From: Xanthomonas campestris pv. campestris str. ATCC 33913 | Lineage (GTDB): Bacteria > Pseudomonadota > Gammaproteobacteria > Xanthomonadales > Xanthomonadaceae | Direction of reading: 5' to 3' | DNA length: 32,000 nucleotides | Assembly: GCF_000007145.1 (NCBI RefSeq) | Contig: NC_003902.1 | Span: 460,325 to 492,324 of the forward strand | Part shown: positions 1-32,000 of the stretch, piece by piece | Numbering within the stretch: the stretch's first letter is position 1 | How the letters are laid out: each line of letters begins with the position of its first letter | The notes under the pieces: model-generated | Seen by the model: the letters and a program-made list of their open reading frames with translations, nothing else | What the model was told of the DNA's origin: nothing | The model's database searches: none | Translations under genes and position numbers: made by a program

Positions 1-174
1 CTGCGCAGCACCGGGTGCACGTCGTGCAACAACATCGTGCGCAGCTGTTCCAGCGAAAACGGCGACTCCGCCAGGCAGCGCACGATGCGCGCGTGCATGG
101 CATCGACTGCGGTGTCCAGATACAGCTCGGCCATTGCCTCCCACACGCGGCGTTGCGCCGGCGTCGGGGTGTGC
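1..174 (-). CDS. conserved hypothetical protein, 5' part only (continues past the left edge)
   Basis: There is a minus-strand ATG at 174-172, 4 nt (175-178) downstream of the bioF stop, and the frame stays open to position 1. The translation is MHTPTPAQRRVWEAMAELYLDTAVDAMHARIVRCLAESPFSLEQLRTMLLHDVHPVLR. Third codon positions are strongly G/C-biased, like the neighbouring genes. It is absent from the ORF track because it is incomplete. Confidence 0.45.
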
Positions 175-178
175 ATAC

Positions 179-1384
179 TCAGGCCAGCGCGCGCTGCGGC
201 TGGCGGCTGACCACATCGCGCGCCTGCACGATGGCATCGACCAGGGCCTGCACCTGTTGCGGCGTGTGCAATGCCGACAACGTCACCCGCAGCCGCGCCT
301 TGCCTTCGGGCACGGTGGGCGGGCGGATTGCACCGACCATGAAGCCGGCTTGCTCCAGCGCCGCAGACATCGCCATCACGGTGGGTTCCTCGCCGCACAG
401 CAGCGGCTGGATGGGGGTGTCCGAGGCCATCAGTTCGAACCCATGCCGGCGCGCGCCATCGCGGAATGTGCCGATCAGTTCGGTCAGCCGCGTGCGGCGC
501 CAATCGTCGCGACGCGCCAGGCGCACCGCAGCCAGGGTGGCGGCCACCTGCGCGGGCGGCAGCGCGGTGGTGTAGATGTACGGGCGCGCGGTTTCGGCCA
601 GATGGCGGATCAGCGCTTCTTCGCCCACCACCACCGCGCCATAGCCGCCCAGGGCCTTGCCCAGGGTCACCAGTTGCAGCGGCACTTCGGCCACGCCGAG
701 CCCGGCATCGGCCACGCAACCGCGGCCCTGCGGCCCCAGCACGCCCACGCCGTGCGCATCGTCGACATAGAACAAGGCCTCCTGCATGCGCGCGACCAGG
801 CTCAGCGCACGCAGTGGCGCAACGTCGCCATCCATGCTGAAAACACCGTCGCTGGCGAGCATTGCCGCGCCCTCCGGCGCGCCCTTGAGCTGGCGCATCG
901 CGCCTTCCACATCCAGGTGCGGGTAGCGGCGCAACCGGCAGCCGGCCAGGCGCGTGGCATCCAGCAGGCTGGCGTGATTGAGCCGGTCCTGCACGCAGAC
1001 ATCGTCTTCTTCGCTGAGCAGCGCCTGCTGCACGGCCAGGTTGGCGATGAAGCCGCTGCCGAACAGCAGCGCCGACGGATAGCCCAGCCATTCGGCGATG
1101 TCGCGCTCCAGCGTTTCGTGCGCGGTGTGATGGCCGCAGATCAGATGCGAAGCAGTCGCCCCGGCACCATCGCGCGCGGCGGCATCCTGCAGCGCGGCCA
1201 CCACTTCGAACTGCTGCGACAGCCCCAGGTAATCGTTGGAGCAGAAACCGGTCAGCCAACGCCCATCGATTTCCAGGCGCACGCCGTCGCGGCGGCCCAC
1301 CTGCCGCCGCACCCGCACCCGCTCCTGGGCCACGCGCAATTTGCGCAGCGACGAAATCCGTTCGTGCAGATCGGGGCGAGCCAT
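179..1384 (-). CDS. bioF: 8-amino-7-oxononanoate synthase (biotin synthesis, PLP-dependent)
   Basis: This is a 401-aa ORF with BioF-type motifs NDYLGL, SGFIANL, SMDGD and the PLP-lysine region TLGKALG. It lies directly downstream of bioB on the same strand. Confidence 0.93.
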
Positions 1385-1483
1385 GGCGTTCGTCGACAGC
1401 GGAAGAGGGCCGCTAGCGTAGCGTGCCGGGCCCAGCGCGCCCAGCCGGCACCGACGGCCGGTGCTAGCTGGGCGCTGATGCGG

Positions 1484-2518
1484 TCAGGCCGCGTGTTCGC
1501 ACGCCGCGCCGCAGGTGATGTCCGCATGCACGGTGCCGGGGTGGTCGTGCTCGGCGGCGTCGACGGTGATCTGCATCGGGCGCAGGCCCAGCCGCTGGAA
1601 CAACCCCTGGTCGCGCTCGGTATCAGGGTTGCCGGTGGTGAGCAGCTTTTCGCCGTAGAAGATCGAGTTGGCACCGGCCAGGAAGCACAGCGCCTGCAGT
1701 TCGTCGCTCATCGCCTCGCGGCCGGCGGACAGGCGCACCATCGACTTGGGCATGGCGATGCGCGCCACCGCGATCATGCGCACGAACTCGAATGCATCCA
1801 GGGGCTCGGTGCCGTGCAATGGAGTGCCGGGAACCTGCACCAACTGGTTGATCGGCACCGAGTCCGGGTGCGCTGGCAACGTTGCCAGCGCGTGCAACAA
1901 GCCGACGCGGTGCTCACGGGTTTCGCCCATGCCGACGATGCCGCCGCAGCAGGTCTTCAAGCCCACATCGCGCACGTGCTCCAGGGTGTTCAGGCGGTCT
2001 TGGTACTGGCGGGTGTGGATGATCGAGTCGTAGTAATCCGGCGCGGTGTCCAGATTGTGGTTGTAGTAGTCCAGCCCGGCGTCCTTGAGCGCGCGCGCCT
2101 GGCCGGCGTCGAGCATGCCCAGGGTGGCGCAGGTTTCCAGGCCCATCGCCTTCACCTCGCGGATCATGGCGGCCACCTTGGGGATGTCGCGGTCCTTGGG
2201 CGAGCGCCACGCCGCACCCATGCAGAAGCGCGAGGCGCCGGCGGCCTTTGCCTGGCGGGCCTTGGCCACCACGTCTTCGGTGTCCATCAGTTTCTGTGCG
2301 CTCACCCCGGTGTCGTAGCGCTGCGCCTGCGGGCAGTAGGCGCAATCTTCCGGGCAGCCGCCGGTCTTGACCGACAGCAGCGTGGAGACCTGCACCTCGG
2401 CCGGGTCGAAGTGGGCACGGTGCACGCTGGCGGCGCGATGCAGCAGCTCGGGAAACGGCAGCGCGAACAGCGCATGCAGTTCTTTGCGATCCCAGTCATG
2501 GCGGACGACAACGGACAT
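1484..2518 (-). CDS. bioB: biotin synthase (radical SAM)
   Basis: The ORF 1484-2584 contains the radical-SAM triad [10 protein letters not shown], plus YNHNLDT and a conserved C-terminal half. I moved the start to ATG 2518 ([14 protein letters not shown]...), which matches the usual BioB N-terminus. The 22 upstream codons look non-native. Confidence 0.95.
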
Positions 2519-2567
2519 CGGGGTTTCCTGACAGTCAGCGGCTTGGAAGCCAGGCAGTCTGGTGAGC

Positions 2568-3293
2568 ATGGACGAGGCTGTCAACTTTACGCATCCGCAT
2601 TCGGTTTACAGGTGGCCACAACGGCTGCTGCGATTGCTGCTGCCATCGCTGTGCCTGGTGTGCGCGGAGTCGGGCACCGACGATTGCGACCTGTGCCCGT
2701 CCTGCCGGGCGGCGCTGCCAGACCATGGCACTGCCTGCGCGTGCTGTGCCACGCCGTTGTTTGCCGCTGCCGGGCTCCCGTTGTGCGGCCAGTGCCTGCA
2801 GCACCCGCCGCCGCTACAGCGCGCATATGCCTGCTTCACCTATCGCTGGCCGGTGGACGGGCTGCTGCGACGCTTCAAGTTCCATCAGGATCTGGCGGCC
2901 GGCCGGGTGCTGAGCGAACTGATGGCCGCGCGCTGTGCCGCCTTGCCGCGGCCACAGGCACTGGTGCCGGTGAGCCTGCACCGGCATCGGCTACGCCAGC
3001 GCGGTTACGACCAGGCGCTGGAGTTGGCCCGGCCGCTGGGCCGCGCACTGCAGCTGCCCTGCCTGCCGCTGCTGCGCCGCGTACGCGCCACCGCGCCACA
3101 GTCCGAACTGGATGCCGACGAGCGCCGACGCAATCTGCGTGATGCGTTTCTGGCGCATGGGCCGCTGCCCACCCATGTGGCGCTGGTGGACGACGTCATG
3201 ACCACGGGCGCCACCTTGCATGCAGCCGCACAGGCGCTGCGGCGCGCCGGTGTGCAGCGCGTGGACGCCTGGGTCTGCGCGCGGGTGCCGTGA
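2568..3293 (+). CDS. ComF-family protein (phosphoribosyltransferase domain, competence-protein-F-like)
   Basis: The N-terminus has Cys pairs (CLVC...CPSC...CACC...CGQC). The C-terminus has the PRTase motif [14 protein letters not shown]. The start is uncertain (GTG 2562 or ATG 2568), and the 5' end overlaps the candidate bio operator. Confidence 0.8.
2578..2611. promoter_or_regulatory. candidate BirA-type biotin operator in the bioB/comF divergent region
   Basis: An imperfect inverted repeat reads CTGTCAAC-N18-GTTTACAG. Its core TGTCAAC-N18-GTTTACA has the same half-site and spacing architecture as the TTGTAAACC-N14-GGTTTACAA consensus (recalled from memory). It lies 60-93 nt upstream of the bioB ATG. 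Confidence 0.35.
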
Positions 3294-3689
3294 GGGATGG
3301 TGGCTTGCGCGTTGTAGCGTTGCGCCGTGAGGCCTGGCCCGCAACGTTGTCGGCGACGGTCATCCAGTTGCGCCGCTATCGGTGTCATGACAACAACGCG
3401 CCGAGGCGACAGCGCGCCCGGGGATTGGCGCAGAGCGGCACATGGATGTGTCGCTGCGGCGAATCAGGCAGGATGTCTGACCGAGCCGAATAGCCGATCC
3501 CCGGGCGCGCTGTCGCAGCCCACCGAAGCCGGCGCCTGACAGGTGGAGCCATGCCGCAACCAAACCACTTTCCGCGCCCCGGCCCGCGGTTGCTGCGCGG
3601 GCGCTCCAAGGCGCACACCAGTGGCGGGCAACCTGTGTCTTCGCGGCCCCTGCGGGCTTAACGCGCGGCGCGATTAGCGCATCTACCCG

Positions 3690-4595
3690 CTAGCGCAACG
3701 CCAGCGACGCGGCGATGCCGACGAAGATCGCCAGGCCTACCCAGTTGTTATGCAGGAAGGCGCGGAAGCAGGGGCCGCGTTCGCGGTGGCGCGCGATGTG
3801 GAATTCGTAGGCCACCAGCAGCGCTGCGATGCCCAGCCCAGCCCAGTAAGCGATGCTGAGGCCGGCGCGCAAGCCCACCAGCACCAGGGCCGCGAACATC
3901 AGCGCATACAGCACGCCTTGCGCGATCAGGTCGTAACGGCCGAACAGGATGGCGGTGGACTTGCTGCCCATGCGGAGGTCGTCCTCGCGGTCGACCATGG
4001 CATACCAGGTGTCGTAGGCGGTGGCCCAGAGGATGTTGGCGGCGTATAGCAGCCAGGCCAGCAGCGGCACGCTGCCCTGCACGGCGGCGAAGCCCATCGG
4101 GATGCCCCAGCCGAACGCCATGCCCAGGTATACCTGCGGCAGATGGGTGTGGCGCTTCAGATAGGGATAGCTGGCGGCCAGAAACAGGCCGGGCACGCTC
4201 AGCGCCACGGTCAGCCAGTTGAGGCTGAGCACCAGCGCGAAGGCGACCAGCATCAACACCACGAACACCCACAGCGCCTCGCGGCCGGAGACCGCGCCGG
4301 TGGCGAGCGGACGCGACTTTGTGCGCTCTACGTGCGGATCCAGCCAGCGGTCGGCGTAGTCGTTGATCACGCAGCCGGCCGAACGGGTCAGCCAGACGCC
4401 AGCGGTGAACACGAACAAGGTCCACAACGGCGGCAGGCCCCCGGCCGCCAGCCACAGCGCCCACCAGGTGGGCCAGAGCAGCAGCAGGCTGCCGATCGGG
4501 CGGTCACCACGGACCAACTTCCAATACTGTCCCAGGCGCTCTGGCCACGTCAGCGCAGGGGCCATGGGCACGTTCTTGAAACCTTGCTTGCTCAT
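3690..4595 (-). CDS. ubiA: 4-hydroxybenzoate polyprenyltransferase
   Basis: This is a 301-aa polytopic membrane protein. It has the UbiA Asp-rich motif [23 protein letters not shown] and a second motif [13 protein letters not shown]. Confidence 0.9.
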
Positions 4596-4859
4596 GCTGC
4601 AAAGGGTAGCAGCGCCGCTTGGCCGCGGTCATGCGCTTGATGGTGTGGACGTCGCTGTTGGCTGCGGTTGGGCGCGCTTTTGAAGTGGGTTTTCAGGTGC
4701 GGGGCGCTGCAGCGCTGGAGGGATAGCCCCATCTTTGCGACCGCGCCGATAGATGAGGATGCGCTTCGGCTGGTGTGCGCGGAGGGATGCGCGCCGGGAA
4801 GCGGGCCACGGCCCAGGGATCACGCGCATGGCGCCGGTTCTGGCATAATGCGCGGCCAG

Positions 4860-4936
4860 GCGCTCGTAGCTCAGCCGGATAGAGTAGTGGCTTCCGAAGC
4901 CATTGGTCGGGGGTTCGAATCCCTCCGGGCGCACCA
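4860..4936 (+). tRNA. tRNA-Arg (anticodon CCG)
   Basis: I folded a 77-nt cloverleaf by hand. The acceptor is GCGCTCG/CGGGCGC, the D arm GCTC-AGCCGGATA-GAGT and the anticodon arm GTGGC-TTCCGAA-GCCAT (anticodon CCG). The variable loop is TGGTC, the T arm is GGGGG-TTCGAAT-CCCTC, and the CCA end is encoded. Confidence 0.93.
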
Positions 4937-4938
4937 GA
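4914..4938 (+). repeat. attL-like direct repeat (3' end of tRNA-Arg)
   Basis: TTCGAATCCCTCCGGGCGCACCAGA recurs at 17696-17720 as TCCGAATCCCTTCGGGCGCACCAGA (23/25 identical). Confidence 0.75.
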
Positions 4939-4971
4939 TGAACCCTCCGGGACATCCAAGAAAGTCCAAAA

Positions 4972-4995
4972 CCCCCGAGAAATCGGGGGTTTTTG
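4972..4995 (+). terminator. rho-independent terminator after the tRNA (island-borne)
   Basis: Stem CCCCCGA/TCGGGGG with loop GAAA, followed by TTTTTG. Confidence 0.7.
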
Positions 4996-5095
4996 TTGCC
5001 TGAGGTTTTCCTAGGTCCACCATGATCCATTGAAATCCAGGCTCGTAGGGGCATAGATGGGGGCACCAGCCCCCAGTGCGAAAGCGGATGCCCCC

Positions 5096-5492
5096 ATGCC
5101 CCTGAGTGACGCCGCAGTGCGTAACGCAACGCCCGCTGACAAGCCCGTGAGACTGTTCGACGGCGGCGGCTTGTATGTCGAGATCTCGCCGAAAGGCGCC
5201 AAGCTATGGCGATGGAAGTATCGCTTTGGCGGTAAGGAGAAGCGCTTGGCACTGGGGGTCTACCCAGAGGTCAGCCTGGCGGAGGTGCGAGCGCAGCATC
5301 TGGAAGCACGCAAAGTCCTCCGGTCCGGCATTGACCCAGGTGAGAAGAGGAGGGTCGACAGGCTGGTGCGCGTTGATCGGTCCCAGCTCAGCTTTGCAGC
5401 TGTCGCTGCAGAGCTCCTGGCCCTGCATGGCAAGAAGAATTCCGTCCTGACGATGAAGCGCAATGGCAGGATCGTCGAAAAGGACCTCAACC
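5096..5492 (+). pseudogene. P4-type tyrosine integrase, N-terminal arm-binding (DUF4102-like) fragment only
   Basis: MPLSDAAVRNATPADKPVRLFDGGGLYVEISPKGAKLWRWKYRFGGKEKRLALGVYPEVSLAEVRAQHLEARKVLRSGIDPGEKRR is the typical N-terminus of tRNA-associated island integrases. The reading frame is cut at 5492/5493 by the IS terminal repeat. No catalytic domain is present anywhere in the window. Confidence 0.85.
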
Positions 5493-6842
5493 CTGAGGTT
5501 TCCCCACATTTCCTCCTGGCAAATCAATCACTTGCGACGTAATTGCCTGGAAGAAAGTGCGCGCATGGCGCAATCTTCAAGGTGACTAAGCCAGAGAAGG
5601 TTGACGACCATGCGCGCCAGCGAAGTATTGCAGAAGTGCCTGCCCAACTCACTGTCCGGGATGCATGCGTTGCGCGAACGCGCGTTGCTGCATGCGGTCG
5701 AGGCGTTGTTGCACGGACGCAGGCTGACACTGATGGACATCGCACGTTCGTGGCCGAGCGCACTGCGGGTGCGCGCGCCGCTCAAGGCAGTTGATCGCCT
5801 GTTGAGTAATCGCAATTTGCAGGTCGAGCGATCAGTGATCGACCACGAGATGGCAGCACTGGCTGCTGCGCGGCGCGCAGCCGGTAATCGTCATCGACTG
5901 GAGCGATCTGAAGCCAGACAAATCGTGGTGTCTGCTGCGCGCAGCGGTGCCGGTGGGCGGCCGCACGCTTACCTTGCTGGACATGGTAGTGCCAGGAAAG
6001 CAGCAGGGATCGCCTGGTGCAGAAAGACGCTTCTTGCAACAACTGAGGGCACTGGTTCCGGACGATGTTCGCCCGATCCTGGTCACTGACGCCGGCTTCC
6101 GGACACCGTGGTTCCGCGCTGTATCGGCCATGGGCTGGTGTTGGGTTGGGCGACTGCGCGGGCGCACGCAAGTCAAGCCGCAGGACGTGCGGGATGAAGC
6201 AGATCAGTGGATCGACAGCCGGAAACTGCATGTGTTGGCGTCCAATCGTGCATGCGAGTTACCGCCGATGCAGGCCAATCGCAGCGATCCACTCGATTGC
6301 AGGTTGGTGATTTACGCCAAGGCACGGCAAGGGCGCAAACAGTGCAATCGCCGCTCACCCGCCAAAGTCTCGCGTGCGTCATCGAGTCTGAAGGCCGCAG
6401 CGCGCGAGCGCGAGCCTTGGCTCATCGTTGCATCCCCGCAGCTGCAGGCGCCCAGCGCAAAGCAGTTGGTCAATGTGTACGCACGACGGATGCAGATCGA
6501 GCTTGCATTTCGCGATCTGAAATCACATCGCTACGGCCAGGCGCTGGAAGACAGTTTGACCCGACGCGGCGAGCGACTGCAGATCCTGCTGCTGATCAAT
6601 ACGTTGGCTGCATTCGCCAGCTGGTTGGCGGGGCTGGGATGCGAAGCGACCGGTATCGCCCAGTGGCTGTCTCCTCGCAACAGCACACGCAAGCTTTACT
6701 CCACGCTACGCATCGGCCGAGAAGCGCTGGTCAGGCAGTGGCCGATGGAACCCGTCTCACGGGGATAGGGCGCTTGCGCGCACTGCCTGCGGCAGTACGC
6801 GGGCAGATGATGCTTACGGTGTAAAACGTGGGGATACCTTAG
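5493..6842 (+). mobile_element. IS4-family insertion sequence (IS10-like termini), 1350 bp
   Basis: The terminal inverted repeats are CTGAGGTTTCCCCACATTTCC (5493-5513) and the reverse complement of 6822-6842, CTAAGGTATCCCCACGTTTTA. They match at 16/21 positions (16 of the first 19). The element encloses a transposase with the IS4 YREK signature. Confidence 0.85.
5610..6768 (+). pseudogene. IS4-family DDE transposase, frameshifted
   Basis: The N-terminal part is in frame 3 (MRASEVLQKCLPNSLSGMHALRERALLHAVEALLHGRRLTL...RLLSNRNLQVERSVIDHEMA). The continuation is in frame 1 (HWLLRGAQPVIVIDWSDLKPDKSWCLLRAAVPVGGRTLTLLDMVVP...). The frame change lies between the frame-1 stop at 5836-5838 and about 5880. 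The Y-x2-R-x3-E-x6-K motif is YARRMQIELAFRDLK. IS4-family elements do not use programmed frameshifting. Confidence 0.8.
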
Positions 6843-7124
6843 TATCTGGACCGATTGAGGTACTTGTAACAGAGGGGTATCGGTGTGCGTGGCAGCACTG
6901 CATTCGGAAGCGGTATAGCTGTCGCGTTTCGCACGCACCTGGAGCGTGTCCAATGTCCAGCTGTTGAATGCCGGCTCGGAAGTTTGGGGTGATGCAGGAT
7001 CTTGTGCTGACACTGCGTCCTGGTTGAGCGAAGGCGCGGCGAGCAGTGCGGGCGAAGCGAGAGCAGCCGCAAGCGCGAACGCCAGGCGGGAGGGAGCGGA
7101 CGGTGTGGCCCTGGAGGGATGCAT
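6843..7124 (-). pseudogene. TonB-dependent siderophore-type receptor, N-terminal fragment (signal peptide plus start of plug)
   Basis: The minus-strand ATG is at 7124. The fragment reads MHPSRATPSAPSRLAFALAAALASPALLAAPSLNQD...TLDTLQVRAKRDSYTASECSAATHTDTPLLQVPQSVQI. The frame runs straight into the IS terminal repeat at 6842. Confidence 0.75.
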
Positions 7125-7168
7125 GGAAACTCCAACAATGAGCGGGAAGGTCGAGATGTGACTGGCCA

Positions 7169-9304
7169 TCAGAAACGATGGTCCACGGTGAACTCGACGC
7201 GCCTGTCGGCACCCCGCAGCCACTGGGTATCGGTGTAATAAGCCGTTTCGTAGAACGTCTTGTCGAAGGCATTGAAGACGCGGGCGGTCAGTCGGGTGGC
7301 TGGGCGGGCCTGCCAGGAGACCGTGACATCCGTGGTGGCATAGCCCGGAAGTTGCAACGTATTGGCAGTGTCCGCATAGCGCTTTCCGACATACCGAACA
7401 CCCGTGGCGACCGTCCAGTCTGTAGCCACCTGCCAGCTCACCCACGCATTGGCCAAGCGCTCGGCGACGTTGGGCGGCACGTTGCCATCCCGAGAGACCG
7501 CGATGACCGGCGAACCAGTGGTCTCCAGAAAATCTTCGAACTCTGCCTTCAGCACGGTGGCGTTGAGATCCAGCGACCATGCCGGCGCGAAGACCCATGC
7601 CAAGGACGCCTCCACCCCCTTGGACGTTTGTGCGCCCACCTGGACACGTCGGTCCGGGTTCAAGGGGTCGCGGCTAAGCAAACCGGTCTTGCGAATGCGA
7701 TAGGCAGCCAAGGTCCACTCGCCGCCATCAAAGCCCTGTTTGAAGCCAACTTCCACCTGCTTGCCTCTGGATAGATCAAATGCCCCGTTGTTCGGACTGA
7801 TCATTAGCAGACCACTGATCGGGTCAGACGCTTGAGAGAACTGGGCGTAAAGCGTGGACGTTGGCCGGAGTGCAAACACCGTTCCGGTACGCCAGCCGGT
7901 ATTTGAGTAAGTCTTTGAGAACGTCCGCTGCCCGCTGATCAGGTCGGTGCGCTGAACAATGGCACGGTCATGGCGGAGGCCTGCCAAGATGGACCAGCGG
8001 TCGGTCAGCGCCAAACGGTCTTCAAGGAAGAGCGAGTATTGCTCGGCGCTGTTGCGATACCGGGGGATATTCGGCGCGTCGCTAATGAACCGGCCCGGCA
8101 CCGGATTGAACAGGTCCACCGGCCCGGAACTTCCCGAGTAGGTGTTATTGGTGTGCTTGAAGTGGGCTCGGTTGGCATCTACGCCAACGGCAAAGGTGTT
8201 GTCCATGTGGCCAAGACCACCCCGCAACCGCAGCGTGGAGGTCAGACCGGTCTGGTCCTGGTTGTGCGTGATCTGCGTGTTGTCGGAGCGGTCGATCAGC
8301 CCGGTTGTCGCGTTATAGACGTAGGCCTCGGCATTGCGCCAATCGCGCTGGCTGTCGACCTGGTAAAGGCGCGTGCGCCATTCAACCGTATTGTTGGGCG
8401 TCCACACCGCGTCGAGCTGGCTCCAACGGTCTCGGAACCGGATGACGCTGTCAGAGACGTTGTAGTTTTCGTGGCGCAACGCATTCAGCTGTTGGCCGTC
8501 CACCAATGGCGTGCCGAAGTAACGCATGGGGCGTTGATAGCCTTCTGCATGCGTCAGTGTGAATTGCAGGTCCGGCCGCGCTTGCCAGAGCAATGCGCCC
8601 GAGAAGGTGGCATCACCGTTGTAGCCACGATCCACCCAGCCGCTACTGTAATTGCCACTGACATCCAGCCGGTAGGCGAGGTTGGAGCTCAACGCGCCCC
8701 CGCTGCCGACCCCCAGTCGTGCCGTGTCCTGGCTGCCCACGGTAGCTCGAAGCTCGTTTTCCACCGGGCCAAAGTGAGGCTTCTTGGGCACGATGTTGAC
8801 TACGCCCCCGATCGCGCCGTCGCCATAGATGACGGAGGCCGGGCCACGCAACACTTCGATGCGTTCGATCGACCACGTGTCAAAAGGGAACGTGACTCCC
8901 ACGCCGCCGTACTGTCGGATGCCGTCATACAGACGCATGACCGACGCACTGTCGGTAAAACCACGGCTGGATAGGGCACTCAGGCCATTGCCTGGATGAG
9001 GCATCGCGCTGATGGCACCGGCCCAGGTGATAGCATTGTTTAGGTTGGCATTGCCGCGTGCGTTCAGTTGCTCACGCAAGATAACGGTCAGGCTTGCAGG
9101 AGTATCGAGCACGCTCAGACCGAGTGCCGAACCGGTCGAACTGATGTCAGTCAATGTGCCTGCGCGATCGTCGACGACCCGGACCGTGTCGAGCGTTCGG
9201 GGCGCTGGGCCTTGTTGTGCCAAGACTCCAGTGGAATGCAGCAGGAATGGAACGAGAGCCAAGGCTAGGCGTCCCGGACGGAGGACCGAGGGAAAGGAAT
9301 GCAT
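7169..9304 (-). CDS. TonB-dependent receptor, siderophore/metallophore type
   Basis: I set the start at ATG 9304 (MHSFPSVLRPGRLALALVPFLLHSTGVLAQQ signal peptide). The TonB-box-like sequence is TLDTVRVV, and the plug motifs are SSRGF...RLYDGIR...IERIEVLRGPASVIYG. A long beta-barrel ends in the terminal aromatic residue (...FTVDHRF). Confidence 0.9.
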   Translation of the reverse strand: MHSFPSVLRPGRLALALVPFLLHSTGVLAQQGPAPRTLDTVRVVDDRAGTLTDISSTGSALGLSVLDTPASLTVILREQLNARGNANLNNAITWAGAISAMPHPGNGLSALSSRGFTDSASVMRLYDGIRQYGGVGVTFPFDTWSIERIEVLRGPASVIYGDGAIGGVVNIVPKKPHFGPVENELRATVGSQDTARLGVGSGGALSSNLAYRLDVSGNYSSGWVDRGYNGDATFSGALLWQARPDLQFTLTHAEGYQRPMRYFGTPLVDGQQLNALRHENYNVSDSVIRFRDRWSQLDAVWTPNNTVEWRTRLYQVDSQRDWRNAEAYVYNATTGLIDRSDNTQITHNQDQTGLTSTLRLRGGLGHMDNTFAVGVDANRAHFKHTNNTYSGSSGPVDLFNPVPGRFISDAPNIPRYRNSAEQYSLFLEDRLALTDRWSILAGLRHDRAIVQRTDLISGQRTFSKTYSNTGWRTGTVFALRPTSTLYAQFSQASDPISGLLMISPNNGAFDLSRGKQVEVGFKQGFDGGEWTLAAYRIRKTGLLSRDPLNPDRRVQVGAQTSKGVEASLAWVFAPAWSLDLNATVLKAEFEDFLETTGSPVIAVSRDGNVPPNVAERLANAWVSWQVATDWTVATGVRYVGKRYADTANTLQLPGYATTDVTVSWQARPATRLTARVFNAFDKTFYETAYYTDTQWLRGADRRVEFTVDHRF

Positions 9305-9360
9305 GGGTGGTTCCAGGTGGAATAGCGCCGTGGGCGCAAGCGGGCGTTGTTTGAGAACGA

Positions 9361-9765
9361 CTACGCCGCCATCGGAGGGCCACGTGGACGATGCGCGGTG
9401 CTGCTGGCGAACCGCGGGACATTCGACGCACAAACGTCACTGCCGGCTGAGGCATGAGTGGGAGCGGCACGCCTCCAGGTCCAGTCATGCGGGGTGAGAA
9501 GAAGCGCTGCCAGCAGGCAGTGCTCGCAAGCAGCGTCGTGGGGCAGGGCGTGCTTGCCTAATTGGATTTGCCCTTCGCGACTACCCAGGGCCAGCGTGGC
9601 CGGTTTGGTTGCCAGCTGGTGGCCCGTCTCGCACATGGCCTCCATGACCATCTGCTGCGGCAGCGATTCAACCCACCGGCTGACAACCGGCGCAACCACC
9701 AGCAGCAAGGCCGCCATGGCGGCCCAGCTGCGGATAGCGTGGGCAAGGAATCTTCGAAGAGCCAT
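9361..9765 (-). CDS. DUF2946-like small membrane protein (copy 1)
   Basis: The start is ATG 9765 (MALRRFLAHAIRSWAAMAALLLVVAPVVSR...). It has an N-terminal TM helix, the motif HDAACEHCLL and a C-terminal RGPP. This pattern is as I recall it for DUF2946 proteins that accompany TBDRs. It lies 56 nt upstream of the TBDR and 23 nt downstream of the SOD gene. Confidence 0.6.
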   Translation of the reverse strand: MALRRFLAHAIRSWAAMAALLLVVAPVVSRWVESLPQQMVMEAMCETGHQLATKPATLALGSREGQIQLGKHALPHDAACEHCLLAALLLTPHDWTWRRAAPTHASAGSDVCASNVPRFASSTAHRPRGPPMAA

Positions 9766-9788
9766 GGGCGTGGGCGAGGATTGGCCGG

Positions 9789-10493
9789 TCAGCGCTTGGC
9801 TGCAGCGCCAAAGCGGGCGTTGACCTCGGTCCAGTTGACCACCGACCACCACGCCTTGATGTAGTCGGCCCGCTTGTTTTGGTAATGCAGGTAATACGCG
9901 TGTTCCCACATATCCAGGGCCAGCAGTGGCGTGCCGCGGTCGGACACGACATCCATCAATGGGTTGTCCTGATTGGACGTGGTGGTGATCGCCAGTGAGC
10001 CGTCTGGTTTGACGATCAACCAGGCCCATCCCGAGCCGAAAATTTTTGTGGCCGCCTCGGAGAACTTGGTTTTGAAGGCCTCTTCGGAGCCGAACGACTG
10101 TGCCAGTTTTGCCTTGAGGGCCGGCGATATCGTTCCTCCCTGGCCTGCGGGTGCCATCAGCGTCCAGAACAGGCTGTGGTTGTAATGGCCGCCGGCATTG
10201 TTGCGGACCGCCGCGTCGTACAGAGAGATATGGGCCTGGATGTCTTCGACAGACGTGGTCGACAACGCTGGGTAGTCTTCGACCTTGTTGTTGAGGTTAT
10301 CGACGTAGGCCTTGTGATGGCGTGCGTGATGGATCTCCATCGTTTGCGTGTCGATGGCCGGTTCCAATGCATTGGTCGCGTAGGGCAGCGCCGGTAGCGA
10401 GAAGGCGACTTTAGGTGCGTCGGCTGCGACTGCAATATTTGAAAGTGCCAGCAGGGCGCTGAGGCCTAACGCTTTAATGGATCGGCAATTCAT
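9789..10493 (-). CDS. Fe/Mn-family superoxide dismutase, SodA (Mn)-type signatures, with N-terminal Sec-type signal peptide
   Basis: The start is ATG 10493, with GGAG about 11 nt upstream. The signal peptide is MNCRSIKALGLSALLALSNIAVA, followed by ADAPKV. The mature part aligns by eye with E. coli SodA from its first residues: FSLPALPYATNALEP, MEIHHARHH, NNAGGHYNHSLFW, TSNQDNPL, LDMWEHAYYLHYQNKRADYIKAWWSVVNW. Confidence 0.92.
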   Translation of the reverse strand: MNCRSIKALGLSALLALSNIAVAADAPKVAFSLPALPYATNALEPAIDTQTMEIHHARHHKAYVDNLNNKVEDYPALSTTSVEDIQAHISLYDAAVRNNAGGHYNHSLFWTLMAPAGQGGTISPALKAKLAQSFGSEEAFKTKFSEAATKIFGSGWAWLIVKPDGSLAITTTSNQDNPLMDVVSDRGTPLLALDMWEHAYYLHYQNKRADYIKAWWSVVNWTEVNARFGAAAKR

Positions 10494-10977
10494 GGTGTTT
10501 TGCTCCGATTTCAAGAAGGACGAACAGGGTGCTAGCAGGCGTTTGGCATGAAAGCACAAGCGCACGGCGGACTGTGTCGGTCCGTTGGAGTCAGGAACTC
10601 TGGTCCTCAATTAAGAGCATCTAACAAAACTCCTGCGCAGCCGCCAGGCGAGCGCGGCCGGTGCTCGGAATCCTCATGTACCACTCGTACACTGCGGTTC
10701 CTAGGCTCCTTCCGCGCCCACCTGACGGCTGTTCGCTATGTTTTGTCAGCCGCTCTAAATCGTAAGGACTGCAGTGCACATGCACTTGCACGCGTCAACC
10801 TCACAACGTGCGACGACGCTTCGCCCTTGCTCGCGCAGGAGCAAATCGTTCAAACCGGGCACTCGACGGCTCAGTCTCGTCCTAGCAGATCCGCTACACC
10901 TCAACTTGGCAGCCATACAAGCCAATAGCCGCCAGCCCAAAGCAAAGACGGAAAAGATGCCGCACCGGAACGTTGTG

Positions 10978-11466
10978 TCAGGCGAGAACGACGGAAGGGG
11001 GGCCGCGGGCACCCAAGGTGCTTGAGAGCAGCGATAGGCGCGTATTAGCGAGCCTTGCTAATCGCCCGAAGCTGCCAGGGTAGCCAGTGAGGAGCAGTAG
11101 CACTGCAATCAACAGACTGATCAAACGGGCAGCAATCACGCAGTAATCACAGTCGACGCCCATGTCATGCTCGGCATGTGGGCCGGGCATTGGGCGTGCA
11201 TTTGCCGTCTCATCGTCTGCGTCGTGATGGGGATAGACGTTGGATGAAATTGAAGCCGTCTCCAGCACGTCTACCGCATCGTGGTGATGCTGGTGGCGAG
11301 GCGTCTGCTTAAAACGCGAGCCATGCTGATGCACTACGTTGAGCGCTGAGGAGGCCGATGCTGCGGACTGCTTCAGGGCGCGACTTACCAACGGCGCAAT
11401 GAGCATCAAGAGAATGGCGAGCCATGCGCAGGCAAGCAACCAGTGGTGGCGTCGTGAACGGTGCAC
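10978..11466 (-). CDS. DUF2946-like small membrane protein, His-rich (copy 2)
   Basis: The 162-aa protein has an N-terminal TM helix (WLLACAWLAILLMLIAPLVSR). Its His/Asp-rich segment is HQHGSRFKQTPRHQHHHD...YPHHDADDE...HAEHD. It also has CDYC, a second hydrophobic segment and a C-terminal RGPP. The architecture matches 9361-9765. Confidence 0.6.
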   Translation of the reverse strand: MHRSRRHHWLLACAWLAILLMLIAPLVSRALKQSAASASSALNVVHQHGSRFKQTPRHQHHHDAVDVLETASISSNVYPHHDADDETANARPMPGPHAEHDMGVDCDYCVIAARLISLLIAVLLLLTGYPGSFGRLARLANTRLSLLSSTLGARGPPSVVLA

Positions 11467-12167
11467 ATTCCGATTCTAATGGAAGCGGCCGACGAATGGT
11501 CTGTGGGCCAAGATCGTCGAAGGGCTGCGACAAAGTGTCGCAATGTGTGTTGGAGCAACGCCTGCCGCAAGGTCTGTCTGCCTTTCGCAAAGGTTTCAGG
11601 TAGCGAATACGCCAATGCCACATGCTCCATGCGCCGAGTAACCCACGGACGAGGGCGCGATGGTGAGCGCGTGTGTTGCTAGGCTTCGCTCACCGAGCCT
11701 CTGCTCGACACGTAGCATGTAGCCAACCAGTGTTTGGCGTAGTCGTACGCGGCGTTTCGGTCAGTGAAGGCAACACCGGATATGGATTGACGATGAAGTG
11801 TGATGCCGCCGGGCTTGGAAATAGGAGTTCGGGTAGGAATTTACCGTCAGCCGGTGAGAAGTGCGCCGTTAGCAGATAATCGCCCACGTGACGAGTTGCG
11901 GTAACGCCCAAGAGCATTTTTCCTTGATGGTGCCCAGCACCGTTGGTTGTTCGAAACATCACAAAAAAAGCCGCAGCCAGGCGCTGCTTGGTGGCGGATG
12001 ATCATGGACGACAAGAGTCCAACAGGCAGTCGGTGTTAGGCGAGCTGGACTTTAGGTATTTCCCTCAGCAGCAGCGCCGGGAGAGGCGGTTGATCCGTCC
12101 CCAATATGAGGAGCGCACGTTTGCTCTCGCCGACTATTTCCAGTCGCCACTCGAAATACTGAAACAA

Positions 12168-12186
12168 ATTGTTACTATGTAACAAT
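12168..12186. promoter_or_regulatory. perfect 19-bp palindrome, candidate Fur-family (Zur-like) operator
   Basis: ATTGTTAC-TAT-GTAACAAT lies in an A/T-rich context, 22 nt upstream of the TBDR ATG at 12208. Its core TGTTA-N5-TAACA has the same spacing as the gamma-proteobacterial Zur consensus GAAATGTTATANTATAACATTTC (recalled from memory). Confidence 0.45.
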
Positions 12187-12207
12187 AATTCTTGATGGGG
12201 AGTGTGC

Positions 12208-14823
12208 ATGTTGCGTAGTCGAACTCTTGCGGTGACGGGAATGCTGTCAACGAGTCTTGCAGTGGCACTGCCAGCCTTCGCTGAAGATCGGGAAGCGAAC
12301 TCGTCTACGCTGGTAGACAAGGAATTCGAGGTCATTACGGTGGGTAGCCGCTTCGGCGGTCGCTCGATGCTGCAGTCGCCAACGCCAGTGGACCTGATTA
12401 CCAGAGAGGAGATGGAGCGCAACGGGCGCGTCGATCTGCTGCAGATGCTCAAGGTCGAAGTGCCCAGCTTCAACATCCCGCGCCCGATTGCATCGGGTGC
12501 CGGCGACTACCTCATGCCGCCGTCTTTACGGGGCCTGGGGCCGGGTGAGGTGCTGGTGCTGATCAATGGCAAGCGTCGCCACACGTCGGCAGATCTCAAC
12601 TCAAGCAATGGTGTTGGACGCGGCGATATTTCGATCGACTTCAACGCCATCCCGTCCCTGGCCTTATCGCGCGTGGAAGTCCTGCGCGATGGCGCAGCGG
12701 CGCAATATGGGTCCGATGCAATCTCCGGCGTCATCAACCTCACCTTGGACCGCTCGCTGGAGACCGTGGCGCACGCCACTTACCTTGCTACCAGCAAGGG
12801 CGACGGTCAAACGCATGAGGTGGCCGCAGCGACGGGATTCCCCATCGGCAGGGAAGGCGTCGTGCGGCTCACTGCGGCCGTGCAAGACATCGCAGCCAGC
12901 AACCGGGCGCGTCCCGACACTCGGCAACAGTATTTCGGCGCCAACGCTGCTGGTGCGCCGGTGATGCCCTCCGGCAACTATGGCTCCGGGACAGGGCTGA
13001 CCGCGCCCAATGGCAGGCTTGATCCCCTCGAAGCCGGTTTTGACCGGGACGTGTTCTTCCAGGGCACCCAGCCAAGCACCAATCGGCAGCTGTTCTACAA
13101 CTTAGTGACGCCCCTGTCTGATGCGGTGGAGTTCTACTCCTTCGGCGGCCACAGCCGCCTGGATGGGGATATCACTTACTTCTTCCGGCGTGCGGGTCAG
13201 GACGAGACGGTACGTGCCATCTATCCGGATGGCTACAGCCCGATGCTGGATACACGCATCGACAACACATCGGTTGCGCTGGGTCTGCGAGGCCATGCGC
13301 TTGCAGGATTCGGTTGGGACCTATCCACGGTCTACGGGCGCAATACGCAGGACCTGTTTTACGCCAATAGCGTCAATGTCTCGCTCGGCGCCGGTTCGCC
13401 AACACGTTTCTATCGCAGCGGCGCCGACTTTGATCAATGGACAACCAATCTCGATCTGAATCGAGAGCTCGCCCTGGGCAGCTTCAGCCCACTGCGCTTG
13501 GCATTAGGCGCAGAGCATCGCTACGAGCAGTACCGGCTGTTGTCCGGCGCCGAGGCTGGCTACATTAACGGGGGCGTGCCCATCCTGGACGGGCCCAACG
13601 CGGGAAGGCCTGCGATTCCCGGCTCACAGCCGGGCCCAAGCAATGGCCCGGACGACAACGCGCTGCTGGACCGGAACAGTCAGGCGATCTACGTGGAAGT
13701 CGAGCAATCGCCTAGCGACCGCCTGCTGCTGAGCGCTGCCGCCCGCCATGAGCGCTACTCCGATTTCGGCAATACGACGAACGTCAAAATCGCGAGTCGT
13801 TTTCAGCTGAGCGAACAATGGGCGCTACGGGGCTCGTACAACACTGGCTTCCGTGCTCCAGCGCTGGCGCAGTCTGGTTACAACGCGTCCAATACGTTGA
13901 TTCTCAATGGGGCGCAGGCGATCGTGCGTGTTGCCGCAGTGGGAACCGAGGCGGCGCAGCTGGCCGGGGCGACCGATCTCAAGCCTGAAACGTCGAACAA
14001 CATTTCGCTTGGCACGGTATTTCAGGAAGGCAACTGGTCAGCCTCACTTGATGCTTATCAGATCAAGGTCCGCGACCGCATTGCGATTTCCTCGACGTTC
14101 CAGGACCCGCACCTGACCAACTACCTTGCGGCCAATGGACAGTCGGGATTCGCGGCGATTTCGTTTTTGACCAACGCTGTGGACACCGTCACGCGTGGCA
14201 TGGATCTGGTCATCAATTATCGGCGACAATTTGAACTTGGCGGAGCACTGACCGGCACCTTTGCTGGCAATTACAACACCACTGATTTTGATCGGATTGC
14301 TGGCACGCCTGCACCAATTGCTGCGCTGGGCATCACCACGCCGCTGTTCGACCTGACCCAGCAGTTGCGGTACTCAGACAGTCAGCCTCGCGACAAGCTG
14401 ATGCTCAACCTGAACTATACGCATGGCCGCTTCTCGGCAAACCTGACAAACACCCGCTATGGCCAAGTCTCCAGCGTGGCCCTGACTGGCAAGAACGCAG
14501 CGCAGGTTGCAGTGCTCACGCCGGGCTACGACACGCGCTTGGTGCCAGCCTCGGCCACCACCTACGACATCATCCAGACCTTTTCGCCAAAGATCATCAC
14601 CGATCTGGAACTCTCAGCACAGGTGACGCCGGCCCTGCGTGTGAGCATCGGGGCGCAGAACCTGCTTGATGTGTATCCGGACGAGAATATCGCGTCCACT
14701 GCGGCCAGTGTTGCAGTGGGGACCAATGGCTCGGACAACGCAGGCACGCATCCGTATAACGCCACATCGCCGTTCGGCTTTACGGGTCGTGCGTTATTTA
14801 TGCGCGCCGGTCTTACGTTTTAA
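12208..14823 (+). CDS. TonB-dependent receptor (non-siderophore/oligomer type plug)
   Basis: I chose ATG 12208 because GGGGAG lies 5-6 nt upstream. The signal peptide is MLRSRTLAVTGMLSTSLAVALPAFA, followed by EDRE. The TonB-box-like sequence is FEVITVG. The plug reads LRGLGPGEVLVLINGKRR...VEVLRDGAAAQYGSDAISGVINL, and the C-terminus is ...RAGLTF. Confidence 0.9.
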   Translation: MLRSRTLAVTGMLSTSLAVALPAFAEDREANSSTLVDKEFEVITVGSRFGGRSMLQSPTPVDLITREEMERNGRVDLLQMLKVEVPSFNIPRPIASGAGDYLMPPSLRGLGPGEVLVLINGKRRHTSADLNSSNGVGRGDISIDFNAIPSLALSRVEVLRDGAAAQYGSDAISGVINLTLDRSLETVAHATYLATSKGDGQTHEVAAATGFPIGREGVVRLTAAVQDIAASNRARPDTRQQYFGANAAGAPVMPSGNYGSGTGLTAPNGRLDPLEAGFDRDVFFQGTQPSTNRQLFYNLVTPLSDAVEFYSFGGHSRLDGDITYFFRRAGQDETVRAIYPDGYSPMLDTRIDNTSVALGLRGHALAGFGWDLSTVYGRNTQDLFYANSVNVSLGAGSPTRFYRSGADFDQWTTNLDLNRELALGSFSPLRLALGAEHRYEQYRLLSGAEAGYINGGVPILDGPNAGRPAIPGSQPGPSNGPDDNALLDRNSQAIYVEVEQSPSDRLLLSAAARHERYSDFGNTTNVKIASRFQLSEQWALRGSYNTGFRAPALAQSGYNASNTLILNGAQAIVRVAAVGTEAAQLAGATDLKPETSNNISLGTVFQEGNWSASLDAYQIKVRDRIAISSTFQDPHLTNYLAANGQSGFAAISFLTNAVDTVTRGMDLVINYRRQFELGGALTGTFAGNYNTTDFDRIAGTPAPIAALGITTPLFDLTQQLRYSDSQPRDKLMLNLNYTHGRFSANLTNTRYGQVSSVALTGKNAAQVAVLTPGYDTRLVPASATTYDIIQTFSPKIITDLELSAQVTPALRVSIGAQNLLDVYPDENIASTAASVAVGTNGSDNAGTHPYNATSPFGFTGRALFMRAGLTF

Positions 14824-14873
14824 GCACACGACGACGATGCTTGAAGCTCCACACCTGACAGAGGACGACTTGA

Positions 14874-16169
14874 ATGGGCAATCGCAGAGGATTTTTGAAG
14901 ATGTCCGCTTCGCTGGCTGCCGCGCCCCTGATTCCTGAGTCGTCTGCTGTGAGCAATGAACTAGACATTCCTGTTTCCAACAAACGCCCGCATGAGCTTG
15001 CACGCGACGAAGCCCACTGGCGCGCGGTAGGTAGACTCTATTCAATCCAAGAGGAAATCATCAACCTTGAGCACGGCTATTGGGGACAGATGTCCATCCC
15101 AGTAGAGCAGGCGTTGGCTCGCCACACGCACAGAGTCAATCGCGAATTGTCGTGGTATGCACGCCGTGAGTACGATCGCGATTTTCTGAAAGCGCGGGCG
15201 GCAGTTGCCGATGCTCTCGGTGTCAGCGTCGAGGAGCTGATGCTCACCCGCAACGCGACTGAGTCGTTCGTCAATCTGATCACCCAGTATGACGAATTGA
15301 GTTCCGGTAACGCGATCCTGTGGGCAGATGCCGACTACCCCGAGTTCAAGCGCATGATGTCCTGGCTCGCAGAGTCGCGGCAGGTAAGGGGAACGATGCT
15401 GAGTCTCCCGGCTGCGGGAACCGATGAGGATTACATAAGGATCTATCGAGAAGCCTTTGATGCGCTTCCGGATCTCAAGCTGATGTTGCTTACTCATGTC
15501 AGCAATCAACACGGTCTAGTGCTGCCAGTGCGAGAGATCGCGGCTATTGCCAAGTGCCGCGGCATCCACGTCATTTGCGATTGCGCACAATCCTGGGGGT
15601 TGCTCGACTTCACCCTTGACGACTTGAACGTTGACTGGGCTGTCTTCAATCTCCACAAGTGGATCGGCTCGCCGGTAGGTGTCGGGGCCCTTTACATGCG
15701 GCACGGAACACTGGTGCCTGTGAGGCCATTTCCAGGAGAGGACAGCAGTGATACGGATGTGGCCAATCGCGTGCACTTGGCAACATCTGACTTCGCTTCA
15801 TTTCTTACTGTGCCTGATGCTCTCGCTTTTCACCGCGCTATTGGCGGCGCAAATAAACAAGCGCGGCTGAACTACCTCCGCGAAGCATGGGTCGCCAGCC
15901 TTGAAGGGTCGTCGGCGGTTGAGGTATTAGGCGCGACCGGATCTAAAAACGCATCGGGAATGGGGGCATTCCGCCTGCGCGGACAGACGTCGAAGGTGCA
16001 AGTGAGTGCACTCCAGACTCGCCTTGAGACAGAATTCCGCATCTTTACAGTGGTTCGAAACGATCTTGCTAGCGGAGCCTGTATCCGGGTAACTCCACAG
16101 GTATTTACTCCGCTTGAGCATGTGCAGGCGCTTGCTGACGCGATCGTTGAGATTTCGGTTACCGGCTAA
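14874..16169 (+). CDS. class-V aminotransferase-fold PLP-dependent enzyme with twin-arginine (Tat) signal
   Basis: The N-terminus MGNRRGFLKMSASLAAAPLIP matches the Tat consensus S/T-R-R-x-F-L-K almost perfectly. The class-V fold is supported by the PLP-lysine context VFNLHKWIGSPVGVG and by overall similarity to isopenicillin-N-epimerase/cysteine-desulfurase-like proteins. GAGGA lies 8 nt upstream, and the TBDR stop is 50 nt away. Confidence 0.85.
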   Translation: MGNRRGFLKMSASLAAAPLIPESSAVSNELDIPVSNKRPHELARDEAHWRAVGRLYSIQEEIINLEHGYWGQMSIPVEQALARHTHRVNRELSWYARREYDRDFLKARAAVADALGVSVEELMLTRNATESFVNLITQYDELSSGNAILWADADYPEFKRMMSWLAESRQVRGTMLSLPAAGTDEDYIRIYREAFDALPDLKLMLLTHVSNQHGLVLPVREIAAIAKCRGIHVICDCAQSWGLLDFTLDDLNVDWAVFNLHKWIGSPVGVGALYMRHGTLVPVRPFPGEDSSDTDVANRVHLATSDFASFLTVPDALAFHRAIGGANKQARLNYLREAWVASLEGSSAVEVLGATGSKNASGMGAFRLRGQTSKVQVSALQTRLETEFRIFTVVRNDLASGACIRVTPQVFTPLEHVQALADAIVEISVTG

Positions 16170-16327
16170 GTGAAGCCGGCTTGACCGAATTTGCTGAAAT
16201 GTGTCCGACAGCTGGCCTCTGCTCAGCAATGTCCGCTTGGTAAGGGCGGCACCGTGGGCCGACGTCCCCCCAATTTTGAGTAGCGCCTCAGTTTGGAGTC
16301 CAATTCCCTACCCCGAGGAGATTGGAC

Positions 16328-16591
16328 GTGAAGAAACGTTTTACTGACGAGCAGGTCATCGGCTTTCTGCGCGAAGCCGAAAGCGGCGTCGCCATCAAGG
16401 ACCTGTGCCGGCGGCATGGCTTCAGCGAGGCCTCGTACTACCTGTGGCGCAGCAAGTTCGGTGGGATGAGCGTGCCCGATGCCAAGCGGCTCAAGGACCT
16501 CGAGTCCGAGAACGCGCGGCTGAAGAAGTTGCTGGCCGAGCAGTTGTTCGAGAACGACCTGATCAAGGATGCACTGCGAAAAAAGTGGTGA
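16328..16591 (+). CDS. IS3-family transposase OrfA (HTH)
   Basis: (M)KKRFTDEQVIGFLREAESGVAIKDLCRRHGFSEASYYLWRSKFGGMSVPDAKRLKDLESENARLKKLLAEQ is IS407-like. I prefer the GTG 16328 start because GAGGAG lies 7 nt upstream. The ORF track starts at TTG 16322. Confidence 0.85.
   Translation: MKKRFTDEQVIGFLREAESGVAIKDLCRRHGFSEASYYLWRSKFGGMSVPDAKRLKDLESENARLKKLLAEQLFENDLIKDALRKKW
16579..16585 (+). promoter_or_regulatory. programmed -1 ribosomal frameshift heptamer A AAA AAG
   Basis: In the orfA zero frame the sequence is CGA AAA AAG TGG TGA. The heptamer AAAAAAG lies two codons before the orfA stop, which is the classic IS3-family arrangement. Confidence 0.8.
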
Positions 16592-17430
16592 GCGCACCGG
16601 CGCGTCGGACGCTGGTGCGCGAATGGATCGGGCGTGGTGCCAGCGAGCGTCGTGCGTTGGCAGTGATCGGCATGAGCGCCAGTGCACTGCGGTATTGCCC
16701 GCGCGAAGATCGCAATGGCGAACTGCGCGAACGCATCTGTGCGTTGGCACATCGCCATCGCCGCTATGGCGTGGGAATGATCTATCTCAAATTGCGGCAA
16801 GAAGGGCGCATCGTGAACTACAAGCGTGTGGAACGGTTGTACCGCGAGCAGCAGCTGCAAGTGCGCCGCCGCAAGCGCAAGAAGGTCCCAATAGGCGAGC
16901 GTCAACCGCTGCTGCGGCCATCGCAGGCCAACCAGGTGTGGTCGATGGACTTTGTGTTCGACCGCACCGCCGAAGGCCGGGTGATCAAGTGTCTGGTGAT
17001 CGTGGACGATGCAACCCACGAAGTGGTCGCCATCGAGGTGGAGCGCGCGATCTCCGGGCACGGGGTGACGCGCGTGCTGGACCGACTGGCGCACAGTCGC
17101 GGTTTGCCGAAGGTGATCCGCACTGACAACGGCAAGGAGTTTTGCGGTAAGGCGATGGTCGCCTGGGCGCATGCCCGTAATGTGCAACTACTGCTCATCC
17201 AGCCAGGCAAACCGAACCAGAACGCCTACGTCGAATCCTTCAACGGCCGACTGCGCGACGAATGCCTCAACGAGCACTGGTTCCCGACGTTACTGCACGC
17301 GCGCACCGAAATCGAACGCTGGCGACGCGAATACCACGAGGACCGACCCAAGAAAGCAATCGGCGGCATGACGCCGGCTGCGTATGCCCAACATCTGGCA
17401 AACACCGATATCATCAACCCCGGACTCTAA
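16579..17430 (+). CDS. IS3-family transposase OrfB (DDE integrase domain), expressed as an OrfAB fusion by -1 frameshift
   Basis: The frame is -1 relative to orfA. After the slip it reads KKVVSAPARRTLVREWIG...WSMDFVFD...IRTDNGKEF...NAYVESFNGRLRDECLN, a typical rve/DDE domain. Confidence 0.85.
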   Translation, partial: KKVVSAPARRTLVREWIGRGASERRALAVIGMSASALRYCPREDRNGELRERICALAHRHRRYGVGMIYLKLRQEGRIVNYKRVERLYREQQLQVRRRKRKKVPIGERQPLLRPSQANQVWSMDFVFDRTAEGRVIKCLVIVDDATHEVVAIEVERAISGHGVTRVLDRLAHSRGLPKVIRTDNGKEFCGKAMVAWAHARNVQLLLIQPGKPNQNAYVESFNGRLRDECLNEHWFPTLLHARTEIERWRREYHEDRPKKAIGGMTPAAYAQHLANTDIINPGL

Positions 17431-17499
17431 ACCAGGCCGCTACTCAGGGCGGGGGGACGTCGGGACGCAGCCGACGCGGAGCATCAGTCATTAGGGCTT

Positions 17500-17596
17500 C
17501 TGTCCATCCCTACCGCATCGGTGGCGCTGGCCTACATTCCATATCAGTGGTCTTCGTCTGTTCATCTATGGCTCATCTGTCCACTGCTGTCCATCC
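17500..17596 (+). repeat. cluster of four direct CTGT(C/T)CA repeats just inside attR
   Basis: The copies are CTGTCCATCC (17500), CTGTTCATC (17558), CTGTCCAC (17577) and CTGTCCATCC (17587). All are in the same orientation within 100 bp. Confidence 0.4.
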
Positions 17597-17695
17597 GCAC
17601 CCAATCGAGCCCCAAAACGTTGGGGGCATCCATGGGGGAATCGGTCCGCTACTAACTTGATTAAATCCATTTTAAACAAACGATTACGCGGAATG

Positions 17696-17720
17696 TCCGA
17701 ATCCCTTCGGGCGCACCAGA
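17696..17720 (+). repeat. attR-like direct repeat (copy of the tRNA-Arg 3' end)
   Basis: TCCGAATCCCTTCGGGCGCACCAGA compared with tRNA positions 4914-4938: two mismatches (4915/17697 and 4925/17707). Confidence 0.75.
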
Positions 17721-17726
17721 CATGAG

Positions 17727-17776
17727 TCGGCCCGTTTGTGATAGCACTGCCATTGCAAACGGGCCGATCGCGTTTT
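17727..17776 (+). terminator. 12-bp perfect stem-loop followed by a short T run; probable ancestral tRNA-Arg terminator, possibly also serving the convergent hpf-like gene
   Basis: TCGGCCCGTTTG (17727-17738) pairs with CAAACGGGCCGA (17756-17767) around a 17-nt loop, followed by TCGCGTTTTC. Confidence 0.5.
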
Positions 17777-17837
17777 CAGGGATGCGTGGGGCCATGGGCT
17801 GCCACAGGGCGGGTGTGCCCGCCCCGCAGTGCAGACC

Positions 17838-18179
17838 TTACAAGGGGTCTGGCGCCGGCGCGGTCGCCTTGGCCTGCTGCTTGCCGCGGGCGCTTTCGAT
17901 GGCGCTGCGCAGCTTGCGGGCCGCACCGGTGACCGCAGACGCGGTGGTTTCGGCGCTGTTGCTGGCAGCGATGGGCGGCAGGCCGGCGACATGGGCCTCG
18001 ATACTGCAGGTCCGATCCGCCGCACCGCCACGCTGGCCGTTCTCGTCGCGCAAATGCACTTCCACGCGGGTGATGTCGTGGGCAAAGTGCGCCAACTGCG
18101 CGGAACAGGTCTTCTCGACGTGCTGCACAACGGAGGGGTCATGCGGCACGTGGTTGTCGGTCTGGATCTGGATCTGCAT
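17838..18179 (-). CDS. HPF/RaiA-family ribosome-associated (hibernation) protein, short form
   Basis: The start is ATG 18179 with AAGGAG upstream. MQIQIQTDNHVPHDPSVVQHVEKTCSAQLAHFAHDITRVEVHLRDENGQRGGAADRTCSIEAHVAGLPPIAASNSAETTASAVTGAARKL matches the family pattern. Confidence 0.85.
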   Translation of the reverse strand: MQIQIQTDNHVPHDPSVVQHVEKTCSAQLAHFAHDITRVEVHLRDENGQRGGAADRTCSIEAHVAGLPPIAASNSAETTASAVTGAARKLRSAIESARGKQQAKATAPAPDPL

Positions 18180-18730
18180 AGGAGTCTCCTTCGCGGTCAT
18201 CCGCTGCGTCTGCCGCAGCGGTGATTCGATTCTGCGACAGCCAACTGTTGGCACGAGGTGACAGCCCGGCGCCGACGTTCATGCGCTGGTTGGCTGGCGT
18301 CGGCGAGCCATGTGGTGGGGGACTGGATGCCCAGGCACGCCAGGGCGTGCTGACTGGCGAGGACGCCTGTTGTCGGGTGACTGCGGCTGTCCCTAGCTGC
18401 TTGCCATTGCGCGCACTCCGCATTCGCCTACGTGAGCCTGTCTGGCTTCGATCACATGCTCAACTCGAACGTGGACTGTCTTCGGCTCACGTGGCTCATC
18501 GCCCTGGACACGGTCTCGACATGCACACCGCTCGCTGGGCTTCCCGACCCGGTCGGTTCGCCGGCCAATGGGCCCACTACGTGCACTGCGGGTTCCAATG
18601 GTCTCCGCTGGTGGGCGCACTCATCGCTGAATCGGCGCGGCCGGGGTGAGCCGGATTGCCGGAACCGCTCCGGGCGGTGGCTTAAGATTGCGGGCTCTGC
18701 GCATCGTCCGCGCCTGCCCGATACCTGCCC

Positions 18731-21196
18731 GTGTCTGAATTTCGAGTGGTTCCAACTGCCCATCGCGGCGTCGTGCGGCGCCTGCTGTTGCTGGTGGCGC
18801 TGTGGATGGTTTGCGTGGGTGCTGCGGTGGCGCAGGACGAGGACACGCTGCAGGAAAATGCGCAGGCCCAACTCGACAGCATGCAGAAGGTTCTCAAGCA
18901 GGCCGAAGCGGGGCTGGACAAGTCCGATAAGGATCAGCTCGGCAAGCTGACCGATGAGGTCACCGGCGCGCAGCGGCAGGCGCAGGATCTAGTGCGCACG
19001 TTGGATCCGCCGCTGAAGGAACTCAACGTGCGGCTGGAGGCGCTTGGCGTCAAGCAAGCAGGCGAGCCAAAAGACCTGACCAAGCAACGTGACTCGCTGG
19101 CCAAAGAACGAGATGGGCTGGATGCCGAATCCAAGCGCGCCATGCTGTTGGTCTCCGATGCCAAGGACCTGGCCGATCGGCTCGAGCGCGAACGCGTGCA
19201 ACGCTTCAGCGTGCAGCTCTCGACGCGCGTGGCCTCGCCGTTGTCGCCGGCATTCTGGAACCAGATTGCGCAGCAGTGGCCTGACGATCGCGCGCGCCTG
19301 CAGGCCTTGTCGGCCAGGACGGTGCAGATGGTGCAGGCCGGAACCGCCGCCAATGGCGTCGGCGGGCTGATCACCGGTGTGCTGATCGCGCTGTTGCTGG
19401 CCCTGCCGCTGCGCATCTTTCTGCGCCATCTGGGCCGGCGGTATGCCGCCTCGCGCGCGCCGGGCGGGCGCTTGCGACGCTCGGGGCTGGCATTGTGGTT
19501 TCTGCTGATCGGCACGCTGACGCTTGGAGTCGCGGCGTTTGTCCTGGTCGAAAGTATCCGCTCGCTCGGCCAAGTGGCGGAGGATCTGGACCAGCTGCTG
19601 ACCGGGTTTGTCGCGGTCAGTCTGGTGGCCGCCTTCGTGGGCTCGCTCAGTGCCAGCCTGCTGATGAAGCATCAACCCAGCTGGCGGTTGTTCCCGCTGG
19701 ATGACGCCACCGTCGATCGGCTGCGCGTGCATTGCCTGGCCACCGCAGCGGTGATCTGGTGCAGCGGCATGGGGTCCAAGATCAACGAGGCGGCGGGCAG
19801 CAGCCCGGCGTTGAATACAGCCACCGATGCGGTGGCGGCATTGCTGTATGCGGGGTTGATTCTGTCGGCGCTGGCGGGTCTGAGTCTGTCGTTGCGCGCG
19901 CACGCGGCCAATGCAGGCGTGGTCGATCCCGACAGCGACGCGCCACCACCGGTGGTCTCGCGCGGCGGCGGCTTCATCGTGCTGATCCGCCTGCTGGGAC
20001 ATCTGGCGGTGATCTTTGCGCTGATCGCCGCCTTGTTCGGCTATCTCAATCTGGCCTTGTTCGTGGAGCGGCAGATCATCTGGATCACCCTGGTCTGCAG
20101 CCTGCTCGGCTTGCTGGTGGTGTTCGCCGACGATCTGATGACCTGGCTGTTCAAACCCGATGGCCGTTTCAGCCGCGCGCTCGCGCACGCGCTCAGCATC
20201 GGCAGCGGGCGCCTGGTGCAGCTGGGATTGCTGATCTCGGCGGCGGCCCGCGTGGTGCTGGTGCTGTTGGGCATCGCGTTGCTGCTGACGCCGTATGGCG
20301 CAAATCTCAGCGTGGTGGCCGACTGGGCGGAGAACATCACCCACGGCATCAACATCGGCAAAGAGCTGGTGATCACCCCCGGCGATGTGTTCCGGGCGCT
20401 GTGCGTGTTCCTGCTGGGCATGGGGGTGGTGCATGTGGTGCAGCAGTGGTTGCTCAACACCTATCTGCCCAAGACCGAACTCGATGCCGGCGCACGTAAC
20501 TCCATCAGCACGGTGGCGCGCTATCTGGGCTGGTTGATCGTGGTGGTGTGGGGCCTGACTGCGCTGGGCCTGGATCTGAAACGGTTGGCGCTGGTGCTGA
20601 GCGCGTTGTCGGTGGGCATCGGGTTTGGCTTGCAGGCGATCACGCAGAACTTTGTGTCGGGCCTGATCCTGCTGGCCGAGCGGCCGGTGAAGATTGGCGA
20701 TTGGGTGCGCATTGGCGACCAGGAAGGCGATGTGCGCAAGATCAGCGTGCGCGCCACCGAGATCCAGGTCGGCGACCGCTCCACACTGATCGTGCCCAAC
20801 TCGGAATTGATCACCAAGAGCGTGCGCAACATGACCTTGTCCAATCCGTTGGGCCGGGTGCAATTGCAGTTCTCGGTGCCGCTGGAAACCGATGTGGCCA
20901 AGGTGCGCGACATGCTGCTGGAGTTGTTTGCCGAGCACACCAAGGTGCTGGCCGAGCCGGCGCCAGAGGTGTTCATCGACTCGCTGGCAGGCGGCCACGT
21001 CAACTTCAATTCGTTTGCCTATGTGCGCAGCCCGCGCGATTCGTACGGCGTGCGTAGCGAACTGTTCTTTGCGTTGCTGCAGCGTATGGACACTGCCGGT
21101 ATTGCGCTGCAATCGCCGCAGGAAATCCGCTTCAGCCGTGCGGGTGCGGCGGTGGCGCGCGATGCGGGCGATGCCACGCCTGCTTCGGAAGGCTGA
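18731..21196 (+). CDS. mechanosensitive ion channel, MscK/KefA-like (MscS family)
   Basis: The 821-aa protein has a signal-like N-terminus, a long coiled-coil periplasmic region and many TM helices. Its C-terminal MscS core is LSVGIGFGLQAITQNFVSGLILLAERPVKIGDWVRIGDQEGDVRKISVRATEIQ. The start codon is uncertain (GTG 18731 or downstream GTGs). Confidence 0.88.
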   Translation: MSEFRVVPTAHRGVVRRLLLLVALWMVCVGAAVAQDEDTLQENAQAQLDSMQKVLKQAEAGLDKSDKDQLGKLTDEVTGAQRQAQDLVRTLDPPLKELNVRLEALGVKQAGEPKDLTKQRDSLAKERDGLDAESKRAMLLVSDAKDLADRLERERVQRFSVQLSTRVASPLSPAFWNQIAQQWPDDRARLQALSARTVQMVQAGTAANGVGGLITGVLIALLLALPLRIFLRHLGRRYAASRAPGGRLRRSGLALWFLLIGTLTLGVAAFVLVESIRSLGQVAEDLDQLLTGFVAVSLVAAFVGSLSASLLMKHQPSWRLFPLDDATVDRLRVHCLATAAVIWCSGMGSKINEAAGSSPALNTATDAVAALLYAGLILSALAGLSLSLRAHAANAGVVDPDSDAPPPVVSRGGGFIVLIRLLGHLAVIFALIAALFGYLNLALFVERQIIWITLVCSLLGLLVVFADDLMTWLFKPDGRFSRALAHALSIGSGRLVQLGLLISAAARVVLVLLGIALLLTPYGANLSVVADWAENITHGINIGKELVITPGDVFRALCVFLLGMGVVHVVQQWLLNTYLPKTELDAGARNSISTVARYLGWLIVVVWGLTALGLDLKRLALVLSALSVGIGFGLQAITQNFVSGLILLAERPVKIGDWVRIGDQEGDVRKISVRATEIQVGDRSTLIVPNSELITKSVRNMTLSNPLGRVQLQFSVPLETDVAKVRDMLLELFAEHTKVLAEPAPEVFIDSLAGGHVNFNSFAYVRSPRDSYGVRSELFFALLQRMDTAGIALQSPQEIRFSRAGAAVARDAGDATPASEG

Positions 21197-21776
21197 GCTG
21201 GCGTGCGCGTGTGGTGCGCTGTTAATGCGTCAGCGCGGTGGAAGCGCGGCGGTAGGTCGGCTACGGCGTCATCTGGATGGTTCCAGGCCGGGTGGGCGGA
21301 AGGCGGTGCCTCAGCGCAGGAGGCATCTGACGTGACGACCAGCCCCCGCGCATCGTCCCTATCCGGTCACGCCGCGTGTCGCTCACCGTCTCTTCGTTCC
21401 GTCGACGAGCCGGAATAACGAATCGCCGCTGGCTTCACACATAGGACGACCGGGATTTGAATCGTCGCGCGTCCAGGCGCGGTCGACTGCCTGGATCAAC
21501 CGTCTGATCTGTTGAGTGCGCGGTGCCCTCAGCGCTTCCGGGACACGCCGTGAATCTGTCCGTGGAGGCTCCTTAGCGTCATCCATGCCAAGGGTCGCGC
21601 AAACGGTGAGGACACCGCGCCGGAGAGTTGGTCGGTGGTCACCTGAAAAGCGGCGGTCGCAACATGCATCCGAAGTTGAGCCGGCTAACCACTATCGAAC
21701 AGAGTGCATCAAACACTGCTTGTGCCATGCACACCGATCATCCCCACTGGTCCTTGACCGCCCACCGGCACGGGAC

Positions 21777-21802
21777 CTTATGCGGCATGGATGCCGCATA
21801 AG
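21777..21802. repeat. perfect 12-bp-arm palindrome CTTATGCGGCAT-GG-ATGCCGCATAAG
   Basis: Read directly from the sequence. It lies in a stretch of about 1 kb without a convincing gene. Confidence 0.6.
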
Positions 21803-22224
21803 AGCCTCCATGGACGGATTCACGGCGTGTCCCGCGCCGGTGGGCGGGCGAGGGCCCTGCAGCCAGGGCGCAGAACACATGCTTGGCTTTGGTGTCCGCT
21901 CCGGCTCCGGCGTTGCCTCTTCCACACCGCCTTTTTCAAACCAGGACGACTGCCTTTAGCTGCTGGCGTTCAATGCGCAGTGAAACCGACAGCATCGCCA
22001 ACCCCGATGCCACACACGCCAACGCCAGCTTGGTCGAGCGCGCAACGGGCTTGCCACTTCAAGGGCTTGTCGCGAATGCATCCATGGAAACCCAGGTGCC
22101 GGCGCTGGTGTCGCCTCAATGCCCCGCACGCCGTGAGGACACCGCCTCGGAAGCTGCAGATCCATGTGCCACATGCCGCAGCAAACAACAGCAACGCCCG
22201 CCTGCTGGCCGTGCAGAGACCCGA

Positions 22225-24333
22225 TCAGGAGCGATCCGCAACCGCGGTGTCCTTGACCAATGCCAGGTCGTCCACGCTCACCTCTTCGGTGTAGTCCAGC
22301 CAGGCGCGGATCTCCAGATCCTCCACTGCATGCTCCAGGCCGACCGGCATGCGGATGCGGCCGGAGGCGTCGGGCACCACCCATTGCTGGGCCAGCACCA
22401 CCTTGCGTTCGGACGACACGGCTTCGACCCAGAACGCGCGGGTTGGGCGGCGTTTGGCGTAAAGCTCGAGCATGTAGCGCCCGGCCTCGGTCTTGCGCGC
22501 GGCCTGGGTGAGCATGATCGGCTGACGCACGCGCGGGCGCGGCGCTTGCGGGGTGACATCCAGCGGCGCATCCACGGCGATGCCGCGGGTGAGGTCGGGG
22601 TCGCGGTACAGCTTCATGTGCTGATTGCGATCCACCACCAGCGCACACCAGTCGCCATCGGCCGAGCCGTCTTCGAAGGCGGTGCAACGGTCCACATAGG
22701 CCAGCGTGCCGTCGCTGTGGGTGCGGTCGAACTGGCGCGAGGTGTTTTCCAGATACACCGTCTTGAGGTTGGTGTTGTCGTCGTATTCCAGTAGCACCGG
22801 CGGGCGCACCTGCTGCACGCCCACCACCACATCGCCATTGCCGTTGACACGCAACATGCGCGTGCTGCGCCCGGTCCATAACGTGCGTGCATAGGCCAGA
22901 TAGCGCGGATAGTTTTTGCCGCTGTCACGACTGGCGGCAACGCTTGCACTTGGCGGGGCGTCATTGGCCAGCAGCGAGCGGCCGAAGCCCAGCGTGCGCA
23001 TGCCCGGTTCCAGCAATTGCAGCAGCGTGGCGCCCGAATCCAGGGTGCTGCCGGCGCGCGTGACCACCTGTTGCGGCGGAATGTCCTTGCCGAGGAACAG
23101 CAACAGGTTTTCGCGTTTTTGCTTGGCCAGCACGTCGCTGAGATCGTTGGGCATGGCCAGGTGATCGGAGGCGATCACGATGATGGTGTTGCGGCCGTAG
23201 CGGCTGTTGCGGATGCGCGTGACCAGCCGACCAATCAGCCGGTCGCTGCACTTGATGGCATGCAGCAGCCCGATGTCACCCAGCGGGCTCTCATAACGCT
23301 GGTTCTTGCACGCCAGCGGCAGGTGGCCGGCAGGATGATGGGTGTCCATGGTCAAGGTGGTGAGCATGAACGGCTGGCCGGCGCGCGAGAGCGTCTGGAA
23401 GCTATCCCAGGCATCATCGAGCAAGACATCGTCGTGCACGCCCCATGCGGAGAAATGCTTCGGCGCTACCCCCTTGTCGTGGAAGTAATTCACGTCGTGC
23501 ACCACGTCGAAGCCGTGGCTGGCCAGAAAGCTGCCCTTGCCGGCGAAGCTGGCATCGGCGCCGCCCACGTAGTGATTGCGGTAGCCCTGGTCCTTGAGAT
23601 AGTCGCCCAGGCAACGCGCCTCGGGCAGGAACAGGCCCATGCGCCCCATGCTGTTCTCATCGCCTGGGGCAGTGGTTAGCGGCACGCCGCACATCGAAGC
23701 GACCATGCCGGCAATGGTCCAGCCGCTGCCTTCGGTGGAGGTGAGGTTGCGCACGTCCACTGCTTCGGTGGCGAGCTGGTGCAGATTGGGCATCAAGCCG
23801 GGAAACGTCGCTTCGTCGAAGTAGGTGCGCTCCAGGCTTTCGCCATAGATCCAGACGATGTTCTTGCGCTTTTGCAGCGGCTGCTGCGGCACCTGGTATT
23901 CCGGCACCACGGTGGCGTAATCGACCGGGCGCAACTGGTAGTACAGCCGCTTGCCATCGCGATACAGCGGGCTGACCGCCACGCTCACCAACAGCATCAC
24001 CACGAACGCACCGAACACCGCACCGCCGCCACGCGGGCGCCGGAAACGGCGCACCCGCAACAGCACCAGCGGGCTGAGCGAGAGCAGCACCATGCCGATA
24101 AACACGGCGATGTAGCCGGAAAAATCGCTGACGCCGGCGCCGTCCATGTCCGCGCGCAGGTGGTAGAGCGTTGCGGCATTGACGCCGTCGCCACTGAGCC
24201 GATCGACCAGGCCCCACGCGCTGAGCAACAGCAACAATAACGACAGCAGCCCGGCTTTCAGCCACGCCAGACGCGGCGACGCCACCAGCAACAAGAGCAA
24301 CAGCAACAACGACAGCGCCAAAATCCAATGCAT
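22225..24333 (-). CDS. opgB: phosphoglycerol transferase I (osmoregulated periplasmic glucan modification), sulfatase-fold
   Basis: The start is ATG 24333 (MHWILALSLLLLLLL...). There are N-terminal TM helices. Strong blocks are shared by eye with E. coli OpgB/MdoB: IYGESLERTYFDE, TIAGMVASMCGVPL, CLGDYLK, FAGKGSFLASHGFD, LTMDTHHP, ASDHLAM. Confidence 0.85.
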   Translation of the reverse strand: MHWILALSLLLLLLLLVASPRLAWLKAGLLSLLLLLLSAWGLVDRLSGDGVNAATLYHLRADMDGAGVSDFSGYIAVFIGMVLLSLSPLVLLRVRRFRRPRGGGAVFGAFVVMLLVSVAVSPLYRDGKRLYYQLRPVDYATVVPEYQVPQQPLQKRKNIVWIYGESLERTYFDEATFPGLMPNLHQLATEAVDVRNLTSTEGSGWTIAGMVASMCGVPLTTAPGDENSMGRMGLFLPEARCLGDYLKDQGYRNHYVGGADASFAGKGSFLASHGFDVVHDVNYFHDKGVAPKHFSAWGVHDDVLLDDAWDSFQTLSRAGQPFMLTTLTMDTHHPAGHLPLACKNQRYESPLGDIGLLHAIKCSDRLIGRLVTRIRNSRYGRNTIIVIASDHLAMPNDLSDVLAKQKRENLLLFLGKDIPPQQVVTRAGSTLDSGATLLQLLEPGMRTLGFGRSLLANDAPPSASVAASRDSGKNYPRYLAYARTLWTGRSTRMLRVNGNGDVVVGVQQVRPPVLLEYDDNTNLKTVYLENTSRQFDRTHSDGTLAYVDRCTAFEDGSADGDWCALVVDRNQHMKLYRDPDLTRGIAVDAPLDVTPQAPRPRVRQPIMLTQAARKTEAGRYMLELYAKRRPTRAFWVEAVSSERKVVLAQQWVVPDASGRIRMPVGLEHAVEDLEIRAWLDYTEEVSVDDLALVKDTAVADRS

Positions 24334-24905
24334 GTGCAGCGTCCGTGGGGGAAAGAGGCGAGCACGCACCGCACGCTTTGCTCGCCGTGTCCTTGGCTTT
24401 CACGCGAAATGTGACACCGGGATGACGGACTATGCCGCGACAAAGCTGACTGAAATGTTTGTTGAGGGCCCTGATGTAGTGTTGCGGCCACTGTGCGCGC
24501 TGCTTTGCCAGGCGGGTTGCTTTCTCGCCGAAGCGCGTGTGGACGCGGGGGCGCCCTGCGCACGCTGCGCGATGCCGGCGTATTGGCGCGGTTCTGCCCG
24601 CTCTGACCTGCACGATTGAATGGCGCAGTGCTGGCCGTCAGAGCCACATGCAGTGTGGTGCAAGACGCGTGGGGAGCGAATCGTTGTCTGGAGAACGACT
24701 GATAGCGGCGCGGATTGCTATGGGGCATCAAACACCAGGCAGGAAATGCGCATGGCGTTTGTGGCGCTGCTGCCCAGGGACATCTTCGAATGCTCGCGCA
24801 GCTGCGGCATGTGTTCGGTGCGTTGGCGAACGCAAGCTAGGTGCGTGCGGTTGAAAGCACGCGTTCATTGCGCTGTTGCGCGATAGCGAGAAATCATCGG
24901 CGGTG

Positions 24906-24945
24906 CCGATCAACCGATCAACCGATCAACCGATCAACTGATCAG
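24906..24945. repeat. 8-bp tandem repeat (CCGATCAA)x4 plus a degenerate fifth unit CTGATCAG
   Basis: Read directly from the sequence. Every unit carries GATC, and the tract is intergenic. Confidence 0.9.
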
Positions 24946-25167
24946 CCGGGCTGCCTGCGATCGGGCTGGCACCGGCGCTTTTCGCCAACCAGATGCGCCA
25001 CGGCCGCTTTACGCTCTTCGATGATGTCGCAAGCCAGATCCATGCAGGCAACCACGACGCCGGCGTGCAGACACCTTTGACTTCAACGCCACTGCCACCG
25101 CCCATATGCGGCGTCGAACGCCTAACGAAGAACAGGCGCACAAGCAGCAGGCACCAACCATCCCGCG

Positions 25168-26814
25168 TTACCGGTGCCCACGTTCCTCACGTGCGCGCAC
25201 GCGGCGGTCGAAGACCAGCGCACTGAGCACGATACCCAGGCCCAGGAACACGCCGAGCAGAAACAGCACCATCGCAATCGCGGGGTAGCCCCAGAGCTTG
25301 AGACCGGTCTCGATCCGCATCATCTGCGAGGACGCCATGATCAGCGCGGCGGTGACGATGCCGGCGGCGACGCGGTTGGCGATCTTCTGCAGGCTTTCCA
25401 TCAGGTGCGACTCTTCCAGCCCGGTCACACGCATCTGCATGCGGTTTTCGGCCACCAGCGAGAGGATGTCGGACATGCGGCGCGGGCCTTCGCGCAGCAG
25501 GTGCTGCAATTCCATGGCTTCGCTGGCCAGGTTGGCCGCCGACATCGACTTCTTCAGGCGTGCGCGCATCACGTGCTGCAGGTGGCGTTCGACGATGCGG
25601 CGGGTGTCCAATGCCGGCGACAGCGCGCGGCACACGCCTTCCAGGTTCAGCAAGGTCTTGCCGAGCAGGCTCAGCTCCGGCGGGGTGCGCAGGCCGGTGG
25701 CGGTGGCAATGCGCACCAGGTCCAGCACCACGCGGCCCTCGGAGGTGGCGTCGTGTGCGGCGTAGCGGGCAATCATCTGCCCGGTTTCGCGCAGGTAGCG
25801 CTCCTCGTCGTAGTCCTCCAGGCGCGTGCTGAGCGCGATGGTTTCCTCGGCGACTTCTTCGCCACGGCCGTCCACGGCGGCAAACAGCAATTTGAGCAGG
25901 CGCTCGCGCAGGCGCGGTGGCACGTGCGCCACCATGCCCAGGTCGAAGATGGCCAGGCGGCCGTCGGGCATCACCCGCAGGTTGCCCGGGTGCGGGTCGG
26001 CATGGATTTCGCCATGCACGAACATCTGGTCCAGGTAGCCCTTGACCAGGGCCGCGGCCAACTCGTCCATCGGCTGCTCGGTGCGGCGCAGGCCGGAGAT
26101 CTTGTCCACGCGCACGCCTTCGGCCAGCTGCATGGTCAGCACCTTGCGGCTGCTGAGGTCCCACACCGGCTGCGGCACCCATAGCAAGGGGAACGGCTTG
26201 AGGTGTTCGCCAAAACGCACCAGGGTCTCGGCCTCGGCCTCGTAGTTGAGTTCGGCGCGCAGGGTCTTGCCGAACTCGCCCAGCCAGTCGGCAAAGCGCA
26301 CGCGGCGGCCGATGCCGGTGAGGCGGTCGGCGGCGTTGGCGAAGCTTTTGAGCACGTCCAGGTCCGAGCGCACCTGCGCGGCGACTTCGGGTTTTTGCAC
26401 CTTGATCGCCACCGGCGTGCCGTCACGCAGGGCGGCGCGATGCACCTGCGCCAGCGAGGCGCAGCCCAGCGGCACCGGGTCGAAATGCGAGAACGCCTTG
26501 TTGACCGCCACGCCGAGCTCTTCTTCGATGATCTGGCGGATGCGCTCCACCGGCACCGAGCTGGTGTTCTCCTGCATGCGCTCCAGCGCGGTGGCGAACT
26601 CAGGCGGCACGATGTCCGGGCGGGTGGAGAGCATCTGGCCGAGTTTGACGAAGGTGGGGCCTAGCGCTTCCAGGTCGGCAACGAACTGGTCCGGCGTGCC
26701 TTCGGCGGGCACTTCGTATTCGTTGACCGCCGCCGGGTCCAGGCTCATGCCGGCAAACACGCCCGACCCGCGGTACCGCAGCAACAGGCGCAGGATCTGC
26801 GTCCGTCGGCTCAT
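25168..26814 (-). CDS. ABC1/UbiB-family atypical protein kinase
   Basis: Motifs are FVKLGQMLSTRPDIVPPEF, FDPVPLGCASLAQVHRAALRDGTPVAIKVQKP and HADPHPGNL. There are two C-terminal TM helices. I set the start at ATG 26814 (MSRRTQILRLLLRYRG...). The longer ORF to 27060 would overlap the divergent gene. ATG 26892 is an alternative start. Confidence 0.85.
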   Translation of the reverse strand: MSRRTQILRLLLRYRGSGVFAGMSLDPAAVNEYEVPAEGTPDQFVADLEALGPTFVKLGQMLSTRPDIVPPEFATALERMQENTSSVPVERIRQIIEEELGVAVNKAFSHFDPVPLGCASLAQVHRAALRDGTPVAIKVQKPEVAAQVRSDLDVLKSFANAADRLTGIGRRVRFADWLGEFGKTLRAELNYEAEAETLVRFGEHLKPFPLLWVPQPVWDLSSRKVLTMQLAEGVRVDKISGLRRTEQPMDELAAALVKGYLDQMFVHGEIHADPHPGNLRVMPDGRLAIFDLGMVAHVPPRLRERLLKLLFAAVDGRGEEVAEETIALSTRLEDYDEERYLRETGQMIARYAAHDATSEGRVVLDLVRIATATGLRTPPELSLLGKTLLNLEGVCRALSPALDTRRIVERHLQHVMRARLKKSMSAANLASEAMELQHLLREGPRRMSDILSLVAENRMQMRVTGLEESHLMESLQKIANRVAAGIVTAALIMASSQMMRIETGLKLWGYPAIAMVLFLLGVFLGLGIVLSALVFDRRVRAREERGHR

Positions 26815-27132
26815 GCCGCCGACCACGGCGTTGTCGGCCGGGTGCGTGGCCTGAGCCGGTGTGCGGTGCGGGTCGTTGGGGCTCAAGGCCATCTCCGGGT
26901 GTGTTGAGCGCCCGAGTGTGGCCAGCGCCGGGTCGTCGTGTGGTGAATCCGCGCCCGGGCCTGCGAACGGGGTGGGCGTACCGCTGCTGCCGGCGGCGCG
27001 CGCGGCGCGGCCTGGCCTGCTGGCGCGTGCTGCCAGTGCCCCGCGGTGTCTCGCCAGCACCCTGGTGCAGCCGTCACCCCATCGGCGCGCAGGATCGGCG
27101 AGAATTCACACCCACCCAAGAAGGACCTCCGC

Positions 27133-28119
<987 letters not shown>

Positions 28120-28262
28120 CGATCATGGGTTGCGCGCCTGCGGGTTGCGCTTGCTAGCCTCTGGCAACACCGCTGGTGCGGTGTGCGGCCAGGTAGTCGC
28201 CTGCGGTGGCATGCGGATGGCATTGGCTGGCCTTGCTGGCGGACAACAGGCGAGAGCGCAAC

Positions 28263-29639
28263 ATGCACAAGATGCTGGACGAGTACGACCATGCAGGTGG
28301 ATCTACGCGTGCAGCGGCGCAGTCAGACCTGCCGCAGGCGGACGATGGGGCGCCCGCGGCACTGGCGTGCGGGCCCGACGCGATCGGGCGCAGACGCTTC
28401 CTGGGGCTGGGGTCGGCAGCAATCGCAGCGAGTGTGGCGGGTGTGCCGGCACGCGCAGCGCTTCCTGCGCGCGGCCAGATGCGGGCCACCTGGGTAACGA
28501 GTGTGCTCAATCTCGACTGGCCAAGTGCGGCGTCCGCCCGTGTGGCCGATCCGGTTGCGCGTGTCATGCTCCAGCAGCAGGAATTGCTGGCGATTCTCGA
28601 CCAGGCCCAGGCGCTGCATCTCAACACGTTGGTCTTTCAGGTCAAGCCATGTGCCGATGCGCTGTATCGGTCGCGGATTCTGCCATGGTCGCCGGTGTTG
28701 ACGGGCGTGCATGGCAAGGATCCCGGTTTCGATCCATTGGCCTTCCTGCTTCGGCACGCGCACGCACGCGGCATCCAGGTCCATGCCTGGCTCAATCCTT
28801 ACCGCGTCTCGACCAACATCAGCCAGGCCACGCGCGATGCGTTGAGCGCTGCATCGCGCGATTCGCCCCCCAGCGTGTACGTGCAACATCCCGAGTGGGT
28901 GGGGGTGGCCGCCAACCGGCTGGTGCTTGATCCCGGTATTCCTGCCGTTCGCCGCTGGATCTGCGCCGTGGTCGCGGAACTGATTGTCCGTTACAACGTG
29001 GATGGTGTGCAGTTCGACGATTATTTCTATAGCGAAACCGCGCAGTCGCCGCTGGACGACGCACAGACCTATGCCCGTCATGGTGCAGGCTTCGTCGACA
29101 AGGGCGATTGGCGGCGCCACAACACCTATCGCTTGATGCGGGAAGTGGGCACGACCATTCGCACGATCCGGCCGAGTGTGGCCTTCGGCGTCAGTCCGGC
29201 AGGGGTATGGCGCAACGTGCAGGACGATCCGCAGGGATCGCAGACGCAGGCAGGCGCTCCGTCGTTCGACGTTGCCTACGCAGATACCCGGCGCTGGGTG
29301 CGTGAAGAACTCGTCGATTACATCGTGCCGCAGATCTATTGGCCGTTTGCGCGCCAGATAGTGCGCTACGACACGATCGCGCGCTGGTGGGCCGACACCG
29401 TCGGCAGCGGCCGTGTCCACCTGTACATCGGCATGGCGTTGTACAAGGTAGGGATTGCGAATGCGCTGGAGCCGGACTGGACCATTGCCGGCGGTGTCCC
29501 GGAGATCGCCCGCCAACTGGATTTGAACGCAGCCCTGCCTCAGATACGTGGATGCATGCTGTTTCGCCAAGGGTTCATTGCCCAACCCCAGACCGGGCAG
29601 GTCATGGACTATCTGAAGCTGCGTTGGCAGGGGAGTTAG
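28263..29639 (+). CDS. glycoside-hydrolase-like family 10 (GHL10, formerly DUF187; YngK/YddW-type) protein with Tat signal
   Basis: The Tat motif is GRRRFLGLGSAAIAASVAG. The mature part reads RATWVTSVLNLDWPS...LNTLVFQVKP...DPLAFLLRHAHARGIQVHAWLNPYR...VDGVQFDDYFY. The start is uncertain because the n-region is long. Confidence 0.8.
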   Translation: MHKMLDEYDHAGGSTRAAAQSDLPQADDGAPAALACGPDAIGRRRFLGLGSAAIAASVAGVPARAALPARGQMRATWVTSVLNLDWPSAASARVADPVARVMLQQQELLAILDQAQALHLNTLVFQVKPCADALYRSRILPWSPVLTGVHGKDPGFDPLAFLLRHAHARGIQVHAWLNPYRVSTNISQATRDALSAASRDSPPSVYVQHPEWVGVAANRLVLDPGIPAVRRWICAVVAELIVRYNVDGVQFDDYFYSETAQSPLDDAQTYARHGAGFVDKGDWRRHNTYRLMREVGTTIRTIRPSVAFGVSPAGVWRNVQDDPQGSQTQAGAPSFDVAYADTRRWVREELVDYIVPQIYWPFARQIVRYDTIARWWADTVGSGRVHLYIGMALYKVGIANALEPDWTIAGGVPEIARQLDLNAALPQIRGCMLFRQGFIAQPQTGQVMDYLKLRWQGS

Positions 29640-31258
29640 TCGGCGCTGATCACCCGGTTCTTGCCGGCCGCCTTGGAGTCGTACATGGCGCGGTCGGCGC
29701 GGCGGATCACCTCGTCCTGGGCTTCGTCGGTGCGGCGCATGGCCACGCCGCCGCTGAAGCTGACGAACACGCGCACGTCCTCATGCAGCAACGAGCGCTG
29801 TGCGAGCGCGCGCTGCAGGCGGATCACCGCGGCGCTGGCCTCGAAGATGGTCGAGTCCGGCAACAGCAACACGAATTCCTCGCCACCGAAGCGCGCAATC
29901 GCATCGGTGGTGCGCAGCACCGACTTGGCCACGTCCACGGTGTGGCGCAACGCGGCGTCGCCACCGGCATGCCCATGGGTCTCGTTGAGGCGGCGGAAGT
30001 CGTCCAGGTCCAGCATCGCCACGCACAGCGGTTGCCCGCTGCGCTGGGTGCGGGTGGCCTCGCGCTCGAACAGTTCTTCGAAGCCGCGCCGGTTGAGGGC
30101 GCCGGTGAGCTGGTCTTCGCGCACCAGCCCGGCGACGTCCTTGAGCTCCTGCTCCAGCGAGGCGATGCGGTGCTCGGCTTCTTCCACCTGGCGGCGCGCG
30201 GACAGTAGCTCGTCGCGCGCGGCCAGCGCCTGCGCCTGCACGCCGGCGGTGTCCTGCAACACGTCCTGCAGCAAGCGGTTGAGGTCGGGAATGCTGCGAG
30301 CGTCGCCGATCGCCTGCGAATAACCGGCAACGCGGTCGTGGTATTCGCCTGTGCTGGTGGCCATGCCGTCGAGCCGGTCGACGAAGGACACCATCATCTC
30401 GCGCATGGCGGTCTTGGAGTCGGCAATGCCCTGCTTGAGCAGGCCTTGCTTGTAGATCACCTCGCGCAGGGTGCCGCGCGCCTGTTCGATCGAACCCACG
30501 TCCATCGGCCCGGCGATCAACTGCCGCACCACCGAGATCTGGCCCTGCAGCCAACTGCGATCGTCCAGGAGTTCGCCGACGTTTTCCAACAATAGGTCGA
30601 ATAACCCCAGCAACAGGTTCTGTTGCTCGCTGGCATCTTCGGCGCGCAAGCCGATCTGGTGGCTGAGCTCGCGCAGCCGCTGTTCCAGGGTGATCAGTTC
30701 GTGGCCGGGTCGCCAGTGGCGCAGTGCCGAGGCCAGCGTCTGCGCTTCTTCGGCCAACTCCGGGCTGCGTTGCAGCAGCGTGGCCAGTGCATTGCCCAGC
30801 GCGTGCCGCAGCAGGTCGCGCAGCTGTTCGGCTTCGGTACGGCCTTCGGCCAGCGAATCGCCGGTATCGATGGTGCGGATGTATTTGTCGATCAGCTGGC
30901 GCAGGGCGCGCCCATACCCGGGCCAGTCGCCGGCGGCATACGCCGTACTCAGGCGTACGCCCATGTCGCCGAGCTCGCCATGCAGGCTGGCAATGCCTTC
31001 GGCAAAGGCCAGCAGCAAGGCTTCCGGGTGCGCGGCATGCGAAAACAGGCGGATCAGTAGCGCAGTGGCAGCGGCGGGGTCATGCGCGCCCGACTTGGCC
31101 TTGGCCGGCACCAGCTGATGTGCAGCCAATCCAGCGCCGTCGCGCTCGCCCAGCACGCTGGGCAAGGTAGCCGGGCGCGCGGTGCCGGCACCGCCCCATG
31201 GCAGCAGACGGCGCAGCCCGCCACGTGGGCGGTTGGGGTGTTCGGGCTGTTCTGCCAT
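29636..31258 (-). CDS. diguanylate cyclase (GGDEF domain) with a long helical N-terminal region
   Basis: The C-terminal GGDEF domain has the active site RFGGEEF. RTTD (an RxxD I-site) lies five residues upstream. The start is ATG 31258 (MAEQPEHPNRPRGG...); the longer ORF to 31471 has an implausible N-terminus. Confidence 0.88.
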   Translation of the reverse strand: MAEQPEHPNRPRGGLRRLLPWGGAGTARPATLPSVLGERDGAGLAAHQLVPAKAKSGAHDPAAATALLIRLFSHAAHPEALLLAFAEGIASLHGELGDMGVRLSTAYAAGDWPGYGRALRQLIDKYIRTIDTGDSLAEGRTEAEQLRDLLRHALGNALATLLQRSPELAEEAQTLASALRHWRPGHELITLEQRLRELSHQIGLRAEDASEQQNLLLGLFDLLLENVGELLDDRSWLQGQISVVRQLIAGPMDVGSIEQARGTLREVIYKQGLLKQGIADSKTAMREMMVSFVDRLDGMATSTGEYHDRVAGYSQAIGDARSIPDLNRLLQDVLQDTAGVQAQALAARDELLSARRQVEEAEHRIASLEQELKDVAGLVREDQLTGALNRRGFEELFEREATRTQRSGQPLCVAMLDLDDFRRLNETHGHAGGDAALRHTVDVAKSVLRTTDAIARFGGEEFVLLLPDSTIFEASAAVIRLQRALAQRSLLHEDVRVFVSFSGGVAMRRTDEAQDEVIRRADRAMYDSKAAGKNRVISAD

Positions 31259-31797
31259 GCGCCAGGTCTCGAGGGTGAAGTACCAACGCCACGTTATCGG
31301 CGTTGGTGCAGGGCCCTTGAGCACGCGCGTGCGCGGTTTGCAGACGCGACCGCAGTAACGCCGACGGCCGTCACACGCAAGGGGCGGATTGCGCGCATCT
31401 GAACCAGTTACGCAGATGACGACAGCCACGGCAGCGGCTCCCGATTTCGGTGCAACGCAGACACCGCGCACCTATGTGGGGATGTCATCGCACTGCAATC
31501 TCACGCTTATGCCGAACGACGCAGCAGAACCACTGCAAGGGAATGTGTGCTGTCTTGGAAAGGTCAGCACGTGTTCACGCATCTTTTATTTAGACGGGGT
31601 GTAGATTCACTGACAAGGACGACGTGGAGTACGCGCGTTGGCCCCGCTCCTCTCTTCGTTGCAAGTCGTCTGGCCACGCAGGCAGGCGATGGTTTTTGCT
31701 TCTCTGTTTTTCCGTCTCCACCCACTTTACGACGGACGTTTAGATGGTTGCCATGATGCCGCTTCACGCCACTACCGCACGCCTAGAGCGCAGCACG

Positions 31798-32000
31798 ATG
31801 ATCCCGACTTCGCTCAAGAAGAGCGTGCGGCCGCGTGATGCGCGCGGCCGTTTCATCCGTCACCACGAGCGTCTGCCGGTTGCACTGGCCGATACGCGCG
31901 GTGCCTTGTTCGTGGTGTCGGAGATGGCGGACTTCATCAAGGCCGGCGGCCTGGGTGATGTGGCGGCGGCACTGCCGCGCGCATTGCGCCATCGCTACGA
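31798..32000 (+). CDS. glgA: glycogen synthase, 5' part only (continues past the right edge)
   Basis: In frame 1, ...RGALFVVSEMADFIKAGGLGDVAAALPRALRHRY is the GlgA N-terminal K-x-GGL motif. The start is uncertain (ATG 31744, 31753, 31756 or 31798). It is not in the ORF track because it has no stop in the window. Confidence 0.8.
   Translation, partial: MIPTSLKKSVRPRDARGRFIRHHERLPVALADTRGALFVVSEMADFIKAGGLGDVAAALPRALRHRY

Follow-up and report, generated by a model that had tools for sequence, protein, structure and literature searches.

A probable copper-starvation locus of the CruR-CrtA type with a predicted exported manganese superoxide dismutase on a genomic island of Xanthomonas campestris pv. 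campestris

Introduction

The gene cluster described here lies in a window of 32,000 nucleotides from Xanthomonas campestris pv. campestris (Xcc) ATCC 33913, and is probably an island-borne, partly degraded CruR-CrtA(-CrpH) operon for copper acquisition under starvation that has an exported manganese superoxide dismutase (SOD) built into it. The cruR-crtA-crpH backbone was described between 2022 and 2026 (PMC9426467, PMC12914433, PMC13038864), and the view of an earlier note on this DNA that no such system was known is thus superseded as far as the backbone is concerned; only the SOD and the tandem second cruR find no mention in these three papers on CruR, CrtA and CrpH. Compared with the known operon, the window adds these two genes and is without crpH.

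Locus layout

An ORF check of the window recovered the five co-oriented ORFs of the earlier note at the same coordinates, all on the minus strand, with intergenic gaps of exactly 484, 23, 56 and 44 nt from cruR1 to the stump of a second TonB-dependent transporter (TBDR). The short gaps among these fit the co-transcription that had been suggested from the spacing. The family calls (DUF2946 twice, Sod_Fe_N/C and TBDR) were confirmed by profile searches, in which all passed the Pfam thresholds. The features of the locus are as follows.

10978-11466, minus strand: cruR1, first DUF2946 ORF, 162 aa with 13 His
10494-10977, minus strand: spacer between cruR1 and sod, 484 nt
10676-10751, plus strand: copy of the sX9 sRNA (Rfam RF02228), antisense to the cruR1-to-sod direction
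9789-10493, minus strand: sod, Mn-type superoxide dismutase of the Fe/Mn family with predicted export, 234 aa, starting at an ATG preceded by GGAG
9361-9765, minus strand: cruR2, second DUF2946 ORF, 134 aa, immediately 5' of the TBDR gene
9305-9360, minus strand: spacer between cruR2 and the TBDR gene, 56 nt, C-rich and G-poor, candidate region for Rho loading and attenuation
7169-9304, minus strand: gene of a CrtA-like TonB-dependent transporter, putative copper-chelate importer, 711 aa
6840-7124, minus strand: N-terminal stump of a second TBDR gene, 95 codons, cut by IS4
5496-6839, plus strand: IS4-family insertion sequence that truncates the second TBDR gene and the integrase gene
4860-5542, plus strand: tRNA-Arg(CCG) (4860-4936) followed by an N-terminal fragment of a tyrosine integrase; island boundary

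The superoxide dismutase and its neighbourhood

The SOD matches Sod_Fe_N (E 4e-28) and Sod_Fe_C (E 4e-41), and its best NCBIfam model is that of the Mn type, with a score under the equivalog cut-off. It carries the metal-ligand motifs IHH, NHS and DMWEH together with marks of the Mn type (AGGH, the F in SLFW, and NQD), and a manganese cofactor fits the position of the X. albilineans orthologue, which is placed after mntR-mntH. The N-terminus is about 29 residues longer than that of solved MnSODs and shows by inspection a basic n-region, a hydrophobic core at residues 8-23 and a cleavage-type site between AVA and AD; homologues retain the same kind of extension with variable sequence. These features support the earlier proposal of an exported Mn-type enzyme that would need neither Cu nor Zn. 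Xcc has two Cu,Zn SODs, both copper-induced; the window SOD is not listed in the part of the Xcc copper-shock tables covered here.

The recurrent link of exported Mn-type SODs with DUF2946/TBDR loci is real. Among eleven sampled close-homologue loci, seven hold the SOD within a cruR/TBDR/PepSY_TM locus (Xcc, X. oryzae, X. cucurbitae, L177, two Stenotrophomonas strains and Luteimonas abyssi), and in six of the seven it lies directly 3' of a PepSY_TM (CrpH-type) gene, with gaps of 58-115 nt. At least three gene orders and two CrpH subtypes (35-39% mutual identity) are represented among the linked loci. Xcc and X. cucurbitae share sod-cruR2-crtA as a collinear block (76% over 3268 nt), and the 23-nt spacing is the same in both. 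The four remaining exported SODs of the sample are found outside such loci, alone or beside mntH. Of 80 distant SOD homologues, five lie within 6 kb of a TBDR or PepSY-like gene, in no case in a clearly operonic arrangement, and a CruR-motif ORF was found near none of the 80. For cruR loci the SOD is an uncommon extra, which only 2 of about 50 informative metagenome loci of the cruR1 type contain.

The earlier note had set the His-rich paralog, cruR1, apart on account of the 484-nt gap; the gap is as described, but the gene is not simply set apart, as this interval is occupied by a PepSY_TM gene in X. cucurbitae and holds the antisense sX9 copy in the window. No PepSY_TM remnant was found in the 484-nt spacer, which probably marks the place of a rearrangement by which crpH was lost. 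On the transcribed strand the spacer is G-rich (C/G 0.85), except for its last ~120 nt (C/G 1.4-1.8), and most of it is therefore not rut-like. The sX9 copy matches RF02228 over its full length at 91.2 bits (gathering score 44; E 1.6e-15) and is also present in another Xcc genome, while none was found at the gathering score in related loci of other species. A search of the spacer for a sigma-70 consensus promoter, which is a weak test, gave none. Given the length of the spacer, its mostly G-rich transcribed strand and the antisense sRNA in it, sod may have a promoter of its own and escape CruR control, and coupling of cruR1 to sod in the window is doubtful. With this doubt, and with crpH lost, the clearly intact unit is sod-cruR2-crtA.

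These observations bear on the most serious alternative, according to which the exported SOD has a promoter of its own, acts independently, for instance against the plant oxidative burst, and is coupled neither in regulation nor in function to its copper-uptake neighbours. Such independence agrees with a spacer that is not rut-like and holds an antisense sRNA, with the homologues found alone or beside mntH (four of eleven), with cruR operons that mostly lack the SOD and with the wide occurrence of exported MnSODs without cruR/TBDR/PepSY_TM neighbours. On the other hand, it accounts poorly for linkage in seven of eleven sampled loci, across at least three gene orders and two CrpH subtypes, and for short gaps both to cruR2 (23 nt in two species) and after PepSY_TM (58-115 nt); the failure to detect a sigma-70-like promoter, weak as this test is, points the same way. 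On balance an independent SOD appears unlikely, though it deserves to be taken seriously.

Two CruR-type upstream ORFs

The earlier note placed the two DUF2946 proteins in an envelope module; a reading of them as accessory envelope proteins has to be abandoned. DUF2946 denotes the CruR family, whose upstream ORFs encode copper-sensing arrest peptides (PMC9426467) and, judged from the defining, canonically spaced CXXC and R-x-P-P motifs, both ORFs of the window are regulatory uORFs of the CruR type. At a Pfam cut-off of 23.7 bits, cruR1 scores 38.3 bits and cruR2 31.4 bits. In cruR1, 44 residues lie between CDYC at residue 106 and RGPP at residue 154, and a further 5 precede the stop; in cruR2, CEHC at residue 80 and RGPP at residue 128 are likewise 44 residues apart, with 3 residues to the stop, and both this motif spacing and the stop distance are the same as in Bp2923. 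Each ORF has an N-terminal hydrophobic segment, and in cruR1 hydrophobic segments span residues 8-31 and 108-130. cruR1 shares 36-45% identity with the first-placed cruR genes of the loci in X. oryzae, Stenotrophomonas, L177, L102 and X. cucurbitae, and the blocks HAEHDMGVDC[ED]YC and LGARGPP are conserved. X. cucurbitae also keeps cruR2 as a 134-codon ORF (51% amino-acid identity) with both motifs and with spacers of 23 nt and 54/56 nt. In the public records examined, cruR2 is absent from the called genes.

The spacer between cruR2 and the TBDR gene has a C content of 0.45 and a G content of 0.18 (0.40 and 0.21 when the first 100 nt of the TBDR gene are included); no stable structure was predicted in it (z = 0.18), and an RBS-sequestering stem-loop was predicted at neither cruR junction. 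Since cruR2 lies downstream of sod, it cannot attenuate sod.

CutF, also a DUF2946 member, works with the opposite sign, in that copper induces stalling and the downstream gene is switched on; the sign of regulation in the window has therefore to be read from context alone. Hence the module might answer copper excess instead of starvation, with CruR acting in a CutF-like manner and the SOD guarding the periplasm from copper-driven superoxide, as could also be argued from the unusually His-rich cruR1 and from the rise of sX9 copies and other SODs on copper shock in Xcc. This is improbable, given that the gene 3' of cruR2 encodes a CrtA-type importer which is joined by crpH in relatives, both being copper-starvation genes in B. 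pertussis, that the cruR2 spacer is C-rich and unstructured, as suits Rho, with no sequestering stem-loop at either junction, and that the motif spacing agrees with CruR.

A CrtA-like transporter

The intact TBDR contains Plug and TonB_dep_Rec_b-barrel domains (Pfam) and scores above the cut-off of TIGR01783. Its closest solved relative is CrtA of Bordetella pertussis (PDB codes 9RVQ/9RVX, confirmed as this protein), a TonB-dependent copper-chelate importer, at E 5.8e-80 over the full length, with the next hit at 8.6e-37, 43 orders of magnitude behind; its 711 aa fall within the published CrtA length of 707-911 aa. The essential His358 aligns with His347 and is conserved, while only two or three of the six conserved CrtA pocket residues are kept (E and H are retained, Y is shifted by one position, and W, Q and R are replaced by F, I and H, respectively). 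In about 50 metagenome loci, TBDRs with 75-81% identity to the transporter are located directly 3' of cruR1-type genes; close relatives from metagenomes (79% identity) sit in cruR-TBDR-PepSY_TM operons, and a relative from Comamonas belongs to an annotated DUF2946-TBDR-PepSY operon. The CrtA likeness and the conserved essential His lead us to read the metal as copper and the TBDR as a putative copper-chelate importer, which retains the TonB-dependent importer of the earlier note and replaces its unspecified metal or metallophore.

A system for iron or another metal, in which the TBDR would be a siderophore receptor, the PepSY_TM proteins ferrisiderophore reductases and the SOD a protection against redox cycling of reduced iron, could draw on the match to TIGR01783, a siderophore-receptor subfamily model, on characterised PepSY_TM proteins such as FoxB, which reduce ferrisiderophores, and on the CrtA pocket residues that are not conserved. 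It is nevertheless distinctly improbable, as CrtA leads the solved relatives by a wide margin, with its essential His retained, two CruR ORFs with CXXC are present, the loci of X. cucurbitae and Luteimonas have copper chaperone genes (PCuAC, SCO1) at their flanks, and no Fur-box-like site rose above the shuffled-sequence level.

Island setting and integrity of the locus

The tRNA-Arg gene was called by both ARAGORN and Rfam, and the adjoining integrase fragment is a 161-aa ORF with Arm-DNA-bind_3 at E 8.7e-26. At this boundary the G+C content falls from 0.70 to 0.60, and it amounts to 0.57-0.62 across the island versus 0.65-0.70 in the flanks. Beyond the boundary lie IS4 and IS3 elements; the IS4 transposase matches NCBIfam transpos_IS4_2 (E 2.9e-80), and the element is bounded by a pair of 16-nt inverted repeats (5496-5511 and 6824-6839) that differ at 2 of the 16 positions. 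Horizontal acquisition, as proposed earlier, is plausible. The second TBDR was rightly described as truncated: the stump, which gave no significant family match in the profile search, shares 50% identity over 52 aa with the N-terminal end of the X. oryzae TBDR located after the SOD, and the homology stops at 6840, exactly where the inverted repeat of IS4 starts. Some Xcc genomes have additional IS insertions near the locus. The island is decaying, and the window copy is degraded in that crpH is missing, IS4 has truncated the second TBDR and the integrase gene, and the 484-nt spacer carries the antisense sX9 copy.

That the whole copy is a non-functional remnant, decaying as a passenger of an old island after crpH loss and IS4 insertion, is highly improbable despite these truncations, the IS4 and IS3 elements and the further insertions in some Xcc genomes, given that cruR1, sod, cruR2 and the 711-aa TBDR gene are all intact ORFs, that all 10 Xcc chromosomes inspected keep the SOD and this TBDR together with both cruR ORFs intact, that 1024 indexed blocks of the public assembly collection contain the identical SOD protein and that sod-cruR2-crtA is intact in X. 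cucurbitae.

Proposed mechanism and significance

For the copper-starvation operon favoured here, we infer copper responsiveness, Rho dependence and co-transcription along the following lines. Transcription would start upstream of cruR1, possibly with a second start inside the 484-nt spacer, and would continue via sod and cruR2 into the crtA-like gene. Each CruR would be exported as a short peptide and, while still nascent, would stall the ribosome at its C-terminal RGPP. When copper is low, the stalled ribosome would shield the C-rich RNA just downstream, so that Rho could not load and the importer would be made; copper bound to the CXXC would relieve stalling, and Rho would then terminate transcription ahead of the TBDR gene. 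The CrtA-like transporter would take up chelated Cu(II), and in the same low-copper state the Mn-SOD would be secreted to the periplasm, where it may stand in for Cu,Zn SodC enzymes that cannot be metallated. Alternatively or additionally, it may clear superoxide arising from periplasmic copper reduction by CrpH or from re-oxidation of Cu(I).

The metal-sparing role that the earlier note envisaged for the SOD is thereby narrowed to a putative copper-sparing role, which is more specific and more plausible. The less ordinary part of the locus is a Mn-type SOD with a predicted signal peptide inside a probable copper-starvation operon, and it suggests that under copper scarcity the cell may swap its Cu-dependent periplasmic SOD for a manganese one.

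Two CruR-type reading frames in one cluster

Five minus-strand open reading frames (ORFs) lie in one direction, as the earlier note had described, and the gaps between them are exactly 484, 23, 56 and 44 nt, spacings that, at least from sod to the receptor gene, suggest co-transcription.

Features of the cluster and its surroundings in the window
10978-11466, minus strand: cruR1, 162 aa, His-rich, Pfam DUF2946
10676-10751, plus strand: copy of the sRNA sX9 (Rfam RF02228, 91 bits, full length), antisense within the spacer between cruR1 and sod
9789-10493, minus strand: sod, superoxide dismutase (SOD) of 234 aa with Sod_Fe_N and Sod_Fe_C domains
9361-9765, minus strand: cruR2, 134 aa, Pfam DUF2946
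7169-9304, minus strand: crtA-like TonB-dependent receptor (TBDR) gene, 711 aa, Plug and TonB-dependent barrel, TIGR01783
6840-7124, minus strand: stump of a second TBDR gene
5496-6839: IS4 element, cutting the second TBDR and an integrase fragment
5057-5542, plus strand: integrase fragment, truncated by the IS4 element, beside tRNA-Arg(CCG)
16405-17430, plus strand: IS3-family transposase, on the far side of the island

In Bordetella pertussis, the upstream ORF Bp2923 received the name CruR from Roy et al.; ribosomes translating it are stalled by the nascent peptide at its C-terminal RAPP motif, and the stall is lifted once copper is perceived via a CXXC motif, after which Rho terminates transcription before the gene of a TonB-dependent transporter (PMC9426467). 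This work assigns DUF2946 a function, and judged by their sequences both cruR1 and cruR2 fit the CruR description. Their assignment to DUF2946, made in the earlier note, held in profile searches, with PF11162 scores of 38.3 bits for cruR1 and 31.4 bits for cruR2 against a cut-off of 23.7, and both matches reach the end of the profile. The CXXC motif, invariant in the aligned homologues, is present as CDYC at residue 106 of cruR1 and as CEHC at residue 80 of cruR2, and an arrest-type RGPP motif is located at residues 154 and 128, respectively. The interval between the two motifs is 44 residues in both ORFs, the reference spacing in CruR being about 45 (+/- 1-2) residues (PMC9426467), and RGPP lies 5 residues from the stop in cruR1 and 3 in cruR2. 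In every Xanthomonadaceae copy seen the motif reads [AP]RGPP, with G replacing the A of RAPP. Hydrophobic segments behind a basic N-terminus, recognized by hydropathy scan only, span residues 8-31 in cruR1 and 10-32 in cruR2.

The cruR2 frame is absent from the gene calls of ten Xanthomonas campestris pv. campestris (Xcc) genomes and of X. cucurbitae, in which no gene is annotated between sod and the TBDR gene. A 134-codon counterpart with 51% amino-acid identity is nevertheless present in X. cucurbitae (locus L176, 9732-10136), and its CEHC and PRGPP blocks are intact; the spacer between sod and cruR2 is also 23 nt there, while cruR2 ends 54 nt upstream of the TBDR gene versus 56 nt in the window. 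Genes of the cruR1 type are the heads of TBDR-PepSY_TM operons in relatives, whereas the window cruR1 precedes only the spacer and sod.

A CrtA-like receptor and its leader spacer

The TBDR call was sustained by matches to the Plug and TonB-dependent barrel profiles and to TIGR01783 above its cut-off. The best solved relative is 9RVQ/9RVX (E 5.8e-80, full length; next match 8.6e-37), which is CrtA (formerly BfrG) of B. pertussis according to the depositing paper, and the essential invariant His358 of that copper importer is aligned with His347 of the window protein. When the CrtA pocket set (Y130, W265, E337, Q356, H358 and R395) was compared, the E and the H were found to be identical, W is replaced by F, Q by I and R by H, and the Y is offset by one aligned position. 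Because the pocket is only partly conserved, the protein is named CrtA-like here, as a candidate member of the CrtA group; its resemblance to CrtA suggests a copper-type importer.

The context criterion for CrtA is a cruR gene upstream in >40% of loci and a PepSY_TM gene, encoding the partner protein CrpH, downstream in >75%; in the window the upstream cruR is present and no PepSY_TM gene follows the TBDR. Such a gene does occur in a relative's locus (L102) whose TBDR is 79% identical, and upstream of sod in X. cucurbitae. A comparison of cruR1-type sequences with metagenome contigs yielded 78 loci, in about 50 of which a TBDR 75-81% identical to that of the window stands directly after cruR; the one locus examined in detail has a PepSY_TM gene after the TBDR and an intact integrase nearby. 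The whole module was found on no plasmid in a search of a plasmid collection, the sole yield being a Comamonas megaplasmid with an annotated operon of the canonical DUF2946-TBDR-PepSY kind, in which the TBDR matches that of the window. The metagenome and Comamonas contexts thus agree with the CrtA-like reading. A different receptor follows cruR in Stenotrophomonas (locus L093, 3451-5490); it has no match among solved structures at E 1e-20 or better, and BLAST did not align it with the window TBDR, so that CruR-headed SOD operons use at least two unrelated TBDR types.

The 56-nt spacer between cruR2 and the TBDR gene, together with the first 100 nt of the latter, has a C content of 0.40 and a G content of 0.21, and no structure beyond that of shuffled sequence was found in this region. 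Being C-rich, G-poor and unstructured, the spacer would suit a Rho loading site, and copper- and Rho-dependent attenuation may act downstream of cruR2. The opposite sign of control is known from Rhodobacter capsulatus cutFOG, where CutF, likewise a DUF2946 protein, is an exported nascent peptide with a Cys copper site and a proline-rich arrest motif that controls the next gene post-transcriptionally (PMC9973294, bioRxiv 10.1101/2025.02.05.636593). There, copper induces the stall and switches on a detoxifying multicopper oxidase via a stem-loop that hides the ribosome-binding site (RBS), whereas the putative target in the window is an importer, and a search for CutF-type RBS-sequestering stem-loops gave no fold better than shuffled sequence. 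For these two reasons the CruR sign is favoured over the CutF sign. The best Fur box match (11/19) does not surpass that of shuffles, and no sigma-70 consensus promoter was found within 6600-12300, a scan that proved uninformative.

A predicted exported superoxide dismutase of the Mn type

The product of sod matches Sod_Fe_N (E 4e-28) and Sod_Fe_C (E 4e-41), as expected from its earlier description as an Fe/Mn SOD. Its metal ligands His/His/Asp/His are found in IHH, NHS and DMWEH motifs, the Mn-type signature (AGGH, SLFW, NQD) is present throughout, the NCBIfam Mn model scores 232.6 bits versus 186.5 for the Fe model, both being under their equivalog cut-offs, and the best solved relatives are all MnSODs. 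The enzyme is predicted to be of the Mn type. Its N-terminus is about 29 residues longer than those of solved MnSODs, and by inspection residues 8-23 are a hydrophobic core, preceded by a basic n-region and followed by an AVA|AD site; equivalent extensions of different sequence occur in twelve homologues from Xanthomonas, Stenotrophomonas, Pseudoxanthomonas, Luteimonas, Orrella, Brevundimonas, Alkanindiges, Azomonas and Cyanobium. With this signal-peptide-like extension and the Mn signature, the exported Mn-type SOD proposed in the earlier note is borne out as a prediction. The identical protein is widespread in the public assembly collection, its neighbours are the same in all ten complete Xcc chromosomes inspected, and an X. 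campestris SOD (P0002) is 84% identical to it.

Aeromonas salmonicida possesses a periplasmic MnSOD and Sphingobacterium sp. T2 extracellular MnSODs, and the top solved matches of the window SOD (6GSB/6GSC/5A9G) are presumably these enzymes. Signal-peptide MnSODs ('pMnSOD') have also been predicted in Acinetobacter, for which a SodC-like periplasmic role was proposed (PMC8918354), so the enzyme class is uncommon but not new. The window protein would share with them a Mn-type, Fe/Mn-family fold and a cleavable non-lipoprotein signal peptide; on the other hand, none of those from Acinetobacter, Aeromonas or Sphingobacterium is reported in a copper-regulated uptake operon. In Stenotrophomonas maltophilia, SodA1 and SodA2 are treated as cytosolic (PMC6479884). 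The available part of the Xcc copper-shock tables lists sodA, sodC2 and yojM, the window SOD not being among the entries there, and the same work describes the two Cu,Zn SODs of Xcc, XCC0190 and XCC0191, as both copper-induced (PMC10924375). Since Xcc retains these two enzymes, the Mn enzyme would be a conditional alternative and not a permanent replacement.

Recurrent linkage of sod to putative copper-uptake loci

Neighbourhoods were looked up for eleven SODs sharing 65-100% identity with that of the window, and in seven of them the gene lies within a cruR/TBDR/PepSY_TM locus, the sample being not phylogenetically independent and representing roughly five lineages with three gene orders. The association of SOD, DUF2946 and TBDR genes noticed in Xcc is therefore recurrent among close homologues.

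Gene order in the linked loci
Xcc: cruR1-sod-cruR2-crtA
X. cucurbitae: cruR1-PepSY_TM-sod-cruR2-crtA, with PCuAC and SCO1 copper chaperone genes adjoining
X. oryzae and a further relative (L177): cruR-TBDR-PepSY_TM-sod-TBDR2
Two Stenotrophomonas strains: cruR-TBDR-PepSY_TM-sod
Luteimonas abyssi: TBDR-PepSY_TM-sod, with a PCuAC gene nearby

The steadiest adjacency is that of sod behind PepSY_TM, the two being 58-115 nt apart: sod stands directly after a PepSY_TM (crpH-type) gene in six sampled loci, and this involves two PepSY_TM subtypes whose mutual identity is only 35-39%. The SOD gene is unlinked in X. albilineans, a Pseudoxanthomonas strain, an Orrella strain and a Lysobacteraceae MAG (4/11). 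In X. albilineans (locus L092, 4652-7708) it directly follows genes for an mntR-like repressor and an Nramp (mntH) manganese importer, which fits a manganese cofactor and indicates that this SOD can be attached to different metal-homeostasis loci. As background, 80 distant SOD loci (identity 64% or less, mostly Bacteroidota) were considered among the matches listed; within this set, none has a CruR-motif ORF, and five have a TBDR or PepSY-like gene within 6 kb, none of them clearly operonic. Seen from the cruR side, SOD is present in only two of about 50 informative cruR1-type metagenome loci, and it is an occasional addition to loci of this type.

Rearrangement and decay of the window copy

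The window and X. cucurbitae are collinear (76% over 3268 nt) in the stretch that begins within sod and ends with the TBDR gene, whereas upstream of sod X. cucurbitae carries the PepSY_TM gene and the window the 484-nt spacer. A crpH/PepSY_TM remnant was looked for in this spacer and not found; its sole match is a 76-nt piece that resembles the X. oryzae region downstream of the second TBDR and overlaps sX9. The spacer is G-rich on the transcribed strand save for its last ~120 nt. In X. oryzae, the 76-nt stretch falls within an ORF after the second TBDR (locus L091, 9997-10350) that encodes 117 aa with a signal-peptide-like start and no Pfam match. Xcc carries multiple copies of the sRNA sX9, several of which are induced about 16-fold by copper shock (PMC10924375); the copy in the spacer could interfere with read-through into sod, or could be a mere repeat left by rearrangement.

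The TBDR stump reported in the earlier note is real, being 50% identical to the N-terminus of the X. oryzae TBDR that follows the SOD, and its homology stops exactly at the inverted repeat of the IS4 element. Island character is indicated by a G+C content of 0.57-0.62, compared with 0.65-0.70 in the flanks, together with the tRNA-Arg, the integrase fragment and elements of the IS4 and IS3 families. A search of the window for an att-like copy of the tRNA-Arg 3' end gave nothing at a length of 14 nt or above, and the far island boundary is thus set only by G+C and the IS3 element. The spacer lacking PepSY_TM, the second TBDR cut by IS4 and the truncated integrase indicate that the window locus is a rearranged and partly decayed version from which crpH has been lost, while the sod-cruR2-crtA unit is intact. 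The window cruR1 may no longer control sod; since this control is doubtful and cruR2 lies downstream of sod, the coupling of SOD to CruR is better argued from the intact loci of other species.

Divergently from cruR1, the plus strand at 12202-16169 encodes an 873-aa TBDR and a TAT-signal class-V aminotransferase, the latter weakly resembling the periplasmic pyoverdine-tailoring PvdN (74 bits versus a cut-off of 650). This pair accompanies the cluster in Xcc genomes, and no cruR locus elsewhere was seen to have it as a neighbour. Within the 735-nt divergent intergenic region, where nothing is annotated, a terminator-like hairpin followed by a T7 run is present on the minus strand at 11973-11987, about 500 nt upstream of cruR1.

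Proposed function and relation to known systems

The best-supported reading of the window module is that of a copper-starvation module. Under low copper, ribosomes would stall on the CruR peptides, Rho would be blocked and the CrtA-like importer would be made, together with CrpH in those relatives that have crpH; with enough copper, the stall would be released and transcription attenuated. The exported Mn-SOD would be produced in the same low-copper state, and two non-exclusive roles can be envisaged for it. One is copper sparing, as XCC0190 and XCC0191 would lack their cofactor under copper starvation. The other is local protection, through the removal of superoxide arising from a copper reduction step, since copper reductases of the kind that CrpH would represent, like Cu(I) on its own, would on general chemical grounds be expected to transfer electrons to oxygen. 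A role as a heme-dependent copper reductase of the periplasm has been suggested for CrpH (PMC13038864).

The earlier note knew of no described system with this composition, which does not hold for the backbone, as cruR-crtA-crpH operons were described between 2022 and 2026; the reports concerned mention neither the SOD nor a tandem CruR. The cluster shares with B. pertussis cruR-crtA(bfrG)-crpH(bp2921) an upstream ORF of the DUF2946 family that has an export segment and CXXC, a C-terminal R-x-P-P about 45 residues past the CXXC and beside the stop codon, and the location of this ORF directly upstream of a CrtA-like transporter gene, and relatives of the window locus carry the PepSY_TM gene too (PMC9426467, PMC12914433, PMC13038864). 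It differs in having two CruR ORFs in one co-oriented cluster, RGPP versus RAPP, a spacer between cruR2 and the TBDR gene of 56 nt versus 162 nt, a CrtA ligand pocket that is only partly kept, and an embedded exported Mn-SOD with crpH absent; in X. cucurbitae the order is permuted to cruR1-crpH-sod-cruR2-crtA. The SOD is unmentioned as an operon member in the main text, figures aside, of the three papers just cited, the accessible portions of the CruR and CrtA paper supplements contain no SOD match, and a targeted literature search retrieved no report of a SOD in cruR-crtA-crpH operons. Both the exported Mn-SOD as a recurrent operon member and the tandem pair of CruR ORFs in one cluster look new.

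In other systems, when one metal becomes scarce a SOD using another metal is expressed along with acquisition genes. Iron limitation drives a SodB-to-SodA switch under Fur/RyhB, and the fagA-fumC-orfX-sodA operon of Pseudomonas aeruginosa is Fur-regulated; copper deficiency drives the Sod1-to-Sod3 switch of Candida albicans and the CSD-to-FSD1 switch of plants. These switches are transcriptional or sRNA-based and the copper examples are eukaryotic, whereas the putative control here would be a CruR arrest peptide with a Rho attenuator, acting for the bacterial periplasm. Taking these elements together, we tentatively propose, at somewhat less than an even chance, that in some Xanthomonadaceae an exported Mn-SOD is wired into a CruR-controlled copper-starvation operon, typically right after the putative reductase CrpH, so that low copper would elicit import, reduction and a copper-independent periplasmic SOD that replaces SodC and clears the superoxide of the reduction step. 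If so, it would be the first copper-sparing SOD switch known to us from bacteria, and in Xcc and X. cucurbitae it would be two-tiered, with the second CruR gating the importer separately from the SOD.

Bacterial copper acquisition, unlike detoxification, has been worked out only recently, and the role of CrpH is still called speculative. The finding offers a concrete, testable clue to copper sparing and to what periplasmic copper reduction may cost; it does not amount to a new system type, and the example in the window is degraded. The six sampled loci with Mn-SOD directly after crpH raise the idea that periplasmic copper reduction has a superoxide cost, and the same linkage suggests that bacteria may practise copper sparing among SOD isozymes, like fungi and plants. 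Xanthomonas genes labelled "DUF2946", "TonB-dependent siderophore receptor" and "superoxide dismutase" gain a functional annotation, and an uncalled but conserved regulatory ORF, cruR2, is revealed. For plant pathogens that meet copper sprays as well as the oxidative burst of their host, the balance between Cu,Zn and Mn enzymes among periplasmic SODs could affect fitness.

Follow-up and report, generated by a model that had tools for sequence, protein, structure and literature searches.

A predicted exported Mn-type superoxide dismutase beside CruR-type ORFs on a genomic island of Xanthomonas campestris pv. campestris

Superoxide is unable to pass through membranes, and a separate dismutase is therefore required in every compartment; textbook accounts place Cu,Zn superoxide dismutase (SOD) in the periplasm and the Fe and Mn SODs in the cytoplasm. 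An exported MnSOD raises the question of how an enzyme that folds in the periplasm acquires the correct metal there, given that copper and zinc are bound more strongly than manganese. A periplasmic MnSOD is known from Aeromonas salmonicida (background that is not used as evidence here), and MnSOD1 of Sphingobacterium sp. T2 was purified as an extracellular enzyme. Exported MnSODs have already been described elsewhere; the new point of the present analysis is the gene context. In Acinetobacter, predicted periplasmic MnSODs (pMnSOD or sodAp; Sci Rep 2022, PMC8918354) are found mostly in species lacking sodC and in a few sodC-positive strains, and no link to copper uptake is reported for them, whereas X. 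campestris keeps sodC and its SOD gene lies between CruR-type ORFs. Escherichia coli SodA (PDB 1D5N/1VEW) is cytoplasmic and leaderless. The X. campestris protein resembles it in two-domain fold family (52% identity over the catalytic domain), metal ligands, gateway His-His/Tyr and the Mn markers GG and Q-D, but differs in having a predicted 23-residue Sec-type signal and about six further residues before the domain, and in being encoded on a genomic island within a metal-uptake cluster.

On the regulatory side, cruR-crtA-crpH is a copper-repressed copper-acquisition operon in which CrpH is a putative periplasmic copper reductase (PMC9426467, PMC12914433, PMC13038864); no mention of an SOD was found in the accessible portions of these three papers and their supplements. 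A precedent for the role proposed below comes from Candida albicans, in which, according to the accessible portion of PMC5198983, Sod1 (Cu/Zn) is replaced by Sod3 (Mn) in the same compartment under copper starvation. This supplies the logic of a copper-requiring SOD giving way to a Mn SOD, but the Candida switch is eukaryotic, cytosolic and under transcription-factor control, and no homology of regulation is implied.

The window analysed here is the whole 32,000-nucleotide stretch of the X. campestris pv. campestris ATCC 33913 chromosome (NC_003902.1, positions 460,325 to 492,324), and coordinates refer to its first letter. The SOD gene and its immediate surroundings contain the following features.

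9789..10493, minus strand: SOD precursor CDS, Fe/Mn family (Mn-type), 234 aa, stop codon included (ORF and translation, Pfam)
10425..10493, minus strand: predicted Sec (signal peptidase I) signal peptide, residues 1-23 (MNCRSIK / ALGLSALLALSNIAV / A), cleavage between AVA and AD
10503..10506, minus strand: Shine-Dalgarno-like GGAG, 9 nt 5' of the ATG (direct reading)
10978..11466, minus strand: cruR_A, DUF2946/CruR-type small ORF upstream of the SOD gene, with a hydrophobic N-terminus (Pfam DUF2946)
10494..10977, minus strand: cruR_A-SOD spacer, 484 nt, presumed leader, and Rho-termination region if CruR logic applies
10676..10751, plus strand: copy of the sX9 sRNA (RF02228), antisense in the spacer (Rfam, 91.2 bits, gathering 44)
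9361..9765, minus strand: cruR_B, second DUF2946/CruR-type small ORF, 23 nt past the SOD stop codon (Pfam DUF2946)
7169..9304, minus strand: TonB-dependent receptor TBDR1, 56 nt past cruR_B (Pfam Plug, TonB_dep_Rec_b-barrel)

The preferred reading, to which a probability of about 0.72 is given, is that this locus encodes a Sec-exported Mn-type SOD, carried as cargo of a genomic island and placed in a CruR copper-starvation context.

A preliminary description of this DNA had read a SodA-like enzyme from the first in-frame ATG with an upstream GGAG, with all four metal ligands and the Mn-type discriminators in place, and each of these points holds. Translation from the ATG at 10493 (minus strand) gives a precursor that begins with the leader MNCRSIKALGLSALLALSNIAVA and continues ADAPKVAFSLPALPY... 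Both Pfam domains of the Fe/Mn SOD family are present in N-then-C order and above their curated cut-offs (Sod_Fe_N, PF00081, residues 31-114, E 4e-28, 98.1 bits, cut-off 27; Sod_Fe_C, PF02777, residues 125-227, E 4e-41, 139.8 bits, cut-off 20.9), which establishes family membership. In an alignment with E. coli SodA and SodB (copies 100% identical to PDB 1D5N and 1ISA), the domain start Phe31-Ser-Leu-Pro superimposes on residues 2-5 of SodA. The metal ligands are His55, His106, Asp194 and His198 (His26, His81, Asp167 and His171 in SodA) and the gateway residues are His59 and Tyr63 (His30 and Tyr34); ligands and gateway are aligned and invariant in alignment A1. The Mn-type markers comprise Gly101-Gly102, Phe109 and Gln175-Asp176 (Gly76-Gly77, Phe84 and Gln146-Asp147 in SodA), positions at which SodB carries Ala-Gln, Tyr and Ala-Gly. 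The NCBIfam models return 232.6 bits for Mn-SOD and 186.5 bits for Fe-SOD, both below the equivalog cut-offs (363 and 348). The best PDB matches are MnSODs (E 2e-70) and the top 40 are all MnSODs or Mn/Fe enzymes. By its markers the protein belongs to the Mn-type subclass, its metal use being a prediction, as metal specificity is not reliably readable from sequence because cambialistic SODs exist and share Mn-type sequence motifs.

The two small ORFs that flank the SOD gene carry the sequence hallmarks of CruR, with the motif RGPP rather than RAPP. DUF2946 is detected in cruR_A at 38.3 bits and in cruR_B at 31.4 bits (cut-off 23.7); the former has CDYC at residues 106-109 and RGPP at 154-157, and the latter CEHC at 80-83 and RGPP at 128-131. 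The CXXC-RGPP spacing is 44 residues in both, with RGPP 3-5 residues from the C-terminus, and compares with the 45 residues between CXXC and the arrest motif of Bordetella pertussis CruR (PMC9426467). The C-terminal part of cruR_A is conserved at loci L084, L085 and L087, and an ORF orthologous to cruR_B, missed by annotation, is present in X. cucurbitae (L082:8687-9136). The locus shares with B. pertussis cruR-crtA(bfrG)-crpH an upstream DUF2946 ORF that carries an export signal, CXXC and a C-terminal R-x-P-P at near-equal spacing; a long spacer and a TonB-dependent transporter come after this ORF, and relatives of the window also have PepSY_TM. It differs from the Bordetella operon in having RGPP and two CruR ORFs and in that the first structural gene behind cruR_A encodes an SOD, beyond which cruR_B and TBDR1 follow with gaps of 23 and 56 nt; PepSY_TM is missing from the window. 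TBDR1 itself is classed as a siderophore receptor (TIGR01783, 236.9 bits, cut-off 223.5), not as an OprC copper receptor; it shares 80% identity with the receptor encoded after the SOD gene in X. cucurbitae L082 and 33% with the one that comes after CruR in X. oryzae L085.

Close gene contexts were taken from 12 exact-protein look-ups. The order DUF2946, (receptor), PepSY_TM, SOD, (receptor) recurs in X. cucurbitae, locus L084, X. oryzae, Stenotrophomonas sp. and X. floridensis, the gap from PepSY_TM to SOD being 58-78 nt in four of these five loci; the fifth, X. oryzae L085, has overlapping gene calls. A Sphingobium locus (L009) has a DUF2946-like upstream ORF followed by SOD, MbnP, MbnH, PCuAC, Sco1 and a receptor, and in Caulobacter the genes CC1775-CC1778 (DUF2946, GntR, sodA and a receptor) form a co-regulated cluster (PMC4176598). 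Among the loci examined, CruR-like upstream ORFs adjoin exported SODs only. More distant relatives were drawn from the matches listed in a scan of genome contigs (51-64% identity, with no Xanthomonas among them). At 80 such loci a strict pattern found no CruR-like ORF and a relaxed pattern found one (L009), and none was found at the approximately 55 cytoplasmic-type SOD loci among the matches listed. The CruR-SOD association is confined to some lineages, being absent from Pseudoxanthomonas, Luteimonas, Orrella, X. albilineans and locus L092. A proposal that exported MnSODs in general reside in metal-uptake operons was rejected: a neighbouring receptor is present at three of the 24 distant exported-SOD loci among the matches listed, and a Pfam census of 127 neighbours of the same 24 SODs showed no dominant family.

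It is unlikely, if far from negligible, that the exported SOD instead follows manganese, iron or zinc status, with the CruR ORFs controlling only the receptor genes. The exported SOD of X. albilineans adjoins mntR-mntH, a DtxR-family gene lies about 3 kb from the Luteimonas SOD, and two Sphingomonadales exported SODs occur in zinc-type contexts with ZnuK/ZnuGHI-like or CobW genes; from the X. albilineans and Sphingomonadales cases it follows that copper is not the sole metal linked to exported SODs. The Caulobacter CC1775-CC1778 cluster is altered in a zur mutant (PMC4176598), and a Zur-box-like palindrome is present on the X. campestris island (12168-12186). This palindrome, however, is separated from cruR_A by about 700 nt and points in the opposite direction, and a search for Fur boxes gave no match with three or fewer mismatches in the window and at most 10/19 matching positions in the SOD leader and spacer. 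An Rfam scan found no riboswitch (for example for manganese) upstream of the SOD gene; the hits were sX9 and tRNA. The spacer is long (484 nt), carries the antisense sX9 copy, which a near-identical metagenome contig (L081) shares, and is not C-rich overall, C exceeding G only in its last ~120 nt, so that the SOD gene may have a promoter of its own within it. A scan of positions 9200-12300, uninformative on the real transcription start, gave no sigma-70-like promoter or terminator in the spacer, and none between SOD, cruR_B and TBDR1. Against control by another metal, CruR-type ORFs have been described as operon heads (PMC9426467), and in related species the SOD gene has cruR on one side and crpH-type genes on the other, at short distances.

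Control by copper starvation remains the preferred reading, and from gene order and the Bordetella analogy we infer that the SOD gene is co-transcribed with its neighbours and responds to copper. By analogy with the Bordetella cruR-crtA-crpH operon, scarce copper would permit read-through into the SOD gene, and available copper would lead to a Rho-dependent stop. The product would then be a copper-starvation-induced, copper-independent periplasmic SOD, active without copper or zinc when SodC (Cu,Zn-SOD) cannot be metallated, and the arrangement suggests that it substitutes, without needing copper, for the SOD normally used in the periplasm. In relatives with an adjacent PepSY_TM haem reductase, the SOD could also clear superoxide arising from metal reduction in the periplasm. 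The accessible part of a copper-stress RNA-seq study of X. campestris (PMC10924375) reports induction of sodC2 (XCC0191, Cu,Zn-SOD) by copper, and in that part sodA (XCC2278, cytoplasmic) and sodC2 were the only SODs found.

A wider proposal, that exported MnSODs form part of a CruR-controlled copper-starvation response in Xanthomonas and Stenotrophomonas and, independently, in some Sphingomonadales and Caulobacter, is tentative and stands at somewhat less than even odds. If it is correct, transcription continuing beyond CruR would lead to joint expression of a copper-importing TonB-dependent transporter, the PepSY_TM reductase where present and the exported SOD, which would take over periplasmic superoxide removal when copper is too low for Cu,Zn-SOD. 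Synthesis of the SOD would also be limited to conditions in which a protein folding in the periplasm runs the least risk of being mis-metallated by copper. Such a system would be a bacterial periplasmic counterpart of the Cu/Zn-to-Mn/Fe SOD switch of fungi and plants, and the SOD would be the first enzyme cargo attributed to CruR operons that is not itself copper-handling. An SOD behind a CruR-type sensor provides a concrete regulatory hypothesis, and its occurrence in a major plant pathogen makes the exchange of periplasmic SOD isozymes according to copper supply a testable question. Because Xanthomonas meets both the host oxidative burst and copper bactericides, a copper-repressed periplasmic SOD could affect fitness on treated and untreated plants.

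The periplasmic location in this model depends on the N-terminal leader. A heuristic n/h/c calculation, used rather than SignalP, gives an n-region charge of +2, a core of 15 uncharged hydrophobic residues (best 10-residue Kyte-Doolittle mean 2.32) and A-V-A followed by A at the -3/-1 site, with a polar, acidic +2 region after it. These heuristic values agree with a Sec/signal peptidase I substrate (n-region, 7-15-residue core, small residues at -3/-1). A Tat twin-arginine motif (S/T-R-R-x-F-L-K) is absent from the leader, which contains only Arg4 and Lys7, and so is a lipobox, the sole cysteine being residue 3 in the n-region. These features support export by the Sec route and cleavage between AVA and AD as predictions. 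In the proposed pathway the precursor would cross the inner membrane by Sec, signal peptidase I would cut after Ala23, and the mature protein of ~211 residues would be soluble in the periplasm, where it would convert superoxide to O2 and H2O2 outside the cytoplasm. If the protein is exported unfolded, its metal would be acquired in the periplasm. Actual export, cleavage and the metal used by the enzyme are accordingly given here as predicted properties. RRxFLK-type leaders occur in some Bacteroidota relatives.

It is quite improbable that the leader stays uncleaved and anchors the SOD on the periplasmic side of the inner membrane, an arrangement that has been proposed for MnSODs of cyanobacteria. 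Anabaena SodA is membrane-anchored, and cyanobacterial relatives of the present protein (e.g. P0082, P0085 and P0090) have hydrophobic N-terminal segments of 25-40 residues, whereas the X. campestris core of only ~15 residues is too short for a stable transmembrane helix and is followed by the canonical A-V-A/A site and polar, acidic +2 region typical of cleaved Sec signals.

Secretion beyond the periplasm (for example by a type II system), with the enzyme quenching the oxidative burst in the apoplast or attacking lignin through hydroxyl radical, is very improbable. The host is a vascular plant pathogen, and the closest solved structures are those of Sphingobacterium sp. T2 MnSOD1 (5A9G, 6GSB and 6GSC, E about 1e-70), an enzyme that acts on lignin, an extracellular polymer, and generates hydroxyl radical (PMC10795516). 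Both the radical formation and the lignin oxidation depend on two active-site-proximal substitutions (PMC10795516), however, which the mutant sequences of 6GSB and 6GSC identify as Tyr27 and Ala31 in place of His27 and His31. The X. campestris SOD has His56 and His60 at these positions, like E. coli SodA, so that ordinary dismutase chemistry is expected. SOD has been reported in Xanthomonas extracellular fractions, but the extracellular Xanthomonas SOD so far is the leaderless SodM (PMC6322740), and the present gene has a context of metal uptake, not of secretion or cell-wall degradation.

The predicted periplasmic destination is further supported by the relatives of the protein. An N-terminal extension before LPxLPY is present in 119 of the 120 best database relatives (median 33 residues; P0080, which is without the LPxLPY motif, was left out of the count), with a hydrophobic core and one or more A-x-A-like sites in every one of these 119. 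Within the Xanthomonas/Stenotrophomonas group the leader is constant at 32 residues in length as its sequence diverges, as would be expected if it functions as a signal peptide; nucleotide similarity to orthologues ends at codons ~22-30, within or just after the leader part, and the leader length is kept. PDB MnSOD chains first align at residues 29-32 of the X. campestris protein. About 55 of the 80 more distant genomic relatives among the matches listed begin MAF(T/E)LP directly, without a leader, so that the leader is a feature of a clade and not an artefact of annotation. The export proposed in the preliminary description hence stands as a prediction from the leader and its nearest homologues, which do not uniformly lack the extension. 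Its remark that exported Fe/Mn-family SODs are uncommon in proteobacteria is right in that they form a minority, and not in the sense of rarity, with many examples in Lysobacterales, Burkholderiales, Sphingomonadales, Caulobacterales and Moraxellaceae (in the last, Alkanindiges P0099 is 59% identical to the X. campestris SOD).

The reading frame is open in the 5' direction as far as a TTG at 10610, but relatives show no conservation of this extra stretch. Met1 and Met52 have no in-frame ATG, GTG or TTG between them, and formation of the conserved domain N-terminus consequently requires translation of the leader. A cytoplasmic SodA with a mis-called start, the hydrophobic stretch being an untranslated leader, is hardly credible: public records do hold 215-aa (MAVAADAPKV...) and 213-aa forms, on 20 and 1 contigs, but these would need an ATT or GTC start without a Shine-Dalgarno sequence, the exact full-length protein is present on 526 contigs, leader length and hydrophobic pattern are conserved across species despite sequence drift, and truly cytoplasmic relatives begin MAFxLP, four residues before the motif. 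In some public records the gene is truncated, so that the signal peptide is hidden.

The SOD gene and its neighbours lie in a block whose boundaries and further contents are as follows.

4860..4936, plus strand: tRNA-Arg (CCG), left island boundary (ARAGORN, Rfam tRNA)
5057..5542, plus strand: truncated P4-type integrase, Arm DNA-binding domain only (Pfam Arm-DNA-bind_3, E 9e-26)
5947..6768, plus strand: IS element transposase (DDE_Tnp_1), interrupting the integrase region (Pfam, E 3e-19)
12202-14823, plus strand: second TonB-dependent receptor, island cargo (Pfam, NCBIfam)
14874-16169, plus strand: Tat-signal class-V aminotransferase, island cargo (Pfam, NCBIfam)
16322..17430, plus strand: IS3-family element, HTH_Tnp_1 ORF and rve integrase-core ORF (Pfam)
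17695..17718, plus strand: 24-nt direct repeat of the tRNA-Arg 3' end with 2 mismatches, right island boundary

A tRNA, an integrase, a repeat of the tRNA 3' end and a deviating composition, the marks of a tRNA-associated island, are all found here, and in 100 shuffles of the window a second match to the tRNA-Arg 3' end appeared in none. The receptor and aminotransferase cargo (12202..16169) is divergent from cruR_A. The preliminary description had called the SOD gene more A/T-rich than the host core and consistent with foreign origin. The composition is confirmed, at 58.2% GC compared with 63.7% for the whole window and a GC3 of 0.74 compared with 0.83-0.90 in ubiA, ubiB, the mscK-like gene and the sulfatase gene, and foreign origin is now backed by more than composition, namely by the tRNA-Arg(CCG), the P4-type integrase fragment, the two IS elements and the 24-nt repeat. 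With island GC3 values of 0.61-0.74 against 0.83-0.90 in core genes, the low GC is a property of a ~12.8-kb block and not of the SOD gene alone. These results support the assignment of the SOD gene as accessory DNA, cargo of a ~12.8-kb island at tRNA-Arg(CCG). With its truncated integrase and its IS elements, the island is probably no longer mobile. The tRNA-integrase junction is common to X. floridensis L091 at 88% nucleotide identity, with an island at the same site.

The gene, which lies on an acquired island, is predicted, with good confidence, to encode a manganese-type superoxide dismutase (SOD) that is exported by Sec, cleaved by signal peptidase and resident in the periplasm. The preliminary description gave its coordinates exactly; the strand is minus:

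9789-10493, minus strand: SOD coding sequence, from the ATG at 10493 to a stop codon ending at 9789
10503-10506, minus strand: Shine-Dalgarno-like GGAG, 9 nt 5' of the SOD ATG

Pfam recognises both Fe/Mn-SOD domains in the 234-residue product, Sod_Fe_N (residues 31-114) and Sod_Fe_C (125-227), and the top PDB matches are Mn enzymes throughout (E as low as 2e-70), with the alignment to the PDB MnSOD chains beginning at residues 29-32. Alignment with E. coli SodA and SodB (reference sequences confirmed beforehand as 100% matches to PDB 1D5N and 1ISA) pairs F31-S-L-P with SodA residues 2-5, as had been proposed for the domain start, and recovers all four of the metal-ligand contexts claimed earlier (H55, H106, D194 and H198) together with the gateway residues H59 and Y63. 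The Mn-type discriminators are likewise present, G101-G102, F109 and Q175-D176 standing where SodB has A-Q, Y and A-G. The NCBIfam Mn model scores higher than the Fe model (232.6 versus 186.5 bits), both below the strict equivalog cut-offs. The protein appears to be of the manganese type, an assignment that does not fix the metal in use. Its annotation in hundreds of X. campestris genomes is plain `superoxide dismutase'.

The A/T-richness attributed to the gene is real, but low G+C extends over the whole block between about 4.9 and 17.7 kb, whose genes have a GC3 of 0.61-0.74 compared with 0.83-0.90 in ubiA, ubiB and the mscK-like and sulfatase genes. The block is bounded and interrupted as follows:

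4860-4936: tRNA-Arg(CCG)
5057-5542: truncated P4-type integrase
5947-6768: insertion sequence with DDE transposase
16322-17430: IS3 element
17695-17718: att-like 24-nt direct repeat of the tRNA 3' end, with two mismatches

The repeat was reproduced by no shuffle of the window, and the block (4860-17718, about 12.8 kb) is built like a tRNA-associated genomic island inserted at tRNA-Arg(CCG), bearing out the suggestion of foreign origin. In X. floridensis (L091) an island flanked by the same genes occupies this tRNA-Arg site; its cargo is the same but differently ordered and oriented, implying IS-mediated rearrangement. The SOD module of X. cucurbitae and X. oryzae lies at other chromosomal positions, and the four SOD homologues reported for X. 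citri all lack a signal peptide (PMC6322740); the gene is therefore accessory in the genus. An exact-sequence look-up placed the identical SOD on 526 contigs, and the members of its cluster carry the names X. campestris pv. campestris or raphani. The presence in the window of sX9, a Xanthomonas-specific sRNA family, is consistent with an X. campestris host.

Two small open reading frames flank the SOD gene, with a 484-nt spacer on the cruR_A side, 23 nt between SOD and cruR_B, and 56 nt from cruR_B to a TonB-dependent receptor:

10978-11466, minus strand: cruR_A, Pfam DUF2946, CXXC motif CDYC
10676-10751, plus strand: full-length sX9 sRNA copy (Rfam RF02228, 91 bits), antisense to the presumed SOD leader in the cruR_A-SOD spacer
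9361-9765, minus strand: cruR_B, Pfam DUF2946, CXXC motif CEHC
7169-9304, minus strand: TonB-dependent receptor

Both frames exceed the Pfam DUF2946 cut-off and begin with a hydrophobic segment; each has a CXXC motif and, 44 residues on, an RGPP motif 3-5 residues short of the C-terminus. These features are hallmarks of CruR, an upstream frame whose nascent exported peptide senses copper through CXXC and which governs Rho-dependent termination before the Bordetella genes for the copper transporter CrtA/BfrG and for CrpH, a PepSY_TM protein (PMC9426467; PMC12914433; PMC13038864); Bordetella CruR differs in having a spacing of 45 residues and RAPP (PMC9426467). A PepSY_TM gene is absent from the window and is read as lost. 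The cruR_A-SOD spacer is long and overall not C-rich. sX9 is multi-copy in X. campestris, with several copies described as copper-stress-induced in one study (PMC10924375).

The SOD-cruR_B-receptor block is colinear with that of X. cucurbitae (76% nucleotide identity; receptors 80% identical). The X. cucurbitae cruR_B orthologue between SOD and receptor (L082:8687-9136) has no gene call, and small DUF2946 frames appear to be under-annotated. The arrangement DUF2946, (receptor), PepSY_TM, SOD, (receptor), with SOD downstream of a PepSY_TM gene, is shared by X. cucurbitae, contig L084, X. oryzae, Stenotrophomonas sp. PA-6-5C and X. floridensis; the PepSY_TM-to-SOD gap is 58-78 nt in four of these five loci, and the called genes overlap in X. 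oryzae (L085). Where this putative periplasmic reductase is present, SOD may protect against superoxide arising from periplasmic metal reduction. A Sphingobium genome (L009:1407-8148) carries an apparent operon of a DUF2946-like frame (25.4 bits, RGPP 3 residues before the end, one Cys at the expected CXXC place), exported SOD, MbnP, MbnH, PCuAC, Sco1 and a TonB-dependent receptor, the neighbours all belonging to families on the list for CruR operons. This is a more distant, independent link of an exported MnSOD with copper-acquisition genes. The Caulobacter genes CC1775 (DUF2946), CC1776, CC1777 (sodA) and CC1778 (receptor) behave as a single regulated cluster (PMC4176598).

That CruR regulates SOD together with copper acquisition, and that the enzyme stands in for SodC independently of copper and zinc, is proposed only tentatively (probability about 0.4). 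Regulation by Mn, Zn or Fe in place of Cu is a serious if unlikely alternative. The CruR-type association is absent at the SOD loci of Pseudoxanthomonas, Luteimonas, Orrella, X. albilineans and one metagenome contig, and no Pfam family dominates among 127 genes neighbouring 24 distant exported SODs. In X. albilineans SOD follows mntR-mntH (L090:5652-8708), and in two Sphingomonadales exported MnSODs lie beside zinc-type genes, with a receptor and an ABC-2 transporter (L017:2208-8720) or with CobW/COG0523 and a receptor (L049:1857-8630). Exported MnSODs recur in metal-limitation loci, with copper not the sole metal. No Fur box was found in the window. The accessible text of a copper-stress study of X. 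campestris names as SODs only cytoplasmic sodA and copper-induced sodC2 (PMC10924375). MnSODs with a signal peptide are known, among them the predicted periplasmic ones of Acinetobacter (PMC8918354), so this protein adds a member to a described class. SOD in CruR-type copper operons is unmentioned in the CruR, CrtA and CrpH papers and in the supplements covered (PMC9426467, PMC12914433, PMC13038864), and a full-text literature search returned nothing relevant on an exported SOD combined with CruR; this operon association is the part that merits experiment.

Residues 1-23 are tripartite, with an n-region MNCRSIK (net charge +2), an uncharged 15-residue core ALGLSALLALSNIAV (best 10-residue Kyte-Doolittle mean 2.32) and a c-region AVA|AD with small residues at both -3 and -1; neither a twin arginine nor a lipobox was found in them. 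The cleavable-looking signal peptide of the preliminary description is upheld among relatives, close homologues not being uniformly leaderless: all 120 best protein-collection matches have an N-terminal extension, and the 119 measured (one lacks LPxLPY and was left out) have a median of 33 residues ahead of that motif, each with a hydrophobic core and an A-x-A-like site. An uncleaved leader acting as a membrane anchor is quite improbable beside cleavage and release to the periplasm. Secretion of an enzyme that attacks lignin as Sphingobacterium MnSOD1 does is also quite improbable: both substitutions required for that activity are missing, the window SOD having His56 and His60. A mis-called start, which the truncated public records would imply, is the least credible reading: after codon 1 the frame has no ATG, GTG or TTG until Met52, and the conserved domain start can be reached only by translating the leader. 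The start-codon scan and conservation in relatives establish that the leader is translated.

In Xanthomonas, Stenotrophomonas and Pseudoxanthomonas its length is constant at 32 residues while its sequence varies freely, and orthologue DNA similarity ends at codons ~22-30, inside or just past the leader-coding part. The frame is open 5' as far as a TTG at 10610, the extra stretch not being common to relatives. The leader is not universal across the family: among 80 listed genomic relatives (51-64% identity) about 55 begin MAF(T/E)LP directly, 16 have a clear signal-like leader and 8 more are ambiguous. A minority of public records (P0125, P0134) shorten the protein to 215 or 213 residues, removing the signal; these versions would start at ATT or GTC codons within the signal peptide and would wrongly predict a cytoplasmic enzyme. 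A few Bacteroidota MnSODs (L015, L035, L048, L061) have Tat-type RRxFLK leaders, in contrast to the Sec-type leaders of the proteobacterial ones, which would amount to two export routes, hence two metal-loading routes, for one enzyme.

The island carries further cargo:

12168-12186, plus strand: 19-nt perfect palindrome ATTGTTACTATGTAACAAT, 16 nt 5' of the second TonB-dependent receptor
12202-14823, plus strand: second TonB-dependent receptor
14874-16169, plus strand: class-V aminotransferase with Tat signal

The palindrome, unique within the window and absent from all 100 shuffles, closely resembles Caulobacter Zur boxes such as ATTGTTATGATATAACATC, and suggests that the receptor and aminotransferase may form a zinc-regulated unit. 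The aminotransferase, presumably a periplasmic PLP enzyme, shows weak similarity to the pyoverdine-tailoring PvdN (74 bits against a cut-off of 650) and is also found on the X. floridensis island at 71.5% nucleotide identity.

Follow-up and report, generated by a model that had tools for sequence, protein, structure and literature searches.

Very few cases of PLP chemistry in the periplasm are known (PvdN and PtaA); their roles so far lie in siderophore tailoring, and the broad-spectrum racemases, which are also periplasmic PLP enzymes, make D-amino acids. Receptors that work together with periplasmic enzymes are known from PfeA/PfeE and IroN/IroE, where the enzymes are ferric-enterobactin esterases. 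Carbohydrate-utilisation loci with TonB-dependent receptors (TBDRs) have been described in Xanthomonas (PMC1790865). PvdN has the class-V fold, is exported by Tat in folded form with its PLP, and has as its periplasmic target a free alpha-amino-acid moiety tethered to a larger molecule (PMC6206403). In Pseudomonas fluorescens, PtaA (periplasmic transaminase A) is likewise a Tat-exported periplasmic PLP enzyme, and since it occurs in species without pyoverdine, other periplasmic roles have been proposed (PMC6206403).

In this study, a window comprising the whole 32,000-nt stretch of DNA from Xanthomonas campestris pv. campestris ATCC 33913 was analyzed, in which a TBDR gene is followed by the gene for a class-V-fold PLP enzyme with a twin-arginine signal (Table 1). 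The original prediction had proposed a periplasmic enzyme acting on whatever the receptor imports and could name no characterised system of this kind. The latter statement is contradicted by PvdN and PtaA, and the interpretation overall was partly supported. On balance, we favor reading the pair as a two-gene uptake-and-processing module of receptor and periplasmic PLP enzyme.

Table 1. Features of the receptor-enzyme locus (positions within the window)
Feature	Position	Strand	Basis
Perfect AT-rich palindrome ATTGTTAC-TAT-GTAACAAT, candidate operator	12168..12186	.	Chance expectation, conservation
TBDR gene	12208..14823	+	Pfam domains, translation
Predicted Sec signal peptide MLRSRTLAVTGMLSTSLAVALPAFA of TBDR	12208..12282	+	Translation
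Recent recombination tract, limited to receptor gene	12431..14780	.	Comparison with X. campestris CP058243
Intergenic spacer, 50 nt	14824..14873	+	Read directly
Tat-signal class-V-fold PLP enzyme gene, 431 aa	14874..16169	+	Aminotran_5, AlphaFold2 model, family alignment A1
Twin-arginine signal peptide, residues 1 to ~25	14874..14948	+	TAT_signal, TIGR01409
NLHKW motif, K262 = predicted Schiff-base lysine	15648..15662	+	Translation, alignment
IS3-family insertion sequence	16277..17446	+	HTH_Tnp_1 and rve domains; 25-nt terminal inverted repeats

Results

The gene pair and its surroundings

The receptor ORF opens at GTG 12202 or ATG 12208, the latter, with GGGGAG upstream, being the likely start, and ends with TAA at 14821 to 14823. 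Its translation runs from the predicted signal peptide MLRS...PAFA to the terminus ...GLTF and matched the Pfam models Plug (1.3e-19) and TonB_dep_Rec_b-barrel (8.3e-39), giving the plug, 22-strand barrel domain, signal peptide, and C-terminal aromatic residue of a TBDR. No NCBIfam equivalog reached its cut-off on this receptor, TIGR01783 (TonB-dependent siderophore receptor) fell short with 45.9 bits against 223.5, and similarity to solved structures was limited to the plug domain. A second receptor, encoded at 7169 to 9304, passed TIGR01783 with 236.9 bits.

The enzyme gene has its own Shine-Dalgarno sequence, GAGGA at 14861 to 14865, 8 nt before ATG 14874. The receptor stop, the 50-nt gap, the start codon, GAGGA, and NLHKW had all been read correctly to the base in the original prediction. 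The spacer yielded no promoter-like or terminator-like sites when scanned, and its RNA folding was unremarkable (z = -0.38); the two genes are probably co-transcribed. The neighborhood of the enzyme gene consists of the TBDR, the IS3 element, and, in divergent orientation, a DUF2946/SOD/TBDR set; no inner-membrane transporter was found in the window. The IS3 element starts 108 nt beyond the stop codon of the PLP enzyme gene; synteny with other Xanthomonas stops there, and blastn alignments with X. campestris and X. pisi end at approximately 16145.

Receptor-enzyme adjacency across genomes

Relatives of the enzyme were carried by at least 596 species genomes and formed 156 clusters at 50% clustering (E <= 1e-30). 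Their commonest recurring neighbor was a TBDR, which in 80 genomes occupied 21 of 162 adjacent slots (13%), compared with 7 of 704 (1%) at distances 2 to 11 in the same loci, which served as the internal control (odds ratio, 14.8; p = 6e-11). The pairing therefore exceeds chance. TBDR-linked enzymes fell in at least six clades of the neighbor-joining tree, and the pairs span no fewer than three receptor types and four arrangements: receptor upstream and codirectional (Xanthomonas and Alteromonas C1M14), upstream and divergent (8 marine loci), downstream and codirectional (4 loci), and convergent (Pseudoalteromonas). Comparative genomics thus backs the functional link to the upstream receptor that had been suggested from the window. 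The original prediction was to fail if the two genes were paired nowhere else, but receptor and enzyme genes stand together again in Xanthomonas, Stenotrophomonas, Alteromonas, Pseudoalteromonas, and numerous gammaproteobacteria from marine sources, so that this test did not refute it. Orthologs of the window-type receptor (45% identity in Alteromonas C1M14 and 47% in Pseudoalteromonas nigrifaciens) adjoin enzyme orthologs (61 to 65%) in three bacterial orders, in otherwise unrelated surroundings. Since members of a large uncharacterised enzyme family are repeatedly found beside receptors, the enzyme probably modifies an imported compound in the periplasm.

Alternatively, the two genes may be neighbors without a common substrate, the enzyme being a general periplasmic PLP enzyme (e.g., for cystine/cysteine or D-amino-acid handling) and the adjacency reflecting co-regulation or a receptor-rich genome. 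About three-quarters of the family loci, including the closely related ones of X. floridensis and Pseudoxanthomonas, have no adjacent TBDR, and Xanthomonas and Alteromonas hosts are rich in TBDRs, with 72 in X. campestris pv. campestris (PMC1790865). The receptor allele has also been exchanged separately from the enzyme gene, as the recombination tract differs from X. campestris CP058243 by only 10 mismatches in 2,350 nt (99.6% identity), with flanks 60 to 80% identical on each side. The tract swapped the receptor gene alone, so that tight co-evolution of the two genes is not required. However, the 13-fold excess was seen at the adjacent slot only, the orthologous pair was kept across orders despite inversions, and the Stenotrophomonas pair shares a 1-nt overlap (TGATG). 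An association without a shared substrate was therefore considered unlikely, although it retains a real chance.

Fold, catalytic residues, and probable chemistry of the enzyme

The enzyme had been described as a class-V PLP protein with the lysine motif NLHKW, and this was confirmed by a match to Aminotran_5 (PF00266) of 92.1 bits (cut-off, 21.5; E = 4.7e-26). Its AlphaFold2 model (mean pLDDT, 90.2) gave Foldseek TM scores of 0.75 to 0.85 with PvdN, SufS, Nfs2, and Egt2, the best being PvdN 5i90 at 0.85. In a family alignment of 29 sequences (A1), K262 (NLHKW), D236 (CDCAQ), and R405 (IRVTPQ) were invariant and matched the corresponding motifs of SufS and C-DES; the NLHKW motif was invariant and aligned with the HK of both, and R405 aligned with CIRACC of C-DES. 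The class-V residue set is thus present, comprising the Schiff-base lysine, the pyridine-nitrogen Asp, and the C-terminal carboxylate-binding Arg, with R405 at the position of the alpha-carboxylate-binding Arg of class-V enzymes. The stretch between the two C-terminal arginines contained the invariant columns F391, T392, V393, R395, G401, and R405. The sole invariant Cys in A1 was C235, beside D236, and no Cys was conserved at the SufS loop position.

Identity as a SufS/IscS desulfurase was rejected, the catalytic Cys being absent and TIGR01979 scoring 85.5 against a cut-off of 475. The IscS, NifS, and CsdA models all scored far under their cut-offs, no transaminase-family model exceeded its cut-off, and a CefD-like name received no backing from the models tried. 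The public annotation names, "penicillin epimerase" and "selenocysteine lyase/cysteine desulfurase," are misleading for this family.

When the family profile was compared with the PDB, the best full-length matches were the cystine lyase C-DES (1elq; 97.6 bits) and the hercynylcysteine sulfoxide lyase Egt2/EgtE (5uts), with PvdN at 59 bits, and the invariant Y155 aligned with the active-site Tyr134 of Egt2. A reaction of the beta-lyase type (C-S lyase-like) is our favored guess, and CefD-like epimerization or PvdN-like oxidative decarboxylation may be the alternatives. At 10 loci in five genera, a secreted Rid-family protein (PF14588, 6e-20), a RidA-like imine/enamine deaminase, was encoded directly 3' of the enzyme gene, with a signal peptide and an Arg aligned with RidA R105. 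This partner is absent from the window and limited to one marine clade, and hence counts as a single evolutionary event; it would be explained by a beta-elimination of the C-DES/Egt2 type.

The structural match to PvdN raises another explanation, namely that the enzyme tailors a self-made secreted siderophore, metallophore, or peptide before export, with the receptor as the re-uptake route. Consistent with this, the PvdN model NF051467 aligned over its full length, signal included (1-419 to 1-416 of 425), and X. campestris, X. pisi, and X. codiaei encode an ABC_membrane plus ABC_tran transporter after the enzyme, with a putative lasso-peptide set (a 52-aa ORF, Transglut_core3, and Asn_synthase) a few kilobases 3'. 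NF051467, however, scored 74 bits (cut-off, 650); the window and 80 related loci contained neither pvd genes (pvdM and pvdO included) nor NRPS genes; no biosynthetic genes accompany the pair in Alteromonas C1M14, Pseudoalteromonas, Stenotrophomonas, or the marine loci; and the window has the IS3 element downstream in their place. Tailoring of a self-made product thus appears improbable.

The twin-arginine signal

The enzyme N terminus, MGNRRGFLKMSASLAAAPLIP, opens MGNRRGFLK, with the RR codons at 14883 to 14888, and contains an S/T-R-R-x-F-L-K-type motif (NRRGFLK) followed by the hydrophobic h-region MSASLAAAPLIP. Pfam TAT_signal (PF10518; 22.8 bits, cut-off 22.7) and NCBIfam TIGR01409 (23.2, cut-off 16.7) both matched, bearing out the near-consensus signal noted earlier, which proved to be family-wide. 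The RR was invariant in the 29-sequence alignment and present in 109 of 120 close homologs, the remaining 11 being N-terminally truncated gene calls, and thus in 109/109 full-length close homologs. At 25 to 50% identity, it was found in 82 of 103 full-length representatives, with KR/RK variants in several others; either form occurred in approximately 80 to 90% of the full-length relatives checked down to 25% identity. In the model, residues 1 to 30 were disordered and the folded domain began near residue 38. Overall, these features suggest that the enzyme is exported by Tat in folded form with its PLP.

It is very improbable that the enzyme is, behind a non-functional RR motif, an ordinary cytoplasmic class-V protein (cysteine desulfurase or isopenicillin-N-epimerase-like), as the source annotations and the narrow margin over the TAT_signal cut-off might suggest, given that the RR, the h-region, and a disordered linker of ~35 residues are kept in every full-length homolog despite wide divergence, that the SufS catalytic Cys is missing and the desulfurase models score so low, and that the downstream RidA partners have signal peptides as well.

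A candidate operator upstream of the receptor gene

The palindrome lies 22 nt 5' of ATG 12208, where it probably overlaps the -10 region, and 0.00 such sites were expected by chance. In X. pisi, the 20-nt block at this position was 100% conserved within intergenic DNA that was otherwise only ~50% identical; the X. campestris counterpart is TTGTTACTATATAACAA, and TGTTACTATGTAACA was kept in three Xanthomonas species. By a simple position count, 12 of 15 positions equal TGTtATAaagTAaCA, the footprinted Zur-box core of X. campestris (PMC2490734). The candidate operator is possibly a Zur box, with Zur as a possible regulator. The original prediction had suggested metal release from a metallophore or processing of a plant compound as possible roles, and this palindrome is the sole pointer to a metal role.

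Discussion

In the uptake-and-processing module that we favor, the outer-membrane TBDR would import a scarce or bulky compound. The enzyme would fold and load PLP in the cytoplasm, pass through Tat, and, once in the periplasm, modify the imported compound at a free alpha-amino-acid moiety. The likeliest reaction would be lyase-type (beta-elimination, C-S lyase-like) or another imine/enamine release, and not cysteine desulfuration. The pair would probably be co-transcribed from a promoter under the palindromic operator. More tentatively, and with somewhat less than even confidence, the family may represent the first recognised catabolic or acquisition-type periplasmic PLP enzyme: widespread Tat-exported class-V lyases that cleave or remodel an amino-acid-bearing compound after TonB import, accompanied in some lineages by a periplasmic RidA detoxifying the enamine/imine, with the Xanthomonas module perhaps belonging to the zinc-starvation (Zur) response.

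Should so large a family prove tied to TonB-dependent uptake, plant-associated and marine gammaproteobacteria would commonly use periplasmic PLP chemistry to process nutrients or metals. Such a link would also offer a way toward the substrates of orphan TBDRs, of which Xanthomonas and Alteromonadales have many, and a first rationale for secreted RidA proteins.

The lyases closest by sequence profile, C-DES and Egt2, resemble the enzyme in having no SufS-type catalytic cysteine. Egt2 NLNHGSFG aligns with NLEHGYWG of the enzyme, which has the NLxHG(S/Y)(F/W)G motif and, where SufS has His, the active-site Tyr, a resemblance only; the EgtE model TIGR04343 failed (65.6 against a cut-off of 400), and C-DES has His at the position of the family's Tyr. 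Both lyases are cytoplasmic without a signal peptide, whereas this family has a Tat signal. SufS/IscS/CsdA and CefD share the fold and PLP-binding residues, but they are cytoplasmic, their models score far below cut-offs, and the enzyme lacks the conserved Cys loop.

The logic of the locus is that of PfeA/PfeE, IroN/IroE, and the carbohydrate-utilisation TBDR loci, in which a receptor gene adjoins one for a periplasmic enzyme modifying the import. Those enzymes are hydrolases, whereas the enzyme here is PLP-dependent; we know of no receptor-linked periplasmic processing enzyme with PLP, and none was found in the literature searched. PtaA is described as a "normal" PLP-containing transaminase (PMC6206403), whereas no transaminase-family model exceeded its cut-off on the present enzyme. 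PvdN (5i90/5hh9) shares the class-V fold and the N-terminal twin-arginine signal, but is only 19% identical and scores below the C-S lyases by profile. PvdN is tied to pyoverdine biosynthesis, whereas the present enzyme is tied to an uptake receptor without pvdMNO or NRPS context. Compared with PvdN and PtaA, the proposed module would thus be new as an uptake-linked form of the Tat-exported periplasmic PLP enzyme.

Receptor-enzyme locus

The coordinates originally predicted for a TonB-dependent receptor (TBDR) gene, a short spacer and a gene for a Tat-signal class-V-fold PLP enzyme all agreed with the ORF table and with the sequence itself (see table), and the predicted NLHKW motif was encoded within the enzyme gene. 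The receptor protein contained Plug and TonB_dep_Rec_b-barrel domains (Pfam), and the class-V assignment of the enzyme was borne out by an Aminotran_5 match (Pfam, 4.7e-26). The translated N-terminus of the enzyme, MGNRRGFLKMSASLAAAPLIP, barely exceeded the Pfam TAT_signal cut-off (22.8 bits, cut-off 22.7) and passed the NCBIfam Tat-signal model TIGR01409 (23.2, cut-off 16.7). No promoter-like or terminator-like sites were found in the spacer, the predicted RNA structure of which was ordinary (z = -0.38); co-transcription of the two genes would be compatible with so bare a spacer. With regard to receptor specificity, solved structures were matched by the plug domain only, and no NCBIfam equivalog passed. 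Upstream of the receptor, no riboswitch was matched in Rfam, either at gathering thresholds or at E <= 1.

Features of the window and of loci of relatives (L numbers), each in its own coordinates
Feature	Position	Strand	Remarks
tRNA gene	4860-4933
Second transposase ORF (DDE_Tnp_1)	5947-6768
Divergent neighbour gene set	7169-11466	-	Syntenic with X. campestris
Siderophore-type TBDR gene	7169-9304	-	TIGR01783 above cut-off
Mn-type superoxide dismutase (SOD) gene	~9789-10496	-	Signal peptide present
sX9 small RNA (RF02228)	10676-10751	+	Full-length match, 91.2 bits
DUF2946 protein gene	10978-11466	-
Palindrome TGCGACA-AAG-TGTCGCA	11526-11542		60-76 nt upstream of DUF2946 start
Terminator-like site	11973-11987	-	Folding of surrounding region, z = -0.24
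Palindrome ATTGTTAC-TAT-GTAACAAT	12168-12186		22 nt upstream of ATG 12208
TBDR ORF	Start 12202 (GTG) or 12208 (ATG), TAA 14821-14823	+
Recombination tract	12431-14780		Nearly whole receptor gene
Spacer, 50 nt	14824-14873	+	GAGGA 14861-14865
Enzyme ORF, 431 codons	ATG 14874, end 16169	+
NLHKW motif	15648-15662	+	Within enzyme ORF
IS3-family element	16277-17446		108 nt past PLP stop codon; orfA 16322-16591, orfB frame end 17430
Secreted RidA-family gene	L019, L020, L021, L023, L024, L026, L030, L036, L047, L081, ~8340-8930 in each		Directly downstream of Tat-PLP gene
Pseudocolwellia gene order	L021, L026, 1-8900		2 tryptophan-halogenase-like genes, 1081-aa TBDR, Tat-PLP enzyme, secreted RidA
Putative lasso-peptide set	X. 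campestris L001-L003, ~9383-15289; X. pisi L007		Downstream of TBDR-PLP pair

Receptor pairing across genomes

To place the pair in a wider setting, 80 loci were fetched from species-representative genomes (at least 596 relatives), with further loci obtained by exact-protein look-up; ORFs were called, neighbours clustered and recurrent clusters named by Pfam. ORF picking was crude in GC-rich genomes, and two loci were corrected by hand. By far the commonest neighbour of the enzyme was a TBDR, in four arrangements. Upstream, codirectional receptors were found in X. campestris, X. pisi and Alteromonas sp. C1M14 with spacers of 37-52 nt, in Stenotrophomonas maltophilia and S. lactitubi (L082, L083, L085) with the receptor stop and PLP start overlapping as TGATG, and in Pseudocolwellia, where the receptor was of a third type (1081 aa). 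The receptor was upstream and divergent in eight marine gammaproteobacterial loci (~810 aa), downstream and codirectional in four Alteromonadaceae loci (a different receptor, 783 aa) and convergent in Pseudoalteromonas nigrifaciens.

As an internal control, receptors were counted per gene distance inside the same loci. They occupied 21/162 slots (13%) at distance 1 from the enzyme and 7/704 slots (1.0%) at distances 2-11, giving a Fisher's odds ratio of 14.8 (p = 6e-11) on counts without phylogenetic correction. Large neighbours outside the receptor profile were checked one by one and all but one were unrelated proteins; the receptor count was therefore not inflated. On a neighbour-joining tree of the enzyme, receptor-linked members fell into at least six separate clades. 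Receptors of the window type adjoined the enzyme in Alteromonas C1M14 (receptor 45% and enzyme 65% identical) and in Pseudoalteromonas (47% and 61%), among genes unrelated to those of the window. Lack of conservation elsewhere, named in advance as an outcome that would count against the pairing, was thus the opposite of what was found. Approximately three-quarters of the loci, including X. floridensis and Pseudoxanthomonas, had no adjacent receptor, as would be expected if the two genes were co-located but functionally independent; with the excess at distance 1 set beside this, independence appears unlikely, and the enzyme is probably coupled in function to the receptor.

Fold and active site

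The AlphaFold2 model of the enzyme, built from a 29-sequence family alignment, had a mean pLDDT of 90.2, with residues 1-30 disordered, as a signal peptide and linker would be. The top Foldseek match in the PDB was PvdN (5i90; E = 1.8e-25, target-normalised TM-score 0.85, 19% identity), closely followed by SufS, Nfs2 and Egt2. Sequence-profile ranking differed, in that the best full-length matches to the family profile were C-DES, a cystine C-S lyase (97.6 bits), and Egt2, likewise a C-S lyase (82.5 bits), whereas PvdN scored 59 bits. In HMMER alignments, the Schiff-base HK of SufS and C-DES was aligned with K262, and the C-DES motif CIRACC with R405, the arginine of IRVTPQ. This is the position of the class-V carboxylate-binding arginine, the conservation of which implies that the substrate has an alpha-amino acid end that is free. 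Y155, invariant and part of a DYP motif, lay opposite a His in SufS (EHH) and C-DES (EHP), and opposite Tyr134 of Egt2, the residue replaced in the Y134F mutant of PDB entry 5v12, which is titled as having a trapped sulfenic acid intermediate. Furthermore, the NLEHGYWG motif of the enzyme resembled NLNHGSFG of Egt2.

Members of the family alignment had no conserved Cys at the persulfide-forming position of SufS, and the desulfurase, EgtE and PvdN models all scored far below their curated cut-offs on the enzyme. It is therefore neither a cysteine desulfurase nor a PvdN orthologue; within the fold, its closest resemblance is to the cysteine-independent branch of lyases and epimerases. A PvdN-like role in tailoring a self-made product draws on the top structural match, but with the PvdN model failing it is decidedly unlikely.

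Enzyme family and Tat signal

Among 8000 candidates scored from a search of 5.8 billion proteins, at least 1892 relatives were found at E <= 1e-5. Their source names were at best "class V-fold PLP-dependent enzyme," "penicillin epimerase" or "selenocysteine lyase/cysteine desulfurase." Copies from Xanthomonas and Pseudoxanthomonas were 65-74% identical to the window protein, and those from Alteromonas and Pseudoalteromonas 55-65%; the PLP allele of the window, at about 72-74% identity to all other Xanthomonas or Pseudoxanthomonas copies, is a deep lineage. The 29-member alignment was strongly conserved (61% mean column identity), with R4, R5, Y155, H208, D236, Q239, K262 and R405 among the invariant residues.

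An RR pair preceded the mature domain in 109/120 best homologues, and the other 11 were gene calls starting within the signal peptide. In an exhaustive HMMER scan, 1.84 billion cluster representatives yielded 156 clusters at E <= 1e-30. Among the 150 best matches (25-50% identity), RR was present in 82/103 full-length representatives, and several more carried KR or RK variants in the same SRRxFLK-like context. Some of the 150 resembled Bacteroidota proteins. Since RR is retained across both close homologues and distant representatives, the Tat signal is an ancient, defining trait of a broad class-V group rather than an accident of the window gene. The pattern points to a superfamily of exported class-V PLP enzymes that is far larger and virtually unstudied, and that may include PvdN as one branch. 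A periplasmic location is predicted with high confidence; even given the narrow Pfam score, that a cytoplasmic enzyme should carry RR by chance is hardly credible.

Secreted RidA and other neighbours

The second commonest neighbour was a 175-aa protein encoded directly downstream on the same strand in 10 loci of the marine genera Glaciecola, Psychrosphaera, Pseudocolwellia, Paraglaciecola and Alteromonas, all in one enzyme clade. It belonged to the YjgF/RidA superfamily (PF14588, 6e-20; PF01042, 5.5e-8). Every copy had an N-terminal signal peptide, of lipoprotein type in some, and an Arg opposite R105 of E. coli RidA. We know of no described case of a periplasmic RidA. RidA proteins hydrolyse the 2-aminoacrylate and imines that PLP enzymes produce (PMC5636819, PMC12172467). 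A secreted RidA encoded directly after a Tat-exported PLP enzyme therefore points to a reaction in which an enamine or imine is set free periplasmically. The simplest candidate would be a C-S lyase-like beta-elimination, which also fits the active-site comparison, but the clue is no more than suggestive, as the RidA clade represents one evolutionary event. Lyase-type chemistry is accordingly put forward tentatively.

Other neighbours were lineage-specific. In Stenotrophomonas (L082, L085), a MocR-type PLP-sensing regulator with GntR and aminotransferase domains (closest model EhuR, 333 bits, below cut-off) adjoined the pair on the opposite strand. The gene order in Pseudocolwellia was the most complete candidate pathway among the loci. 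A PF00144 beta-lactamase-family gene lay near the enzyme in two Aliiglaciecola loci, and a GntP or MFS permease was among the neighbours in others. None of these, nor the halogenase-like genes, indicated a particular substrate. An ABC-2/DUF3526 transporter encoded close to the pair in both Pseudoalteromonas and X. campestris was rejected as a third conserved partner, as the permeases were merely 22% identical and nothing alike occurred in the window or other loci. The set found in X. campestris and X. pisi, in which a 566-aa ABC transporter (ABC_membrane+ABC_tran) and a 52-aa ORF are accompanied by Transglut_core3 and Asn_synthase proteins, resembles a lasso-peptide (A/B/C/D) cluster; as neither the window nor any locus outside Xanthomonas carried them, the exporter and lasso-peptide genes were set aside as genus-level synteny.

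Candidate operator

The AT-rich palindrome immediately upstream of the receptor was perfect, with a chance expectation of 0.00 in the 64% G+C window. A 20-nt block at this site was identical in X. pisi, where flanking intergenic DNA was ~50% conserved; the X. campestris counterpart was TTGTTACTATATAACAA, and ACGTTATAACAT plus other palindromes occurred upstream of the Alteromonas C1M14 receptor. We read the palindrome as a candidate conserved operator. It matched 12/15 positions of the Zur-box core TGTtATAaagTAaCA footprinted in X. campestris (PMC2490734). Zur, a zinc-responsive regulator, is one candidate, with its control of the pair rated as somewhat unlikely; were it true, the original suggestion that the enzyme releases a metal from a metallophore would be revived. 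In five distantly related marine loci with divergent TBDR-PLP intergenic regions (L031, L043, L044, L052, L076), the motif (T)TGTCATAAA, unlike the Xanthomonas palindrome, lay upstream of the PLP gene and could be a promoter or operator element. Given this motif and the MocR-like regulator of Stenotrophomonas, regulation does not appear uniform across the family.

A divergent small RNA, considered in view of the minus-strand terminator-like site, was rejected, as no structural signal was present in that region and the terminator was not conserved in X. pisi. The palindrome near the DUF2946 gene was flagged only as terminator-like; it could be a second operator between the divergent genes. The divergent gene set itself may be a metal-limitation operon. 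The match to the Xanthomonas small RNA sX9 falls in the gap separating the SOD gene from that for DUF2946 and has the opposite orientation to both.

Recombination and insertion sequences

Nearly the whole receptor gene differed from X. campestris CP058243 by 10 mismatches in 2350 nt (99.6% DNA identity), between flanks of 60-80% identity. The encoded proteins were 97.9% (receptor), 72.2% (PLP enzyme), 83.8% (SOD) and 86.4% (other TBDR) identical. The tract is a product of recent recombination or gene conversion in which the receptor allele alone was replaced. Synteny with other Xanthomonas was lost at the IS3-family element, the terminal inverted repeats of which were 25 nt long. The sequence ceased to resemble X. 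campestris and X. pisi at ~16145, and in place of the element those species carried the ABC_membrane+ABC_tran gene and putative lasso-peptide set. With the second transposase, the IS3 element brackets the TBDR-rich segment at 7-16 kb.

Comparison with known systems

We favour, with moderate confidence, an import-and-process module defined by Tat export and receptor coupling; its chemistry and regulator are proposed with less assurance. The receptor would import a compound bearing a free amino-acid moiety, and the enzyme, once exported, would modify this compound in the periplasm in what is probably a lyase-type reaction. Searches of the published literature on the enzyme family or the receptor-PLP module returned the PvdN/PtaA work only, and the Xanthomonas TBDR survey did not mention this locus. 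As far as the literature searched goes, three points are new: the existence of a large Tat-signal class-V family, uncharacterised and separate from PvdN; the statistical association of this family with TonB-dependent uptake and not biosynthesis; and the secreted RidA partner.

The arrangement of a receptor gene beside a gene for a periplasmic processing enzyme is familiar from the ferric-enterobactin esterases. It also occurs in the carbohydrate-utilisation loci of Xanthomonas (PMC1790865). The original prediction could name no characterised system with an exported PLP enzyme; this was mistaken, as PvdN and PtaA have both been characterised (PMC6206403). PvdN has the class-V fold, requires bound PLP for its export and turns the gamma-linked glutamate of pyoverdine into succinamide, while PtaA is a periplasmic transaminase present also in species without pyoverdine synthesis (PMC6206403).
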